This document shows, in pieces, positions 1 through 64,000 of a stretch of 64,000 nt of DNA (positions are counted from its first letter, which is position 1; each line of letters starts with the position of its first letter). The DNA is from Prasinococcaceae sp. CCMP 1430 (Eukaryota > Plantae > Prasinodermophyta). The notes beneath the pieces are model-generated. The model was given only the letters and a program-made list of their open reading frames with translations. It was not told the origin of the DNA and searched no databases. The position numbers were made by a program, and so were the translations under genes. The stretch lies in the NCBI GenBank assembly GCA_013416795.1, contig RQSC01000009.1:28648-92647 (forward strand), written 5' to 3'.

Positions 1-1803
1 CCGGGACCTCGGCGAAGTTCGTGTACGATGACTCGCCACCTGGCTGCCGCGGCTGCGGGAGTGGTGGCTTCCAGCGCGGCGTCCAGCCCGCCGACAGGCT
101 CAGAGAGGTGTGGAGCGCGCATCCGACCAAGGGTCCGTACACGGGCGCTACGCGAGTGGTCATCTCCGCCGAAGGCATCGCCTGGCCCAACGGCACGCGC
201 GTCGAGGGTGGGCGCGTGCCCCACGTCCTCCAGCCGCACTACGAGGGACCATCGGGCGGTCCTGGGGCCCCGCGGCCGACGCACGTCGATCCCGCGAGCG
301 CAACCAACTCGCGGGTGCCGCAGGGGACCTTTTACCCTGGACCGTTGCTGCAGTGCATGATGGAGTGCATCGATGCATCCAGCGCGTCCGCCGCCTCTCT
401 ACGGCGCGCTGAGTGGCTCGACTACAACCGCGCGGCCTGCCCGACGCCGCCGCACCCTTGCCTTGGAGATGACTCGGGCAAGACGTGCGACCCGTCCACC
501 GCGCAGTGCACGCTGCGACTGTCGAACGACGGCGGGGACACCTTCGATCACGGCTACGACGGCTCCACTCCTGGCGCCGAAGCCATCACCAACGCGGCAG
601 CGGTGCCGTTCGAGTACAGTGCCGTGTTTCCTCGCCTCGACACCGTCGTAAACTCGGCGAGCTCGCGGGAGGCCTCGCGCGCGCGCGCGAGGCTCGCCGC
701 CCACCAGCGGGGGGAGGACTCGCCCGAGAGACTCGTGCACGAGCGCGTGCCGCTGGCCGAGCGCGCGGGCGTCGCGCGCGGGCCGTACGACGCGCATACG
801 CGCGTGTTCATGTACGGTCGCGACTTCCTTCCGTCGGCGAACTTCCGCGTGCGCTTCAACGACACGGACGGGTGGACGGCCACCGTCCAGGGCGAGGTGG
901 TCAACAGCACCCTCGTGGTGGCCATCGCGCCGCACAGGCTCTCTCCGCTCACCGCGCCCGCGTACGATGGGGCCTCTGTCAAACCATGCGCCATGGCCAC
1001 CGTCGAGGTGTCGAATGACGGCTCAGTCTTCTCTACGCGGAATGAGCCATCGCGTCATCGCTTTTTGTACTGCGGGTGCGTCCCGCGCGCGGTCCTTAGT
1101 GCCTGTGCTCTCGCTCGCGCGCACACTTGCCACCGCGCGTGCACCCGCGGCTGACTCAGGAGCGCGCGCGGCGACCCGCGCCAGGCTGTACGTGAGCCCG
1201 TCGGGCTCGGATGAGTACGGGCGCGGCACGCCCGACAGACCCCTGCGCACGCTGCAGGCGGCCCTGGACGCGGCGCTTGAGCCCGAGCCCGAGCCACTCC
1301 CCGCGCTGCTGCGCCCAGTCCAGGACGCCAGGGTCGAGGATGGCAAGGCCGCGAGAGCGCCCAGGGCCTGGGCGTCGGCGCACCGGGAGACGGGTGCGGG
1401 CGCGTCTCCCACGCGCGCGGTGTACGTCAACATGGACCGCGTGGTGGTGCTGCCCGGCACGTACGCGGGCACCGGCAACGTGGCGCTTGACCCTCGCGGT
1501 AAGGTGGTGGCCGTTGCCGCGGCGAACGGCGTCGGCGGCGCGGGCCGCGCGACCATCGACTGCGAGGGCTCCGCGCCTCGAGCAGCGCCGGGCGTGCTCG
1601 TGGGTGCGCCGACGCACCCCTTGCCGCAGCGGGGCGTGCTGCAGCTCGATGGCATCGACACGCAGCGGTGTGGCGCGCATCCGGCACCTGGCGCACTGCC
1701 CATCGGCGGAGACTCGTGCCCGTCGCACGCTGCTGGCTGCGGCTCGAACCCGCACAATGCCTTCGACAGCGACGTCTACGCGATCTACCACGACTACAGG
1801 TGA
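1..1803 (+). CDS. 3' part of an IPT/TIG-like plus DUF1565 (pectin-lyase-like N-terminal motif) protein; exons <1-1075 and 1185-1803
   Basis: Frame is open from the window start. TIG-like segment RVFMYGRDF...VEVSNDGSVFS. Intron 1076-1184 (GT...CTGAC...CAG) joins in frame to LYVSPSGSDEYGRGTPDRPLRTLQAALDAA...VVVLPGTY, a DUF1565-type motif. Confidence 0.6.
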
Positions 1804-3439
1804 TCGCCGCATTGTAACTTGTGTCTCATACGCGTGGCGGCCGCCGGTGCGTGCCCGACCGCCGCGTCTGCCGCCGCGCGGCCGCGCGGCTTCGCGCACG
1901 CAGCGCGCCGCTGTCACATCGCCCGCGAACGCGAAACGACGGGCGCCCCCATCAAAATGCAAAGAGATCAAAATGCAAAGAGTCGTTCGACCCAGCGGCC
2001 GTCGAGGACCGTTTCTGCCGGGTCCCTCTCGCCAATCTCCCATGGATCGATGGAGGCGCGGGATCGCGCGGCAGGTCCATGTTGAGGTGGGCGAGAGGGC
2101 CCCGAAACGCCCCTCGGCGGCGCCTGGATCGCAGCGAGCTGGATGTACTCGCCGCCCAAAAATTGCAACACCTCACATTTTGAGTCGAACACTAGTCGAA
2201 CACTAGCTAGTCCAGTTAATAGTAGGGGCGGCGAGGCTGCGACGACGAGCGAGGGGCGCGCGGCGCATAGTGCGCTCGTGCATCGTACTTGCTCTCGATT
2301 GTCGTCGGCGCGCGCGCTTGTTGTCGTCGTCGCGCGACGGTCAGTCGCCGCGCAGCAGCGCGAGCAGCCCGACGGCCTTGGCCTCTTGGTTGCCGCCGCC
2401 GAGCATGCGCTCGATGGCCGCCACGACGCCGGCCTGCGCGCGCACGGCGTCGCGCGCCTCGCGCCCCGCAGCGCGCCCGCCCCGCCGCTGCCAACGCCCG
2501 CGCCGCCGCTCCGGCGGGGCCCGCCAGCCACTCGGCCTGGTCCGCGGATTCCATGCTTACTCTGCGCAACCGCGCCGCGCCTATCGAATCCGCACGGTCT
2601 GAAGCTGCGTGTGTTCTGCTTGCGCGGAGCGCTGCGCCGCAGCAAAGCGCGCCTCCACCCTGACCGAATCCGTTCCCCCCGGCCCGGCGCCCGCAGGCGA
2701 GCGCTCGCGCTCATTTGTGTGCGCCATGCGCCCGGGCGGTTGCTTTGCTGCGCGCAGGCGCGGAGGTACGCTGGCAGCGGGGGGGGCGACCTGGCAGGAG
2801 TAGTGCCCCCGCGCCTCCAGCCCGCCTCCGGCCGCGGCCGCGACGGGGCCGCTGTGCCGCGCGCCTTCCGGCCACAGCCCGGGGCGCAACTTCCTACTAC
2901 TTCCGCCGCCAGCCAGCGGGGCGGGCGCATTCCTCCGCCCCCCCTGCCGCTGCGCCACGCTCGCGCCGCCCTGGCTGGCGTCGGTCGGGGAACGGACGCG
3001 GGCCCGAGCCCGGCGTCCTCCCCGCGCACACACCTGCCCCCCGCCCGCCCCTCCCCATTCTCTCACCTTGGCGCAGGCCCACGCAGGTGTGGACGGGGCC
3101 CCCGCGCACGTGATGGTGTTTTTGCGTCCCGACGTGCGTGCACGTCTGTGCGGCCGTCGTGGCACCTCGACCAGCCAGCTGGCAGCCGGGGTGGCGGCTG
3201 GCTGGCCTGGCTTTGGCTTGCCCGGCTGGACGGGGCGAAAAACGCGATTCGCCCGCGCGCGCTTTTCGTCCCTCCGCGATTGCGCGATTGTGCGCGCCCG
3301 CCCTTTTTGTGGCATTTCCCTTATCGGGATCGATCGCCCTCTGGCGAGATTTGCGGCTCGGGGGCGCCCCGCCGCGCGGGCCCGCCGTGGGGGCCGATTT
3401 TGATTCGCGCGCGGGCGCGGGAGCGCGCGGGAGCGCGCG

Positions 3440-4245
3440 NNNNNNNNNNNNNNNNNNNNNNNNNNNNNNNNNNNNNNNNNNNNNNNNNNNNNNNNNNNNN
3501 NNNNNNNNNNNNNNNNNNNNNNNNNNNNNNNNNNNNNNNNNNNNNNNNNNNNNNNNNNNNNNNNNNNNNNNNNNNNNNNNNNNNNNNNNNNNNNNNNNNN
3601 NNNNNNNNNNNNNNNNNNNNNNNNNNNNNNNNNNNNNNNNNNNNNNNNNNNNNNNNNNNNNNNNNNNNNNNNNNNNNNNNNNNNNNNNNNNNNNNNNNNN
3701 NNNNNNNNNNNNNNNNNNNNNNNNNNNNNNNNNNNNNNNNNNNNNNNNNNNNNNNNNNNNNNNNNNNNNNNNNNNNNNNNNNNNNNNNNNNNNNNNNNNN
3801 NNNNNNNNNNNNNNNNNNNNNNNNNNNNNNNNNNNNNNNNNNNNNNNNNNNNNNNNNNNNNNNNNNNNNNNNNNNNNNNNNNNNNNNNNNNNNNNNNNNN
3901 NNNNNNNNNNNNNNNNNNNNNNNNNNNNNNNNNNNNNNNNNNNNNNNNNNNNNNNNNNNNNNNNNNNNNNNNNNNNNNNNNNNNNNNNNNNNNNNNNNNN
4001 NNNNNNNNNNNNNNNNNNNNNNNNNNNNNNNNNNNNNNNNNNNNNNNNNNNNNNNNNNNNNNNNNNNNNNNNNNNNNNNNNNNNNNNNNNNNNNNNNNNN
4101 NNNNNNNNNNNNNNNNNNNNNNNNNNNNNNNNNNNNNNNNNNNNNNNNNNNNNNNNNNNNNNNNNNNNNNNNNNNNNNNNNNNNNNNNNNNNNNNNNNNN
4201 NNNNNNNNNNNNNNNNNNNNNNNNNNNNNNNNNNNNNNNNNNNNN
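3440..4245. other. Assembly gap (N run); probably hides the first exon of the GOGAT gene
   Basis: 806 N. The GOGAT ORF resumes after a branch point (GCTAAC, ~4287) and an acceptor AG at 4358-4359. Confidence 0.95.
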
Positions 4246-4359
4246 GACCGGCGCGGGCGCGCGCGCACCCTCGCCAGCCGCGCGCCGCTAACCCCGCCGC
4301 CGCCCGCGCACACAAACGCGAACGAACGAACGAACGGACGCGCGCGCCTCCGCGCGCAG

Positions 4360-5946
4360 CGCATCGAGAGCGCGGCGAACAATGTGGCCGACCTGGAGGA
4401 GATCCTCGCCGAGCGCGACGCGTGCGGCGTGGGCGTGGTCGCCAACCTCAAGAACGAGGCCAGCCACCGCGTGATCTCCGAGTCGCTGGCGGCGCTCGGC
4501 TGCATGGAGCACCGCGGCGCGTGCTCGGCCGACGACGACTCCGGCGACGGCGCCGGCGTCATGACGCAGGTGCCCTGGAAGCTGATCCAGAAGTGGGCGC
4601 GCGAGGCCGGCGTCGACGAGCCCAAGTCGGGCACCCACGGCGTGGGCATGGTGTTCCTGCCGAAGGACGACGAGGCGCGCGCCGCCGAGTACAAGGCGAT
4701 GCTCGAGGCGGGCGTGGAGGGCGCGGGCCTCAAGGTGGTCGGCTGGCGTCAGGTGCCCGTCGACCACGACGTGGTGGGCGAGTACGCGGCCATGACCGAG
4801 CCCGCGATCGAGCAGATCATCGTCGACGGCTGTGGCGCCGAGGGCGACGAGCTCGAGCGCAAGCTCTTCGAGGCACGCAAGCTGACCGAGCGCGCCGCGC
4901 GCGAGGCGCTCAAGGAAGGCGAGGACCCCAAGTCGTTCTACGTGTGCACGCTCTCCGGCCGCACCATCGTGTACAAGGGCATGCTCCGCTCCGTGGTGGT
5001 GGGCATGTACTTCAAGGACCTGGTGGACGAGGACTTCGAGACCTCCTTCGCCATCTACCACCGCCGCTTCTCCACCAACACAGTGCCCAAGTGGCCGCTG
5101 GCGCAGCCCATGCGCTTCCTCGGCCACAACGGCGAGATCAACACCGTGCAGGGCAACCTCAACTGGCTCACCGGCCGCGAGGCCAGCCTCGACCACCCGC
5201 TGTGGAAGGGCCGCGAGCACGTGCTGTCGGTCGTCGGCGACCCGGGCAACTCGGACTCGGCCAACCTTGACCGCATCGCCGAGGTGCTTGTGCGCACGGG
5301 CCGCGACCCCGAGGAGGCCATGATGATCTGCGTGCCCGAGGCGTACCGCAACCACCCGGAGCTGCAGGAGCAGTACCCCGACGTGGCCGACTTCTACGAG
5401 TTCTACAGCGGCGCGCAGGAGGCGTGGGATGGCCCCGCACTCATGGTGTTCTCCGACGGCAAGGCCGTCGGCGCCACGCTCGACCGCAACGGCCTGCGCC
5501 CGGCGCGTTTCTGGCAGACCGCCGACGACATGGTGTACATCGCGTCCGAGGTGGGCGTCATCCGCCAGGACCCGGCCAACACCATCTCCAAGGGCCGCCT
5601 CGGCCCGGGCCAGATGTTCTCCGTCAACCTCGAGACCGGCGTCGCGCGCCAGAACGCCGAGATCAAGAAGGACGTGGGTGGCAAGGCGCCGTACGCCGAG
5701 TGGCTGCAGTCGCGCCGCAACTACTCGGACGCGGCCTGGGAAGCGGAGGCGCCGGAGGACTCGGAGGTGCTCACGATGCAGACCATGTTCGGCTACGGCT
5801 CGGAGGACGTGCAGATGGTCATCGAGAGCATGGCCGCCGAGGGCAAGGAGCCCACGTTCTCCATGGGTGACGACATCCCGCTGGCGGTGCTCTCCTCGCA
5901 GCCGCACCTGCTGTACGACTACTTCAAGCAGCGCTTCGCGCAGGTG

Positions 5947-5977
<31 letters not shown>

Positions 5978-8900
5978 GCCTCGTGATGGGCCTGGACATG
6001 TGCCTCGGCGCTCGTGGCAACCTGCTCGAGCCCAGCTCGGAGCTCTGCTCCCAGGTGCACGTGGAGTCGCCGGTGGTCAACGAGGCCGAGCTGGAGAAGA
6101 TCAAGGCGGACGAGAAGCTCGGCGCCGTCACCATCCCCATCTTCTTCAAGAACGACGGCCCCGGCTCCATCAAGAAGGCGCTCGACGAGATCTGCGCCAC
6201 GGCCGCCGCCGCGGTTGAGGACGGTGCGCAGCTCATCGTGCTCTCCGACAAGCGGGCGTACGCCGACTACTCCGCGGACGAGGTGAACATCCCCGCGCTG
6301 CTCGCGTGTGGCGCAGTGCACCACCACCTCATCTCGAAGGGCCAGCGCGCGAGCACCTCCATCGCCGTGGAGACCGCGCAGGCGTTCTCGACGCACCACA
6401 TGGCGTGCCTCGTTGGCTACGGCGCGAGCGCCGTGTGCCCCTACCTGGCGCTCAGCACCTGCCGCTCGTGGTGGGCCTCGAGCAAGACGCAGTCGTTGAT
6501 GAAGCGCGGCAAGGTCCCGCAGATTGACATGGACGGGGCGCAGGAGAACTTCCGCAAGGCGCTCAACGCCGGCCTGAAGAAGATCCTGTCCAAGATGGGC
6601 ATCTCGCTGCTCTCGTCGTACCACGGCGCGCAGATTTTCGAGGCGTACGGCATCGGCGGCGACGCGCTCGATACGGGGTTCAGGGGCTCCGTCTCGCGCA
6701 TCGGCGGCATGTCGCTCGACGACATCGCCAGCGAGGCGGCGACCTTCTGGAACCGCGGCTTCACCGACGCGTCGGCCGACAAGTACAAGCTGCCCAACTT
6801 CGGCTTCATGATGACCCGCCCCAACGGCGAGTACCACGGCAACAACCCCGAGATGTCGAAGCTGCTGCACACGGCCGTGCGCGACGACTCCGCTACCGCG
6901 TACGAGACGTACGTGGACCACCTCGACAACCGCCCGACCAACGTCCTGCGCGACTGCCTCGACCTTAAGAGCGACGCCGCGCCGGTGCCCATCGACGAGG
7001 TCGAGTCGGTCGGCGACATCATGTCGCGCTTCTGCACGGGCGGCATGTCCCTCGGCGCCATCTCGCGCGAGTGCCACGAGGTGATTGCCGTGGCGATGAA
7101 CCGCCTGGGCGGCAAGTCCAACTCCGGCGAGGGCGGTGAGGACCCCATGCGCTACGTGCCGCTGGAGGACGCCTCGGAGGACGGCAAGTCGCCCTCGTTC
7201 CCGCACCTCAACGGCCTGAGGAACGGCGACGTGGCCACCAGCCGCATCAAGCAGGTGGCCTCCGGTCGCTTTGGCGTCACGCCCAACTTCCTGGTCAACG
7301 CCGACCAGCTCGAGATCAAGGTCGCGCAGGGCGCCAAGCCCGGAGAGGGCGGCCAGCTCCCGGGCAAGAAGGTGTCCCCGTACATCGCCATGCTGCGCCG
7401 CTCCAAGCCGGGCGTGCCGCTCATCTCGCCGCCGCCGCACCACGACATCTACTCCATCGAGGACCTCGCGCAGCTGATCTATGACCTGCACATGATCAAC
7501 AAGAACGCCAAGGTCAGCGTCAAGCTCGTGGCCGAGGCTGGCATCGGCACAGTCGCGAGCGGCGTGGCCAAGGCCGGCGCGGACATCATCCAGGTGTCTG
7601 GCCACGATGGCGGCACGGGCGCGTCGCCGGTGAGCTCGATCAAGCACTGCGGTGGCCCGTGGGAGATGGGCCTCACCGAGACGCACCAGACGCTGCTCGC
7701 AAACCAGCTGCGCGACCGTGTGATCGTCCGCGCGGACGGTGGCTTCAAGGGTGGCCGCGACGTGCTCGTCGCCGCTGCCATGGGCGCGGACGAGTACGGC
7801 TTCGGCACGATCGCAATGATCGCCACCGGCTGCATCATGGCGCGCATCTGCCACACCAACAACTGCCCCGTCGGCGTGGCTTCGCAGCGCGAGGAGCTGC
7901 GCGCGCGCTTCCCCGGCACGCCCGACGACGTGGTCAACTTCTTCCAGTTCGTGGGCGAGGAGGTGCGCGCCGGCCTGGCGGAGCTCGGCATGCGCAGCAT
8001 GGACGAGCTCATCGGCCGCAGTGACGTGCTGGTGCCTCGCAAGGACCTGGACCTTGCCAAGACGTCCGGCCTGGACGTGAGCTTCCTCACGCAGTACAAC
8101 GACGAGAAGCACTCGACCTCGTCGGAGCGCGTCGCCCAGCCGGCGCACGGCCTCGGTGACGTGATGGACGACGAGATCCTGGCAGACCCGGCCGTGCAGA
8201 AGGCCATCGAGACGGAGGGCGAGGTGACCGTGGTGAAGGACGTGTGCAACCTGGACCGCGCGTTCGGCGGGCGCATCGCGGGCGTGATCGCCAAGGATTA
8301 CGGCGACAACAGCTTCGCGGGCGCCGTCAACCTGGAGCTGACCGGCGCGGGCGGCCAGTCGTTCTGCGCGTGGTCGGTCGACGGCATGAACGTCACGCTG
8401 ACGGGCGAGGCCAACGACTACGTGTGCAAGGGCATGGCGGGCGGCGTCATCGCGATCAGGCCGGACCCGACGGCGCCGTTCAAGGCGGCCGACGCTTCCA
8501 TCATCGGCAACACGGCGCTGTACGGCGCCACGGGTGGCCACCTGTTCGCCGCCGGCCGCGCGGGCGAGCGATTCGCGGTCCGCAATTCGCTGGCGACCGC
8601 CGTGGTGGAGGGCACTGGCGACCACTGTCTCGAGTACATGACGGGTGGTTGCGTGGCGGTCATCGGCAGCGTGGGGCGCAACGTCGGCGCGGGCATGACG
8701 GGCGGCATTGGCTACTTCCTCGACGAGGACGGCACCTTCCTCGATCGCGTCAACGGCGAGATCGTCGAGGCGCAGCGCGTGGTGACGGCGGACGGCGAGG
8801 CGCAGCTCAAGGGCATGCTCGAGCAGCACGTGGCCAAGACGGGTTCGGTGCGCGCGCAGGAGCTGCTGGACAACTGGGCCGATGCGCTGCCCAAGTTCTG

Positions 8901-9006
8901 GCAGCTGGTGCCGCCGTCGGAGGCACAGACGCCCGAGGCGTCGCTCGAGTCCTCGAGCGCCTCCAGTCTCGCGCCCGAGCTCATTGGCGCGGGCGCCTCG
9001 GCGTGA
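4360..9006 (+). CDS. GLU1: Ferredoxin-dependent glutamate synthase (Fd-GOGAT), main exon; 5' exon missing in gap
   Basis: ERDACGVG (mature N-terminal Cys of the glutamine amidotransferase domain), [26 protein letters not shown] domain [18 protein letters not shown], 3Fe-4S motif [16 protein letters not shown]-terminal GXGXG beta-helix. No NADH small-subunit domain. Confidence 0.97.
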
Positions 9007-9341
9007 GTGGTCCGGCGTGTTGCAATCTTGTGTTGCGAGTCGCGGGTTGTAAAAAGTCTAGTCACGAACTCTTGTTGCCGCACACGCGCGCCCGCCGATC
9101 GCAGCGACAGCGCTAGCTGCGCAGTGGGCAAGAGAGTAGTGTGCAAGTTGAACAAGGCCTGGGGATTCGATCCCCGCACGAACCTCGCGTGTCTGTGGTT
9201 TTTTTTTGTTACGCAGCTCGACGGCGAGCGTTGGTCCTATTCCCTTCTCCCTTCATCTTTAAAGTACATACAGCGACAAGTGTGCTCCTTCTCAAGTGCT
9301 CCTCCCTACGCTCCCCTCGCCATTGTGACAGTTCGGGCCAC

Positions 9342-11252
9342 CTACGCGCCTTTTGTCTCCGGCACGAAGGCGAACACGTACGAGGTCGCCGCGAGGCAGA
9401 CGCACGAGAGCACCGTGAACGCCCCGGACACGCCACACGCAGTCATCAGCGGCAGGAAGTTCCTCCCCACTACGCTCACGCCCAGCCAGTTCGCGGCGGT
9501 GCACGCCGAGGCGGCCGTCGCGCGAATCTTGGCCGGGAACAACTCGGTGAACATCAGGTACGGCAGCGGGCCGGCGCCGCACGCGAAGAAGAACAGTGCC
9601 AAGGGCGCCACGGCGACGGCCACGAGAGGCGCGCCGACCGTCGACGCCACCGCGAGCGCGCCCATGCTCAAGGCCATGCCACCGAAGCTACCCATGAGGA
9701 GCGCCCGCCTGCCGAGCCTCTCTGTGAGGAACAGCGCGGTGATGCAGCCCAGTAGGTTCGCTGCGCCCGTCGCCAGGGCGGCCAGCTCGGGTGCGGCCAC
9801 ACCGACGTCCTTGAAGATGGTCGCGGTGAAGAAGACGAGCGAGTTGGCGCCAGACAGGGCCTGGAAGGCCGACAGGCCGATGCCCGTGAGCACCAGACGC
9901 CGGTACTTCGGATTCCGCAGGATGTCAACCAGGGTCGTCGATCCCGCCGTGGCGCTGGATTCCGCCTCCGCACACGCGCGAGCCTCATTGTCTGCGTCAA
10001 TGTGCGAGACGCCGCGGGTCTGGCGCAGCGTGCGGGCCGCCGCGGCGATCCGGCCGCGCCTGGCGAGCCACTGCGCCGTCTCGGGCGTCGTACCGAGCGA
10101 GGACATCGCCAGCGAGCTGGCGGCGAGGCCCGCGGCGAGCATGAAGATCGGCCTCCACCAGAACATCTCAAGACTGCCCAGCGCCATGGCTTGCGCGCCG
10201 TTGTGCGCGGCGGACTTGATGAGCGTGCCAGCGGACAGCGCCGAGACCTGGCCGATGACGAAGGCCGCGCGCGATGTGACCGCCAGCCGCGCGCGCATCG
10301 AGGGCGGAGCGAGCTCGCCCACGTACAGCGGCACCAGCATCGACGCGAGCCCTGAGCCCAGCCCCGTCATCAGGCGCCCCGCGGCGAACACCCCGACATC
10401 GGTGGCGGTGCCGCAGAGGGCCGCGCCCGAAGCGCAGATCAACAGCGACAGGCGGAGAGCGCCCGAGCGTCCGAGGGCCTCGGCAGCCGTGCCAGCGCAC
10501 ACCGCCCCCCAAAGGCCGCCGAAATCGTTCATGGTCACGACGAACAGCGGCAACGTGTTCGCGCACAGCCCGAAGGTGTTCCCGATGCACGAGAGCGGGA
10601 TGTTGATGCACGCGCCGAAGTAGCCAAACAACCAGCTGCCGACACACGCAATCGCGGCCGCGGCGCCCAGCGCCACCGTCAGGCGCCCGTCGCCTTCGGC
10701 GCCGGCAGCGCCGGCTTCGTCGGCGGCGGGCGAGTCCGAGACGAGCGCCGCGCCCAAATCGAGCTCCGGGAGCGGCCTTTCGGGAGGCGGCAGCGTCACC
10801 TCGAGAGTGGAGAGCTCGCGCGGCGCGATCCCTCCCCCTTGGACCCCTAGCGGATCGTATCCCTCCGCATCCGACCGTGCGCCATCCGCTGACAGCTGCA
10901 GCGGGTCATACGCCAGCGTGGCCTCGTCAGGAGCGCCGAGCGCCGTTTCCACGCCCGTCTGGGGGGCGATCGGGCCGGAGTTGCCGTACGGGTACACCTG
11001 CGCGGCCGGGGTGGCCACGAGCGGCTCGGTCTCGTCGTAGGGGTACAGCTGACCCCCCGCCGGGCCTGCCGTGTCCACGGTGTGGATGGCCGCGGCGGTC
11101 GCCGTTGCCTCTTCCGGGTACAGTCTATCCATCGCCGCGAGGTTGGTCTGGTGGGACGCCGGCGGCGCGACGGTCTCGGGAGCCACCGCCTCTCCCACCG
11201 CGTCGGGTGGCGTGGCGCCATCGCCGTCATCGAGCGGCGCTGGCGCCGCCAT
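9342..11252 (-). CDS. MFS sugar porter (plastid glucose transporter-like) with a long acidic N-terminal extension, 636 aa
   Basis: About 12 hydrophobic segments; motifs LGRSGALRL, GRLMTGLGSG, YVGELAPPSMRA, FQALSGANSLVFF, ERLGRRALL, ELFPAKIRA, VPETKG. ATG at 11252 is in frame with TAG at 9342. Confidence 0.9.
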   Translation of the reverse strand: MAAPAPLDDGDGATPPDAVGEAVAPETVAPPASHQTNLAAMDRLYPEEATATAAAIHTVDTAGPAGGQLYPYDETEPLVATPAAQVYPYGNSGPIAPQTGVETALGAPDEATLAYDPLQLSADGARSDAEGYDPLGVQGGGIAPRELSTLEVTLPPPERPLPELDLGAALVSDSPAADEAGAAGAEGDGRLTVALGAAAAIACVGSWLFGYFGACINIPLSCIGNTFGLCANTLPLFVVTMNDFGGLWGAVCAGTAAEALGRSGALRLSLLICASGAALCGTATDVGVFAAGRLMTGLGSGLASMLVPLYVGELAPPSMRARLAVTSRAAFVIGQVSALSAGTLIKSAAHNGAQAMALGSLEMFWWRPIFMLAAGLAASSLAMSSLGTTPETAQWLARRGRIAAAARTLRQTRGVSHIDADNEARACAEAESSATAGSTTLVDILRNPKYRRLVLTGIGLSAFQALSGANSLVFFTATIFKDVGVAAPELAALATGAANLLGCITALFLTERLGRRALLMGSFGGMALSMGALAVASTVGAPLVAVAVAPLALFFFACGAGPLPYLMFTELFPAKIRATAASACTAANWLGVSVVGRNFLPLMTACGVSGAFTVLSCVCLAATSYVFAFVPETKGA

Positions 11253-11353
11253 CCCGGGGCCCGCGGCGTCGACGGCGGTCGCGTTCCGCCTCCTGCTGGT
11301 GGCCCTCGAAGCAGCGAACCTGCCCCTGCGCGCGATGCGCGCACCGCGCGCGG

Positions 11354-11946
11354 NNNNNNNNNNNNNNNNNNNNNNNNNNNNNNNNNNNNNNNNNNNNNNN
11401 NNNNNNNNNNNNNNNNNNNNNNNNNNNNNNNNNNNNNNNNNNNNNNNNNNNNNNNNNNNNNNNNNNNNNNNNNNNNNNNNNNNNNNNNNNNNNNNNNNNN
11501 NNNNNNNNNNNNNNNNNNNNNNNNNNNNNNNNNNNNNNNNNNNNNNNNNNNNNNNNNNNNNNNNNNNNNNNNNNNNNNNNNNNNNNNNNNNNNNNNNNNN
11601 NNNNNNNNNNNNNNNNNNNNNNNNNNNNNNNNNNNNNNNNNNNNNNNNNNNNNNNNNNNNNNNNNNNNNNNNNNNNNNNNNNNNNNNNNNNNNNNNNNNN
11701 NNNNNNNNNNNNNNNNNNNNNNNNNNNNNNNNNNNNNNNNNNNNNNNNNNNNNNNNNNNNNNNNNNNNNNNNNNNNNNNNNNNNNNNNNNNNNNNNNNNN
11801 NNNNNNNNNNNNNNNNNNNNNNNNNNNNNNNNNNNNNNNNNNNNNNNNNNNNNNNNNNNNNNNNNNNNNNNNNNNNNNNNNNNNNNNNNNNNNNNNNNNN
11901 NNNNNNNNNNNNNNNNNNNNNNNNNNNNNNNNNNNNNNNNNNNNNN
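11354..11946. other. Assembly gap (N run)
   Basis: 593 N followed by a poly-A tract. Confidence 0.95.
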
Positions 11947-12645
11947 GGAAAAAAAAAAAAAAAAAACGCAGAGCACTTTCGATTCGGAAGCGGGCCTTTT
12001 CCTTTTCGCCCCTTTTCGTTTTCGCGCGGGGCTCCGTCCGAAAACCCGAACCGTTCCGCCGCGTGCCGGGGCCGACGCCCGCCGCGCGGCGGCAGCGAAA
12101 TATCCGCCCCCGCGGCGGGAGCGGGCGCAACGTCGAATATCGAGTAAACAAGCGACGGGAAAGGCATCCAGCCAGCATTTTGTGTCGAACCCTGATTTGC
12201 GAAGGGGGGTGAGAGAAACCCATACTCGGGCGTTTGGAAAAAACAGCGGGTCGGAAGCGCGCGCGTTCGCCCCCGCGGCGAAGCGGGCTTCGGTCGGTCG
12301 GTTGGGACGGTGTCCAGCCGGCCAGGCGCCGCCTGCGCTTCCTTGGGCTCGGATCCGTGCGTGGGCCCGGGCGCGCGCGGGAGCGCGCCGCGCGCGCGCC
12401 GCCGGACAAGGCCGCCGACCCGGAAGTGCCGGCGCCCCGGCCGGGCAGTGCCCGACCGAGAAATCGGCGTGGCAAATCTGAGCGCGCGACTGGCCGACCA
12501 ACCAACCACGGGCTCAACCCACCGAGAGTACCTTCACCCGCCATGCGGCCCGGGCTGCGACGATCGATCAGACCTCCGCCCGGCCGGATCGGGGTGTGGT
12601 GTGCCCCTTCGGTTTTCGCCCGCCTTCGCACGTGGTGGATTCCGC

Positions 12646-12657
12646 CCCCACGTGGGG
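12646..12657. promoter_or_regulatory. Perfect palindrome CCCCACGTGGGG (G-box core); second CACGTG at 12629-12634
   Basis: Read directly; lies in the divergent intergenic region between the sugar porter and the CHY-finger gene. Function is inferred only. Confidence 0.3.
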
Positions 12658-13156
12658 TACACGTTCCCCCACGAGCATGCACGGGGCGCATCACACGTTC
12701 ACATGCATGCAGCTGACGCTGCTGACTCAGAGTATCCCGTGGTTCGCATATACGTCGAAGCCCATGAGATCATCACGAGAGCGCGGCGCTGCCCTCCTTC
12801 GGAGTTCGGTGGCACGTGTACTGTACTGGACACGCACGCTGCGCGCGCGGCCTGAAGCTTCTGCCTTTGGACAGCGGGGAGGCCAGCCGAGGCGGCCCAC
12901 TGTTTTTCCTGCGCGGATTTTCGGCGGATATTTGCGTGCGGAAATACAAAACAAATTCGGAGCAGGAAAAAAGCGCAGCATCAAACAAACCCTGGATCCG
13001 GAACGGACGGTTTGAACCCTTAAACCCAAACCGAAAGGCCACGTCAGCGCCGGCGCGCGGCGCGGCGCGGCGCGGCGCAGTGCGGCGCGACGGCGCGTGG
13101 GTGGCGCGCGGCGACTCGTGGGCGCGCACGCCGCGCGCGCGCGGGGAGAGGGGGGA

Positions 13157-14764
13157 ATGGAGGGGCGCGACGGTCAGGGGGTGGGGAAGGTGGGCGCTCT
13201 CGGGCGGGAGCTCGCCGCGTGCTCGGCGCGGTATGCGCTGCGGCGCGAGCGCGCGGCGGGGGACGAAGGGGCCGAGGAGGCGAGCGACGATGACGAATGG
13301 GAGGCGCTCTTCGAGGCGCGCGTCGCGTGCACTGGCCCCGAGTTCGCCGCGCTGTGCGAGCGGCTCGGCCTCCCTGCCGACGACACTCGAGTGCCGCTGA
13401 GGCTCACGCTGCTCGCGCCTGACGAGTATCCGGACTGCCCTCCCATCGACGCCGCGCTCGCCGAGTCGCCGCTACGCGAGCGCCTCCCCGCCACCGCCGT
13501 CGAGGCTGCAGAGGCAGCGCTCGCCTCCGAGGCCGAGGCCGCCGCAGGCGGGGCGCGCGCGCTGCGAGGGGTCCTCCGCTGGGCAGAAAACTACCTCGGC
13601 GAGTGCCTGCTGACCGCGCTCGGCCCAGAGGCCCTCACGGGCAGCGCAAGCGACGCCGGCAGCGGGGCGCAGCCTCTCGGGGATGAGATTGGCCGCCGCG
13701 CGCGATCTAGGCCCAGCCCCTCCGCCGAGAGCGCTGTGCTGAGCGGTTCGGACTTCGTGGTGAAGCTCGACAACCTGTCGATGTACAACGTCGACGCGGC
13801 CGAGTGCTCGAGCGCGCGCGTGCAGCTGTCTTGCGGGGGGTGCGCCGCAGGGGGTGCCGAGGCGAGCCTTCTCCTCGGGAGCGGTGGGGGCGCGGCGGTG
13901 TGGCGGGGCGCGTGCGATCGTTGCGGCTCCAAGGTGGACGTCTCCGCGGGCGCGGCCGTCATGCACGAGGCGTCGAATCGACTCGTGCGCTTCGACGTGT
14001 CAAACAAATGGCTCCCGCGCAAGCTCGCGGGAGTGGTGCTCGGCGCGGCGTGCTCTGGCTGCTGCTCGCCGGCGGCGTTCCGCTTCGATCCGAGCGCAGG
14101 AAACACCGCAGTTGTACGATGCAAACGCTGTCACACGGAGCTTTGCATAAAGTACAGCCGCGCGCTCATCGAGGAGTACGCCTGCAGCAGCGGCAGCGCG
14201 GTGGGGACGGCCGGCAGCGTGGGCGCGGATCGAGGTGGCAGAGGCGGGACGCAGCACGGTGACGGCAGCGGCGGTGACGGTGCCAGGGGTTCTTTCAAGT
14301 TGACAAAGGGCGCGCCCCTGCCGGCTGCGGGAGTGTGCTCGCACTACCGCCACTCCCATCGCTGGTTCAGATTCCCGTGTTGTGGTGGGCTATACCCGTG
14401 CGATGTGTGCCACGAGCTCACTGCATCTGCGTCGGAGAAGTGCCTCATGTCTCCCCGGGCGTCCCGCCAAGTGTGCGGCTTCTGCTCGCACGAGCAACAG
14501 GTGTCGCCGTCGTGCAGAAATTGCGGCGAAGTGCTCACAGGTGGGGGCATTGGCGGCAAGGCGCATACGCGCTTTTGGGAGGGCGGGCAGGGCGAGCGCA
14601 ACCAGGCGCTCATGTCTCGCAAGGACCAGCGCAAGTACAAGGGACAGGCCAAGCACAGCAGCAAGGGCAAGACGCAGTCGGCAAAAGCCTCGCGCGTTGG
14701 CGCCACGAGGAGCTCGCGCGCCAAGGGTGCGAACGCCACTGCCAGGGAGGGCACGAACGACTAA
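13157..14764 (+). CDS. RWD/UBC-like N-terminal region plus C-terminal CHY zinc finger protein
   Basis: LTLLAPDEYPDCPP (RWD-type YPxxxP), several CxxC pairs, CHY motif CSHYRHSHRWFRFPCCGGLYPCDVCHE...CGFCSHEQQVSPSCRNCG, basic tail. ATG at 13157. Confidence 0.8.
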   Translation: MEGRDGQGVGKVGALGRELAACSARYALRRERAAGDEGAEEASDDDEWEALFEARVACTGPEFAALCERLGLPADDTRVPLRLTLLAPDEYPDCPPIDAALAESPLRERLPATAVEAAEAALASEAEAAAGGARALRGVLRWAENYLGECLLTALGPEALTGSASDAGSGAQPLGDEIGRRARSRPSPSAESAVLSGSDFVVKLDNLSMYNVDAAECSSARVQLSCGGCAAGGAEASLLLGSGGGAAVWRGACDRCGSKVDVSAGAAVMHEASNRLVRFDVSNKWLPRKLAGVVLGAACSGCCSPAAFRFDPSAGNTAVVRCKRCHTELCIKYSRALIEEYACSSGSAVGTAGSVGADRGGRGGTQHGDGSGGDGARGSFKLTKGAPLPAAGVCSHYRHSHRWFRFPCCGGLYPCDVCHELTASASEKCLMSPRASRQVCGFCSHEQQVSPSCRNCGEVLTGGGIGGKAHTRFWEGGQGERNQALMSRKDQRKYKGQAKHSSKGKTQSAKASRVGATRSSRAKGANATAREGTND

Positions 14765-14842
14765 GAGGCGCCTCATCCCTAGCTGCCGCCGCGTGCACCT
14801 GCTATGTAATAATTAATGGCCGCTCAATATGCGGGCGGCTGC

Positions 14843-15580
14843 TCAGCCTGCTCGTCGCCTGCCTCGCGACGCTGCGGCGGCACCCGCGCCGCTGCCTGCT
14901 TCGCGCACCTTTTCCCTCGCGGCGGCTGCCGCCGCCTCCTTGCCTGGCATGCCATCAAGCACGCGCGCGAGGAGCGTCATCACCGCCGCTTGCACGCCAT
15001 CGCCAGTCAGTGCCGAGCAATCGACAAAGTCGAGGCCGTGCCTGTCTGCCCACGCCTGCGCCTCGGCGCGGTCGACCGCGCCCCCGCCCTTGTCCGCCTT
15101 CGTGCTCACCAGCACGCCTTGCAGGCGTTCTGCGCCGTGCCGTTTGGCCTCGGCCCACCACTCATCGAGCTTGTCGAAGGTGGCGCGTTTGGCCGGGTCA
15201 TACACGACGAGCGCAGCCTGGCTGTCGGCGTAGAACTCGCGGCGCACGAGATACCACTCCTTGGCGCCCGCCATGTCCCATATGTTCAAGCGCACGTCGA
15301 AGCCGCCGAGTGCGACGGGCTTGACGCCGAAGTCGATGCCTATTGTCGACACGTGCTTCGTGGTGAAGCGGTCCTCGCAGAAGCGCTTGATGAGCGAGCT
15401 CTTGCCGCAGCCGACCTCGCCCATGGTGATGAATTTCACACGCACGCGGGTGGCGCGCCGCGACGCCGCCGGAGCGCCGTCCGCGCGCAGGCCCGCGGCG
15501 GATGCATCCGCGCCGGCGCGCGCGCGCGGCCGCCGCCGCAGCCGCCCTGCCCTCAGTCCAACGCACCCCGCCCTACCCAA
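14843..15580 (-). CDS. RJL: RJL-family (DNAJC27/RBJ-like, no J domain) small GTPase; true start unresolved
   Basis: VKFITMGEVGCGKSSLIKRFCEDRF...STIGIDFGV...NIWDMAG...VRREFY closely matches the DNAJC27 GTPase pattern (ISMG...GKSCIIKRYCEKRF...IGIDYGV...DMAG...VRNEFY). The ORF start is TTG; no in-frame upstream ATG was found. Confidence 0.8.
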   Translation of the reverse strand: MGRAGCVGLRAGRLRRRPRARAGADASAAGLRADGAPAASRRATRVRVKFITMGEVGCGKSSLIKRFCEDRFTTKHVSTIGIDFGVKPVALGGFDVRLNIWDMAGAKEWYLVRREFYADSQAALVVYDPAKRATFDKLDEWWAEAKRHGAERLQGVLVSTKADKGGGAVDRAEAQAWADRHGLDFVDCSALTGDGVQAAVMTLLARVLDGMPGKEAAAAAAREKVREAGSGAGAAAASRGRRRAG

Positions 15581-15930
15581 CTCCGCCCTCCTCTACTCCC
15601 CTCGCTGTTATTCGCCCCCCCCCCCCGGTAGGGGGGCGGCGGCGATTGGGGGGGGGGTGAGGGCGGGGAGGATGGGCGCGCTCTGTGCCCCTCCCGACCC
15701 AACGCGCCTCCTCGCTTCTCGCCGCCTGCGCCCGTTGACCCGGCCGGCCTCCGCGGAACCCGCGCCGCATCAAACGACACGTTCGAACTTTCAACTTTTT
15801 CAAAGGCACCCTGCCAGGTCAGAATGAACTCGAAGCTCGTGTTTTTGTTCTTTTTTTTTTTCTGGCTCTGGCGCGCGGCGCCGCACACCGCGCGCGCGCC
15901 GCGCGGCGCGCCGCGGGTGGCTGGCGCGCG

Positions 15931-16449
15931 ATGACGCTCTGGGAGCTGCTCGTGGTGGGCGTGCTGGCCACCAATGCGGCGGCGATTCTGCACGAGGAGA
16001 GGTTCCTCGCCAGGTGTACGTCGGCGGCGCGGGCGCGCCGCGGGCGCGCCAGCGCGCTGCGTGGGGCGCTGGGCGCGCTTCGCGCGTGCGGCCGGGTGAG
16101 CGGGTCGGGCTGGCGACAACAGCAAGAGCGAGTGCTGCTGTTGCGGAGCCGCAGGCCATTGTGTGCACGGCTCGCTGACGTCAAACGCAAACACACCCGC
16201 GCATGCGTGTGCTGCCGCCCCTTGCCTCTCCCTCCACTTCTCGCTTCCACGCACCACCGCATGACCGCGCTGCGTCGGGCGGGCTGGCGCGCAGATGGTT
16301 GGGGCTTCCAACAGCTCGGCCAGTCCGCCGCCGAGGTCGGCCCATTGAAGTACCAGGCCATCAGTGCCATCCACGCCGCCACCTACTTCCAGTTCCCGCT
16401 CATCTTTATCAACAGCCTCGTCATTCTCGTCAAACTCGTCTTCGGCTAG
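15931..16449 (+). CDS. YOS1: Yos1/IER3IP1-like small ER-Golgi membrane protein; exons 15931-16015 and 16295-16449, ~79 aa
   Basis: NAAAILHEERFLAR spliced (GTACGT...GCAG) to YGWG...PLIFINSLVILVKLVFG, the Yos1 pattern. Confidence 0.88.
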   Translation: MTLWELLVVGVLATNAAAILHEERFLARCTSAARARRGRASALRGALGALRACGRVSGSGWRQQQERVLLLRSRRPLCARLADVKRKHTRACVCCRPLPLPPLLASTHHRMTALRRAGWRADGWGFQQLGQSAAEVGPLKYQAISAIHAATYFQFPLIFINSLVILVKLVFG

Positions 16450-16646
16450 GGGAGGGGGCGCGAGATGCGGGACCAGCCGAGCCGCTGCACAGCTGTCGAG
16501 GGCCGCGCAGGGTGACGCAGCCCCGGCGGCGAGCGAGCGCCCTGGCAAAGGGATGGGCAATGAATATTATGTACACACATGTAATAGCGGCGGCGGAGAT
16601 GTCCAGGCGCAGCGCAGCGCCGCCGTGCGCTGCGCGCCACCGTGAC

Positions 16647-18623
16647 TCACTCGTCAGCGCCGTCAAGGCCGTACCCCTCGCAGTTGGCGACTGCCATTGC
16701 GAGGCGGTCCTCGAGTACCTCGCGGCATCGGCGCGCTGCTGAGGCGCCGCTAAGCCCCTCGAGCTTGCATACGCCCGCGTAGTAGTCAGGCAGCTCCAGG
16801 ATGTTCTCGCACGTGTGTGCCTGCGGCAACATGCCCATCTGTTCGCGCAGGTCCGCCGCGCCCAGCGCCACGAAGGGCATCTCGACTTTCAGGAGCTCCG
16901 CGCCCGGGGCAGGAAGGCGGTCGGAGCCCGTCACGAATACCAAGAACTTGCGCTTCATGGGCGCCGACCAGCTCCCGACTGTGCTCCACAGCGCGTCGCC
17001 GAGCGCCTCGGACGCGCCCCCTCCCTGTAGCTGTGTGTCGACCACCAGCCGAAACGCCTTGCGCAGGTCGAGCGCCTCAACGTCCGCCGCACTAGCCCCG
17101 CAAAGCGCCTCAGCCAGCTCCTCGCCACTGAACCGCATATCAATCATCGCCTGTGCGTCAACGGCCGCGGCGAAGCCTGCGCGCAATGCCTCGACCTGCC
17201 ACGCCACCGATCGCACGAGCACCGAGCGAACGCTGCGTGCCACGTACTGCTCATGAGTCAGCTTGCGAGGCAGCTCCTCGAGCTCCAGCATAGCCCTCCA
17301 CTCCTTCGGTGGCAGAGCGGCGGCAGCGCGGATGGAGCGCGCGGCCGCGGGGTCGAATTCCTCGAGGTCTTTGAGCGTCGGCTCGTAGGTCGAATGTTGC
17401 TTGCATCCCGGTAGCAGCTGGGCACACAACGCCCCAGGCAAACGCAAGCTGACCTGCGCGCGGTTGTGGAGCGCCTGCCCCAGCAACCACCCAGCCGCGA
17501 TGTACGCCTCCCGCAGCTCCTTCGTGCGCTGCTGCTGCTCTATGCTGCGGTTGGGCCAATGGTACCCCGCTGAGCGGACGTGCTCGAACAGCGCGGGCAG
17601 ACACGGGCCGCCACTACCTCGCCTGCCACACCCAGCGGGCTGCGCTTTCGCCATGTCGGCGCCTGCGAGCACGAAGAATTCCTTTCGTGGGCCGTGCCCC
17701 TCGCCGCGCTCGACGCCTGCCTTCACATTTCGCGGCGTCGACTTTGGCAGCTGCGAACCAAGTGCAGCCGGAACGCCCACTCCTCCGCCACCGCCTCTCC
17801 TGCCTTCGCCAGCGCCGCCTGTGTTGCTGTCTGCCACAGCGCTCTCGAGCGCGTACGTGGGGAAGAGCTTGACACGCCGGCGCGAAGGCGACAGCGCTGT
17901 CGCCTCAGCCTCGTAGAAGAGAGTGTCGAGGTTGCCCCAGAATGCGCAACTGCGAGACACAGAGCCGACAGAGAGTTTGCGCTCCGCGTAACGCATGCCT
18001 TGAAGCACGTACAGGAGCGTGGCCTTGCCTGCCGCTCCGCCGCAGCTGGCGACGAGTGCAGGTGTTGCGCCCAAGAGTGCAGCGAGGTCGCACCAGGCCT
18101 GCCATGTGCGCTCATACACCTCCGGTGACTCAACCGCGACGTTGCGGCAGGCGAGCGCGGCGAGCGCGTTTAACATGCGCCCGAGCGCCAGGCATGGCTG
18201 TACGCGGACGCCTCCTACAGAGTACAGCGCCCACAACGCGTCGCCCACTGTCCCAGCCGCTGCCGCGACCGCCTCAGCGCTCTCGGGCGGGTTGACCATG
18301 CACCGCTTCACCGACGCAGCCAGAAGCTCGACGCCGGCAGTCTCGATGCGACCGTTCGCGAGAGCCGCATCGACAGCATCGGCTGCGGGCGCCCATAGTG
18401 TATGTAGGCATCCGACCGCAGCAGACGCGAGCACTTCCCGCTCCTTCCGCGCCGCCGCGCCGCCCCGTTGCCCGTCGCTGCTCTTGCTTCTGAGGGCTGC
18501 GCGCTCGCATGTCGCACGCGCGTCGCTGAGCGCCCCAGCGTACTGCGCGGCGCTCGCGGCGGGCGCCGCCTCGGCGGAGAGCGCGCGCAGTGCCTTGAGC
18601 GCCGCGTCTACGCCAGGAGCCAT
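16647..18623 (-). CDS. HECT-domain E3 ubiquitin ligase
   Basis: GPRKEFF, AGWLLGQALHNR, KFLVFVTGSDRLP, catalytic LPQAHTCENILELPDY. Confidence 0.9.
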   Translation of the reverse strand: MAPGVDAALKALRALSAEAAPAASAAQYAGALSDARATCERAALRSKSSDGQRGGAAARKEREVLASAAVGCLHTLWAPAADAVDAALANGRIETAGVELLAASVKRCMVNPPESAEAVAAAAGTVGDALWALYSVGGVRVQPCLALGRMLNALAALACRNVAVESPEVYERTWQAWCDLAALLGATPALVASCGGAAGKATLLYVLQGMRYAERKLSVGSVSRSCAFWGNLDTLFYEAEATALSPSRRRVKLFPTYALESAVADSNTGGAGEGRRGGGGGVGVPAALGSQLPKSTPRNVKAGVERGEGHGPRKEFFVLAGADMAKAQPAGCGRRGSGGPCLPALFEHVRSAGYHWPNRSIEQQQRTKELREAYIAAGWLLGQALHNRAQVSLRLPGALCAQLLPGCKQHSTYEPTLKDLEEFDPAAARSIRAAAALPPKEWRAMLELEELPRKLTHEQYVARSVRSVLVRSVAWQVEALRAGFAAAVDAQAMIDMRFSGEELAEALCGASAADVEALDLRKAFRLVVDTQLQGGGASEALGDALWSTVGSWSAPMKRKFLVFVTGSDRLPAPGAELLKVEMPFVALGAADLREQMGMLPQAHTCENILELPDYYAGVCKLEGLSGASAARRCREVLEDRLAMAVANCEGYGLDGADE

Positions 18624-18865
18624 CGATGGTGCCGCCTGCTGCGGTCGGGGGGGGGGGGGCGCTGGCGTGCCCCCACCGCCCGGCAGTGCCCAGCGCGCGA
18701 CGTGCGCTGTATGCGCTATCAGTGCAAATCGAGGCTCTTGCGTGGCGGACGGACCGGGACTGTCGTTTCGACGCGAGCGCGGGCGCGGACGGCGAGCGGC
18801 GACGCGGGGCGGCGCGGGCGCTGATTATTGTGTTCGCTTACTCCTGCTGCTGCTGCGCGCGCGCC

Positions 18866-19936
18866 TCACTCGCCGAAAACCGCGCGCTTGCCGTACTCGT
18901 CGAGTAAGTCCTCGAGGACCTCGCGTGCTCGGGGGTGCTCCGCGATGCCCTGTACGGCGACGAGCGCGTTCTCGGCGGTCTCGAGGTCGTCCTCGGGCAG
19001 CAGGTCGACGAGGCCCTGGCCCGCAGCCTCGGCTATGGCGACCTTGGCGTCGAGCTCCACCGACAGTCCCATAAGCGCGCCCGCCGCCAGGCGTCGTACG
19101 TCGAGATCAAAGCAGCCGAGCATCTTTGCGAGCGTCGGCAGTGAGCCCGCCTCGAGCACCTGGATCTTGCCGCTCGGGTGATGGCACAGGTGGCGCAAGT
19201 ACTTGGCGGAGAGCGCAGCGACCACAAAGTCGAGCGAATCCGCTTTGAGTGCGGCCCCGGCGCAGCTGAGCACCACCTTGATGGCATGGTGGCGCAGGTT
19301 TGAGGCGATGGCTGAGTCGGTGGTCGACAGGTTGCATAGCGTCGCGATACCCGCAGCGACGGCACCGGGGGTGGAGTCCTCGTCGCTCACCATGGTGACG
19401 AGCGCGCCGATGACGTCGACGCCAGCCTTGTCGCCCGCGAGCACGCCCGCGCCGTCGCGAGCGCTACTCGCCGTTTCCAGCACGACCGCGGCCGCCTCGC
19501 GCGCACGCTCGTCATCGTCCCGCAGCGCCCCACACAGCGTGGACGCGCCTTCCGCTGCGAACAGCGCGGCGCGGCCGGTCACGAGGGTGCACAAGCTCGC
19601 GAGCGCCATACAGCTGAGCTGGCGCACAACCGCGTCCGACTCAGCGTCGGCAACGAGCGTCACGAGTGCGCCCACGGCGCCGGAGCCTACGCCGCTCGCT
19701 TTGGACTCCTGATTGGAGCACTGGCCGAGGAACGTGCGCAGTGCATGAGCGCGCTCGCCCGGCGTGAGGTCCTTCCGCGGCAGCGCGAGCACCGCAGAGA
19801 GCTTGGGCATACAACGCGCGCCGTACGCCACGGCAATCTCATTCGGTATGACCTCCTTCGGGAAGGGCTGTCCGCGGTATGGGTGACGCGCCGCAAGCGA
19901 GTCGGACGCCACGCGGCGGCTTGCGTGATTCTGCAT
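18866..19936 (-). CDS. RSP14: Armadillo-repeat protein, radial spoke protein 14 / RTDR1-like, 356 aa
   Basis: N-terminal IAVAYGARCMPKL resembles RTDR1 ITTAYGHRALPKL; ARM repeats (VRRLAAGALMGLSVELDAK; ENALVAVQGIAEHPRAR). ATG at 19936. Confidence 0.75.
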   Translation of the reverse strand: MQNHASRRVASDSLAARHPYRGQPFPKEVIPNEIAVAYGARCMPKLSAVLALPRKDLTPGERAHALRTFLGQCSNQESKASGVGSGAVGALVTLVADAESDAVVRQLSCMALASLCTLVTGRAALFAAEGASTLCGALRDDDERAREAAAVVLETASSARDGAGVLAGDKAGVDVIGALVTMVSDEDSTPGAVAAGIATLCNLSTTDSAIASNLRHHAIKVVLSCAGAALKADSLDFVVAALSAKYLRHLCHHPSGKIQVLEAGSLPTLAKMLGCFDLDVRRLAAGALMGLSVELDAKVAIAEAAGQGLVDLLPEDDLETAENALVAVQGIAEHPRAREVLEDLLDEYGKRAVFGE

Positions 19937-20141
19937 GGCCGCCGGCTGCCCCTCCCCCTCCCTTTCACCCTCCCCGCGCGCGCCCGGCGCAGGCGGTCCG
20001 TGACGACAGCGGCGCGCAAAAGAAAGGAGCGGCAAGCGCTGGAACAAACGCCAGACCAGCACCACAACGACCACAACAACACCAACAGCACCAACAGCAG
20101 TACGTACTGTGCGTGCAGAGTAACGAGCGAGGGTGGCGGCA

Positions 20142-21710
20142 ATGCGCAGCATCCGTGGGAGGACGGCGGCGCGCGCGGGCGCCGGCGGCTGGGCGCCGAC
20201 GTGCACACCGGTGCCGCAGGCGCGCCCGACCGACGGCGCTCCGCGCGAGGTGCCGCCCGCGTGCCTCGTGAGCGAGGAGGCGCGCCTGGGCTGGATCCGC
20301 GACAACGCCAAGCTGCTGGGCAACACGCGCCCGCATCTGGTGGGCCACACAGTCTGCCAGAACATGGTCATCCACGGGTCGTGCTTCAAGGCCGACCTGT
20401 GCTGGTTCAGGCACGACGCCGCGTCCGTGCAGGCCGCCCGCAAAGTGCGCTCCATCATCGCGACGGCGCCCCCCCAGGGGACGGGACGCGCGCTGCCAGC
20501 CCCGCCGATGCAGCCGCCGCCGCCCGCGAGCTGCGGGGCGCCGACCGTGCGGGCGAGCTGTGCGCCTGCCGCTGTCGTCAACGCCACCAGCAGGGCGACC
20601 AGCCAGTCGGTCGCGCTGCCCGGAGGCGCGCGTCAACACCCCATGCCCTCGGCCGCCGGCCCACACCAGCGCCGACAGCCCCCAGCTGCCGAGGGGGGGA
20701 GGCCCCACCAGGCCGCTCAGGCTTGCAGGGACGGCGCGGCCCCGACGAGCACGGCACGGCAGTCGTCTGCGCCGTCCTCTCGGGCGGCCGCGTGGCCGCA
20801 GCCGCTGCAGCGGCAGACGTCGTCCGGCCCGGGCGCGTCGCCCACGCTCCAGTGGCACGCGCGTGCCAGCGCGGGAGCATCGGACGCCAGCTGCGACCCC
20901 GCCCGCGTCGACCCCTTCTCTTCCTCCTCGCGCGAGGAGCGTCTTGCAGGCGGCAACCGTCGCGAGGCGCGGGGCGCCGACGCCGCCGCGCTGGGCCCGT
21001 GGCCTGCGGCGCCCAGGCGCAGGGCCGCCCTGCTGCCCGCGGCTTTCGCCAACAAGCAGTCTGTGGGGCATGCGCCGTGGCAGCACATGCCAGCCGGTGT
21101 GCTCAGACGCGTCCTCGATGCCAGCAGCCGCCGTCGGAGCTTGACGGCCGCGCCTTTCCCATCCGACGCGGTCGGGACGGTGGTTCGCGCGCCGCTGGTT
21201 CCCGCTCCATCCTCGCTCGAAGAGGAGAGCGCATCGTGCGCCGACGGCCACGACGATTGCGACGAGGACCACCACGCCTGTCAGCAGAGCCTCGAAGAGG
21301 CAAGTGACGGACCCAACAACGAAGGCGCAGCGCACGGCGAGCCGAGTCGGCTCGGCGTCGCGCCGGCCTCGCTCGCGGCCGCCTCCTCGCCCTTCGCTCG
21401 TCTGAGGCGCGCCACGCGTGCCACGGAAGCGCGCACCCCGTCACCTTCTCTCAGCAAGGCGCCCGCAGAGGATCTCGCCGACTGCACGAAGTCGGCACCA
21501 TCGCCTGACTCAGGCGCGCGCGCGAAGGCGAAACTGGCGGGGGAGACGCCGCGCTCCTCGCCAGCGCTGGCGCACGCCGCTGCTGCAGTGGCGGCAAAGG
21601 TTCCCTGCAGCCCAAGCGCTGTTGTCACCCCCCGCAATTGGCGCCAGGGCGTCGAGTACGAGGCTGCCCTGCTCGTGCACAGCGTGTGCGCACCATTCCT
21701 GGGCGCGTGA
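20142..21710 (+). CDS. CCCH zinc-finger protein with a long low-complexity C-terminus
   Basis: CQNMVIHGSCFKADLCWFRH fits C-x8-C-x5-C-x3-H exactly (~20355-20417); the rest is Ala/Ser/Pro-rich. Confidence 0.65.
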   Translation: MRSIRGRTAARAGAGGWAPTCTPVPQARPTDGAPREVPPACLVSEEARLGWIRDNAKLLGNTRPHLVGHTVCQNMVIHGSCFKADLCWFRHDAASVQAARKVRSIIATAPPQGTGRALPAPPMQPPPPASCGAPTVRASCAPAAVVNATSRATSQSVALPGGARQHPMPSAAGPHQRRQPPAAEGGRPHQAAQACRDGAAPTSTARQSSAPSSRAAAWPQPLQRQTSSGPGASPTLQWHARASAGASDASCDPARVDPFSSSSREERLAGGNRREARGADAAALGPWPAAPRRRAALLPAAFANKQSVGHAPWQHMPAGVLRRVLDASSRRRSLTAAPFPSDAVGTVVRAPLVPAPSSLEEESASCADGHDDCDEDHHACQQSLEEASDGPNNEGAAHGEPSRLGVAPASLAAASSPFARLRRATRATEARTPSPSLSKAPAEDLADCTKSAPSPDSGARAKAKLAGETPRSSPALAHAAAAVAAKVPCSPSAVVTPRNWRQGVEYEAALLVHSVCAPFLGA

Positions 21711-22258
21711 TGATGAGCGGGTGCCTGCGCGGCAGGAACAGACGGCCAAGTACCCCGCGAGCGAGTGCGCCCTTCTACTGCACTGCGTCGCGCCCGGGTG
21801 GATGCACCTGCGGTGCCGCTGCTGGCTACTGGCAGTGCTTCTTTCTGCTCCTAATACCACCCCCATGTGGGCACGACCGATCGATTGAAAAAGAACGAAC
21901 GATACAAGCACACTTCGTGCGCCCGCCGCCGGCGGGCGGCGGGCACTACAAACGCCTGAACCAATGAGCATCGTCACGCATTCAGCCTCCTCTCCACCTC
22001 CACCGACGCATCCACCTCCACACACGCCACCACCACCACCAACACACCTGCCGTTCGCTCTCGCTCGGACAAGCTGCATGCGCGTCTCGATCGCGAGCGA
22101 CGAGTGCGGCGAGTGAGACGCCGAACGATGCTACAATACTATCAGCCTGTGCGTTTCTGCCATGTCCTGCAAGCCATCATGCATTTGAGGATAATACACA
22201 CATTTTCCAGACCTGACTTTCATTACCCCGTCGGAGCCGCGAGCTCGCCGGATCGCGC

Positions 22259-24072
22259 TCAGACTCGCTCGACGACGAGGTAGCAGTGCACGTAATCCAT
22301 GTGGTATTCCTCGGGATTAGCGGCGACGCGCGCCTCGTACATGCCGAACATGCGGTCGACGATTGCCGCGCGCTCCTCCGCGGGCCGCGTCGCATCCAGC
22401 GCGTTCGCAAAGGTCGAGTTGGACCAAGTGCGCATCGTGGGGACGAAGTCGCGGGCGTGCGTCGCGCTATCCTGGGCCTCGCCGCGCTCCTTCGCGGCGA
22501 GATACTCGTCGAGGTACGGGCAGCGCACCACTCGCTCCTCGCACGACACCTGGGGGGGGGGGGCGCACGGGCAGGAGGACGGGGGGGGGTAGCGCCGAGG
22601 GAGGGGGCGTGCACAACGAAGGGAGGTCAGCCACGCCGCACGATCGCTGGCAGGGCACAGCACCCTGGTCACTTCAGCACGACCTTGAGCGTAACCCAAC
22701 CCAAAGTTGGGTTCGCGCGCGCGTGGGTCCTGCCCCAAGGCGGATGACGTACCACGCGCAGGCCCTCGAATGTGCCATCGGCCTCTTCGAAAGGCGCCAG
22801 CGTCTCCGCCATGGTCTTGTAGTGGTTGGGGAACGTGCATGCGGCGAACTCGGCCTCGGTGATGGTGCCGTCATCCACCAGCTCGCGCCACAGCTCGGCG
22901 AAGGTGGAGTACATGTTGGCACCGCGGTCGGTGTTGCCGAGGTAGTACCCTTCGGTGCTCTCGCAGAAGTTGACGAACACGAAGCGCCCGCCGAGCGCCA
23001 GCTCGGCGGAGCGCCGCTTGAGGATGCTCCGCCAGTCCTGCTGCGACTGTGGGGTGCGAGCCGACGCCACGCCACAGCGCACGCAGCGCGGCGGGACGGA
23101 GGCGTCAGCGCGCAGAGCGGCGGCACCGCGCCGGATCGAGCTCAGCCGCGCGAGCGCACGCGACCGCAGGACGCGCGCGCGCAAAGGAGGGTAAGAGGGG
23201 CACGCACCTGCGCCATGAACTTGGCTTTCTCATCGGGCTCGGCCTGCGTGGAGTGCAGCGTCGCCTGCAGGTCGCACGGCAGCTTGCTGAGCCAGTGCAT
23301 GGCGGTGAAGCTCATGCCCACCTGCACCGAGGCCGTCGGGTAGCATTGCTCGTAGAACGACGTGCCGCTGGCCGTCACGAACACGTTCGAGTGCTCCTCG
23401 GTGTACACTGGCACGCCCGGCAGCCGCTGCGTGCCCTGCGTGTAGTTGAAGAGCGACTTCCACTCGTTGAACGGCTGGTCCTCGTATTGGACGAGAACCT
23501 CGGTGTCGTCGCCTAGGCGCTCCCGGATCGCCGAGATGGCGCGGCCCATCAGTGGCATGGACGTGCCGCCGTCGGCAGTTCCGAAGTCGGCGAGCGCGAA
23601 AGGCGCCCCCGCGGCGGGCGCGGGTGCGGCGGCGACCGCATCGAGCACGAGGTCGCTCGCGTTCGCGATGACGTCGAAGCAGCCCTTGGTCGCCTTGCTG
23701 TAAAGGCCGTCGCCGTCCTCCCCGAGGGGCTCGTGGTGCGCGCGCTGTCGTCGGGCGCGACGATTAGAGCGCGCGATGGGGGGAGGGGGGGGGGCGTAAG
23801 CGCAGGGCGCAGCGGGCGTCAGCGGCGCAATCCCCTCGACGCGCACGCTCGGGGAGCGATTCTCCCCGCGCCCAGTCCCAAGTCACAGCCGCGCCACGCC
23901 TTGCCGGGAAAGCGCCGCGCCGCCGCACCTCCGTGGCCGCCGCCGCCGCCGCCGCAGCGCGCGCGCGCGCGCGCGCGCGCGCGCGCGCGCGGCCGCCGGC
24001 GCACTTTTCGCCTGCCGTTCGATGACGCGATACCAATGCCGTTCTACCTCGTGCAATCGTGCGGGCCCGCAT
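22259..24072 (-). CDS. SABATH-family (Methyltransf_7) SAM-dependent methyltransferase; exons 24072-23929, 23744-23208, 23046-22753, 22549-22259; ~421 aa
   Basis: Motifs LYSKAT, ADFGTADGGTS, GTSFYEQCYP, SFTAMHWLS, RSAELALGGRFV. All four exons are phase-0 consistent with GT-AG borders. Exon 1 is Arg/Ala-rich (transit-peptide-like) and is the least certain. Confidence 0.88.
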
Positions 24073-24211
24073 CGCGATCGATGCGTACTACATTTCCACT
24101 CTGGTCAAACGAAGCCACGGGAGATCCCAACTCGCCAATTTCCTCGAGGGCCGCGGCGCTCCCTGAAGGAAGGATGCGTCGTGCTGCTCGATCGACGCCG
24201 CGCGTGTGCCG

Positions 24212-27129
24212 ATGCTCGCCACCGCGCCTGGGATGCGCATCGGCGCGCTCTCGGCGCGCGCGCCGCGCGCCGCTGCGGGTGCGTGCGAGTGCGTGCGAGT
24301 GCGCACGCGCGCGTCCTCTTGCCGGAGTGTGTCTGGACGTTTCCGGCCACCGCCGAGGAGCGCGTCGTCGGCCCGCCGCCCCGGCCGCCGCTGCCGCCGC
24401 CGCGTGAGGTGTGTCCCGTGCCGATCACCCCCCCACGCACGCACGCGCGCCACGTCTCGCTCGAGAGCATCGCGGCGGGGGCTGGCCAAGGCCGCCGCGC
24501 GCATCGGTGCACTTTTTCACTCGCTTTCCACTTTGTGTGGCTTGCGCTGTTCGCTTTTCGCTTTTTCTTATCCAGTCGGTGACGTGGCCTTCGCAGGGCT
24601 CGGGGAGGGGCGTGGCGGTTGGCGCGGCGCGCGCGGGCGCGAGTGGCACGCGCCGCGCGCGCGCGCAGCGGCGCGGGCGGCCGCGGAGCTCAGGGGCCGC
24701 GCAGGCCGGGCGCGGTCGCGGAGAGCGCGTTCGGCATCGCCGACGTGGGGGCAGAAGAGGGCGCAGAGGATGCGGTCGCTCCCGGCGCATCGGCGAGCCC
24801 GCTGGTGCTCAAGTATCCCGGGCCGGCCAACTCGACGCTGTTCGTCGGCAACGACGGCCCGCTGTCGACGGACCAACCCGGCAACGGCGGCCTGCGCCTG
24901 CTGTCCTACGACACCGAGGCCGACGCCATCCACGAGTGCATCCATCTCACCCAGGGCATGACCAAGAAGCACGCCGTGTACAACACCGGCTTCGGCGGCG
25001 CCAAGCTGGTGGTGCATGCCCCGAACGGGCCCCAGTCGGTCGACAAGAAGGAGCTCATGGAGGTGGTCGCCTCCTCGCTCAAGGGGCTCAACGGCACGGT
25101 CTACACCGGCCAGGACCTGAACACCTCCGCGGACGACATGGACTACCTGGACGAGCTCTGCGACTACGTGCTGGCCAGCATCGGCAGCGTCACCGACGCC
25201 AACGTCGCCACCGCGCACGGAGTCTTCGGCGCGGTGCAAGGGACGCTGCAGGGCGTGGGGCGCGACGTCGCCGGTGGCTCGTTCTTCGTGCACGGCTGCG
25301 GCAAGGTCGGCAGCTCACTCGCGCGGCAGCTCGTCGCCGCTGGGGCGGCGAAGGTGCTCACATACGACATCAACTCAGAGCTCGCGAGCATACCCGGCTG
25401 CGTGAACGTGTCGGACAGCGGCGACGACTGGGTGGCCCACGCGTCGCAGTGCGACATGCTCTGCCCTTGCTCGATTTCCTGGCTGCTCACCGAGGAGGTC
25501 GTCGCCGGCCTCGACTGCGAGCTCATCGTCGGGGCGGCCAACCTGCCCTTCGCGACGCCCGCGGCGCGTGAGGCTGCGACGGCCAAGGGGATCCTTTTCG
25601 TGCCCGAGTCGGTGGCGAGCGCCGGCGCGGTGATTGTCGACTCGCTCGAGTGCTTCGACCGCGCGGCGTACCTCAGCGCCCGCCCGTCTGAGGTGTATGC
25701 GTTCACGCGCCACCTGACGCGCGAGGGGGCGCGCTCGGTGGCGGCCGCCGCCACGTCGTCCGCAGCGGGGGGGGTGGCGTCGCCCGAGGAGGTCGACGCG
25801 CTCGTCGCTGACCTCAGCGCGAGCTCCGCGCGGAAAACGCCCGCGTGCGCCCGCTTTCGCGAGTGGCGCGACGAGGCCGTCGTGCAGCTCGATTCGCTCG
25901 TCATCGGCGGCGGCATGGCTGGCACGGCCGCTGCGATGGAGCTGGCGCGCCTCAGCCCCCCTGGTTCGCGCATGATGCTGCTCGAATCGCGCACGGTCGC
26001 CAACGACGCTGCCTCGAGCTTCGGCGAATCGCGCATGTTCCGCCGCATGTACTCGGACGAGTACTTCTCGAAGATGCAGGCGACCGCCCTCGACATGTGG
26101 CGCGAGCTCGAGGAGGCGAGCGGCGAGGAGCTGCTTTCCACCAATGGTCTGCTCTTCTACGGCGAGACAGACACCGGCGAGACCGTGGAGGGGTCCGTGC
26201 CGGGCGCGCGGGAGGTGATGGAGAACCTGGGGATCGAGCACGAGTACTTCGTCGGCGAGGAGCTCGACAAGCGCTGGCCAAACCTCGTGAGCGGCTCGAG
26301 CGACGAGGGCGTCTTCGAGCACGCCGCCGGGAGCGTGAACTCGAGCGCCGCGTGCGCCGCCATGGCCGCGCGGGCGCAGGCGAGCGGCGTGGAGCTCGTC
26401 CAGGGCGAACGCGTCACGGACATGTGGAAGGACGCCGACGGCGCCGACGGTGTGCTGGTGGCCACCTCGAACGGCCGCCTGCTGCGCGCCAAGAGCGTCG
26501 TGCTGTGCGCCGGCGCATGGACAAACGACCTGCTCAAGCCGCTGGGCGTGCAGCTCGACCTCGAGGTCCACAACATGCACTGGGGACACTTCGAGGTCGA
26601 AGATGGCGCCGACATTCCGCAGTGGTTTTGCTTCCGCAAGGAGAAGAACGACTCCCCCGACGACGACCCCGCCAAGCTCGACGGTGGCTTGTACTACGGC
26701 TTCCCCAGGCACCACGAGGGCTCGACCGTCGTCAAGGTGGGCGTCGATTGGTGCCCTGACACCAGCAAGTTCCGCACGAAGAGCATGGCCGAGTTCTGCT
26801 ACGAGCCCGACGAGCACGTCGTCAGCTGCATCGAAAGCTTCCTCGCCGAGAACTGGACGGGCATCGGCAAGCTCAGCGACATGCAATGCTCGCCGTACAC
26901 GATGACCAAGGACCAGTACTTCATCCTCGACCGCTTGGAGAAGGTGCCCGAGGTCACCGTCTTCACCGGCGGGAACGGGCGCGCCTTCAAGTTCGCGCCC
27001 CTCATCGGGAAGCTGCTGGCCGAGCTCGCCACCGGCGTGCCCAAGGAGCAGCTCAGCTACGACGTGGCGCCGTTCGCGGCCGGGCGACAGGCGGCCGGCA
27101 TGACCGACGTCGAAGAGGTCTGCGCCTGA
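24212..27129 (+). CDS. Fusion of a Glu/Leu/Phe/Val dehydrogenase domain and a monomeric sarcosine oxidase / pipecolate oxidase-like FAD domain; exons 24212-24408 and 24705-27129
   Basis: Dehydrogenase: GGLRLLSY, GMTKK, GFGGAKLV (catalytic Lys), GQDLNT, VHGCGKVG (NAD binding), VGAAN, ASAGAVI. Oxidase: VIGGGMAG, SSFGESRMFR, CAGAW, PYTMTKDQYFILD, GRAFKFAPLIG. One uninterrupted ORF spans both. A phase-2 intron links a transit-peptide-like exon 1. Confidence 0.88.
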
Positions 27130-27574
27130 GGAGGCCCCCGGGCACACCGACTGTACAGGTACCAAGAAGACAGACACGGGCGGCGCTGTTGCCGGCAATA
27201 CCACGTGTCACTGTAAATCACTCACCCCTTGCTAACAAGGCGGCCACGGACAGGGGCGACGGCGCCATCGCCGGCGAGCCAGCGCTCGCGCCCCGCGCCT
27301 GGCGCTCGCGCGCAGCACGAAGACGGTCGCATTCGCTCCTCTGGGCGCGTATGAGTACTACCGGTCATGCATGGATGTAGCAGTACTATGCACGCGTGCT
27401 GCGCCTGCGTAGCAGTGCCTCGCGTGCGTGGACCGTGGACGTCCGGCGCGGGCGCGAGCGCGTCGAGTGCGGGCTCGGGTGGCGGGCCAGTGGCCCCTCC
27501 GTCGGCCAGCACTCGCGCGCCCCAGCAGTTGGTTGGAGCGCAGCGCGTCGCTCCTCACCGCTGTCTCCTTCGCT

Positions 27575-29397
27575 CTAATGCTGCTTGCCAAAGCCGGCCT
27601 TTATGGCCTGCTGCGTCCCCCACACGAGCTTGTCCAGCAGGCTCGCGAGGGTGAAGCATCCTCCGACGATGGCCATGAGGTTGGTCAAGTAGTCGGCGAG
27701 CGGTTGCCTCTTCTCCTCGATGACCACCTGGAACGGCGACGGCACGAAGCTGATGCGAACCGAGCTCAGCTCACTCGACTCGTACTGGTGGCTGTGCGCA
27801 GTCGTGTCGTAGAGGTCGATGGAGAAGTCGCCCTTTTCGACCGTTTGCAGCACGGCATTAATGTAGTGCTCGAAGGTCACGTTGTCCGTGCGAGCAGTGA
27901 AAGGAGTGTCGACGAAGCGCGCGCTCCACTCCTGCCACTCGCCCCCGTCTGGGCCTCTCACAAGCGACCTCACCTCGGCCTTGTCGTCTTCGGTGAGCTC
28001 GTGGCCGAACGTCAGGTGGTGCACGGTGTGGCTCAGGTTGAGGTGCACGTTGTTGAACGAGTGCCCCACGGCGTGGGCGCCCAGCTCGATCGTGCCGGGC
28101 ACCTTCTTCACCATCACGTAGCCATCCAGGCGGCAGCCGATCGCCGCGGAGTCGTGCTTGACGAGCTGTGCCAGCGCGCCGCGGCGCTGGCGCTTCGTTG
28201 CTGACCCGCCTGGGGCTGTTGGATCCTCGTCGCCCACGATACCATCGATGAACTTGGTCACCGCGTCGGTCGTCCGATCGCCCATGAACATCTCAGTCTT
28301 GCGCGACGCGCCGTCGGCGCGAAAGACGCGGATCGTCGGAAATCCCTGGATGCCCTCTTGTGAGCAGAAGCGCTGGTGGGCGACGCAGTCCACGCGCGCG
28401 ATGACGACCTTCCGGTCCCCGTACTTCTGCTTGGCGATGCCGGCCGTGTGCTCCCACACGGGGAGGAGCATCTTGCACCACGCGCACCATTTCGCCATGT
28501 ACGCGACCATGACGAGGGGCGCGCTCTTCGTCGCGGCTCCGTGCGTCTCCGGCGTGAGCTCGAGCGAGTGCTCGTCGACGAGCTGCTCCACCATGTCCTC
28601 GTCCTCGTACAGATAGTCGGCGGTCCCGTCCTCATCCGTCGCGGCCTGCACCATTTTCACCTCGAGCTCTGCGAACGCGGGGTCCGACTGACGATAGGTG
28701 GGCGACAGGCGATCGACGTACTTCTCGCCCTCAGAACCGTCCGCGTACAGCCGCGTCTTGCGCACCGTCTTCGCGCCGAACGTGGACACGCCGTCCACGT
28801 TGAGGCGGTGGCTGCCAATCGCGTTGCTCACATCGAGCGTGGCAAACTCGCACGCCAGCTCGGGGAAGCTCACCTGGGCGCGCACGAGCGAGACAAGGGA
28901 GGCGCGGGGGACGTCAGCACGCGCGAAAGTGCGATGGGTCGCGTGCCCCGAGCCATCGGACCGGGCCGACGCGCGGGTGCCGGGCGCGCGCGCGCGCGCG
29001 CGCGGGAGCCGCCCACCTTGAAGTTGATCGGCAGCACATCGCCGTTGAGGGACTTGTCGACGACGATCGACTGCGCGACACCATGACGGTGCGGCGCGTG
29101 CACCCGGTGTGCAGCAGAGGGCAACAGAAATACGGGAGGGGCACCGCGCGCGCCACGCGAGCGAGCGCGTCAGCGCAAGTAGAGAGTCCGCGGGGGCAGC
29201 GCCTGCCAGTAGCGCACGCGCTCGCGCACCGTGGTCGCGTGTGACGAGAGGTACGACCTCGTCTCGCCGCCGACAAGGAAGGCCACGGCGAACGCCGCCG
29301 CGGTGGTGAGCGCCGCGCCCGCGAGCGTCGACTCGCTCAGGTCGCGCGGCAGCTTCTTGTAGACGTCCAGCGCGCGCATGCCATCGAGTATGCCCAT
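27575..29397 (-). CDS. PDI-C type protein (ERGIC/Erv46-like N- and C-terminal domains with an inserted thioredoxin domain); exons 29397-29230, 29070-29017, 28873-27575; ~506 aa
   Basis: MRALDVYKKLPRDL plus a TM segment; FPELACEFATLDVS; thioredoxin WCAWC; GCRLDGYVMVKKVPG; NLSHTVHHLTFG; YLTNLMAIVGGCFT. Confidence 0.88.
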
Positions 29398-29877
29398 CGC
29401 GCCCGCGCGCCCCAGGCGGGGGCCCGCGCCGCTCGCGCGCCGAGTGGCGTCGCGCCGCGCTGCCAACACCCCCGCGCGCGTGCAGACGCTCCGGCCCATT
29501 TCGCACGTGCATTGCGTCCATCTTGATGGTTGATGGTGCGGTCCTGTTGCGGGTCAGATTCGTTCCAGCACCCCCCCCTGCAAGAAAACGCTCTCAGCAC
29601 CCCCTTTGGGTTAGATTGTTTGAGGTTTATGGCCTTCGCCCTTCGGGCGAAGGCCAATTTGAATGGATTGTGAAAAGCGATCCACATTAGAACATATATG
29701 TAGACCCTTCAGCGGCGACCGAGCAGGCGGAGGAGGCGACGACGAAGCGCCGCGCTCGAAGGCGGGAGCGGATGGCGAGCGAGGCGAGGAACAATGCGGA
29801 GCGTGGCCACAGGGTCGTCGCCACGCTTCCCTACCCGGGCGGAAAAGACGTCACGGTCGACGTCGGCCTGAGTTCGC

Positions 29878-30169
29878 GGGAATTTTGGGATTTTCCCCTG
29901 AAATTCGAGCGAAATTCGGCCTCGACAACCCCGCCGCCGGCAAAAATGCCGGCGGGGCGCGAGACGCGCGCGCGCGCCGCTGCCAGGGTGGCCGCTGAAG
30001 GCGGCGGCGGCGGCGGCAGCGAATTCCGGGCCGCGCGAAGCGCTCGAGCCTCGCCGGCCGCGCGCGCGCCGCGCCAGCCAGCGCCAGCGAGCGCCAGCGT
30101 GAGCGGGAAGACGACCGAAACTATCCGGGGAATTTTGGGATTTTCCCCTGAAATTCGAGCGAAATTCGG
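29878..30169. repeat. Two identical 42-bp direct repeats (29878-29919 and 30128-30169)
   Basis: GGGAATTTTGGGATTTTCCCCTGAAATTCGAGCGAAATTCGG occurs twice, 250 bp apart. Confidence 0.9.
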
Positions 30170-30591
30170 ACGTGGGAGCTTTCGCGCGCGCGCTTGTCGT
30201 CGGCTGACCGCGCACGCGCGCGCAGCACTGCGGGGCCACCCTCAAGGTGGCCCCGCAGTCCCACCAATCGCGCGCTTGCGTCGACTACTGGGCGCAGCGG
30301 TCGCCGCGGCCGCGGCCGCTGCTCGCCTGGGAGGGCGAGTGGCGGCCGAGCGCCGCCGAGGCGAGGCAGGCGGCCAGGGAGGCCGCCGGCGGCCAGTGTT
30401 CGCGCGAGCATTCCAATCAGCTCGTGCTGATTATGGAGATTGTGGTGGCGCGACGTCGCCGCCGAGGCTTCGAGGTGCAGCCACGACGGCTCGATCCCCT
30501 CGCCCATCGTCATGGCGGCCCCTTCGACCACGTGGCGGCCGTGCTGCTCGAGGCACGACCGCGAGGAGCCCTCGCGCGGCGAACCGCCGCC

Positions 30592-30653
30592 CGGCCTCCG
30601 CGCGCATGCGTTTCGACCTCGCGGCCCGCCCGCGCATGCGTTTCGACCTCGCG
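30592..30653. repeat. About two copies of a 30-bp tandem unit containing CGCGCATGCGTTTCGACCTCGCG
   Basis: Identical 23-mer at 30601 and 30631. Confidence 0.8.
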
Positions 30654-30936
30654 CCGCAGAATGTCAGATATTTTCGCACTACACCGCCGCCGCGGCCAGC
30701 CCGAAACTGCCGCGCATTGACCGGGTGTGCGCAGGCGCGATCCCAGCAAAGACCCGGGCACATCGCCGCGAGCGTCCATAATGACCAGGGTCTATCCGGA
30801 TCAAACCGGGGTGAGGTGAGGCGGGGCGTGCGCGCGAATTCGCGCGCCACACACGCGCGCGCGCGCGCGCGCGCCTGCCTCCCCCAGCAGCAAAGGGGGG
30901 GGGGGGGGGGGGGGGGGAAGAAGAGAGGGAGAGAGG

Positions 30937-32807
30937 TTGGAGGGGGCAGCTGTGGCAAGGAGGGGAGCTGGGAGGGAGGCGTTCGGGCGCGGCGCGTCGC
31001 CGCGCGCGAGCGATGGCGTCGGGGCGCGCGTCGGACCGCCACGCGCGCGCGTGCACTTCGTCGGCATCGGCGGCGCGGGCCTCTCGGCGCTCGCGCTCCT
31101 CGCGCTGCGCCACGGGTGGTTTGTGAGCGGCTCGGACCGCGCGGCCTCGGCGCGCGCGGAGACGCTGCGCGAGGCTGGCGCGACGGTCATGTGCGGCGAT
31201 CACACCTCTGCGAACCTGCGGCAGGGCGGAAGCAGCCTGCCCGACGTCGTCGTCGCGAGCAGCGCCGTTCCGCGCACCAACCCCGAGCTCCTCGCCGCGC
31301 GCGCGCTCGGGGTGCCGGTGGTCGGGCGTGACGAGTGGCTCGCGTTCGTCACACGAGGGCACGCGCTGCTGGCGGTGGCGGGGACGCACGGCAAGACGAC
31401 CACCTCCGCAATGCTCGCGGTGGCGCTGCGCGACGGCGGCGAGCGCCCTGTGACGGCTGTGGTCGGCGGGGACGTGCCGCAGCTGCCAGGCGGTACCAAC
31501 GCTGTCGCTGACGCGGGCCACGCGCGTGGCGACCCGTTCGTGCTCGAGGCCGACGAGTACGACGGCGCGTTCCTGAAGCTCGACCCGCTCGTTGCGGTGA
31601 TCAACAATGTCGAATGGGATCACGTGGACATCTACGACAGCGAGGACGCCGTGCACGCAGCGTTCGCGCGCTTTGCCTCCCGCGTGCGCCCCGGTGGCGC
31701 GCTCCTGGCGTGCGGGGACAATGCCGGCGCACTGCGGGTCGCGGACGAGACGAGGGAGCGCCTCGAGGCGCGGGCCAGCGACGAGGTGGAAGGGGGAAGG
31801 CAAGCATCGCAAGTGCGCACGTTTGGCACCGCGGAGGGCAATGACTACCGCGCATCCGAGCTCGAGACCAACTCCGTGGGTGGCACGGATTTCGTCTTGA
31901 CGCACGCGGGCGAGCAGCTGTGCGAGGTCTCGCTGCCCGTTCCCGGCATGCACAACGTGCGCAACGCGTGCGCGGCGGTGGTGACGGCGGCTCTGGCAGC
32001 CGAGCTCCGAGGGGAGGACGCCACCGCCGCCGCGTCGGGCGCTGCGCGCGCTCTGGGTGACTTCCGCGGTGTCGGGCGTCGCTTCGAGGTTGTTGGCGCA
32101 GCGCGCAGCGCCGGCGTGGCTGCGGTCGTCGACGACTACGCGCACCACCCCACCGAGGTGATCGCCACGCTGCAGGGGGCGCGCCAGCGCTACCCAGGGA
32201 GGCCGCTATGGGCCGTGTTTCAGCCACACACGCACGCGAGGCTCGCCATCTTCGAGGATGACTTCGTGGTGCGTTGCCGCAGCGCGGATGCGCACGCGCG
32301 TGCGCGCGCGTGCGCGCTTTCGCACGCGTGCCGCAGCGGCATGCCACCGCTCTGGCGTACTGACGCCCGCGCCGTCTCTCTGCTGGGCGCGCGCATGCGC
32401 GCGCGCGCATCCCCGTGGGACCACCTCTGCCCTTCCCCTCGCAGGCGTCGCTCGCCGCAGCCGACCGCGTCATCGTGGCGCCCGTCTTCGAGGCGCGTGC
32501 CGAAGACCCCGCCGCACTCGGCGCGGCTACGCCGCGTGAGCTGGCAGCGCGCATCGTCGCCGCAGGCGCGCCCGCTGTGGACATGTCGTCGCTCGATGAC
32601 GTCGTGGATCGGCTCTCCTTCGAGCTCAGTAGCGGCTTGCATTCTACCCGCGGCAGCGGCGTCGACAGCGCTGACAAGGACGGCGATAGCGTCGACGCCG
32701 ACTCGAGCAGCAACGCTGACGCTGACGAAGACGACGTCGTTATACTCACTCTTGGCGCAGGGGACGTGACCTCGGTCGGGCGACGGCTTCTGGAGCGCCT
32801 GCAGTAG
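30937..32807 (+). CDS. murC: UDP-N-acetylmuramate-L-alanine ligase; exons ?-32268 and 32445-32807; 5' end unresolved
   Basis: VHFVGIGGAGLSALA, SGSD, AVAGTHGKTTTSAM, VLEADEYDG, NVEWDHVDIY, PGMHNVRNA, FRGVGRRFE, DDYAHHPTE, VFQPHT, LTLGAGDV. Phase-0 intron 32269-32444. Confidence 0.93.
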
Positions 32808-32908
32808 GGCTGCCACCGGGCGCACTGGTGTACTGTACCTCCGCGCGTGTATTCAATAGCTGATTTTGATTGATTGAGAGTCACTGGCAGGTCCCGCGGC
32901 GCGCGCGC

Positions 32909-33883
32909 CTAGCCGCGGGCCTTCTCTTGGATTGGGGACACGGGCGCTTCCGTGTCTGTGGCCGCCTCAGCGAGGCCGGCATTTCTACGCGCCGCGCGCC
33001 GCATGGCCTTTTCTGCATCACGACGCGCGCGCTCGAGCTCGCGCAGCGCCTTCCGCTCCTCGCGCTCCTGGCGTTTGGCCTCAGCCTGCAGCTCACGCTC
33101 ATACTCGAGCCGCTCTGCCTCGGCCTCGGCCTCCGCCTCGGCCTGCGTGATGCGCGTGCCCGATGGTGGATTGTACAGCGACGAGCCGCTGCGTCAGTAC
33201 GCGCAGCTCCCTGCGTACGCTCTCGGGCTGCGAGCGTGCAACACACGCGCGCGTGCGACCTCACCTTTGTGATCATGCGCGGCAGCGTGAGCACCATTCC
33301 CGGCGAGAGAATCTCCACGTCGGCGATGTGCCCGCGGTTGAGCTCGCGCACGCGGTTGATGTTCTCCTCGGTGTAGTCACCGACGTACTTGCACACGATG
33401 TCACCGAGCGTGTCGCCGCTGCCGATGACGAGCTCGATCGAGCCGGACTCGACCTGCAATCCACCCCGCCAATCCGCGCACGTGTGCGCACGCGCACCAA
33501 TCACCGCTCGCCTCGGTCAGCACAGCGCCGCGCGACCCACGCTCGTGCAAGCGCAGCTGTGTCACGCGCGCGCGTACTCGCACGGACCTTTTCCGCACGC
33601 GTGGGAGGCAGCTTTGCGCCCAGCCTCTGCCCGGGCCTCACGCGCGCGCGCTTGGGCGACCACAGCGCCGCGCCGATGGAAGCAAACAAGCCGCCGCCAT
33701 TGCGCATCGCCCACGCAGTACCGGCGCTGCCCAGCACGACGCCAACAGCAATGCCTGTGACCGCTCGCGCGTGGGGCCAGCGCAGTCACCAGCGCGTGTC
33801 AGCCGTCCTCAGTACGCACGCGTCGCGAGCGGGCGCGCGAGTGCGACCACGCCACTCCACCCTCCCCCGCGCGCCACCATCAT
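32909..33883 (-). CDS. Single-TM LysM-domain protein with a C-terminal coiled coil; exons 33883-33820, 33754-33588, 33453-33265, 33142-32909; ~217 aa
   Basis: LysM-like LVIGSGDTLGDIVCKY...NRVRELNRGHIADVEILSPGMVLTLP; hydrophobic IAVGVVLGSAGTAWAM; Glu/Arg-rich tail. Intron phases are consistent; the last acceptor is uncertain. Confidence 0.7.
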
Positions 33884-34875
33884 CGCCCCCCCGTGCGCAC
33901 GCACGCACCTGCGAGCGCGGCCGTGCGCACGCGGCGGCGCTGCGCGTCCTTGTCGTCTCCGGCGGGCCACGCGGCGCGCGCGGCACAAGCTCAGCAGCGC
34001 GTCGGCGGGCCACTCAGAGAACCAGTCGATGGTGCAGCAATTCGCCGGCAGCTGGCCCATTTCGCCGTGAGCGCTCCGCGAAACTCGCCACCGAAACGCA
34101 CCCGGCGCCGTCCCAAACCCGCGCGCTGCGCAGCTGCGGCCGGTCGCGCGAGGGCTCATCCGCGCGCCTGCAAAAAAAAAATCAATCCCAATCTAAATCT
34201 TCTCACTCTCACCCTGCATGCAGCAGAGGTCCGCCCGGACCAGCATCGCTCGCCTCGCCAGGCCAATCCACGCCCCGCCCAAATGGGCTCCAGCGCGCGC
34301 CGCGCGCCGGCCGCGCGCGTCGGTTCGCCCTGGCTGCTCATCGGGACTTTCCTGGCTGCACACAAACCAAACCAAACCAACCGAACCTCAGTCAAGTCAG
34401 AAAAAAAAAGCGCTCCCGCGATCGAAATTCGAATCGGTTGGTTGGCGGGCGCGCGCGCGCGCGCCCCGGGCCGCTTCGCCCTCAGCGTGTGCCTTTTCTG
34501 TGATGTGTTTTGATGTGTAGAGTTGTCTCCCGTGGGCGAAATGTTCGGATGCTTTTTGATGGTGGAGGTGTGTGTGTGGTGCGTGGCCGGCGGCGGGCGC
34601 GGCGAGAGCCAGAGCGCGCGCGCGGGGCGCGCGCGGCGCGCGCATGCGCCTGGACCGCGCGACGTTGTGGCCCCCCCGGGCCCTACGCGCGCGCCGCCCG
34701 CGCGCGCGCGCGCGCAAAGGCAAAGGCACCCTCCGAAATCGCGCCCACAAAAAGCGCGCACGCATTGACGAAGCGATCGAAAACACCCCCCGAAACAAAC
34801 ACCGGCGAATGATCCGTCGATCGGCCCACGTACCACCCACGGATCGACCGACCTTGCGCGCGCGCGCCCGAACAA

Positions 34876-34898
34876 TGATTGATTGATTGATTGATTGA
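34876..34898. repeat. (TGAT)n microsatellite
   Basis: Five full TGAT units plus TGA, read directly. Confidence 0.9.
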
Positions 34899-35229
34899 GG
34901 GCGGGCCGCCACTCGCCAGCCAGCAGTCTCAGCCTGTGTCTTTGTTGTGGATCCGATCTCTGCCTGGTTGCCAGCCAGCTTCTTTTTTTCCCGGCGCCCA
35001 CACGTTGGGATTGGAAACGGCGCGCGCGCGGGGCGCTGGGCGCGGTCCCGCGCACGCGGACGCGCAAACGCTCGCGCGGCGCCGACCTTGTGGGCGAGCT
35101 CGTCCCACGGATGGGAGCTCGCGTGCCGGGGTCGAGCGTCGCGCGGTGCCACGCGCGCAGCGCTGACCCGCCGCGCCCTAAATCGCATGCGCTGGGTGGC
35201 CGCGCACCCCCTCTCCCCAAACCCCGTCC

Positions 35230-36888
35230 TTGGGCTGCGCTCCGACAGCAGATGTTGGCCGCCGCGTGATTGTGGTGACGGGTCCGACGGCGTCAGGCAA
35301 GACAGCGCTCTCGGTGGAGCTTGCGCGGCGCCTCGGCGGCGAGATCGTCTCTGCCGACAGCGTGCAGGTGTACGAGCGGCTTGATGTCGGCAGCGCCAAA
35401 GCGACCGCCGAGGAGCGCGGCGGCGTCCCTCACTGGCTGCTCGACGTGCGCTCTCCACTCGGCGAGGATTTCTCTGCGGGCGAGTTCTTCGATGAGGCGC
35501 GAGCGGCCACGCGCGACATCCTCGACCGGGGCAAGCCCGTCATCGTCGCGGGCGGGACGGGCATGTACTTGCGATGGTAAGTGCGGAAGGGCGCGGAGTG
35601 CGTGCGCTCCTCGGCGCCGCTGCGAGCTCGTGCGCGACGGCGCCGGCTCCAACCCTCTGGTCTTACCTCGGCGTCCCTAGAAATGACAGTGGGGGCATCG
35701 TTTTAAAACGGAGGCACATCACAGTCCCTACCCTGCGGAAACGCCGGCGGGCGGGCGGCGTTCTATTCCTCTGCATGCCCAACCATCACGGCATGCCGAC
35801 GAGTCGCTGCACACATGCGTGTGCGCACGGCGCCACGCCCTGCGCACGCGATGGACCGAACGCGCGTGTGCGCGGGCGACGTACGCGAGTCTGACGCCCG
35901 TGGCGCGCACCGCCCCAGGTACCTCCACGGCAAGCCAGCGACCCCCCAGAGCACCCCCGAGACAGCCGCGGCCGCGCGCGATGCCATCGCGGCCGCGTGC
36001 GCTTCCGCAGGCGCGGATGCCGACGAGGAGGCCAAGTGGGACGCAGCGGTGGCCGCGTTGTGCCGTGCGGGCGATGCCACAAGCGGCGCTCGGCTCGCGC
36101 GCAACGACTACTACCGGCTGAGTCGCGCAATGGAGATCGTGATGGCTACGGGCGGCGTGCCCAAGGGTGACTTCCGCGCGCCCGACAAGTTGAGCGCGGG
36201 CAACGCCCTGCCCGCTGGCGACAGCCACGCATCGGATGGTATGGTGAACGCCTCTGCAGCGCTGGCAGCCGCCCTGGACTGCGAGGTGCACTCGTTTGCA
36301 GTGAGCGTGCGCCCGCGGCAGGAGCTCTACCGCGGCATCGACGCCCGCGTGGAGGACATGGTGTCCGGCGGTCTGCTCGAGGAGGCTGCGTGGCTGCTCG
36401 ACGCAGGCGCAACGGCCGGATCGTGCTGCGGGGCTCGCGCGATCGGGTACAAGGAGGCGATCGAGCTGCTCGATTCGTCTGGCCCCGAGTCCGGCGAAGA
36501 CGCCGGTGTCACTGCCGATCGCGTGCGTGCGTGCGTGACAGACATCCAGCGCGCGACGCGCAACTTCGCTAAGCGCCAGCTCACGTGGTTGCGCAACGAT
36601 GCCACCTTCGAGTGGCTCGACGCAGCCACGGGCACGGCGGCAATGGCCGATGCAATCGAGGCGCGTGTCTTGCACGGCAAGCCCCTCTATGGCGATGAGG
36701 GTTCTGACGCGAGCGGGGACGTTTGGAATGGAGCACTCACCAAGGAGGAGGAGCGCGCCATGCGGCGGTACACGGGCGAGCTGTCGGCTTTCGCCGAGGG
36801 CAGTGGGAAGGCCGAAGCCGCCGCGCGCTGGGTTGACGAGTGGGCGCGTGGGAGAGCCGCGCGCGAGCGCGTGGCGGCACACGAATGA
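35230..36888 (+). CDS. miaA: tRNA dimethylallyltransferase (tRNA-IPT); exons ~35230-35576 and 35919-36888; 5' end unresolved
   Basis: VIVVTGPTASGKT, EIVSADSVQVY, DVGSAK, VPHWLLD, AGGTGMYLRW spliced (GTAAGT...CCAG) to YLHG, NDYYRLSRAMEI, RAIGYKE, TRNFAKRQLTWLR. Confidence 0.93.
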
Positions 36889-37255
36889 GGCGCGTGCCCG
36901 CGACTGTTGTATCATATGTTTTTGTCTTCCTTCGGCGTGTCCCTCTGCCTCGCGCGGGGCTGCCGCCCTGGATGGCTCTGCCCTGTACACAGGCTGCTGC
37001 GGCAGCGAAACCAGCAACGCCGGAGCCGCCGATCTGTTTCCGAACCCAAATCCACGACTGCCACGCCCGAGCCACATGCCCGACCCACTGCGCGCGCCTC
37101 GCGCCCTCGCGCTCGCCCCCTCCCCCGTCCGCGAGCGGCGCCTGAGCCCCGGCCCTTGCCAGCGGAGACACCCGCGCGCCGCTCCCGCGCGCGGGCGCGC
37201 GCGCGACGCGCGCGCGCCCGCGCGGGCACCGCGCCCGCGCCGCCCCCGACGTGCG

Positions 37256-40098
37256 ATGGGGTGGCAGGCGATCGAGCGCGCTGGCGTGCTCGATGACGGG
37301 CGGCCGTGCGAGTACCGATACGACGCGACAGGGCGCGGCGGCTCGGCGCTGCGCGGCCGATGGATGCCGGGAGTCGTGCGCGGCCGCATGGAGGACGGCG
37401 CGTTCGTCATCGAGGTGCGTGCGCTGCGCTGAACGCTCGTGCGATCGTGCGATTCACGGACTCTGTGGACGCCCCTGTTCCGCCCTTCAGCAGGAACGCT
37501 CGCTCTGCGCCGACCCAAGAGAGCTCACGCGCGCTTTGGACACACGCCCCCCACCCCACCCCGCCCCAACACACACACGCAAACTCCCTCCCTCCTCGCT
37601 CTCTTGCAGGGTCGCACGGTCCTCGAGGACCGGCCGGTGGTCGTCGCGCCGTTTCGCGTGCGGCCGGCGCCGCCAGCGGCTGCGCGCACCGGCGCGCAGC
37701 CGCGGCCGCTCGACCAGTACGCGATCGGGGAGGCCGTCGATGTCGCCTCGGGCGGCGCATGGGTAGAGTGCTATGTCGTGAGCTTCGAGTCGACCTCCTG
37801 CCGGGATGCGCGTGCGCGATCGTCGAAACAGGCGAAGGGGCAAGCACCGACTGCCAAGCCAGCGAACGCCCGCGCGCGCACACGCACTCGCATGCGCCGG
37901 GGTCCCTCGTCTGCAGCGGCCGCGGCGTCGACGTCCGTGCCTGCACCGCACGGCACGCTCCATCTGGCGACCCGATGGGGTTCCAAGTCCAAGCCAATGC
38001 AGGCACGCGATGCGCGTTTCGTGCGCGCGTCACTCGAATGGGTGGCAAGCGACTGGGCGGTCGCGCCGCCGAAGGAAGTGCAAGAGGCTGAAGCGGGCGA
38101 CTGCAGCGGCAGCGCCGACTGCGGAGGCAACGAAGGCGCAGGCAGTGGCCCGCGCCGTGCACCGCCGCTGCGCTCGAGCGCGCGCGTCGACGCCTTCTAC
38201 CGTTTTCTTTACGAGCGTCACGCGGCCTGGGAGCGTCGCGCGCGTGGCTTGCCGCCGCCGTGGACAGACGACCCCATCCTGCACTCCTTCCGTTTCTGCA
38301 ACATATTCAGAGAGCTCGACACGGGGACCAAATACTTCGCGCAGGAGGTTGCGCGCCAGCGCGCGCGCGCGAGCGCATCCGGATCCACGCTCCAGCTGGC
38401 CGACCTGGTGTTCATGACGGTGGCTTATCGCCTATTGAATCGCGTGGAGACCTTCGCAGACTCGCCCACGGGCGTGCCCACGCGCGCAGAATGGCCCGCG
38501 CTGCGAAAGTGGCTGCAAGAGGAGTACCGGCGCTCCAAGGGCGCCTCCTCCGCAGCCCAGCGCAAATTTGGGACGGGAGCGCACCAGACCGTGGGCCTGC
38601 CTATCTACGTACGGCACATGAACACCAAGGCTGCCGAGATCGAGGTGCTCTTGCGAGAATGTGGCGAACACGCGAATGGGCATGCGGCAACGTCCGAGGC
38701 GGAAACAGAAGTGTCGGAAGAGGCGGAGACGGGGCTTTCTGAAGAGGCGGAGACGGAGGTGTCAGCTGAGATGGACGCCGGCGCGCAGGTCGGACCGCGA
38801 GGCGCGCAGGCGACGCGACAGCCCCTCTCAACGGAGGGCTGGACTGACGCCCTGCAAACGCTTGCCGGCGTGGGGCCATTCTTCGCGTGGCAGTGCTGCT
38901 GTGACCTGCAAGAGGCCGGCGTGGCGCCACGCGATGCGCTGTACGCCCGCCTGGGCAACGGCGCCTGCGCGGGCCTCCTCTGCGTGTACCCACGCGAGAA
39001 AGAAAACGCGCGCAGTGCTGCTGAGGGTGCCACTGCGCTGCTTCCCGCGCTTTTGAGGTTGCAGGCACAACGCGAGGCGAGCTACGCGCGCATGGGGCTG
39101 GAGGCACCCACATGGGAGGGGCAGGAGCTCGAGGCAAAGGAGATCGAGCACACGCTGTGCGAGTATGCAAAGTATACGCGCATGAGCGCCGCAGGTGATC
39201 ACTCACGCATGCTCAAATACGTGCCGAACGGCATGCCGGCGCCCTTTGGCGAAAGAAAGGGCGACGAGGAGCTCGTCGCGAGGCAGAGAGGCGGTAGCAG
39301 CGACGAGGACGAGGGCTGCACGAAATGTGATGGGCACGACGCCGATGGTAGAAGGGCCAAGGTCAAGGACCAAAGTGCGGCTGATGGACTCGCGGTTGTG
39401 CAGCTCATGGTGGAAACATGCACGCCTATTGCTCTTGCGGCGCGCCTCGCGCAGCTCGCGGGAGACAACGACGGTGAAGAAGGCCTGGACGATGACGTGC
39501 CCCTGCCCGAGGCCGCACGGGAGGTGGTACGTCGGTTGGTCCTGCGCCGCGTGGCCGCCAGTCAGCGCGGGGGTGGAGGTTCGCGGGGCCTCACCCAGTA
39601 CGTTGAGGGGCGCGGGTGCTCGAAGTGCCGCTACTCGCCAGCGGGCTGCATCAATTGCAAGACGCGCGCGCAGGCATACCTTGTCGCATTGGAGGAGATT
39701 CGTGCACGCAACGACGAGCTGAGCGAGGAGGAGCTGCACGCGCGTGCTCACGCGCTCGGCTGGGCACACTCGTTGGGCGGCTGGCTCACTCCTCAAGAGG
39801 CACAGACACCCGCAGGACAGCGCAAGATTCGCAGCGCGCAGGCCAAGGTGCGTGCGTGCACTCGCGCGCGCGCTCCTCTCGTGCGCAGTGGGTGCTGGCT
39901 GCCCGCAGAGGCAGTGAAGGGCCAGAGCGCTGCCAATGTATGCGCGCAGACATGCTAACGCGGAAGCAAATGCGCATGCACCCACGCGCGTGCGCACCGC
40001 AGCACGAGGCGGCCAGACAAAAGCGCGATGCTGGCGTTGAGGTCAAGGCGGAGGCAGGCGAGGATGGCCATGTGAAGAAGCCAAAGCTCAGCACATAG
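37256..40098 (+). CDS. Protein with Tudor/Agenet-like N-terminal repeats, an aGPT-Pplase1 / 5-hmdU DNA kinase helical-type domain and a Cys-rich tail; exons 37256-37414, 37610-39847, 40003-40098; ~830 aa
   Basis: FYRFLYERHAAWERRARGLPPPWTDDPILHSFRFCNIFRELD; YRLLNRVETF; HhH-like LAGVGPFFAWQCCCDL; LGNGACAGL; IEHTLCEYAKY. All three exons join in phase 0 with GT-AG borders and branch points. Confidence 0.8.
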
Positions 40099-40170
40099 CA
40101 CAGCGTGCCTGGGCTGACATAATTGACATTTTGATCAACATAGTGTACAACAGTACGACCCGCGCGCACC

Positions 40171-42543
40171 TCAGGGTGCCTCTCGCTGCGCCTCCCGTTG
40201 CATGTCGCGCGGCGTGTCGCGCGGCGTGGTCCTCGCTGAGAGTGACAATATCGACTCATCCGACGAGGTGCGCGCCATGCCCTTGCGGATGTTCTCCGCG
40301 CGCTGATCTTCGGAGCGCACACCCGAGGCCTCATAGGACACGCGGCAGGCATCCAAAGGGCGCATCTCGGGCGCCATCGCGGGTTGCCACGGACGCACTC
40401 GCCCGATGCGCTTCAAGAAGCTAGGCATGCCCTTCGCGACCTTTCCGGCAGTCGTCAAGGGTGTCACGGGTGCGTTCGGGCTGGCCTCTGTCTTCTCCGT
40501 GCTGCGAACGCTCTGCGCCGTCCCCGGCGCTGGCGTGGCGGATGCCCGTGAGTCTTCGGCGTCATCAGTGGTGGCCGCGCGCCCCGATCCGCTCGCAACC
40601 GCGCCTGTGGGGCCATCTGAATCGCTGCGATAGCTCGTGAATACGTCCATAGCGTCCTGCTTGCGTGCATCCGAGAAGAGTGCGCGCAGGTAGCGCCTGC
40701 TGGCCGTGACGACGTCCACGAGCATGCCGCCCATCGTGCGGCGGCCGTAACGGGTCACGTCTCTCTTGAAGGCCTTCGTGCCCGCGTAGTGTTGCGCGAT
40801 GCGGTCGCCGTGGTCGCTCCACAGGCAGCGAAAGCGCGTCTCAGAGTCGGCATCCAACTTGACACCGCCGCACAAGTCCTCAATCATGGCGAATGCCAGC
40901 GTCTGCTGCGCGACGTTGGTGCGATCGAGCGAGTCCATGCAGTTGACGCGGAACACGCCGTGCTGTATGCGGGTCACCTCGCGCACAGCAGACGTGCTGT
41001 GGTCAAGCTCCCCGCCCCCTCCGTGCGGCGCCCGCACTTCCTCGTACCACCCTATTTCCTCGCGCGCACCACACAGCAACTCCCGTAGCTCCGCAAGGCC
41101 GGCATTGAGCTTGGGGCCCTTGCAGTGCTGGTGGTAATCAAAGTCCACGAGACGCACAGCGTCCTCCTCAGCTTCGGGCGCGCCGACGTTCGCGCTTGAA
41201 GGTGAGCCTGTTGCCGCCCGCATCCCTCCCGCCCGGAGCATCGCCACCTCCCTCTTGTACTTTGCGACGACCTTATCGTAGCCCTCCGCGATGACGCGCT
41301 CGGCAGCGCGACCTTTCTCGCTGATGAGGCTCACCGCGACCAACGGCGTGCCGTATATGGCTGTGAGGCGCGAGAGGTGGAGTGCACCGTAGTCGGCCGA
41401 TCGCTCCACTGGCGCTGTGGCTACGAAGGGTGTGTAGCGCAGCCAGGGTGTCTGCGTCCACACCATCGGAGCGCTGCCGCGTGTCATCACCAGTGAGGCG
41501 AGGCGCTGGCGGCGGTGGGTGCCGTCGCCGCCGCCGTCGGCGTGGGCAATGCTGCGCCGCACCCACACGCGCATCTCAGACTCCACGAAATTGGCGGCGG
41601 AGCCCTTGCCGTCGACGCCGCGCCGGTGGAATCGTGTGCCGGGGCGCGCCGCGCTCGTGCGTGCTAACAGCTCCACGTCGAGTTCCGTGCGCCCGTCGGC
41701 TGATCGCAGCCGCAGCGCGTCTCCAGCGAAGCCCACGATGACGCGCACACACGCCGCGTGCGCCGCGGCAGCAGCGCCCGCGGCTGAGAGCATCGCCGCG
41801 TTCCACACTACCAGCGGGCGCTCGCCGCTCGAGGTCAGGTCTTCGGCGCAGGCGAGCGACCATTTCGCCTCGCGCTCCTTCTGCTGGTGCTGCCGCGGGT
41901 CCCGCGGAGTCACCGGCGCCTTCCCCGCGTCCAGACGGCCGCGCATGACGCGGCGCGTCTGGAGCGCTGATGTGATGTCGGCTTGTCTACTGTACAGCAT
42001 GCCCCGCATCGAGCTCGGTAGCGATCGCAGCATCACAAGCAGCCTCTCTTGGTCCTTGGCGCACACGGCGGGCGACGGGCGCAGCGTCACCGTACAGAGC
42101 TGCGTGACACGCCATACGTGGCCGGCGGAGACGCCGGCCACTCGCCGCGCCTCAGTGGCCAAGACGAGGTGCTCACCCCCAACGATGCGCGCGACGCCGA
42201 GCACGGCCGCACAGTGACACACGATGTGCGGGCTGCCGCGGCCTGCCGCGGCGACCACGGCCTCGCGCGCAGCCGGCGCAGGAAGTGCGCGCGCGGGCGC
42301 GCCCGGGGCAAAGAGCAGCGCGTCATCCTCGCCGGCGTCCGCCTCGGCCGCATCGCGGCGCGCGGCTCGCGCCGATCCTTCCCGCAAGGCCGCGGGCACG
42401 ACGGCAACCACTGCGTCGCCACCCTCCCGCACCGCACGCAGTGCAATCCACCGTGGCCCGTCCTCGACGCTGCCGGTCGCCGAGCTGGCGTCCGCGTCCG
42501 CGCCACCTGGTGCGACGCGTCCGCGCGACAGGCAGCACCGCAT
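40171..42543 (-). CDS. SAC1-family phosphoinositide phosphatase
   Basis: RPGTRFHRRG, ANFVESE, TRGSAPMVW, DFDYH, catalytic FRVNCMDSLDRTNVAQ (CX5R), WSDHGDRIAQHYAGT. Confidence 0.9.
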   Translation of the reverse strand: MRCCLSRGRVAPGGADADASSATGSVEDGPRWIALRAVREGGDAVVAVVPAALREGSARAARRDAAEADAGEDDALLFAPGAPARALPAPAAREAVVAAAGRGSPHIVCHCAAVLGVARIVGGEHLVLATEARRVAGVSAGHVWRVTQLCTVTLRPSPAVCAKDQERLLVMLRSLPSSMRGMLYSRQADITSALQTRRVMRGRLDAGKAPVTPRDPRQHQQKEREAKWSLACAEDLTSSGERPLVVWNAAMLSAAGAAAAAHAACVRVIVGFAGDALRLRSADGRTELDVELLARTSAARPGTRFHRRGVDGKGSAANFVESEMRVWVRRSIAHADGGGDGTHRRQRLASLVMTRGSAPMVWTQTPWLRYTPFVATAPVERSADYGALHLSRLTAIYGTPLVAVSLISEKGRAAERVIAEGYDKVVAKYKREVAMLRAGGMRAATGSPSSANVGAPEAEEDAVRLVDFDYHQHCKGPKLNAGLAELRELLCGAREEIGWYEEVRAPHGGGGELDHSTSAVREVTRIQHGVFRVNCMDSLDRTNVAQQTLAFAMIEDLCGGVKLDADSETRFRCLWSDHGDRIAQHYAGTKAFKRDVTRYGRRTMGGMLVDVVTASRRYLRALFSDARKQDAMDVFTSYRSDSDGPTGAVASGSGRAATTDDAEDSRASATPAPGTAQSVRSTEKTEASPNAPVTPLTTAGKVAKGMPSFLKRIGRVRPWQPAMAPEMRPLDACRVSYEASGVRSEDQRAENIRKGMARTSSDESILSLSARTTPRDTPRDMQREAQREAP

Positions 42544-42614
42544 TCTGCGCGATGCGGCACGGGTGCCCCGCGCCCCCGACGAGAGCCCCGCCGCCGCGCC
42601 GCCCCCGCCGCCCT

Positions 42615-44295
42615 TCCCCCCCCCCCTTCCCCCCCCTTCTCGCCCACCTCGCCTGCAATCTGCGTTTCGACTGAGCGCTGCGCGCGCCCAGTGGCGCCCC
42701 CGCCCGCGGAGGCGGGGGGCGGGGACGCCGGTACCGCCGACGCCGGCGCCCCTGGCTAGGGCCCAGCCAGCGGCGCCGCTGCGGGGCGCGAATCGGATCG
42801 GGGAACCGTCCGTCGTACGGACAGGTTCGAAACGTGTGCGCGCGCGAATGGCGGGAAGGGACGTTCCGGACTTTTTACCTTTACAGTAGTACTACCGTCG
42901 GTACGTACAGTGCTGCGTCACGCACGACACCTCCGCCCTGCTCCATGATCAGTGTCGGGAAAACCTCCAGTCGGCCCTGAGTCGGGCGTGCGGTACCGGA
43001 GGGTCGAGCACGACGATAATGGCAGCGAATGGAAGGGGCTCTGTTCCCCATGCGTCACTCGGTGTCGTCCTTGGCGCACTTTGCGGAGGTGGCAAGGCGG
43101 TCGAGCGTCTGCGCAGTGGCCTTGTACGGAGCTACAGCTGGATACTTCTCCTCAAGCGCTTTCAGGCGCGAGTCGATAGAGATCTGTGTCCGCTCGCGCA
43201 GAGATGGGCACAGTCGGGGCGCAGCCAAGTCTGTCAGCTCGGCGCGTACATACTCGCGCGCGACAGACTCAGAACCGAGAAAAAGCGCTGGCCTCGGGCC
43301 GCTGGCTGGACGTCACGCGCGCGGAGGCCGGCTGCTAGCACTTACGATGCGGTGCATCTCTTCGTGAACATTGTCGTGCGGGCACGGAGCACCCTCGGAC
43401 CCGTTGGTTGCCGCGGGCAGCTCCCCATCAATCTCGTCGCGGATGGCCTGGAGCTGTGCCGCGGCGTTGCTCACGTCGCAGCGGCGGACGCACCCTTCCT
43501 CGGCGCGCGCGAGCAAGCGCTCGATCTCCAAGAGCTTGCGCACCCGCTCGCCCGCGGGCTCGCCCGCGGCCTCGGCCGGTGCCACCGCCGGCACAGCCGC
43601 CATGCGCCTCCCAATTTTTGTGGCGCCCGCCCGCGCACTGTACAGCAGCCCCCCCAAGGCTCCGCTGCGCACCACCTCCTGGCGCCCCCGTCCACGGCGG
43701 CGCTGCGCCGCGCGCGCGCGCGCGCGCTCGGGGCCACGCGGAGGGCGCGCGGTGTGGCGCGGCAGCCACCTCCCGCGGGCAGCGATGCCTCCCTCGCCGC
43801 AGCTCCGCGGGCCGCCTCTGTCAACCCGTTGGAGGACGCCCTGCCCGCACTGCGCAGCACGCGACGGGAGTCGCTTCCCGACGGCGACACAACGTTGTCA
43901 TCAATGTCTAAAAAAATATCAAATGTACCAACGGGAAAGTGCATGCGGCAGCCGCCGAGCGCCTCGCGCGCAGAGTCAGCGCCGCCGCGCTGCAGCTGCG
44001 GGCAGCGTCTCAACCCAAACCTCCCCTCTGTGGATTCGGGAATATCGAATGTATTTGTATTTCAAGTACAGAACCTAAATAGAATAAACCCTATATTTTG
44101 CGGGTGTTGGCGTCCGATGGTCAGGCAGGTCGCCGCAGCGCGCGCGCTGATTTTTAAAAGTCTCCCGTGGTTTAATGTGATATGAGACGGAATATGACAT
44201 ATCGGACGGTCCCAGCGCGCGCGCGCCGCCCCCTCGGCCCCTCGGCGGTTACGCGTGCGGGCGCCGCGGCCACACCGCGCGGTCCTCGCGGGTGT
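42615..44295 (+). repeat. Copy 1 of a ~1.7-kb direct duplication (1681 bp)
   Basis: Matches 45248-46988 wherever compared, at offset 2633, then offset 2693 after a 60-bp indel. Confidence 0.95.
43055..43603 (-). CDS. Small hypothetical helical protein (~128 aa), copy 1; exons 43603-43346 and 43183-43055
   Basis: ATG, strong GTAAGT donor, GCTGAC branch point, CAG acceptor, phase-0 join. MAAVPAVAP...EEMHRI then ISIDSRLKALEEKYP...KDDTE. Confidence 0.6.
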
Positions 44296-45246
44296 GGGCC
44301 GCGGCCGGCCCCCCCCCGTGTCCCCGGGGAGCGCGGGGGAGGGACAAGGCAAAGGGAGAGGCCACGCGGCCAGGCGGCATGTACCGCTGGATGGTCTCCT
44401 CCGCCACCGCATCCATCCTCGCACCGACCGACCACGTCTGCTGCTCGGGCGAGTACTTGGTCATGGGGCACAGGCTGCTCGGATCGGTGGCCGCCATGCC
44501 ACCGACCGTGTACACCACGCCGCGCAGGCGCGCGCTGGCGCCGTACGAGCGGCTCGAGCCCATGTCCGGCAGCTCGGTCCAGCTCGAGGGCATGCGCAGG
44601 TCGAGGCACTCGACCTTGCTAATGGGCTGGGTGCCGTCAAATCCGCCCGCGACAATGATCGCATCCTCGCCCGTGACGCCGGCGCTGCCGGGAAGGAGCG
44701 AAGATGCGCAGGTGTGCCCTCCGCGCTTGAACAGCAGCGGCGGGCCGGGCTGCCACTTGCCGACGCGGGGATCCAAGAACTCGCATGTGTTGAGGTAGCG
44801 CTTGCCGTCGAAGCCGGCCAAGGCCCACACACATCCGCGCGAGGCGACCATGCTGCTAGCGAAGCGTGTCTCACTCATGTTGCTGGCCCACACCCACTCA
44901 GCCGCCCCCGGTTGCAGGACCTCACAGGACGACAGCAGCTGAGTTTTTTTGGAGCCGCCACCGGCGGCCACGATGGTGCCATCGTCGAGAGCGGCTGCAA
45001 CGCCGGAAAATCGAGTGTCAAGCAATGATGGCGCCTCCACCCACACGTTGTTGATCATATCATAGCGCTCGACCGAGTTGTACCACCTCATTTTCTTGCC
45101 GCCGCCGATCGCGTAGACGCCCAGCCCGTTGCGCGCGTTCACAAGTCCAAAATTCGAGCGCTCGAACGCCATCGGGGCGACCTCCTCGGCGAATCCAGTC
45201 GATGGGTCAACAATAGCAACCTTGTTGGTTGTCCCGTGCTTGGTAA
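44249..45246 (-). CDS. Kelch-repeat protein, 5'-truncated at the single N
   Basis: Repeated GG...Y/W Kelch blades (VYAIGGG...VERYDMINNVW; WALAGFDG...CEFLDPRVGKW; IVAGGFDG...VECLD). Its stop codon lies inside duplication copy 1. Confidence 0.85.
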
Positions 45247-45247
45247 N

Positions 45248-46988
45248 TCCCCCCCCCCCTTCCCCCCCCTTCTCGCCCACCTCGCCTGCAATCTGCGTTT
45301 CGACTGAGCGCTGCGCGCGCCCAGTGGCGCCCCCGCCCGCGGAGGCGGGGGGCGGGGACGCCGGTACCGCCGACGCCGGCGCCCCTGGCTAGGGCCCAGC
45401 CAGCGGCGCCGCTGCGGGGCGCGAATCGGATCGGGGAACCGTCCGTCGTACGGACAGGTTCGAAACGTGTGCGCGCGCGAATGGCGGGAAGGGACGTTCC
45501 GGACTTTTTACCTTTACAGTAGTACTACCGTCGGTACGTACAGTGCTGCGTCACGCACGACACCTCCGCCCTGCTCCATGATCAGTGTCGGGAAAACCTC
45601 CAGTCGGCCCTGAGTCGGGCGTGCGGTACCGGAGGGTCGAGCACGACGATAATGGCAGCGAATGGAAGGGGCTCTGTTCCCCATGCGTCACTCGGTGTCG
45701 TCCTTGGCGCACTTTGCGGAGGTGGCAAGGCGGTCGAGCGTCTGCGCAGTGGCCTTGTACGGAGCTACAGCTGGATACTTCTCCTCAAGCGCTTTCAGGC
45801 GCGAGTCGATAGAGATCTGTGTCCGCTCGCGCAGAGATGGGCACAGTCGGGGCGCAGCCAAGTCTGTCAGCTCGGCGCGTACATACTCGCGCGCGACAGA
45901 CTCAGAACCGAGAAAAAGCGCTGGCCTCGGGCCGCTGGCTGGACGTCACGCGCGCGGAGGCCGGCTGCTAGCACTTACGATGCGGTGCATCTCTTCGTGA
46001 ACATTGTCGTGCGGGCACGGAGCACCCTCGGACCCGTTGGTTGCCGCGGGCAGCTCCCCATCAATCTCGTCGCGGATGGCCTGGAGCTGTGCCGCGGCGT
46101 TGCTCACGTCGCAGCGGCGGACGCACCCTTCCTCGGCGCGCGCGAGCAAGCGCTCGATCTCCAAGAGCTTGCGCACCCGCTCGCCCGCGGGCTCGCCCGC
46201 GGCCTCGGCCGGTGCCACCGCCGGCACAGCCGCCATGCGCCTCCCAATTTTTGTGGCGCCCGCCCGCGCACTGTACAGCAGCCCCCCCAAGGCTCCGCTG
46301 CGCACCACCTCCTGGCGCCCCCGTCCACGGCGGCGCTGCGCCGCGCGCGCGCGCGCGCGCTCGGCGGACACGCGCCTTGACGTCTATGCCGCTGACGTGG
46401 CCAAACGCGCGCGCGCGCGCTCGGGGCCACGCGGAGGGCGCGCGGTGTGGCGCGGCAGCCACCTCCCGCGGGCAGCGATGCCTCCCTCGCCGCAGCTCCG
46501 CGGGCCGCCTCTGTCAACCCGTTGGAGGACGCCCTGCCCGCACTGCGCAGCACGCGACGGGAGTCGCTTCCCGACGGCGACACAACGTTGTCATCAATGT
46601 CTAAAAAAATATCAAATGTACCAACGGGAAAGTGCATGCGGCAGCCGCCGAGCGCCTCGCGCGCAGAGTCAGCGCCGCCGCGCTGCAGCTGCGGGCAGCG
46701 TCTCAACCCAAACCTCCCCTCTGTGGATTCGGGAATATCGAATGTATTTGTATTTCAAGTACAGAACCTAAATAGAATAAACCCTATATTTTGCGGGTGT
46801 TGGCGTCCGATGGTCAGGCAGGTCGCCGCAGCGCGCGCGCTGATTTTTAAAAGTCTCCCGTGGTTTAATGTGATATGAGACGGAATATGACATATCGGAC
46901 GGTCCCAGCGCGCGCGCGCCGCCCCCTCGGCCCCTCGGCGGTTACGCGTGCGGGCGCCGCGGCCACACCGCGCGGTCCTCGCGGGTGT
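45248..46988 (+). repeat. Copy 2 of the ~1.7-kb duplication (1741 bp, includes an extra 60 bp at 46365-46424)
   Basis: Starts immediately after the single N at 45247; same sequence as 42615-44295. Confidence 0.95.
45688..46236 (-). CDS. Small hypothetical helical protein, copy 2
   Basis: Same sequence as 43055-43603 at offset 2633. Confidence 0.6.
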
Positions 46989-47773
46989 AGGGGGTGGCGG
47001 CGAAGGCGGGGGCGGCAGCGGCGGAGGATGCCGCGCCGAAGCGCGTGCTCGTCGCCGGGGCGACCGGCGCGACGGGCCGCCTCGTCGTGAAGGAGCTGGC
47101 AGCGCAGGGCTACGACGTAGTGGCGGGCATCCGCTCGGAGGAGAAGGCGCGCGACACGGGCGTCGCCGCATTGGCGAACGAGCTGACCCAGCTCGACGTG
47201 ACCAACGCGCCCGACGCCATCGCCGCGGGGCTGCCAAAGGGCATTGACGCGATCGTGTGCGCGACCGGCTTCGTCCCCGGCAACCCTTTCAAGATGGGCG
47301 CAGCGGCGCACGCGGTTGACAACGTGGGGACCCGCAACCTGATCGCGGCTGCTTCCCTCGCGGGTATCGACCGCTTCGTTCTCGTCAGCTCGATCCTCAC
47401 CAACGGCCGCGCGATTGGCCAAGAGAAGTCGCCAGGCTTTGTCATTACCAATGCCTTCGGCGGCGTGCTCGACGAGAAGCTGGAGGCGGAAAACGCGCTG
47501 CGCGCCAGCGGCCTCAGCTACACCATCGTGAGGCCTGGAGGCCTCAAGGACGAGGTCACCTCGCCGGACGTCATCGTCGCTGAGGAGGACTCGCTGTACA
47601 GCGGTGAGGTGTCGCGCGCCAACGTGGCTGCAGTGTGCGTCGAGGCGCTCGGTGCCACTTCAAGTGTCAACAGCACTGTCGAGGTTGTTGAGTTTGGCAC
47701 GTGCCTCGACAATCAGTGCCCGGGCGCCGAGGGCAAGACGGGCTCGCAAGACCGCGCGCAGTGGTTCGCGTAG
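46887..47773 (+). CDS. NAD(P)-binding Rossmann-fold (atypical SDR, TIC62-like) plastid protein; 5' junction unresolved
   Basis: VLVAGATGATGRLVV, AVDNVGTRNLI, RFVLVSSIL, YTIVRPGGL, VSRANVAAVCVEAL. A transit-peptide-like frame starts at ATG 46887 but is out of frame with the body. Confidence 0.85.
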
Positions 47774-48066
47774 AACGTCGGCATGCGCGCAGACACGCGC
47801 CCAACGCCACGATAGAGTACTCTCCTTGCACGCATTCAATGCGCCCGGCGCGCGCGCGCGCACGTGCAGCGCGCGCTATCGTGTGCATCCGCGTGGGCGC
47901 GCGGATGCCTCGTCACGCGCGCGCAACGCATGTCTTTCACCGCGGCCGCGCACACTTCGGCAGCCTCGCGAGGCGCGGTGATAGAGTGTGCCACACATAC
48001 GTGCGGCCATTACGTGTCGCCGGCGCGGCGTTCGTATGCAAGAGGCGGCATCCCCAGCCGCCGCCG

Positions 48067-48928
48067 TCAGAGGGAGTTTCTCGGCGAGGTCGTTAGTAGG
48101 TCTAGGTTGTCTATTGAGATGGACCGCGTGGGCGTCGTCTGTCGCGTGATCACCGTCGGTGGATTGTACGGCGTGCTCGGGCCATCGCCGCCGTCTCCAC
48201 CGTCGGCGCCGCCCCCGATACCACCTCCACCCCCGCCAACGACGACGCTGGTGGTCCCGCGGCTCGCGCTCCTTCTGCTTTGCGTGGTGTGGGGGTTGGA
48301 AGACGAGAGGCCGGCCTTGGCCGCGCCCTTGCCTGCGGCAGAGCCGCTGACCGCGCCAAGCGCGCCGGTGCTCATCTGACCGAGCTTGGCGACCGGGCGC
48401 GCGGCGACGGGCGCATCGCGCGCGTGCGTGCGCTGCCGCTGGCGACCGGCAGTATTGTCGATCGACTGCCCCACCCTGCCCGTGCCCGTGCCCGCCCCCG
48501 CGCCGGCACCCGCGTCGGCCACGGCCTCTATGCTGCTGTGCCCTTCCGGGGTGCCCTCTTTGTCAGCGCCGCCCGCCGCGCCACCGCCGCGGTCACTGGT
48601 GCCCGCGCCCGCGTTCGTATCGGCCGCGAGCGCGTCCGAGCCGCCGTGAGGCGCGCCATGCTCGGGCGAGCCGTCCCTGCTGCCATGGCTCGCTACGCCA
48701 TCCTCCTGGCCCTTTGAGGCGCGGTTGGCGTAGCGCCACTGCGAGCGCGCCGTCGCGTTCGCGGGCAGGCGCGCGCCGCGCGCTCGCGCGCGTCAGCGTC
48801 TATCCACCCGCCTGCCACAGCGCGCCAAGTGGCGCGCGCGCACTCACCGTCGCCACCCCAGACGCCGCCGCGCTGCCACCGACGACGCCGACCCACAGCA
48901 CGAACCGCAGGAGGCCAACCAAGGGCAT
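48067..48928 (-). CDS. Hypothetical protein with an N-terminal hydrophobic segment and a Gly/Ala/Ser-rich body; exons 48928-48848 and 48738-48067
   Basis: MPLVGLLRFVLWVGVVGGSAAASGVAT, strong GTGAGT donor, GCTGAC branch point, phase-0 join to a 224-codon open frame. No family recognised. Confidence 0.5.
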
Positions 48929-49887
48929 GACTCGGCGCCCGCGCCCCCCTCGAAAGTCGCGCGCGCGGCGGGCGCCGCCGGCGATGATGGGGCGCAAGGC
49001 GGCCAAGGTCGCCAAGACCAAGGGCCGCGAGGACGCCAAGCGGTCCAAGCTGTACGGGAAGTACGGCAAGCTGCTGGTAAACGCCGTGAAGAAGGGCGGC
49101 GGCTCCGACCCGGTGGCCAATGCCATGCTGCGCGACGTGATCAAGCAGGCGCAGGCCGCGAGCGTGCCGCGCGACCTCATCGAGCGCAACCTGAAGAAGG
49201 CGGAGTCCAAGGACCAGGCGGATTTCGTCGACGTCACCTACGAGGCGTACGGCGCGGGCGGCTGCGGCATGGTGATCAGCGCGTCCACGGACAACACCAA
49301 CAGGGCCAACGAGCAGGTGCAAACCGCCGTCAAGAAGGCGGGCGGAAAGATGGCCGAGAGCGGCAGCGTGCTCTTCAACTTCAAGAGGGCGGGCGTGCTG
49401 GTGCTCGCCGATGAGGGCGCGGACGCGGAGGACGACGATCTCGTCATGACCGTCCTCGAGGCAGGCGGGGAGGACGTGCTCCCGGGCGCGCCCGCGGATG
49501 ACGATGGGGAGGGCGGCAGCGCGCCCCGCGTCACGTGCGAGGCGGAGGACTTCGCCAGCGTACGCGACGCGCTCGTGGACGCCGGGGTAGAGCTCGACCT
49601 GTCGGAGAGCGGCCTCGAATACATGCCGCTCGCGGACGTCGAGGTGGGAGACGACGACGCAGCAATCAACGACGCCATCATCGAGCGCCTGCTCGACTGC
49701 GACGGTGCGCACGCGCGCGAGCGAGCGTGCGCGAATGTGCAGCGCCCGCGCGCGGCGTCCCGCGAGCGCGCGCGATCGCTGGCTGGCGCCGCCCGCGCTC
49801 GCTGACCCCGCCGAAACGTCCCCCCGCGCGCGGGCGCTCGCGCCGTCGCGCTCAGATGTGGACGCCGTGGCGTGCAACATGGCCTAG
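48927..49887 (+). CDS. yebC: YebC/PmpR (TACO1) family protein; exons 48927-49704 and 49856-49887
   Basis: MGRKAAKVAKTKG, SKLYGKYGK, GGSDPVANAML, VPRDLIERNLKKA, YEAYGAGG, STDNTNR, GSVLFNFKRAG, spliced C-terminus DVDAVACNMA. Confidence 0.92.
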
Positions 49888-49929
49888 CGCGTGCCGCTCC
49901 GCAGTGTGTGTAATCTGAGCGCGGCGCGC

Positions 49930-51082
49930 TTATTCGTCGGGCGCCGACTCCCCCGCCACGGGCGCCCGCTGCGTCGCGCGCTTGCGCTTCGTGAGCCTGC
50001 GCATCGCCGCCTCCCTCCTGCGCCACTCGCGCGCGGGCATCGCCGGGTATCCGCCGACGTCGCCGCGCTCCGTCACGTCCTGCGAGCGCACCGAGGCACG
50101 ACGGCGCGGGCGGGGCCGCGGCGTCAGCTGCGCGCGCGCATGCGCGCGCGCGAACAGCATCGTCCCCGCGCGCGCGCCCGCTCGAGCCCGCGCGCGCGCA
50201 CCTGGATGACGCCCGACTTCGCGGCCACGCGCACCCCGCTGGCGATGGTGACGTGGTCCTTGGCGGCGCTCTTTCCCCCCATGACGACGTAGTCACCCAG
50301 CGTCGAGGAGCCGCCGAGCGCGACGTGCCCGCAGAGCAGGCAGCCGCGGCCGAGCACAGCGTTGTGGCCGACTGCGGGGCGCAGCGCGTACGACACGTGC
50401 GGGTAACGCGAGTCACCTCGTCAGCGCCGGATGGGGAGCGGCGCGGCCGCGGAGTGGCGCAGGGCGAGCATCGCCAAACGGACGGGCGGGCGGGCAGCAG
50501 GGGAGGGGGGCCGCGTGAGTGCGCACCTTGGCACCCGTTGTCCAACTTGCACTCGTCGCCCAGCACCGTGTCGCGCCAGCTGCCGCGGTCAATGCACGAG
50601 TTCGCGCCGACCTCCACGTCGTCGCCGATGCGCACGCGCAGCTCCTGCGGCTTCTTCACCACACGCCCAGTGCTGGTATCCACGTCGAACCCGAAGCCGT
50701 CGGCGCCCACTGCCGCGCCGTGGTGGAACGTGCAGCGCTCGCCCACGTCACAGTGTGAGAGGTGCACGCCAAAGTGCAACACGCTGCCCGCGCCCACGGA
50801 CACGCCGGGGCCCACCACGCTGTTCGGGCCGACGACGCAGCCTGCCCCAACCTCGGCGCCTTCCATCACCAAGGCGCCGGGGTGGACCTGGGCGTCGTCC
50901 GCGACGTGCGCGAGCGACGACACGAGGCCGCCGCCGGCAGGCCACGCAGCGTACTCGCCGCCGCCGCTGCCGCCAAAGGCGCACGCGTACGCCGCGCAGT
51001 GCGGCGCCGAGTGGCACCCAGCTGCGCGCACGCGCGTTGGCGCGCTCGGACGCGCGCACGCCCCGCGCACGCTGCTATACAA
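49930..51082 (-). CDS. lpxD: UDP-3-O-acylglucosamine N-acyltransferase (lipid A pathway); exons ?-50527, 50371-50202, 50079-49930; start unresolved
   Basis: Hexapeptide repeats, GADGFGF, IGDDVEVGANSCIDRGSWRDT, spliced KLDNGCQVGHN (catalytic His), GYPAMPAREW. Confidence 0.9.
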
Positions 51083-51322
51083 CTAGTCTACTCGGAAATC
51101 CTGGCGTGCTTGCATGCTTTGCGCGAGATGATGCAGCCGATGGGACTGCAGTCACCGCACCGCTGGTGCTTTTACTGGGTGCAACGCCTGAGTGGCTCGG
51201 CGCTGCCAGCGTGGTGCGCCGTGCTCGGGGGTTGCGCGCACGGCGCGCCACGGTGGGGCTCCGAGCCGCCCTCCACTCCTCCTCTTCAACGAAGTTGCCG
51301 CCGCAGCGGGTGCGCCAGTCGC

Positions 51323-53323
51323 CTACTCGGTGTCGTCCGGGCACGAGAGCGCGAGCTTGTCCTTCTGCGCGGCGATGGCGTCGGCCGAGAGCGGCAGGTA
51401 GCCCACGCGCGCCACCTGCTCCTGGCCGAAGTCGGAGAGGGCGACGCAGTTCCACGCCTCGACGATCTTGTTGGAGGCGTCATCCGCCTGGTTGGAGTAA
51501 AAGTAGAGCGGGCGCGTGAAGGCGTACGAGGGGTCGCCTGAGGTGGGGTCGACGCCGCCCACCGAGATGGCCTTGACCGCACCAGTCACGAAGGAGGCGC
51601 CGACGAAGCCGATGGCGCCGTCGTTCTCGGAGACCCCCTTCACGATGGGCTCGTCGTCATTGAAGCCGTCGATGGTGAAGTCGCTGCCGAGGACGTCCGC
51701 CGCGAAGGCGTTGGTGCCGCTGAGCGTGTCGGGGATGAAGTACTGCACCGGCTCGCCGTAGAAGGCCGGCGCCTGCGGGGGCGAGCCCAGCGCGGCGTTC
51801 CAGGTCGGCGCGGAGCCGCCGGTGGCGCCCGCGAAGAGCGCGACGAGCTGCTCGAGGGTCGCGTCCTCGATCGGGTTGTTCTTGTTCACGATCATGGCCA
51901 GCGCGTCGTCGCCGACCCTGTTGCCGACGGGCAGGATGCCCTGGCACGACGCCGTCGCAATGCCGTCCGCGGTGACGTCCGCCGGGTCGCAGCCGAGGCT
52001 CTCGTAGTCCGAGCCCTTGAGCGCGCGCGAGGCGGTGCCGATGTCGAGCGCGCCGGCGAGCAGCGTCTGGATGCCCAGCGAGGAGCCCGCCGAGCGGGCC
52101 ATGGGCGTCAGGAACGTGTTGGTCTGCCTGTCCGACAGCTCCGTCGCGACGGGGAAGACCGTGGACGAGCCAAGCTGCAGGATGGTCTGCGAGTCGCGGC
52201 AGTACTTGAGCTGCTCCAGCGGGCCGTCGTACACGGTCGCCGGCGCCGGCAGCGAGTCGCAGCCAATGGAGGCGCGCGAGGTGGACAGCGCGTCGGCGGA
52301 GAGCGTGCGGTAGCCCACCTCCTCGACGAGCGCCTGGCCCGCGTCAGTCAGGATGCTGCAGATGAAGCGGGCCGTGGCGACGCCGCTGGCGCTGTCGGCC
52401 TGGTTGCCGTCGGTGTACAGGAGCAGCGGGCGCGCGAAGGGGTACGTGCTGAGGTCCGTCACCGTGTTGGGATCCACACCGTCCACGGAGAGCGCCTTGA
52501 CGCCCGGATCGCGACTCGCCCAGCTGATGCCCACGAACCCGATCGCGTTGGGGTTGGACGCGACGCAGCTGGTCAGGGCGGCGTCGTCGGCGAAGCCCGG
52601 CAGCGAGCTCGCGTCGGGCTCGACGGCGTTGTCGACGAAGAAGGAGTACGTCCCCGAGGTGGGGTCGGGCACGCACAGCGTGGTGCCCTCCGTCGGGGAG
52701 CCGAAGATGCTGTTGACCTCGCTGAGGCTGATCGTGGTCCGGGGGTCGTCCGCGGGCACGATGATCGCCAGCAGGTCGTTGCCGATGGAGGTCTCCACGG
52801 GGAGGACGCCCTGGCACTCGCCGTTGACCGTGCCGTCCTCGCCGATGTTGGAGGGGTCGCAGTCCGCCTTCTCGTAGTCGGAGCCCTTGATCTTGCGCGA
52901 AGCCGCGCCGGCATCGCTCGCGCCCACCAGCATGTTGAGGATGCCGAGCCCCGAGCCCGAGGAGCGCGCCACGGGGAGCGCGGCCTCCTGGGTGTACTGG
53001 CGCGCGGCGGTGTCGGTCACGGGAAAGACGGTGGACGAACCGACCTGTGCCCGTAGCGGTCAGGTCGATGCGAGCGCGTTCAGGAGTGGATGCGAGCGAG
53101 CGTGATGGTGACGGTGGTCGGTCAGTCTAGCTCACAGCAAGTCTCCGATGCGAGCATAGTGCGCAGCAATGACCGCCCGCGCACGCACCACGACGATCGG
53201 CGTGAGGTCCTGGCACATGGACACCGACTTGGTGCCGTTGCCATTCTCCTGCGCCGCGGCGCCGCCGGCCATGAGCGCGGCGGCAGCAATCGCCGCGGAG
53301 GCAGAGCGCATCGTGCGCGACAT
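51323..53323 (-). CDS. Secreted tandem PstS-like phosphate-binding protein A; exons 53323-53189 and 53044-51323; ~618 aa
   Basis: Signal-peptide-like AAIAAAALMAGGAAAQ; two copies of GSSTVFPV...RSxGSxLG...ASRxxKGSD...D(A/L)LA...PD.xSGT...AIGFVG...YxFxRPL. Confidence 0.85.
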
Positions 53324-53671
53324 GACGGCTCCTGGGGACGCACTGGCGCGCCGCGCAACGTGTGCCACCCCGGGCCGCCCGCGCCCAACGCGCACGGCGC
53401 GATCGATCGGCGCTCCGCTCGCCAGCCGCCGACGACTCGCACGCATGCGTCCACCAACCCGCGCACACGCCTCCATCGCGTGCTCGCGCTCCCGCGCACA
53501 CCCTTATTCCCTGTCGTCGCCACCGAGGCCGCACGTGGGCATCTCTCCGCCCGATCCGCCAGCCAGCTGAGTGCTACGCTCCATGTCGGCATGCGCGCCC
53601 GGCCCGTCCGGCAGCGGCGCGTGCCCCGCGCGCGGCATCGGCGCCGACGCGCCGCAGGGTCCCACGCGCGG

Positions 53672-53679
53672 GTATATTC
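53672..53679. promoter_or_regulatory. P1BS-type element GTATATTC (GNATATNC)
   Basis: Exact consensus match in the divergent promoter of the two PstS-like genes; AT-rich 8-mers are scarce in this DNA. Confidence 0.4.
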
Positions 53680-54275
53680 TTCCGCGCCGAATGATTGCGC
53701 GCAGACCCGTATCAATTTGAATCCGCCGTCGCCTCTGCGTGCGCGAATGCCGTCGCCCGATCCGCTCGATCCGCTCCTTTGCCGGGAAAAGTGCCACCAA
53801 TTAACCGACGCGACATCGGATGGTGCTATCGATAGCGTCATTAATAATAATACGACGAGCACGCACTGGTTGGCAAACATTGTTCGCGCAGGATTTTTTC
53901 GAAAGCGCGCCTTTTGCAGACGAGCTGGCACACGTGGCACCCGTGCTCCGAGAGATTCCCGCTCAGTGGCACTGGGAGAGCCGAGGGGGACAGCCACGGG
54001 GTCGCTGCTGGCGGCGAGATGCCTGATCATGCCTCGCCGATCGCGTGCGGGCGCGCGCACGAGCGCGCTGTGAGTGCGGCGCGAGTGAGGCGCGTGCCCG
54101 GCGGCGCGCGCCCTCCCGTGACTTCGACGCAAATGTACATAATATCAGGCCTCGCCCTCATTTCCTCGACTGCGGCGGCGCTCACAGGCACGTCCGGTGC
54201 CACAGCGCGCGCAGAGGTGTGCGGCGCCGCACGGCAGCGAGAGCGAGTCCCGAAGAGGATCGCGGCACAGCCACG

Positions 54276-56327
54276 ATGATGGGCCGCCGCGCGCTGCTGT
54301 CTGCTGCGGTCGCCGCCGCGGGCGTGGCGGCGGTCTCCGCGGCCCCAGCGTACGACGTCAACGCGGACGGCGTGGTGAACATCGCGGACGCGGTGGCGAT
54401 CACGAACGTCGTGACTGGCGGTGCGGAGTCGCCGGAGTGCTCCGACGATGGCGCGTCCGTGTGCTACGCGGAGGGCATCACCGCCTGCGAGGCCGACTGC
54501 GCCGCGCGGGTGTTCGACCACGGCACCGTCAACTGCCGCTCCGCCCAGGAGATCCTGCAGATCGGCAGCAGCACGGTCTTCCCCGTCGCGGACGCCCACG
54601 CGCAGCGCTACGGCAACCCGCTGGTGGCCATCGAGGCGCGCGAGTCCGGCTCCTCGCTCGGCTTCCGCGCCTTCTTCGGCGGCGGCACCGACGTGGCCAC
54701 TGCCTCGCGCGCGCTCAAGGGCTCGGACTACGAGAGCGCCGACTGCGATCCGGCGTGCGTGGACGAGAACAACGTCGCCATCTGCGAGTGCCAGGGGCGC
54801 TTCCCGGTGGGCGTGCAGGTGGGCACCGATCTGCTCGCCGTCTTCACGAGGGAGGGCTCGACGTTCGCGACGACGCCGCAGACCGTCAGCAGCCTGGCGT
54901 CGGCAATCACCTCGGCGCAGACCGGCGGCTCCACCACCCTGTGCGTGCCCGATGCCCAGTCGGGCACGCGCGACTTCGCCGAGGAGGTGCTCGGCGTGAC
55001 CTTCGACGGCTCGTCGCCCAACGTGAACGGCTTCGTGGACGACGCGCAGATCATCGCGTGCGTGCAGACCGCCGCGACCAACGACGTGATCGGCATCGCG
55101 CCCATCTCCGACGTGGCGCCCGCCGTCGGCGCCGCCAACTCGGGCATGGTGATCGTGCCCGTCGACGGCATTGACCCCACCGCCGAGCCTGTGAACACTG
55201 CGTACCCCTTCCTGCGCCCGCTCTTCAAGTACTTCGACCAGGCCGACGAGAGCAACTCCTTCGTGCGCGAGTTCATCTGCGCGCTGCTGGCGGACGAGTC
55301 CCAGGCGGTGGTCCAGAAGGCGGGCTTCGTGCCGCTCGACGAAACGACGCGCCAGGCGTCGCTCGCGACGCCCTCGCTGCGCTGCCCGACGACCGAGGGT
55401 GGGGCGGGCGTCAACCTCCTCAACAACGCGCCGCTCACCGGCGCCTTCAAGGAGATGAGCTACTGCCGCCAGCTCGCCCACGCGGTGATGATCGGCTCGA
55501 GCACGGTGTACCCGTTCGCCCGCGCGATCGCGCGCCTCTACCCGCCCACCACCGTCTTCGCGGAGGCGCGCTCCACGGGCTCCTCCAACGGGCTCGCGCT
55601 CCTGCTGGCCGGCGCGGCGGACATCGGCGACGCCTCGCGCCCCCTGCGCGGCTCGGACTACGAGGCGTTCGACTGTGATCCCACGCTCGTCAACGAGGCG
55701 GACGGCACGGCCACGGGCCTCTGCCAGGGCGTGCTGCCCAAGCCCTTCACCGTGGGCTTTGACCTGCTGAGCGTCATCGTGTCGCCGGACTCGCCCATCG
55801 CGGGCCAGGACGTGACGGTCGAGCAGCTCAACCAGATCTTCCAGAACGGCGCGAGCTTCAACTCGGTCTTCGGCGTCGGCTCCTCCGAGCCGCCCACGCT
55901 CTTCGTCGCCGATACGCAGAGTGGCACGCGCGGCTTCTGGGAGGACGCGGTGGGCCCCGTCATGGATGGCGTCAACGGCTTCGCCGACGACACGGTGATC
56001 GCCAACGGCGTCGCCAACGACCCCAACGCCATCGGCTTCCTCGGTGCGGCCTTCGTCACCCCTGACGTCCAGGCGTTGACCGTCGGTGGCGTCGACCCCA
56101 CTGCCGACGGCACCGACCCCGCGAGCTACGACCTGAGCCGCCCGCTCTTCTTCTACGTCAACGACGCCGCAGGCGCCGACCGCGATGTGGTCGACGACAT
56201 CACGTGCTTCGCACTGTCGGCAACCGGCCAGGAGATCCTCGCCCGCGTGGGCTACTCCTCGGTCCCCTCGGACCAGATCACCTCGCAGCGCAACGATCTC
56301 AACTGCGTCGACGCCCAGGCGCAGTAA
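54276..56327 (+). CDS. Secreted tandem PstS-like phosphate-binding protein B with a dockerin/EF-hand-like N-terminal motif, 683 aa, intronless
   Basis: Signal-peptide-like MMGRRALLSAAVAAAGVAAVSA; YDVNADGVVNIADAVAITNVV; Cys-rich linker; two PstS-like domains (IGSSTVFPVA, IGSSTVYPFA, ASRxLxGSDYE, DxQSGTR, LxRPLF). Confidence 0.87.
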   Translation: MMGRRALLSAAVAAAGVAAVSAAPAYDVNADGVVNIADAVAITNVVTGGAESPECSDDGASVCYAEGITACEADCAARVFDHGTVNCRSAQEILQIGSSTVFPVADAHAQRYGNPLVAIEARESGSSLGFRAFFGGGTDVATASRALKGSDYESADCDPACVDENNVAICECQGRFPVGVQVGTDLLAVFTREGSTFATTPQTVSSLASAITSAQTGGSTTLCVPDAQSGTRDFAEEVLGVTFDGSSPNVNGFVDDAQIIACVQTAATNDVIGIAPISDVAPAVGAANSGMVIVPVDGIDPTAEPVNTAYPFLRPLFKYFDQADESNSFVREFICALLADESQAVVQKAGFVPLDETTRQASLATPSLRCPTTEGGAGVNLLNNAPLTGAFKEMSYCRQLAHAVMIGSSTVYPFARAIARLYPPTTVFAEARSTGSSNGLALLLAGAADIGDASRPLRGSDYEAFDCDPTLVNEADGTATGLCQGVLPKPFTVGFDLLSVIVSPDSPIAGQDVTVEQLNQIFQNGASFNSVFGVGSSEPPTLFVADTQSGTRGFWEDAVGPVMDGVNGFADDTVIANGVANDPNAIGFLGAAFVTPDVQALTVGGVDPTADGTDPASYDLSRPLFFYVNDAAGADRDVVDDITCFALSATGQEILARVGYSSVPSDQITSQRNDLNCVDAQAQ

Positions 56328-56612
56328 AGCCCGCGCGAGCTGGTCGCGCCCACTGCCGCCCAGCGACGAGCGGAGGGAACGCGAGCGACAGCGGTCTGCC
56401 ACGAGTCTGGGCGAACAAAGGCTGGCCTGCTGCTTCGGAGACGCGCATGGAGAAAGCGAAACACAAGTTGTGTGAAAGGCCGTCCATTTAAGCTTGCAGG
56501 GTGACGACACGTCCAAATTTACTCGAGCGAGACGAGCACTGCGCATGACGCGCGCGCGCGATCCACCGAATGTGTGCCTCCCAGCGCGCTACGGCGCCTC
56601 GCTTGAGTCGCC

Positions 56613-57536
56613 TCACTTCATGCAGCCGCAGAGCGAGGTCGCCCCCGCACAAACGTCTGCGACGAACTCGCCCGCCGCCTCCCAGCACGACGACTGGCGC
56701 AGTCGCGCGAGCGATGTGCCGGAGCTGTCCTCGGACGCCAGAATGTCGCCGAGCGCGACCCCGCGCCCATCGGTCGTGTTGGCAGCCAGGCGCAGCTCCG
56801 CGGACGGTGGCAGCAACGGGCGGACTGAATAGGCAGGAGCCGCGAGCGCCAATCCTGAGTGCGCATCTTGCAGGGGTGTCTCGCGGCTTTGTTGATCTGG
56901 CAGCTCGTGTGAATGCCGCTCCTCCGCGCGCGCCGCCGACAGTAGCGGTCGTTCGTGCGGCCGAGCCCCTGCTCCCCCGTGCAGCGGATTCTGCGACGAC
57001 GTCGTGGCGGACGTGGATTGGTGAGGCTGCTTGAAGAGCTCCGCCGCGGTCACGTCACGATTCATTTCCTCTCCGCCGCGTTGCTGCGGCTGCTTGAGGG
57101 GCGACCACACCTTGCGCTCCATGCGCTGCTGGGGCTGCGGCGGAGGTGGCAGGGCGAGGGACGCTCCTTCGTTCAGAGGTCGCACCGGCGCGCTCCCGGT
57201 GCCTTCTTGGTGTAGCGGGCCGGAGGCGCTGTCGTCTTGCCAGTGAACACGACCCGGCACTGCCGGCGATGCTTGTGCTGCGGCTGCGTGTTGGCCCTGC
57301 GCGTCGGCAGGGCCGCGCGAATGCGGGAGGGAGGGCATGCGAGCGCTGTCGTTTTCTTTTTCCCGGCCGTCGTCGCGAACCGCTGCGACGCCCGCGCTGG
57401 CCAGCGCCCCCCCACCGCTGTCGTCACCCCAGGCAGGCTCCTCGTCTCTGAGCGCAGACTCGAGGCGCTGCACGCCCGGCATGCGCCCGAGCGCGTCGTC
57501 GAGGCGCTCCGCGAAGCGCGACATCGACCCCCACAT
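56613..57536 (-). CDS. Hypothetical low-complexity protein
   Basis: Open frame from MWGSMSRFAERLDDALGRMPG to a Cys-containing C-terminus ADVCAGATSLCGCMK. No family recognised. Confidence 0.5.
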   Translation of the reverse strand: MWGSMSRFAERLDDALGRMPGVQRLESALRDEEPAWGDDSGGGALASAGVAAVRDDGREKENDSARMPSLPHSRGPADAQGQHAAAAQASPAVPGRVHWQDDSASGPLHQEGTGSAPVRPLNEGASLALPPPPQPQQRMERKVWSPLKQPQQRGGEEMNRDVTAAELFKQPHQSTSATTSSQNPLHGGAGARPHERPLLSAARAEERHSHELPDQQSRETPLQDAHSGLALAAPAYSVRPLLPPSAELRLAANTTDGRGVALGDILASEDSSGTSLARLRQSSCWEAAGEFVADVCAGATSLCGCMK

Positions 57537-57911
57537 GCAACGGGGACGCACAGGCAGTATGCGCTGAGCGCCCCGGCCTTCCGAGGGCCGGGCGCCGGCG
57601 GCTCCGCCGCCTGACGCAGGGTCCGAGGGGGCGTCCTGCGCGCGCGGCTTCGCTGCAAAGTATGTGCGGGCGCGAAGGGGGTCGGAAGGGTACAGCACGG
57701 GCGTGTGAAGCGCCGCCGCGCGCCGCGTGTGGCGCTCGCGCGCCGCGCGCGCGCGGCGCTGTCACCGCGCGGCGTAAAAAGCGCCGCTTCGAATCGAATG
57801 ACATGAAAGGCTTTCTTTTTTACATTCATTTTGACATATGTACTGTACTTCTTCGACGGGGGAGAGGGATCGATCCACAGCAGGGCGGCAGGACCGCGAC
57901 GAGGCTGCTGC

Positions 57912-60032
57912 TCAGCTATGCCCACCGCCTTCTGCGCCGCCCTCGTCGTGGTCGTGGTCGTGGTCGTCGTCGCCGTCGTCGAGCGAGAAGGCGCCCGCCG
58001 TGTCGGCGCTGTCGAGCGCGCCGAGCATCGCGGAGAACTCCTCCAACGAGCCGACCGCCTCGTGCATCCGCGGGGCGGGCGGCGATGTCTCGGCTCTGCA
58101 GGCGACGTTATCGCCGGTGGGGCTTGGAGGCAGCACGCTGGGCTGCTGCCCACTTCCGCCGGCGGCGTCCTTGTCGTCGCCGCCATCGTCCTGACTCGCG
58201 CCATTGGCGCCCGGTGTGCTGGCGAGGCTCTGCTGGCTCGGCGCTGCTCGCGCACCGCCCTCGACATGGTCCGCATCGAGGAGCTGCCCGCCGAGCCGCG
58301 CCGGTAGCGAGTGCAGCGGCACAAACGCGCGCGCCTCCGCCGCTGATGCGGGCGCGAGCACAAGGTCGCTGCCGCCGCCGGGGAGCGCGGCGACCGACTT
58401 AATCTCCGAGATGACGTAAGGCAGCGCCTGCGGTTGCATTGAGGCATTCGTTCGTCAGCCCTCGTGCGATCGAAAGTGCGAGCGTGCCTTGCGACTACAG
58501 CGGTGAGACGCACAAAGTAGCTACCAAAAGCCGACTGGGCGACACACCTGGCTGGCCTCCGCCGCACTCGGCATTGCCACGAGCATCGCCAGCCGCGACG
58601 GGAAGAAGCGGCACAGCGCGTCGACGAAGTTCAGGAGCAGGCGCAGCGACGCGCATTCGTTGACGGCGGCATCTGCATCGGCCGTGCCGCCGCTCCCCAC
58701 CTGGCCCTGTGCGCTGGTAGGAAGGGGCGACGAGTCATAGAGCAACGTGAAGGCGCCGTTGGCCGACCTGGTGGTCATAGCCACGCCAGCCGCGCGCGCG
58801 AGCTCGCGAGTTTGTGCCGCGCTTACCGCCCCGGCCCCGGCGCCGCGCAGCACCGCCAGGGCCTGCTCCTCCTCGGCGCGCGCGCGGCCTTCAACTGGCG
58901 CGGCAAAGCTCAGCGCCGACTCGAGCACGTGCAGCAGCGCGGCGAAGTCGGTCGACGTCGCGCCGGCATCCTCGTCGACCATGGCGGCGCGAATGCACAG
59001 CATGGGCCGCTCAAGCGCGTCGTGGCCCTGCCAGCGCACGCGCCCGTCCGACAGCGCGGTGGCCAGCGGCGCGGCGTGTATGTCGGCCTTCCCGCGCCGA
59101 GCCGCGCGCCAGGCGTCGGCGCCGATGGCCGCCTCGGCCGCCGCAGCGGCGTCGAAGCCGTGCGCGCGCAGCCACCACGACGGCGGGCAGTCCACCATGA
59201 TGCCCTCCTCGTCAAGGCGCCGCTTGAAGTCGTACCGCAGCGCCTTGAGCTGCTCGGCGTGCAGCCCGCCGTCGTCGCCCTCCGCCGACATAAAGTCGCG
59301 TCGCGCCGCCTCAATCTCCCCCTTGGCGATGTCGAAGCCCTGACGCGCCCAGCGTCCGACGCTCACCAGCCCGCGCCCCCACGCCCGCCACGCGGGCCGC
59401 TGCTCGCGCGACGGCTGTGGTTGGGAGGTCTCGCCATGCTGCTGCGCTGGCTCTTTTGCAGGCCTCTGCCTGTCTCGAGGGGGCTCTCGCGGTGGCTGCG
59501 GGTGCGCTGCATGCGCCTCCGGCTCTGCTGTGAAGGCGGGCGTGGCGTCGACCTCAGCAATGCCTGCCGGCGCCAGGTCCTGCCGGTCGTGGAACGCGCG
59601 CCGGTCAAATGCGTCCAGGGACGCGTCGAGTCGCGCAAGCAACCCACCGAGCGACGAGCGTCGCTGCGGCACGGGGGCGCTCTGGCGGTGACCCTCAGAA
59701 GCCGCCTCCCCCGTCGATGCATCGCGGCTCCTTTCTTCTGCCTCTGCGGAGCCCGCAGCACTGGCAGGGACGGTCGCGCGGCGCCCCACAGGCTCCGCGG
59801 CCGCTGCCTCTGTCGCGTCGGCATCCCGTTCGCGCGCTCGCTCGTCCTCTGCCACGGAGCCGTTCACCGGCGGCGCGGCCGGCGCCGACCCGTCGCTCCC
59901 CGCCTGCGTGTCTCCGCCCTCAACAGCCCCCTGGTCCTCAGCGCCGGCGCTTCCGCCGCTCCGCTCGTCGGGGGCGCCGTCAGCGGCCTCCGCGCCCCCC
60001 CCGACGGCGCGCGGCGCGTCCCCCGAGTCCAT
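57912..60032 (-). CDS. CRAL-TRIO / Sec14-like lipid-binding protein with acidic disordered ends; exons 60032-58548 and 58427-57912
   Basis: WWLRAHGFDAAAAAEAA...WR; GRVRWQGHDALERPMLCIR; FTLLYD; LCRFFPSRLAML. Phase-0 intron with CTGAC branch point. Confidence 0.7.
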
Positions 60033-60666
60033 TCTTCAGAAGGGCGAGGGCGCGAGCAAGAAGGAGCCGCGCGGGGCGCGGCGGGGCGCAGCGGCGATGT
60101 GGCGCGCGTGGGCGCTCGCGCTGCGCGCGCGCGCGCGGCGGCGCCGGCTGTCATGCGCACGGCGTACCGTACGAGGCGCGACCCGAAATATTTAGGGTGT
60201 GGTCGGTAGGAAGAGGGTTTGAGTCATACCTCGCGCGCAATGCGGGCAGGTGCGAGGCGGCGTTTCGGCGGCCAAGGCTCCTCGCGGTGCGCGGCGAGCA
60301 CAAAAAAATGAACGCTAGCCCTAATTCGTAACGGACCGACCTTAATTTCGGCACTCTCTCTCGCGCGCGCATCGGCCTCGGCACTCTCGCGCGCGCCGGC
60401 CTTGGCCTTCCCGCGGCTTCCGCGCGGGCTGTCATACCTATCACTGACCGTGGCGGCCTGCCGTGTCAGGCGTTTCTTGATATGGGTTCCGAAAATGTGT
60501 CGTCGCGCGCCCCGCGGGCGCAGCCGTTTTGTTGGGGCTCCGCCGGCCATTCAACGGCCCGGGATGCGCGCGCCCGGGCAGGCTTTCGCTAGTAAAAAGC
60601 GTGTGTCTTGTGAAGCCTCCGCGTCTTCTTCCGTGCTCAGCACTTGCGTCCTGCTCATCACCATGC

Positions 60667-61164
60667 TCAGCGCCTGCGTCTTGCTTCTCCGCGTGTCGTG
60701 GGTAATTCGGGCGACCAGACTCCTTGTAGAACTCCAGCGGAGGCAGTTCTAACACGACGCTTCACGGGAAAGTGAGCATTGTAGCCGCACCCCTCCAGTG
60801 CCACGATGGCCGCGGGCATCATCCTGACTTGGCTAGCACGATCGCCGAAGTTGGCGTTATAAGCGGCATCCTTGATGCGAGCGCACACGCCATTGAGGCT
60901 CGCCTCCCGCGCCAAGTATGGCTTGAGGCGTTGTTGCACATCGCTTCCATGGACCCCGACGTCGTGCTCGACGCCATCGGGTTCATGAACAACTTCACGG
61001 GTGAGCGCATGGTGCACCTTCTTGATCTTTTTGGACCGCTGGTTGATGTTGAAAATGTCCGGCAGGAACAGCTTGGCGAGGTCATGGATAGGGTGCGCCG
61101 ATGACCGGACATGCCCCGACGAGAGGCATTTCAACCCATCATTGCAGGATAAAGGGTTTAGGGT
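60667..61164 (-). other. Unassigned open frame without ATG in lower-GC DNA; possible exon or decayed foreign element
   Basis: Frame open from 61164 to 60667 with G/C-rich third codon positions; no recognisable motif. Confidence 0.3.
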
Positions 61165-61167
61165 TTA
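61153..61167 (+). repeat. Two tandem plant-type telomere units (AGGGTTT)2
   Basis: AGGGTTTAGGGTTTA read directly. Confidence 0.7.
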
Positions 61168-61252
61168 CAGTAAAAGGATAAGCCTCGAGGGGCCTTGCCC
61201 ACGTCGGTGGTGGGTAGGAGTGGGTGTGTGTGGGGGGGGGCTGTGACGGGAG

Positions 61253-63309
61253 ATGGCGCGCTCGGCCCGCCGCGGCGCGCTCGCGCTCGGGCTCGCAGCG
61301 CTGGCCGCGTGCGACGCGAGGAGGCGCCGGGCTCGGCGCGCGCGCCGCCCGGCCCGCCCGGAGACATCGCGCCGCAGCTGCTCGCCGACCCGCTCGCGTT
61401 CCTCGACGGGCTCGCAAAGGAGCACGGCGACGTCGTGGGGGCAACGCTCGCCAGCGAGCGCGTCGTCTTCGTTGGCGCGCCCGACGCCGCCGACAGTGTG
61501 CTCGTCACACAGTCCTCGAGCTTCGTCAAGGAGGTGCGCGGCGCGCGCAGACCCGCGCGCGGCGGCGCGCGCCGTGGTGCAGGCGCGGGGCAAGCGCGCT
61601 CGAGCGGCTCGCGCTGACGCGCGCGCTCTCCCACACCTCGCCCCATCGCGCCGCGCGAACCGCTGGGCCATGTCACGAAGGGCACCGCATTCTTCCCCGG
61701 CTCGAGCCTCGCGGGCGAGGGCCTGCTCGTGAGCGACGGTGACACCTGGCGTCGACAGCGCCGCCTCAGCAACCCCGCGTTTCGGGCGGCGGCGGTGCAG
61801 CGCTACGCCGGCGCGATGGGAGGCGCGGCCGACGAGATGCTGAGCGCCAAGTGGGGCTGCCCCGCGCGCGATGGCACCAGCGGCGCGGGGTTGTCGGTCG
61901 CTGCGGCGTCTGGCACGCTCGTGCGCGACGTGTACGCAGACTTCAACGAGCTCACGCTCGACGTGGTGGCGCGCGCGCTCTTTGGAGCGGACCTTCGCTC
62001 GGACGGCGCCGCGGTGCAGGCGGCCGTGGCGGAAGCTTTCGAGCACTTCGCGAGTCGCGCGGCGACTGGCTTCGCGGTGCCCGAGTGGGCACCCACGCCA
62101 GACAACGCGCGCTACGCCATCGCCGTGCGCGAGCTCGACCGCGTCGTGTACGGCCTCATCGCGCGGCGCAGGGAGGCGGTGGCGCGGGGAGGCGCCGAGG
62201 CGGCCGGGTCCGACCTGCTGGGAGACCTGCTGCGAGCGACGGACGACGAGGTGAGCGCGCGCGCCCGCACGCGCGCCTGTATGCGCGAGCGCGCAGAGAG
62301 GACGCGTGGACGCAGGTGGCTTTGTATCCTCTGACGCGAGCATCGCGCGGCGCGCGGATGGTGCCTGCCGCGCGCCCTTCTTCGCAGGATGCCGAGGGCG
62401 ACGGCCAGGGCATGGGGGACAAGGCGCTGCGCGACGAGTTGATGACACTCATGGTGGCCGGGCAGGAGACCTCTGCGATCGTCCTCGCGTGGGCGTGCGC
62501 GTTTCTCATGGACCGGCCTGAGATGCAGGAGCGCATCGCGCGGGAGGTAGCCGCCGCCGGTGGCGAGGCCGCGGTCGGCGAGGCCGCCGGCTCCGGCGGG
62601 CTGCCTTTCACGGAGGCGGTACTGTACGAGTGCATGCGCCTGCGCCCGCCGGCGTACATGGTCGGCAGATGCGCGGCCGAGGATGTGTCGCTCGAGAGCG
62701 GCGGGACGGCGTATTCCGTGCCGCGTGGCACGACCGTCCTGGTGTCGCCTTGGCTCCTGCACCGCGACGAGCGATGGTGGGGGGAGTCCGCGCTCGACTT
62801 CGACCCGGACAGGTCCGCTGCGCCGCCCGCGCGCGAGCACGCCCGGACGCGGGGCCTGTCGCATGGCGCTGACTCACTCACGCCCGCGCCGCGCCACCCT
62901 CGCCGACTCATCGGGCCGTGGCGCGCGCAGGTGGCTCAAGTCGGAGGAGGAGGCCAAGCGGATGCGCGTCTCGCCGGCATACGTGCCCTTCGGCGCGGGC
63001 CCGCGCGTGTGCATCGGCGCGCGCTTCGCGATGATCGAGGGCCTGGTGGTGCTGGCCACGCTCTGCGCCCGCGCGCGCCTGTCGCCCGCGCGATTCGCGC
63101 CCAGGCCCAAGCCGGGGGCGCTCATCACGCTGCGCCCCGCGGGCGCCGTGGAGCTCACGGTCACACCCAGGGAGCCTGTCGTCGAGGCTGTCGGTGTCCC
63201 CGACGCCTTGGCGGGGGTTGGCAGCGGCGCGGGCGCCACCGTCGCTGGAGCGGACGGCGGGGCGCCAGTCGCATCGCCCCCCGCCGAGGTGGTCGAGGTG
63301 GCGGGGTGA
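61253..63309 (+). CDS. Cytochrome P450; exons ~61253-61533, 61681-62250, 62388-62812, 62931-63309
   Basis: PPGP, GEGLLVSDGDTWRRQRRLSNPAF, I-helix LMVAGQETSA, ECMRLRPP (ExxR), FDPDRW across a phase-2 intron, heme motif PFGAGPRVCIG. Confidence 0.93.
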
Positions 63310-63611
63310 CTGCCGGCGGGAGCGCGCGCGCGGCGAGCGGCGCGAGGGTCGGACGCGGCGGCTCTGCGTGTGTACAAAAGCAATTGTGCTGTACAGGTGG
63401 CGTGTGAAACAGCCAAAGCAGCGCGCGGCGCCCTGCGCGCCTGCGCACGCGTTTGGCGACGGCCGCGTCCGGCGCATCTGCGCCAGCGCGGCCAGTCGCA
63501 ACGAGGTCGCGCGCGAGAGGGCCGCCCAGCCCTCCGGCCCGCCGCGCGCCCCGCCCCGAGGAAAGCTCTCCTATATCTCTATTGTACAGATTGAGCACGT
63601 GGAAGCCACGC

Positions 63612-63962
63612 TCAGTAGTCCCATGGGCCGTTGTTGCCCCCCGGCGGCGGCGGCAGCTGCCCCCCGCGCCGGTAGATGTCCACGGCGTCCTCGTCTATTC
63701 GCACGTAGATGGGCTGCTCGATGGGCGACATGTTGCCGTTCGGGTCGTCGTCGTCGTCGTCTCCCCTCTGCCCCTGGCTGTCGGCGATGAAGAAGAGCGC
63801 GGCACCCGCAGCGAGCAGCCAGCCGATCTTCTGCGACACGTCCACGACGCCACCAGCCGTGCTCATCCCAGCACCGACGCCGAACCCCGACGTCGCCGCG
63901 CCCCACGCGAGCGCCGGGGCCACCGCCACCGCCGCCGCCCTGCGCGGCCCTGCCCTCCTCAA
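63612..63962 (-). CDS. Small single-TM hypothetical protein, probably continuing beyond the window end
   Basis: IGWLLAAGAALFFIA followed by GDDDDDDPNGNMSP and a Pro/Gly tail; no in-frame ATG at the ORF start. Confidence 0.55.
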   Translation of the reverse strand: MRRAGPRRAAAVAVAPALAWGAATSGFGVGAGMSTAGGVVDVSQKIGWLLAAGAALFFIADSQGQRGDDDDDDPNGNMSPIEQPIYVRIDEDAVDIYRRGGQLPPPPGGNNGPWDY

Positions 63963-64000
63963 GGGCGCCGCGCGCCGCTGTGCCCGCCCCGCCCCAACAG

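What the first reader, a model, noticed from the sequence alone, without database searches (positions are those of the whole stretch)
22259..27129. Head-to-head SABATH methyltransferase and amino-acid dehydrogenase/amine-oxidase fusion: candidate metabolic micro-cluster
Seen: the predicted start codons (24072 on minus, 24212 on plus) are about 139 bp apart, implying one shared bidirectional promoter, and both proteins begin with Arg/Ala/Ser-rich transit-peptide-like leaders. Established: SABATH enzymes methylate carboxyl or nitrogen groups of small molecules (salicylate, xanthines, nicotinate to trigonelline); sarcosine/pipecolate oxidases act on N-methyl or cyclic amino acids; Leu/Phe/Val dehydrogenases interconvert amino and keto acids. 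Inference: three linked activities in one organelle making or recycling a methylated amino-acid-derived osmolyte or signal (an N-methyl amino acid or betaine, homarine/trigonelline type, or a Met-derived sulfonium compound). I know of no described pathway with this arrangement.
Basis: partly seen in the sequence, partly recalled or inferred. Interest (0 to 1): 0.85.

Follow-up and report, generated by a model that had tools for sequence, protein, structure and literature searches.

The report
Candidate homarine biosynthesis gene pair
A back-to-back gene pair in this green alga encodes three enzymes that are also neighbours, fused, or in one operon in diatoms, other algae and marine cyanobacteria, and they probably make the abundant ocean osmolyte homarine, whose biosynthetic genes are unknown.

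Summary
The gene pair is real. On the minus strand lies an intact three-exon Methyltransf_7 methyltransferase (MT). On the plus strand lies an amino-acid dehydrogenase (DH) fused to a NikD/sarcosine-oxidase-like flavoenzyme (DAO). The two candidate ATGs exist 139 bp apart, but each needs an unverified intron, so 5' ends and leader peptides stay open.

The linkage is not chance. The same head-to-head pair occurs in Dunaliella, three diatoms and a metagenomic alga. The genes are tandem in Pycnococcus. They are fused DH-DAO-MT in Tribonema, Pyramimonas and Nephroselmis, and DAO-MT in Porphyridium. In Polyangiaceae-like bacteria and in marine Synechococcus-type contigs (43 of 80 loci) they form an MT-DH-DAO-BCCT betaine-transporter operon. 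Prochlorococcus-type contigs carry MT-DH-DAO.

NikD, which oxidises piperideine-2-carboxylate to picolinate, is the best solved match of the DAO domain, and NikD's Glu101 loop and Asp276 are conserved. The DH pocket carries an invariant Asp and Asn where Leu/Phe enzymes are hydrophobic, suggesting lysine.

Best reading: lysine -> piperideine-2-carboxylate -> picolinate -> N-methylpicolinate (homarine). Known producers (Synechococcus, diatoms) carry the module; Micromonas and Ostreococcus gave no named hit. Functional module about 0.95; homarine about 0.6. No prior description was found.

The parts
22259..22549 (-). Methyltransferase exon C (C-terminal part, stop codon 22259-22261)
   Evidence: tblastn to the MT domains of three-way fusions (51-56% identity) and to Pycnococcus MT; splice model
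22550..22752 (-). MT intron 2 (203 nt, GTACGT...polyC-CAG)
   Evidence: Best-scoring GT-AG join that keeps the frame and the alignment to Pycnococcus MT
22753..23046 (-). MT exon B (middle part, Methyltransf_7 profile 153-240)
23047..23207 (-). MT intron 1 (161 nt, GTGCGT...CACAG)
23208..23744 (-). MT exon A. It holds the SAM-binding DFGTADGGTS motif and the TAMHWLS motif. Conservation starts at 23735 (HEPLGEDGDGLYSKATKGCFDV).
   Evidence: Pfam PF03492, 53.2 bits; 52% identity to Pycnococcus MT; motifs
23745..24072 (-). Unresolved 5' part of the MT gene. It contains the candidate first exon from ATG 24072, a candidate intron (for example donor GAG|GTGCGG at 23928, acceptor ...GACGACAG before 23744) and a (GC)n microsatellite at about 23957-23991.
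   Evidence: There is no in-frame ATG upstream of exon A, and 24072 is the only usable ATG; several GT-AG joins fit. Inferred, not shown.
24073..24211 (.). The 139 bp between the two candidate ATGs; putative shared divergent promoter/5' UTR region
   Evidence: Sequence. Orthologous head-to-head pairs have 520-750 bp between annotated starts. Promoter function is inferred only.
24212..24596 (+). Unresolved 5' part of the DH-DAO gene: candidate first exon from ATG 24212 and a candidate intron (donors GTGCGT at 24279/24289, acceptor TTCGCAG before 24597)
   Evidence: The main ORF frame is open only back to 24583 and has no ATG before the conserved domain. Inferred.
24796..25833 (+). ELFV-type amino-acid dehydrogenase domain. 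Carboxylate-binding Lys117, catalytic Lys129 and Asp166 are kept. The pocket residues are Asn89 (24883-24885), Gly164, Val338 and Asp341 (25639-25641).
   Evidence: Pfam; best solved matches are Phe/Leu dehydrogenases; family alignment
25870..27108 (+). NikD/monomeric-sarcosine-oxidase-like FAD oxidase domain with GGGMAG, Arg472/Arg475, Glu524, Tyr693, Lys706, Asp710, Cys757, Arg788 and Lys791. The ORF stops at 27127-27129.
   Evidence: Pfam DAO, 146 bits. NikD is the top solved match for the single sequence (133.5 vs 114 bits) and for the profile (186.9 vs 174.8 bits). Alignment.

Best explanation
The window holds a divergently transcribed pair that together encodes a three-step biosynthetic module.

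Step 1, inferred. The ELFV-type dehydrogenase domain oxidatively deaminates the alpha-amino group of a basic amino acid, most likely L-lysine. The resulting 6-amino-2-oxohexanoate cyclises spontaneously to delta-1-piperideine-2-carboxylate (P2C).

Step 2, inferred from homology to NikD. The fused flavin oxidase domain aromatises P2C to picolinate in two two-electron oxidations.

Step 3, inferred. The neighbouring Methyltransf_7 enzyme uses SAM to N-methylate picolinate, giving homarine (N-methylpicolinate), a betaine-type compatible solute.

What is shown is that the three catalytic units form one conserved functional module. Across algae and bacteria they are head-to-head neighbours, tandem neighbours, two-domain or three-domain fusions in the order DH-DAO-MT, or a translationally coupled operon that ends in a BCCT betaine-family transporter. 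The substrate, the product and the N- versus O-methylation are not shown.

Sub-probabilities: real functional module about 0.95; product is a betaine-type methylated solute about 0.8; product is homarine made from lysine about 0.6. The confidence given is for the full statement including homarine.
For: (1) Fusions. DH-DAO-MT proteins occur in Tribonema minus and two metagenomic relatives, with MT C-terminal, and in Pyramimonas CCMP2087 and Nephroselmis pyriformis. DAO-MT fusions occur in Porphyridium purpureum and three others. The window's MT exons are 42-56% identical to the MT domain of the fusions.

(2) Adjacency. The same MT(-)/DH-DAO(+) head-to-head pair is found in Dunaliella salina, a metagenomic alga, Pseudo-nitzschia multistriata, Cyclotella cryptica and Nitzschia inconspicua. 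The genes are tandem in Pycnococcus.

(3) Operons. Polyangiaceae-like contigs carry MT/DH/DAO/BCCT with overlapping stop-start codons, and a second prokaryote has the three genes clustered. These proteins are 37-44% identical to the window's and keep its signature residues. Of 80 marine metagenome loci, 43 show MT-DH-DAO-BCCT in that order and 14 show MT-DH-DAO; most of the rest are cut by contig ends.

(4) Taxa. The 56-67% GC loci share 81-97% identical DAO proteins. Two of them carry Cyano-2 RNA and a Glutamine-II riboswitch, which points to marine Synechococcus.

(5) Chemistry. NikD is the best solved match. The family shares NikD's Glu101-containing loop, which MSOX lacks, and has Asp at NikD Asp276. 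NikC/NikD convert lysine to P2C and then to picolinate (PMC4021061). In the DH, Asn is invariant at the LeuDH Leu40/GluDH Lys89 position, Gly at the Ala113 position and Asp at the Val294/Ser380 position (the equivalences are recalled from Baker et al. 1995).

(6) Match to producers. Homarine is reported in both Synechococcus strains tested, in 4 of 6 diatoms and in E. huxleyi, but not in Micromonas or Ostreococcus (PMC8269262). No named Micromonas or Ostreococcus hit appeared. Close MT orthologues (40-49% identity) occur in cnidarians, a brachiopod, krill and amphioxus; sea anemones are shown to hold homarine (PMC5372665, title and term counts only), and a wider animal distribution is recalled. 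Homarine pathways are stated to be unknown (PMC8269262, PMC9723723).
Against: No enzyme activity, metabolite or expression data exist for any member; the assignment is purely comparative.

NikD Trp355, which stacks on picolinate, is Arg in eukaryotes and Gln in prokaryotes throughout the family. The covalent-flavin Cys is kept in the window but lost in diatoms, Dunaliella and others. NikD's lead over MSOX is modest: 12 bits for the profile and 19 for the single sequence.

The MT's best solved relative is a fatty-acid O-methyltransferase, so O-methylation cannot be excluded.

Prochlorococcus-type loci (27-33% GC, with Yfr8 RNA directly downstream) also carry MT-DH-DAO, yet Heal 2021 names only Synechococcus among its cyanobacteria as holding homarine. 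Dunaliella and freshwater Tribonema carry the module but are not known homarine producers.

Thalassiosira pseudonana makes homarine, but neither it nor Phaeodactylum nor E. huxleyi appeared by name among the hits. The word-based searches cannot prove absence. No ELFV-family lysine alpha-dehydrogenase is known to me.
Confidence: 0.6

Rival explanations
1. The module is the same, with the same order of steps, but the product differs. The DH might act on ornithine or another polar or basic amino acid. The oxidase would then make a different unsaturated N-heterocyclic carboxylate, for example pyrrole-2-carboxylate from pyrroline-2-carboxylate, or stop at a dihydro intermediate. The MT would make another N-methyl betaine, or an O-methyl ester.
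For: The specificity residues only indicate a polar or basic side chain. NikD Trp355 is replaced. The MT's closest solved relative is an O-methyltransferase. Prochlorococcus-type, Dunaliella and Tribonema carriers are not known to contain homarine.
Against: An N-methylpyrrole or a methyl ester is not a betaine, which sits poorly with the BCCT transporter that closes the operon in 43 of 80 loci. No other abundant methylated metabolite is reported that is shared by Synechococcus and diatoms and lacks a known pathway. The Gly at the LeuDH Ala113 position suggests a long side chain, as in Phe dehydrogenases (recalled).
Confidence: 0.3
2. The module is catabolic or recycling. A betaine or N-methyl amino acid is imported by the BCCT carrier and oxidatively demethylated by the sarcosine-oxidase-like domain. 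The freed amino acid is deaminated by the DH, and the methyltransferase serves an unrelated or regulatory role.
For: MSOX-family enzymes typically demethylate N-methyl amino acids. BCCT carriers are usually importers.
Against: A SAM-dependent methyltransferase adds methyl groups, and it is fused C-terminal to the oxidase in many lineages, which is hard to reconcile with demethylation. MSOX His269 is replaced by Asp as in NikD, and the NCBIfam cut-offs for sarcosine and N-methyltryptophan oxidases are not reached (195.8 < 257; 168.6 < 479.65). Phototrophs that accumulate the solute carry the genes. Synthesis genes next to an uptake system for the same solute have precedent in the Synechococcus WH8102 glycine betaine genes SYNW1913-1917.
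Confidence: 0.05
3. The adjacency in this window is incidental. Two unrelated genes merely share an intergenic region in a compact genome.
For: Head-to-head pairs are common in compact algal genomes. In Pedinophyceae the two genes lie about 85 kb apart.
Against: The same pair recurs in at least six eukaryotic lineages, as fusions at three or more places in the tree, and as an operon in dozens of prokaryotic loci.
Confidence: 0.02

Closest known systems
NikC/NikD (SanL and partner) picolinate branch of nikkomycin biosynthesis in Streptomyces
   Same: The proposed chemistry is the same: alpha-deamination of L-lysine gives piperideine-2-carboxylate, which an MSOX-family flavoenzyme aromatises to picolinate (PMC4021061). 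NikD is the best solved match of the DAO domain. Arg53, Glu101, Tyr258, Asp276 and Lys358 equivalents are conserved.
   Different: Step 1 here is an NAD(P)-type ELFV dehydrogenase fused to the oxidase, not a PLP aminotransferase. Trp355 is Arg or Gln, and the covalent-flavin Cys is not conserved across the family. The product goes to a methyltransferase rather than a CoA ligase. Identity to NikD is only about 30%, whereas module orthologues score 350-620 bits against NikD's 187.
SABATH / Methyltransf_7 methyltransferases (plant salicylate and jasmonate carboxyl MTs, coffee xanthine N-MTs and trigonelline synthase; Mycobacterium marinum fatty-acid O-MT)
   Same: Pfam PF03492 match, the SAM-binding D-x-G-x-A-D-G motif and the H-W-L-S motif. 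The family includes enzymes that N-methylate a ring nitrogen, including nicotinate to trigonelline in coffee (recalled from memory).
   Different: The best solved relative is the bacterial fatty-acid O-MT (158.6 bits), not plant enzymes (109 bits or less). The Gln that orients the carboxylate in SAMT and FAMT aligns with Cys (eukaryotes) or Lys/Arg (bacteria). No NCBIfam model matches. The substrate is unknown.
Glycine betaine synthesis cluster of marine Synechococcus (GSMT/SDMT next to ProVWX, SYNW1913-1917)
   Same: A methyltransferase-based compatible-solute pathway encoded beside a transporter for the same class of solute (PMC2874817).
   Different: The enzyme families and the precursor differ: glycine is methylated three times there, and no oxidation steps are involved. 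The transporter is an ABC system rather than BCCT.
Leucine/phenylalanine/tryptophan dehydrogenases (ELFV family)
   Same: The fold, both catalytic lysines, the catalytic Asp and the dinucleotide-binding motif are conserved.
   Different: The hydrophobic specificity pocket is replaced by Asn/Gly/Val/Asp, invariant from bacteria to diatoms. No NCBIfam equivalog cut-off is reached. In eukaryotes the domain is fused to an oxidase.

Membership tests
Methyltransf_7 / SABATH (PF03492) | Profile match above the Pfam gathering score | tested here: met
   Window exon A scores 53.2 bits and exon B 35.6 bits (cut-off 29.8). Orthologues and fusion domains score 92-106 bits.
Methyltransf_7 / SABATH (PF03492) | SAM-binding and substrate-clamp motifs (D-x-G-x-A-D-G; Trp of the (M/H/Q)-W-L-S motif) | tested here: met
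   DFGTADGG and TAMHWLS are present. 49 of 50 near-invariant family positions are kept.
Methyltransf_7 / SABATH (PF03492) | Carboxylate-orienting Gln of carboxyl O-methyltransferases (SAMT Gln25, FAMT equivalent) | tested here: not met
   In the HMMER alignment to FAMT, the Gln of TYSQSSRLQ aligns with Cys of YS.AT.GC in eukaryotic members and with Lys/Arg (T.GAK/GAR) in bacterial members. The residue roles are recalled from the literature.
NikD-type P2C oxidase (MSOX superfamily) | MSOX fold with an FAD-binding GxGxxG motif; NikD closer than sarcosine oxidases | tested here: met
   NikD is top by phmmer (133.5 vs 114.1 bits) and by profile (186.9 vs 174.8 bits).
NikD-type P2C oxidase (MSOX superfamily) | Active-site Arg53, Glu101, Tyr258, Asp276 and Lys358 | tested here: met
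   Arg475, Glu524, Tyr693, Asp710 and Lys791 in the window are invariant across 30 or more eukaryotic and prokaryotic orthologues. MSOX lacks the Glu loop, and at the Asp position (His269 in MSOX, recalled) HMMER leaves a gap in MSOX.
NikD-type P2C oxidase (MSOX superfamily) | Trp355 stacking on the picolinate ring | tested here: not met
   This position is Arg788 in the window (GRAFKF, invariant in eukaryotes) and Gln in prokaryotes (GQAFKF).
NikD-type P2C oxidase (MSOX superfamily) | Covalent 8-alpha-S-cysteinyl FAD (Cys321) | tested here: inconclusive
   Cys757 is present in the window (QCSPYT), but the position is Ala, Ser, Thr, Val or His in Dunaliella, Chloropicon, Tribonema and diatoms.
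NikD-type P2C oxidase (MSOX superfamily) | Four-electron oxidation of P2C to picolinate | not testable with these tools
   Needs an enzyme assay.
Monomeric sarcosine oxidase / N-methyltryptophan oxidase | Curated equivalog score, and His269 | tested here: not met
   NCBIfam N-methyl-L-tryptophan oxidase scores 195.8 against a cut-off of 257; soxA_mon scores 168.6 against 479.65. Asp stands at the position that is His269 in MSOX (recalled).
ELFV amino-acid dehydrogenases | Catalytic Lys, carboxylate-binding Lys, catalytic Asp and Rossmann motif | tested here: met
   Lys117, Lys129, Asp166 and GCGKVG are aligned to Rhodococcus PheDH Lys66, Lys78 and Asp118.
Leu/Phe/Val/Trp dehydrogenase specificity group | Hydrophobic side-chain pocket (LeuDH Leu40, Ala113, Val291, Val294) | tested here: not met
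   The pocket is Asn89, Gly164, Val338 and Asp341, invariant in the family including bacteria. The residue equivalences rest on motif alignment and recalled literature.
Known DMSP S-methyltransferases (DSYB, TpMMT, DsyG/DSYE) | Same methyltransferase family | tested here: not met
   DsyG/DSYE are PF08241 and about 31% identical to TpMMT (PMC11306096). The window MT is PF03492.

The most novel reading that the evidence does not exclude
This gene pair, its fusions, and the MT-DH-DAO-BCCT operon of marine Synechococcus are the missing biosynthetic pathway for homarine, running lysine -> P2C -> picolinate -> N-methylpicolinate. The pathway would be shared by picocyanobacteria, diatoms and several green, red and yellow-green algae. 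Marine animals would keep only the methyltransferase and take picolinate from tryptophan breakdown. The genes would then be the first markers for tracking the production of one of the most abundant nitrogenous metabolites in ocean particles. The data would also predict homarine, or a close relative, in uncultured Prochlorococcus lineages and in this prasinophyte-grade alga.
Probability: 0.6. Interest if true: 0.92.

Novelty: new variant of a known kind. Interest (0 to 1): 0.88.

Why it matters
Homarine is among the most abundant small nitrogen compounds in marine particles. It acts as an osmolyte, a bacterial growth substrate and an animal infochemical. Its bacterial catabolic operon was described only in 2026 (PMC13236597). 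Several papers state that no biosynthetic gene is known (PMC8269262, PMC9723723).

A conserved, easily recognised three-enzyme module would make three things directly testable: who makes homarine, when, and from what precursor. The tests are heterologous expression, a Synechococcus knockout, and gene counts in metagenomes and metatranscriptomes.

Independently of the product, two points stand. First, this is an unusually deeply conserved eukaryotic gene pair: the same divergent arrangement occurs in diatoms and green algae and is mirrored by a prokaryotic operon and by repeated domain fusions. Second, the dehydrogenase would be an ELFV-family enzyme with a re-engineered, acidic specificity pocket.

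Tried and rejected
(1) Known DMSP methyltransferases as the identity of the MT. Rejected: DsyG/DSYE are PF08241.

(2) Bacterial stand-alone MT loci from GTDB genomes (80 loci). None has DH or DAO nearby. About half sit beside a TRAP DctPQM transporter. This did not help to name the substrate, and because hits were ranked by closeness to a gammaproteobacterial query, the scan could not reveal cyanobacteria.

(3) Curated families. No NCBIfam model reaches its cut-off for DH or DAO, and none matches the MT.

(4) Thalassiosira pseudonana, Phaeodactylum and E. huxleyi. They were not seen by name in the protein searches. Supplements of a T. pseudonana transcriptome paper gave no usable annotation. 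Unresolved.

(5) Species-level homarine values from Heal 2021. The table is on Dryad and is not held; only the species list was retrieved.

(6) 5' exon modelling. Many GT-AG combinations are compatible, so no unique model emerged.

(7) Amino_oxidase+DAO fusions looked like a non-homologous replacement of step 1. In the tree, however, their DAO domains fall in the sister family, outside the module clade, so they are not used as evidence.

(8) Rfam scans of 9 further Synechococcus-type loci found nothing. The taxon assignment of those loci rests on 81-97% protein identity to the two loci that carry cyanobacterial RNAs.

(9) Paper searches for any prior description of this pair, or of homarine synthesis genes, found none.

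(10) Structure prediction was not run. The tools return no coordinates, so it could not test the pocket claims.

Full report
WHAT IS THERE. A Tara Oceans contig (L010) encodes the dehydrogenase-oxidase protein at 99-100% identity.

The plus strand carries one long ORF, 24619..27129 (836 aa). It holds ELFV_dehydrog_N and ELFV_dehydrog, followed by a DAO flavoenzyme domain.

The minus strand carries a Methyltransf_7 (PF03492) gene in three reading frames. Two canonical introns, 23207-23047 (GTGCGT...CAG) and 22752-22550 (GTACGT...CAG), join the pieces into an intact 373-aa core. That core is 44% identical to the single-exon Pycnococcus orthologue and keeps 49 of 50 near-invariant family positions. 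Both genes therefore look functional.

Neither is in frame with its conserved body, and no other ATG is available, so each gene needs a further 5' intron. Several GT-AG combinations fit. The start codons, the shared promoter and the transit peptides therefore remain unverified. Several MT orthologues have no N-terminal extension at all.

IS THE LINKAGE MORE THAN CHANCE? Yes, by four independent kinds of evidence.

(a) Fusions. A search with the 836-aa protein found DH-DAO fusions in Dunaliella, Pedinophyceae, Pycnococcus and Chloropicon. It also found proteins of about 1,180 aa that add a C-terminal Methyltransf_7 domain, in Tribonema minus and two metagenomic relatives. A second search added three-way fusions in Pyramimonas and Nephroselmis. 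An exhaustive profile search added DAO-MT two-domain proteins in Porphyridium purpureum and three other sequences. The window's MT exons are 42-56% identical to the fused MT domains. On a DH-DAO tree the three-way fusions sit in at least three separate places.

(b) Eukaryotic adjacency. The MT(-)/DH-DAO(+) head-to-head arrangement recurs, with 520-750 bp between the annotated genes, in Dunaliella salina, Pseudo-nitzschia multistriata, Cyclotella cryptica and Nitzschia inconspicua; a metagenomic alga shows the same divergent pair. Pycnococcus has the genes in tandem. Only Pedinophyceae has them about 85 kb apart.

(c) Prokaryotic operons. Polyangiaceae-like contigs carry MT, DH, DAO and a BCCT transporter with overlapping stop and start codons. 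A second prokaryote clusters the three enzymes. These proteins are 37-44% identical to the window's and keep every signature motif.

(d) Abundance in the sea. A metagenome scan with the bacterial-type oxidase returned 80 loci. Of these, 43 show MT-DH-DAO-BCCT in that order on one strand and 14 show MT-DH-DAO. Most of the rest are cut by contig ends.

WHO CARRIES THE OPERON. The loci fall into two GC classes.

In the 56-67% GC class, the DAO proteins are 81-97% identical to one another. Two of these loci contain a full-length Cyano-2 RNA (178.7 bits) and a Glutamine-II riboswitch. Their neighbours include hisB, fabI, a carotenoid oxygenase and a photolyase. I read these loci as marine Synechococcus.

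The 27-33% GC class lacks the BCCT gene. In two loci it has the Prochlorococcus sRNA Yfr8 directly downstream of the oxidase gene.

A 2010 paper predicts that the BCCT gene SYNW0229 of Synechococcus WH8102 lies in a five-gene operon, SYNW0229-0233, with unannotated partners (PMC2874817). That fits the Ham1-MT-DH-DAO-BCCT run seen in L127. I could not check those sequences.

In the oxidase tree, all module-linked sequences form one clade. A prokaryotic subgroup is sister to a eukaryotic subgroup.

WHAT THE ENZYMES LOOK LIKE.

Oxidase. The best solved match is NikD, both for the window sequence (133.5 bits against 114.1 for sarcosine oxidase) and for a 14-sequence profile (186.9 against 174.8). 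NikD aromatises piperideine-2-carboxylate, made from lysine by NikC, to picolinate (PMC4021061). The family shares with NikD the loop that carries Glu101, which sarcosine oxidase lacks. It also has Asp where NikD has Asp276; sarcosine oxidase has His269 there (recalled). The common Arg, Tyr and Lys are kept as well. All are invariant from bacteria to diatoms. Two differences stand out. NikD Trp355 is Arg or Gln, and the flavin-linking Cys is kept in the window but lost in many orthologues.

Dehydrogenase. The catalytic residues match Phe/Leu dehydrogenases. The four pocket positions that set specificity read Asn, Gly, Val, Asp instead of hydrophobic residues. Asn and Asp are invariant in all members, including the bacterial ones. 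The equivalence to LeuDH Leu40/Ala113/Val291/Val294 and GluDH Lys89/Ser380 is from memory of Baker et al. 1995 plus motif alignment. An acidic, roomy pocket suggests a long basic side chain, that is lysine.

Methyltransferase. It is a Methyltransf_7 member whose nearest solved relative is the Mycobacterium marinum fatty-acid O-methyltransferase. It lacks the carboxylate-orienting Gln. It matches no curated NCBIfam family.

MECHANISM PROPOSED. Lysine is converted by the DH, using NAD(P)+, to 6-amino-2-oxohexanoate, which is in equilibrium with P2C. The DAO, with FAD, carries out two oxidations to give picolinate. The MT, with SAM, gives N-methylpicolinate, which is homarine.

Several observations fit this scheme. 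The domain order in the fusions (DH-DAO-MT) equals the reaction order. DAO-MT fusions tie steps 2 and 3 together. The BCCT carrier, the family that moves betaines, points to a betaine product. Only the module's conservation is shown; each chemical step is inferred.

FIT TO WHAT IS KNOWN ABOUT HOMARINE. Homarine was found in both Synechococcus strains tested, in four of six diatoms and in one E. huxleyi strain. It was not found in Micromonas or Ostreococcus (PMC8269262 and PMC13236597). It is a major solute of Thalassiosira weissflogii and occurs in the green alga Platymonas (PMC7024275).

The DH-DAO fusion is present in diatoms of all major classes: Pseudo-nitzschia, Fragilariopsis, Thalassionema, Dactyliosolen, Corethron, Chaetoceros, Cylindrotheca, Cyclotella and Nitzschia. 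No named Micromonas or Ostreococcus protein appeared.

Close MT orthologues without the DH-DAO partner occur in sea anemones, corals, a jellyfish, a brachiopod, krill and amphioxus. A paper on the anemones Actinia equina and Anemonia sulcata names homarine 67 times (PMC5372665; seen only as title, abstract start and term counts), and its wider spread in marine invertebrates is recalled. Animals could draw picolinate from the kynurenine pathway; that is an inference.

Papers state that homarine biosynthetic genes are unknown. Nine literature searches found no description of this pair.

WHAT DOES NOT FIT. Prochlorococcus-type carriers, Dunaliella and freshwater Tribonema are not known homarine producers. 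T. pseudonana makes homarine but was not seen among the named hits. NikD's stacking Trp is replaced. O-methylation is not excluded.

I therefore put about 0.95 on a real three-enzyme module, about 0.8 on a betaine-type product and about 0.6 on homarine from lysine. The main rival, at about 0.3, is the same module making a different heterocyclic or methylated product. A catabolic reading (about 0.05) and coincidence (about 0.02) are unlikely.

VERDICT.

The enzymes belong to known superfamilies and the chemistry has a precedent in nikkomycin biosynthesis, so I class this as a new variant of a known kind. It offers the first concrete gene candidates for a long-open question in marine metabolism, and it is directly testable.

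Noticed in passing
L011-L090 (GTDB genomes), e.g. L005:1353-7451: Stand-alone orthologues of the methyltransferase are widespread in marine Gammaproteobacteria (Granulosicoccaceae, Arenicellales, sponge-associated Poriferihabitaceae, an Olavius worm symbiont), SAR324 and others; 521 or more loci encode one. In about half of the 80 loci fetched the gene sits beside an unusual TRAP DctP/DctQ/DctM transporter, often with a LysE exporter nearby. No DH or DAO is present. These bacteria may import a carboxylate such as picolinate and methylate it.
   Followed up: partly
L164:1913-2118, L171:4348-4553: In low-GC (27-33%) marine contigs, the sRNA Yfr8 (Rfam RF02360) lies directly downstream of the MT-DH-DAO genes. 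This implies that some Prochlorococcus lineages carry the module, here without the BCCT gene.
   Followed up: partly
P0352, P0360 (no window coordinates): Fusions of a flavin amine oxidase (PF01593) with a NikD-like DAO domain exist in both orders. In the tree their DAO domains fall in a sister family outside the module clade.
   Followed up: partly
P0280, P0281, P0282: A separate, long-branched group of three-way fusions of about 1,300 aa (DH-DAO-MT plus extra Pyr_redox-like matches) is only 28-37% identical to the diatom protein.
   Followed up: no
window 23957-23991: A perfect (GC)n microsatellite lies between the two genes. One candidate MT first exon would translate it as an (Arg-Ala)n run.
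   Followed up: no
window 27575-29521 (-): The downstream neighbour is a thioredoxin/ERGIC-COPII-type protein. The same neighbour follows the DH-DAO gene on the Tara contig L010, so the window organism or a very close relative occurs in Tara Oceans samples.
   Followed up: partly
window 2001-4000 and 10001-12000: Two 2-kb stretches have markedly lower GC (0.52 and 0.51) than the roughly 0.70 of the rest of the window.
   Followed up: no
L094:3098-14126: In one prokaryotic metagenome contig the MT, DH and DAO genes are interleaved with a P-type ATPase and sit inside a V/A-type ATPase gene cluster. The organism was not identified.
   Followed up: no

Follow-up and report, generated by a model that had tools for sequence, protein, structure and literature searches.

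What does a domain of the kind found in phage DNA hypermodification do in a nuclear gene of an alga? The gene that raises this question occupies positions 37256 to 40098 of the window, the whole 64-kb stretch of DNA that was analysed, and all coordinates below are window positions on the forward strand. Thymidine hypermodification shields phage DNA from restriction, and to our knowledge its chemistry has been worked out in phages only. Such systems were reportedly predicted in chlorophyte and stramenopile algae by Iyer et al. in 2013, in Nucleic Acids Res. A full-text literature search found no paper joining the name of the enzyme with both eukaryotes and chromatin. The protein described here is a new member of a eukaryotic group already known from computational prediction, and the presence of an intact phage-type domain in a nuclear gene hints at a DNA base modification that has yet to be discovered.

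The gene has three exons and encodes a protein of 830 amino acids. Exon 1 (37256–37414; residues 1–53) begins with the ATG at 37256 and contains the GRWMPGVV segment; intron 1 (37415–37609; 195 nt; GTGCGT...TTGCAG) holds an in-frame stop codon at 37430–37432; exon 2 (37610–39847; residues 54–799) is an open reading frame that encodes most of the protein; intron 2 (39848–40002; 155 nt) reads GTGCGT...CCGCAG; and exon 3 (40003–40098; residues 800–830) encodes a basic tail with the sequence KKPK (40075–40086) and ends in the stop codon TAG. As a guess from its composition, the KKPK tail could serve as a nuclear-localisation signal. The source alga is marine and its DNA is rich in GC. The spliced translation is open through exon 1, where the GRW..GVVRG block is also in frame at the ortholog locus L001, and exon 2 is 99% identical to P0001 and 58% identical to P0002, the closest ortholog. 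P0002 is colinear with the window protein over both intron junctions, both introns have the form GTGCGT...CAG, and at the predicted splice of intron 2 the junction between K and HEAARQKRD aligns with KVAADKRKR of P0002. Comparison with a near-identical TARA strain gives 5 substitutions in the 195 nt of intron 1 and 11 in 2493 nt of exon (0.44%), of which 7 are synonymous, including the single change in exon 1, and 4 are replacements. All four replacements lie within low-complexity inserts and none in a conserved block. Synteny around the gene is kept in the TARA strain at 98% identity, eukaryotic genes flank it, and its GC content is that of the window. The intron boundaries, the colinearity with P0002 and the substitution rates of intron and exons agree with the intron-containing gene proposed in the preliminary description of this locus, and we conclude that it is a genuine gene of the nuclear genome that evolves under purifying selection.

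The catalytic domain of the protein (38183–39187; residues 245–579) belongs to Pfam family PF18723 (aGPT-Pplase clade 1, or HMUDK_hel), with an E value of 9.6e-36 and a score of 124 bits against a cut-off of 25, covering profile positions 3–275 of 281. It also matches PHROG 2396 (E 7e-39), finds 281 phage records by tblastn and has no match in NCBIfam. The preliminary description had assigned the segment to the aGPT-Pplase1 family from a series of motifs that lies far beyond chance, and this assignment holds; the strings on which it drew (ERH...PPPWTDDPIL..F.FCN..RELD, RLLN, GVGPFFAWQ...DL and EHTLCEY.KY in the domain, and GRWMPGVV, YAIGEAVDVASGGAWVECYVV, GCSKCRYSPAGCINC and the terminal KKPK outside it) are all found in place. 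Over the family motifs FCN..RELD.GT, R..N, G.G.F...D, G.G and E...CE, the window protein carries the consensus residue in every one of the 17 columns that are invariant or near-invariant among 149 aligned family members, so that the conserved residues are kept rather than lost. Five of these, F282, N284, R287, D290 and T293, lie in the FCN.FRELD.GT motif (38294–38329). Further along, the helix-hairpin-helix (HhH) hairpin GVGPFF and the Asp485 that follows it (38867–38905; residues 473–485) contribute G475, F477 and D485, each near-invariant in the same alignment, and this segment is paired by BLASTP with GFGPWIGFK..D of M6 gp51. An acidic, repetitive and disordered insert (38672–38794; residues 408–448; pLDDT <50) interrupts the domain; it is shorter and different in P0002, and one of the four amino-acid differences from the TARA strain falls just upstream of it, at residue 406.

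The AlphaFold model of the domain (pLDDT >90) is all-helical, with a fold of the HhH glycosylase type. In an unbiased structural search, the top match among solved structures was 8z2m, the phage 5-PmdU glycinyltransferase PaMx11 gp46 (Z 9.6, rmsd 4.2 over 208 residues), although by the aligner's own caveat a Z of 9–10 is only moderate for an all-helical model. Matches 2–25 all belong to the HhH superfamily (QNG1, NTHL1, EndoIII, OGG, AlkA, MutY, ROS1 and MBD4), after which Z falls to 4.1 or less. The fold was detected by this second aligner only, as Foldseek against the PDB gave no match at E≤1e-3; searches of PDB sequences with the protein or the family profile gave no useful match, and the family profile did not recover 8z2m. 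Models of the viral clade-1 proteins match the domain model with E values of 3e-8 to 7e-4, and those of phiRSL1, PhiW-14 and SP10 with 3e-8 to 2e-6. The HhH fold and the agreement with the viral models supply the structural match to the phage family that the preliminary description had asked for.

The similarity to gp46 extends to its active site. In gp46, a clade-2 enzyme, Cys247 is the nucleophile that attacks C6 and Glu243 is a metal ligand (PMC11472151), and mutation of the Cys or the Glu of a clade-2 transferase abolishes activity (PMC8989533). The window protein has a cysteine with a glutamate four residues upstream in the putative active-site motif E566-H567-T-L-C570-E571 (39146–39163); across the family, both glutamates and the cysteine of this motif are near-invariant. 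Both BLASTP and hhalign pair Glu566 and Cys570 with the catalytic Glu243 and Cys247 of the clade-2 motif E243-T244-x-x-C247, found in M6 gp51 and PaMx11 gp46, and the two motifs are equally distant from the end of the structural alignment. Because clades 1 and 2 are only marginally similar in sequence (BLASTP E 0.04, hhalign E 0.015, and no match of the window protein to the clade-2 ADDT family PF18724 at E≤1), the equivalence of the active sites rests on this short motif and on structural superposition. The PF18723 domain and the amino-acid:DNA transferases are paralogous, and the domain retains their Cys/Glu catalytic motif, which makes a base-modifying role plausible by analogy.

On either side of this domain the protein has regions conserved with the ortholog. 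N-terminal segment 1 (37307–37675; residues 18–75) spans intron 1 and is Agenet-like by pattern only. Segment 2 (37712–38074; residues 88–208) contains an Ala/Arg-rich low-complexity insert at residues 116–167, and the ortholog shares the blocks on either side of this insert but has a Gly/Lys-rich sequence in its place. The preliminary description had read the two segments as Tudor/Agenet-like. The only positive signs for that label are an Agenet match of segment 1 of P0002 that falls below threshold (14.9 bits, E 0.038, against a cut-off of 27) and the block-wise conservation between orthologs. The N-terminal pieces of the window, scanned separately rather than as one spliced sequence, have no Pfam match at E≤10; the Tudor domains of 21 homologs, combined into a profile, have no match in these segments or elsewhere in the window protein; a Tudor profile seeded on the C-terminal Tudor of P0002 recruited no other sequences; and an N-terminal profile has no match in the PDB. 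Structural models of the region, from an alignment of two sequences only, have pLDDT 33–40 and almost no strands, and the AlphaFold model of the same region of the ortholog has pLDDT 33. With pLDDT below 50 and no match to Pfam, the PDB or our own Tudor profile, the label is unconfirmed. Towards the C terminus, a four-cysteine knuckle, GCSKCRYSPAGCINC (39617–39658; C723-x2-C726-x6-C733-x2-C736), has no Pfam match at E≤10. All four of its cysteines are kept in P0002, where the last spacing is one residue longer. It overlaps a C-terminal module (39647–39847; pLDDT 75–87) in which two helices are followed by a beta hairpin (GWAHSLGGW) and then a third helix; this module is also kept in P0002. The top structural matches of this module have Z ≤3.9 and reveal no known fold, Pfam has nothing for it at E≤10, and a word-based search with it returned the same protein only.

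The connection to chromatin becomes visible in the wider family. Among 46 longer homologs, diatom and pelagophyte proteins among them, Tudor domains occur in 14, PHD fingers in 7, chromodomains in 2 and an MBD in 1, and the fusion homologs from Epithemia, Chaetoceros and Chrysophaeum lie on eukaryotic contigs of 240–285 kb. P0002 itself has a Tudor domain of the PTM/DIR17 type at its C terminus, which is missing from the window protein. The link between the phage-type domain and chromatin readers drawn in the preliminary description stands for the eukaryotic branch of the family; in the window protein itself, none of the searches or models demonstrates a reader domain. Overall, what had been observed from the sequence is partly confirmed and its interpretation partly supported.

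Beyond the family, conserved residues, fold, gene structure and family-level fusions seen above, we infer a substrate, a chemistry, a means of targeting and a modified base. The explanation that joins them is that a nuclear gene encodes an intact clade-1 domain acting on a C5-substituted pyrimidine in DNA while tethered to chromatin, and we judge its chances to be somewhat better than even. In this process, the domain would grip double-stranded DNA through its HhH hairpin and flip into its pocket a pyrimidine with a C5 substituent of the 5-hydroxymethyl type, possibly in activated form. Cys570 would then attack C6 while Glu566 and His567 hold a metal ion or proton; as demonstrated for the clade-2 enzymes, an exocyclic methylene intermediate would then allow the C5 side group to be replaced or lost. 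Tethering to chromatin or DNA is probably the role of the conserved N-terminal blocks and the four-cysteine C-terminal module; relatives in other algae have Tudor, PHD, chromo or MBD domains in that position.

The same fold could also serve an enzyme that erases a modification. In such a scheme a 5-hydroxymethyl-type pyrimidine would be excised or stripped in a glycosylase-like or Cys-dependent manner, for instance with release of the C5 group leaving U/C or T, for epigenetic turnover or repair. The HhH DNA glycosylases that share the fold include the demethylase ROS1 and MBD4, the hairpin is followed by the near-invariant Asp485, an activating kinase was not found in the window, and one homolog carries an MBD. 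However, the nearest structure is that of a transferase, not a glycosylase, and the conserved Cys/Glu motif is typical of the transferase clade; we therefore consider an eraser unlikely. The domain may alternatively be a non-catalytic reader, which would do no more than recognise a modified base once flipped out and bring in other factors. The preliminary description itself offered modified-base reading as an option, and an accessory role fits the finding that clade 1 can be omitted from the phage reconstitution, in which M6 gp55 is dispensable for glycinyl-thymidine formation in vitro (PMC8989533). Retention of all near-invariant polar residues, including the Cys and Glu, in phage, bacterial and eukaryotic members is, however, typical of a working active site, and makes a reader rather improbable. 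A substrate outside DNA, in the form of a free nucleoside or nucleotide as for the queuosine-salvage hydrolase QNG1, is suggested by the QNG1/DUF2419 structures, which match at Z 9.0–9.5, nearly equal to gp46. Against this, the Pfam assignment is firmly to PF18723 and not to DUF2419, the HhH hairpin is kept and the family is fused to chromatin and DNA readers, and we regard a free substrate as distinctly improbable.

That the domain is itself a 5-hydroxymethyl-dU (5-hmdU) DNA kinase, the role given in the preliminary description and implied by the current Pfam name, is very hard to sustain. This reading draws only on the family name HMUDK_hel and on the UniProt-derived names of the viral models. 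The role so given is misleading, as kinase activity belongs to a P-loop domain of its own, PF18748; the window protein has no Walker A pattern and no match to PF18748 or any other P-loop Pfam family. In phage M6 a distinct protein, gp54, is the kinase, and tblastn with gp54 found no match in the 64-kb window. SP10 gp186 is a fusion of a kinase with a clade-1 domain (PMC5889632), and its kinase activity is retained after deletion of the C-terminal PF18723 part (PMC8989533). The Pfam name traces to a phage fusion protein, and the kinase label was rejected. Finally, the phage type of the domain could be taken as a sign of phage or bacterial contamination or a dead relic, which is scarcely credible for a gene with two spliceosomal-type introns, window-like GC content, eukaryotic flanking genes, synteny with the TARA strain at 98% identity, an intact reading frame and mostly synonymous change.

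Returning to catalysis on a C5-substituted pyrimidine by a chromatin-tethered enzyme, the intact motif and the repeated fusions to histone and DNA readers suggest that, in some abundant marine algae, pyrimidines within chromatin undergo chemical elaboration. More specifically, and as a tentative proposal that falls well short of probable, this alga and the diatoms and pelagophytes with Tudor- and PHD-bearing relatives may carry a hypermodified nuclear pyrimidine, produced from a hydroxymethylated base by PF18723 enzymes that are targeted to particular chromatin states. If true, this would add to the epigenetic marks of eukaryotes one that descends from the DNA-hypermodification chemistry of phages.

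The closest known systems are the phage clade-1 proteins, which include M6 gp55, ViI gp160 and its relatives, PhiW-14 gp72, phiRSL1 ORF231 and the C-terminal half of SP10 gp186. PF18723, its conserved motifs and the predicted fold are common to these proteins and the window domain, and M6 gp55 aligns with it at a BLASTP E value of 7e-14 and 33–34% identity in conserved blocks. The phage proteins are ~300–400 residues long, standalone or fused to a kinase, and are encoded beside genes of the 5-hmdU pathway, with M6 gp55 adjoining the kinase gp54 and phiRSL1 ORF231 adjoining a dUMP hydroxymethyltransferase; together with the kinase fusion in SP10 gp186, this setting links clade 1 to 5-hmdU and speaks for the proposed substrate. 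In contrast, the algal protein has 830 residues, additional N- and C-terminal modules and an acidic disordered insert, and its gene has introns and no pathway neighbours: the 64-kb window contains no kinase, hydroxymethylase or dioxygenase partner and no clade-2 homolog that we could find, and the neighbourhoods of three eukaryotic homologs likewise lack DNA-modification genes. The clade-2 transferases (PF18724 ADDT), represented by PaMx11 gp46 (PUGT, 8z2m), M6 gp51 and ViI gp247, share the HhH hairpin and the E-x-x-x-C motif, but have no HMM-level match to the window domain, in which His replaces the Thr beside the Glu. The HhH glycosylases (EndoIII/NTHL1, OGG, AlkA/Mag1, MutY, ROS1 and MBD4) and QNG1 share its two-lobed helical fold and hairpin (Z 5.5–9.5), but have no sequence similarity to it, and the Cys/Glu motif is not a glycosylase feature.

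Within eukaryotes, the window protein and a single ortholog lineage form a separate long branch outside the 58-member Tudor/PHD clade, and the N- and C-terminal modules of this lineage have no detectable relatives, unlike those of the Tudor- and PHD-fused proteins. PF18723 is likewise found in nuclear genes of Epithemia clementina (KAL7557719.1), Chrysophaeum taylorii (KAJ8614561.1) and Chaetoceros neogracilis and in many marine metagenome proteins. In the domain tree, the eukaryotic fusions and the window protein fall together in one large starred clade, and in those fusions, as here, the catalytic domain lies beside modules presumed to target it to chromatin.

The central domain of the algal protein (amino acids 245–579; 38183–39187, forward strand) matches Pfam family PF18723, which represents clade 1 of the aGPT-Pplase enzymes, with an E-value of 9.6e-36 and a score of 124 bits (cut-off 25), covering profile positions 3–275 of 281. 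This domain also matches PHROG 2396 (E 7e-39) and, by tblastn, 281 phage records that include ViI-like Salmonella and Escherichia phages, M6/YuA-like Pseudomonas phages, Vibrio phages, and Ralstonia phage phiRSL1. An exhaustive HMMER search retrieved 2592 relatives at E≤1e-3, 149 of which were aligned to define conserved columns. The algal protein has the consensus residue at every invariant or near-invariant column (F249, R256, F282, N284, R287, D290, T293, R327, N330, G475, F477, D485, G502, G504, E566, C570, and E571 in full-length numbering). The strings quoted in the preliminary description are present in the sequence and, given this conservation and the PF18723 match, its motif series is real and diagnostic, and its assignment to the aGPT-Pplase1 family is correct.

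The current Pfam name of PF18723, '5-hmdU DNA kinase, helical domain' (HMUDK_hel), is misleading. The kinase of phage M6, gp54, is a P-loop protein (PF18748), whereas the PF18723 protein is a separate product, the adjoining gp55 (L003:11686–13229 region for the pair), and the amino-acid:DNA transferase is gp51 (PF18724). The name likely derives from SP10 gp186, in which an N-terminal kinase is fused to a C-terminal clade 1 domain (PMC5889632) and which UniProt calls '5-hmdU DNA kinase'. The SP10 kinase domain still phosphorylates 5-hmdU DNA without its C-terminal part (PMC8989533). The algal protein lacks a Walker A motif, and no match to M6 gp54 occurs within the 64-kb window. Together, the separate kinase in M6, the autonomy of the SP10 kinase, and the missing Walker A motif led us to reject the proposal that the algal protein is a 5-hmdU DNA kinase. 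The arrangement in M6 also means that automatic 'kinase' annotations of stand-alone PF18723 members are probably wrong.

AlphaFold models the core domain as all-helical with pLDDT >90, apart from one disordered acidic insert. This insert, at 38672–38794, consists of imperfect SEEAET-type repeats between conserved helices of the catalytic domain and differs in the ortholog. Foldseek found no significant match to the core model in the PDB. In an unbiased structural alignment against 48,161 representative chains, the first rank went to PaMx11 gp46, a 5-PmdU glycinyltransferase (8z2m; Z 9.6, rmsd 4.2 Å over 208 residues). Ranks 2–25 are all helix-hairpin-helix superfamily enzymes (Z 9.5 down to 4.2), comprising QNG1, NTHL1, Mag1, EndoIII, OGG, AlkA, MutY, ROS1, and MBD4, after which unrelated chains appear at Z ≤4.1. 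In gp46, Cys247 attacks the pyrimidine C6 while Glu243 and Thr244 hold a metal ion (PMC11472151). The same E243-T244-x-x-C247 motif occurs in M6 gp51, and mutation of the Cys or Glu abolishes the activity of M6 gp51 and ViI gp247 (PMC8989533). A putative active-site motif of the algal protein, E566-H567-T-L-C570 (39146–39163, forward strand), aligns with this motif by BLASTP (E 0.04) and hhalign (E 0.015), and in the structural alignment with gp46 each Cys lies nine residues ahead of the last aligned residue. Each of these three lines is weak singly; on their combined strength, clade 1 likely shares the covalent Cys chemistry of clade 2, the amino-acid:DNA transferases. M6 gp55, a clade 1 protein, is dispensable for glycinyl-thymidine formation in vitro (PMC8989533).

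In phages M6, phiRSL1, and SP10, clade 1 genes are located among 5-hmdU pathway genes. The M6 gene adjoins the kinase gene, and in SP10 the domain shares one protein with the kinase (PMC5889632). In phiRSL1, the PF18723 gene ORF231 is flanked by a sulfotransferase-like gene and a dUMP hydroxymethyltransferase gene (L005:2055–5069, ORF232–ORF230). The 6.4-kb stretch has no annotated P-loop kinase, and activation of the hydroxymethyl group might there proceed by sulfation rather than phosphorylation. No partner enzymes were found in the 64-kb algal window or adjoining three eukaryotic homologs.

The gene (37256–40098, forward strand) reads as three exons, at 37256–37414, 37610–39847, and 40003–40098, in keeping with the intron-containing gene described initially. 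Both introns begin with GTGCGT and end with CAG, and splicing yields 830 amino acids with a sole, terminal stop. This model is supported by the closest ortholog, P0002 from a TARA ocean scaffold (58% identical), which is colinear across both exon junctions, and by a TARA strain locus (L002) whose neighbouring genes are the same and which matches the window over 7 kb at 98% identity. Relative to that strain, the exons differ at 11 of 2493 positions and intron 1 at 5 of 195; seven of the exon changes are synonymous and all four replacements fall within low-complexity inserts. At the ortholog locus (L001:1–400) the first intron lies elsewhere, with an AG acceptor immediately before the SRALLGRW block, and the counterpart of window intron 1 is uninterrupted coding sequence, so that the two lineages differ in where their introns lie. 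Neighbouring genes are ordinary eukaryotic ones (SAC-domain phosphatase, DAGAT, flavodoxin/FAD reductase). These neighbours, the introns, and the mostly synonymous change mark the PF18723 gene as native to the nuclear genome and subject to purifying selection, rather than as contamination. GC content in the window is 65–74%, except for two islands of ~50–52% (2001–4000 and 10001–12000), which very long ORFs overlap, one on the forward strand (2143–9006) and one on the reverse strand (9342–12509). A ~1.7-kb segment is present twice (42615–44378 and 45248–46990); the copies share 100% identical stretches of 300 nt or more, and both are matched by L002 5429–7102. This repeat, which lies downstream of the SAC-domain gene, apparently arose by a recent local duplication.

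Outside the core, the two N-terminal segments contain blocks conserved with the ortholog, separated in the second segment by a variable low-complexity insert. Their Tudor/Agenet label was not confirmed: the window pieces have no Pfam match, to Agenet/Tudor or other profiles, even at E≤10, a profile derived from Tudor domains in 21 homologs does not match the protein, and a profile search of the PDB with the N-terminal region found nothing. One observation alone favours the label, a sub-threshold Agenet match (14.9 bits, E 0.038) in the first segment of the ortholog. Two AlphaFold attempts on this region, with an alignment of just two sequences, gave pLDDT 33–40. Toward the C terminus, GCSKCRYSPAGCINC forms a four-cysteine knuckle that the ortholog keeps, followed by a helix, helix, hairpin, helix module modelled with moderate confidence (pLDDT 75–87), for which no Pfam, sequence, or structural relatives were found. 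We would guess that the KKPK tail fits nuclear import.

The protein is best read as a chromatin-associated, DNA-pyrimidine-modifying enzyme, a reading that we put slightly above an even chance. The initial interpretation is thus partly supported; its kinase component is rejected, and its Tudor/Agenet label is not confirmed. Lower probabilities attach to a role as an eraser or glycosylase-like enzyme, to a non-catalytic reader, and to an enzyme acting at the nucleoside level.

Among 46 homologs of at least 400 amino acids, all of which carry PF18723, PTM/DIR17-type Tudor domains occur in 14, PHD fingers in seven, chromodomains in two, and an MBD and a BAHCC1-type Tudor in one each. Members with a named source are those of two diatoms, Epithemia clementina and Chaetoceros neogracilis, and of a pelagophyte, Chrysophaeum taylorii; for two of these, the contig is eukaryotic and 240–285 kb long. 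In a FastTree domain tree, a quick reconstruction whose long branches call for caution, a 58-member clade (support 97) holds nearly all of the long and Tudor- or PHD-bearing proteins. The algal protein groups with P0002 as a distinct pair on long branches, outside this clade but inside a larger clade of 82 (support 96) that excludes the four named phage proteins. Unlike the algal protein, P0002 carries a Tudor domain at its C terminus, barely over the Pfam cut-off (28.0 versus 27.2 bits), and downstream of the algal gene there is no space for a further exon ahead of the next gene. Iyer et al. are said to have noted homologs in chlorophyte and stramenopile algae in 2013. Lee et al (2018) also mention basidiomycetes among the eukaryotes with homologs of the phage enzymes. 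With such homologs already noted, the algal protein joins a known group of putative enzymes rather than constituting a categorical novelty, and its flanking modules are lineage-specific.
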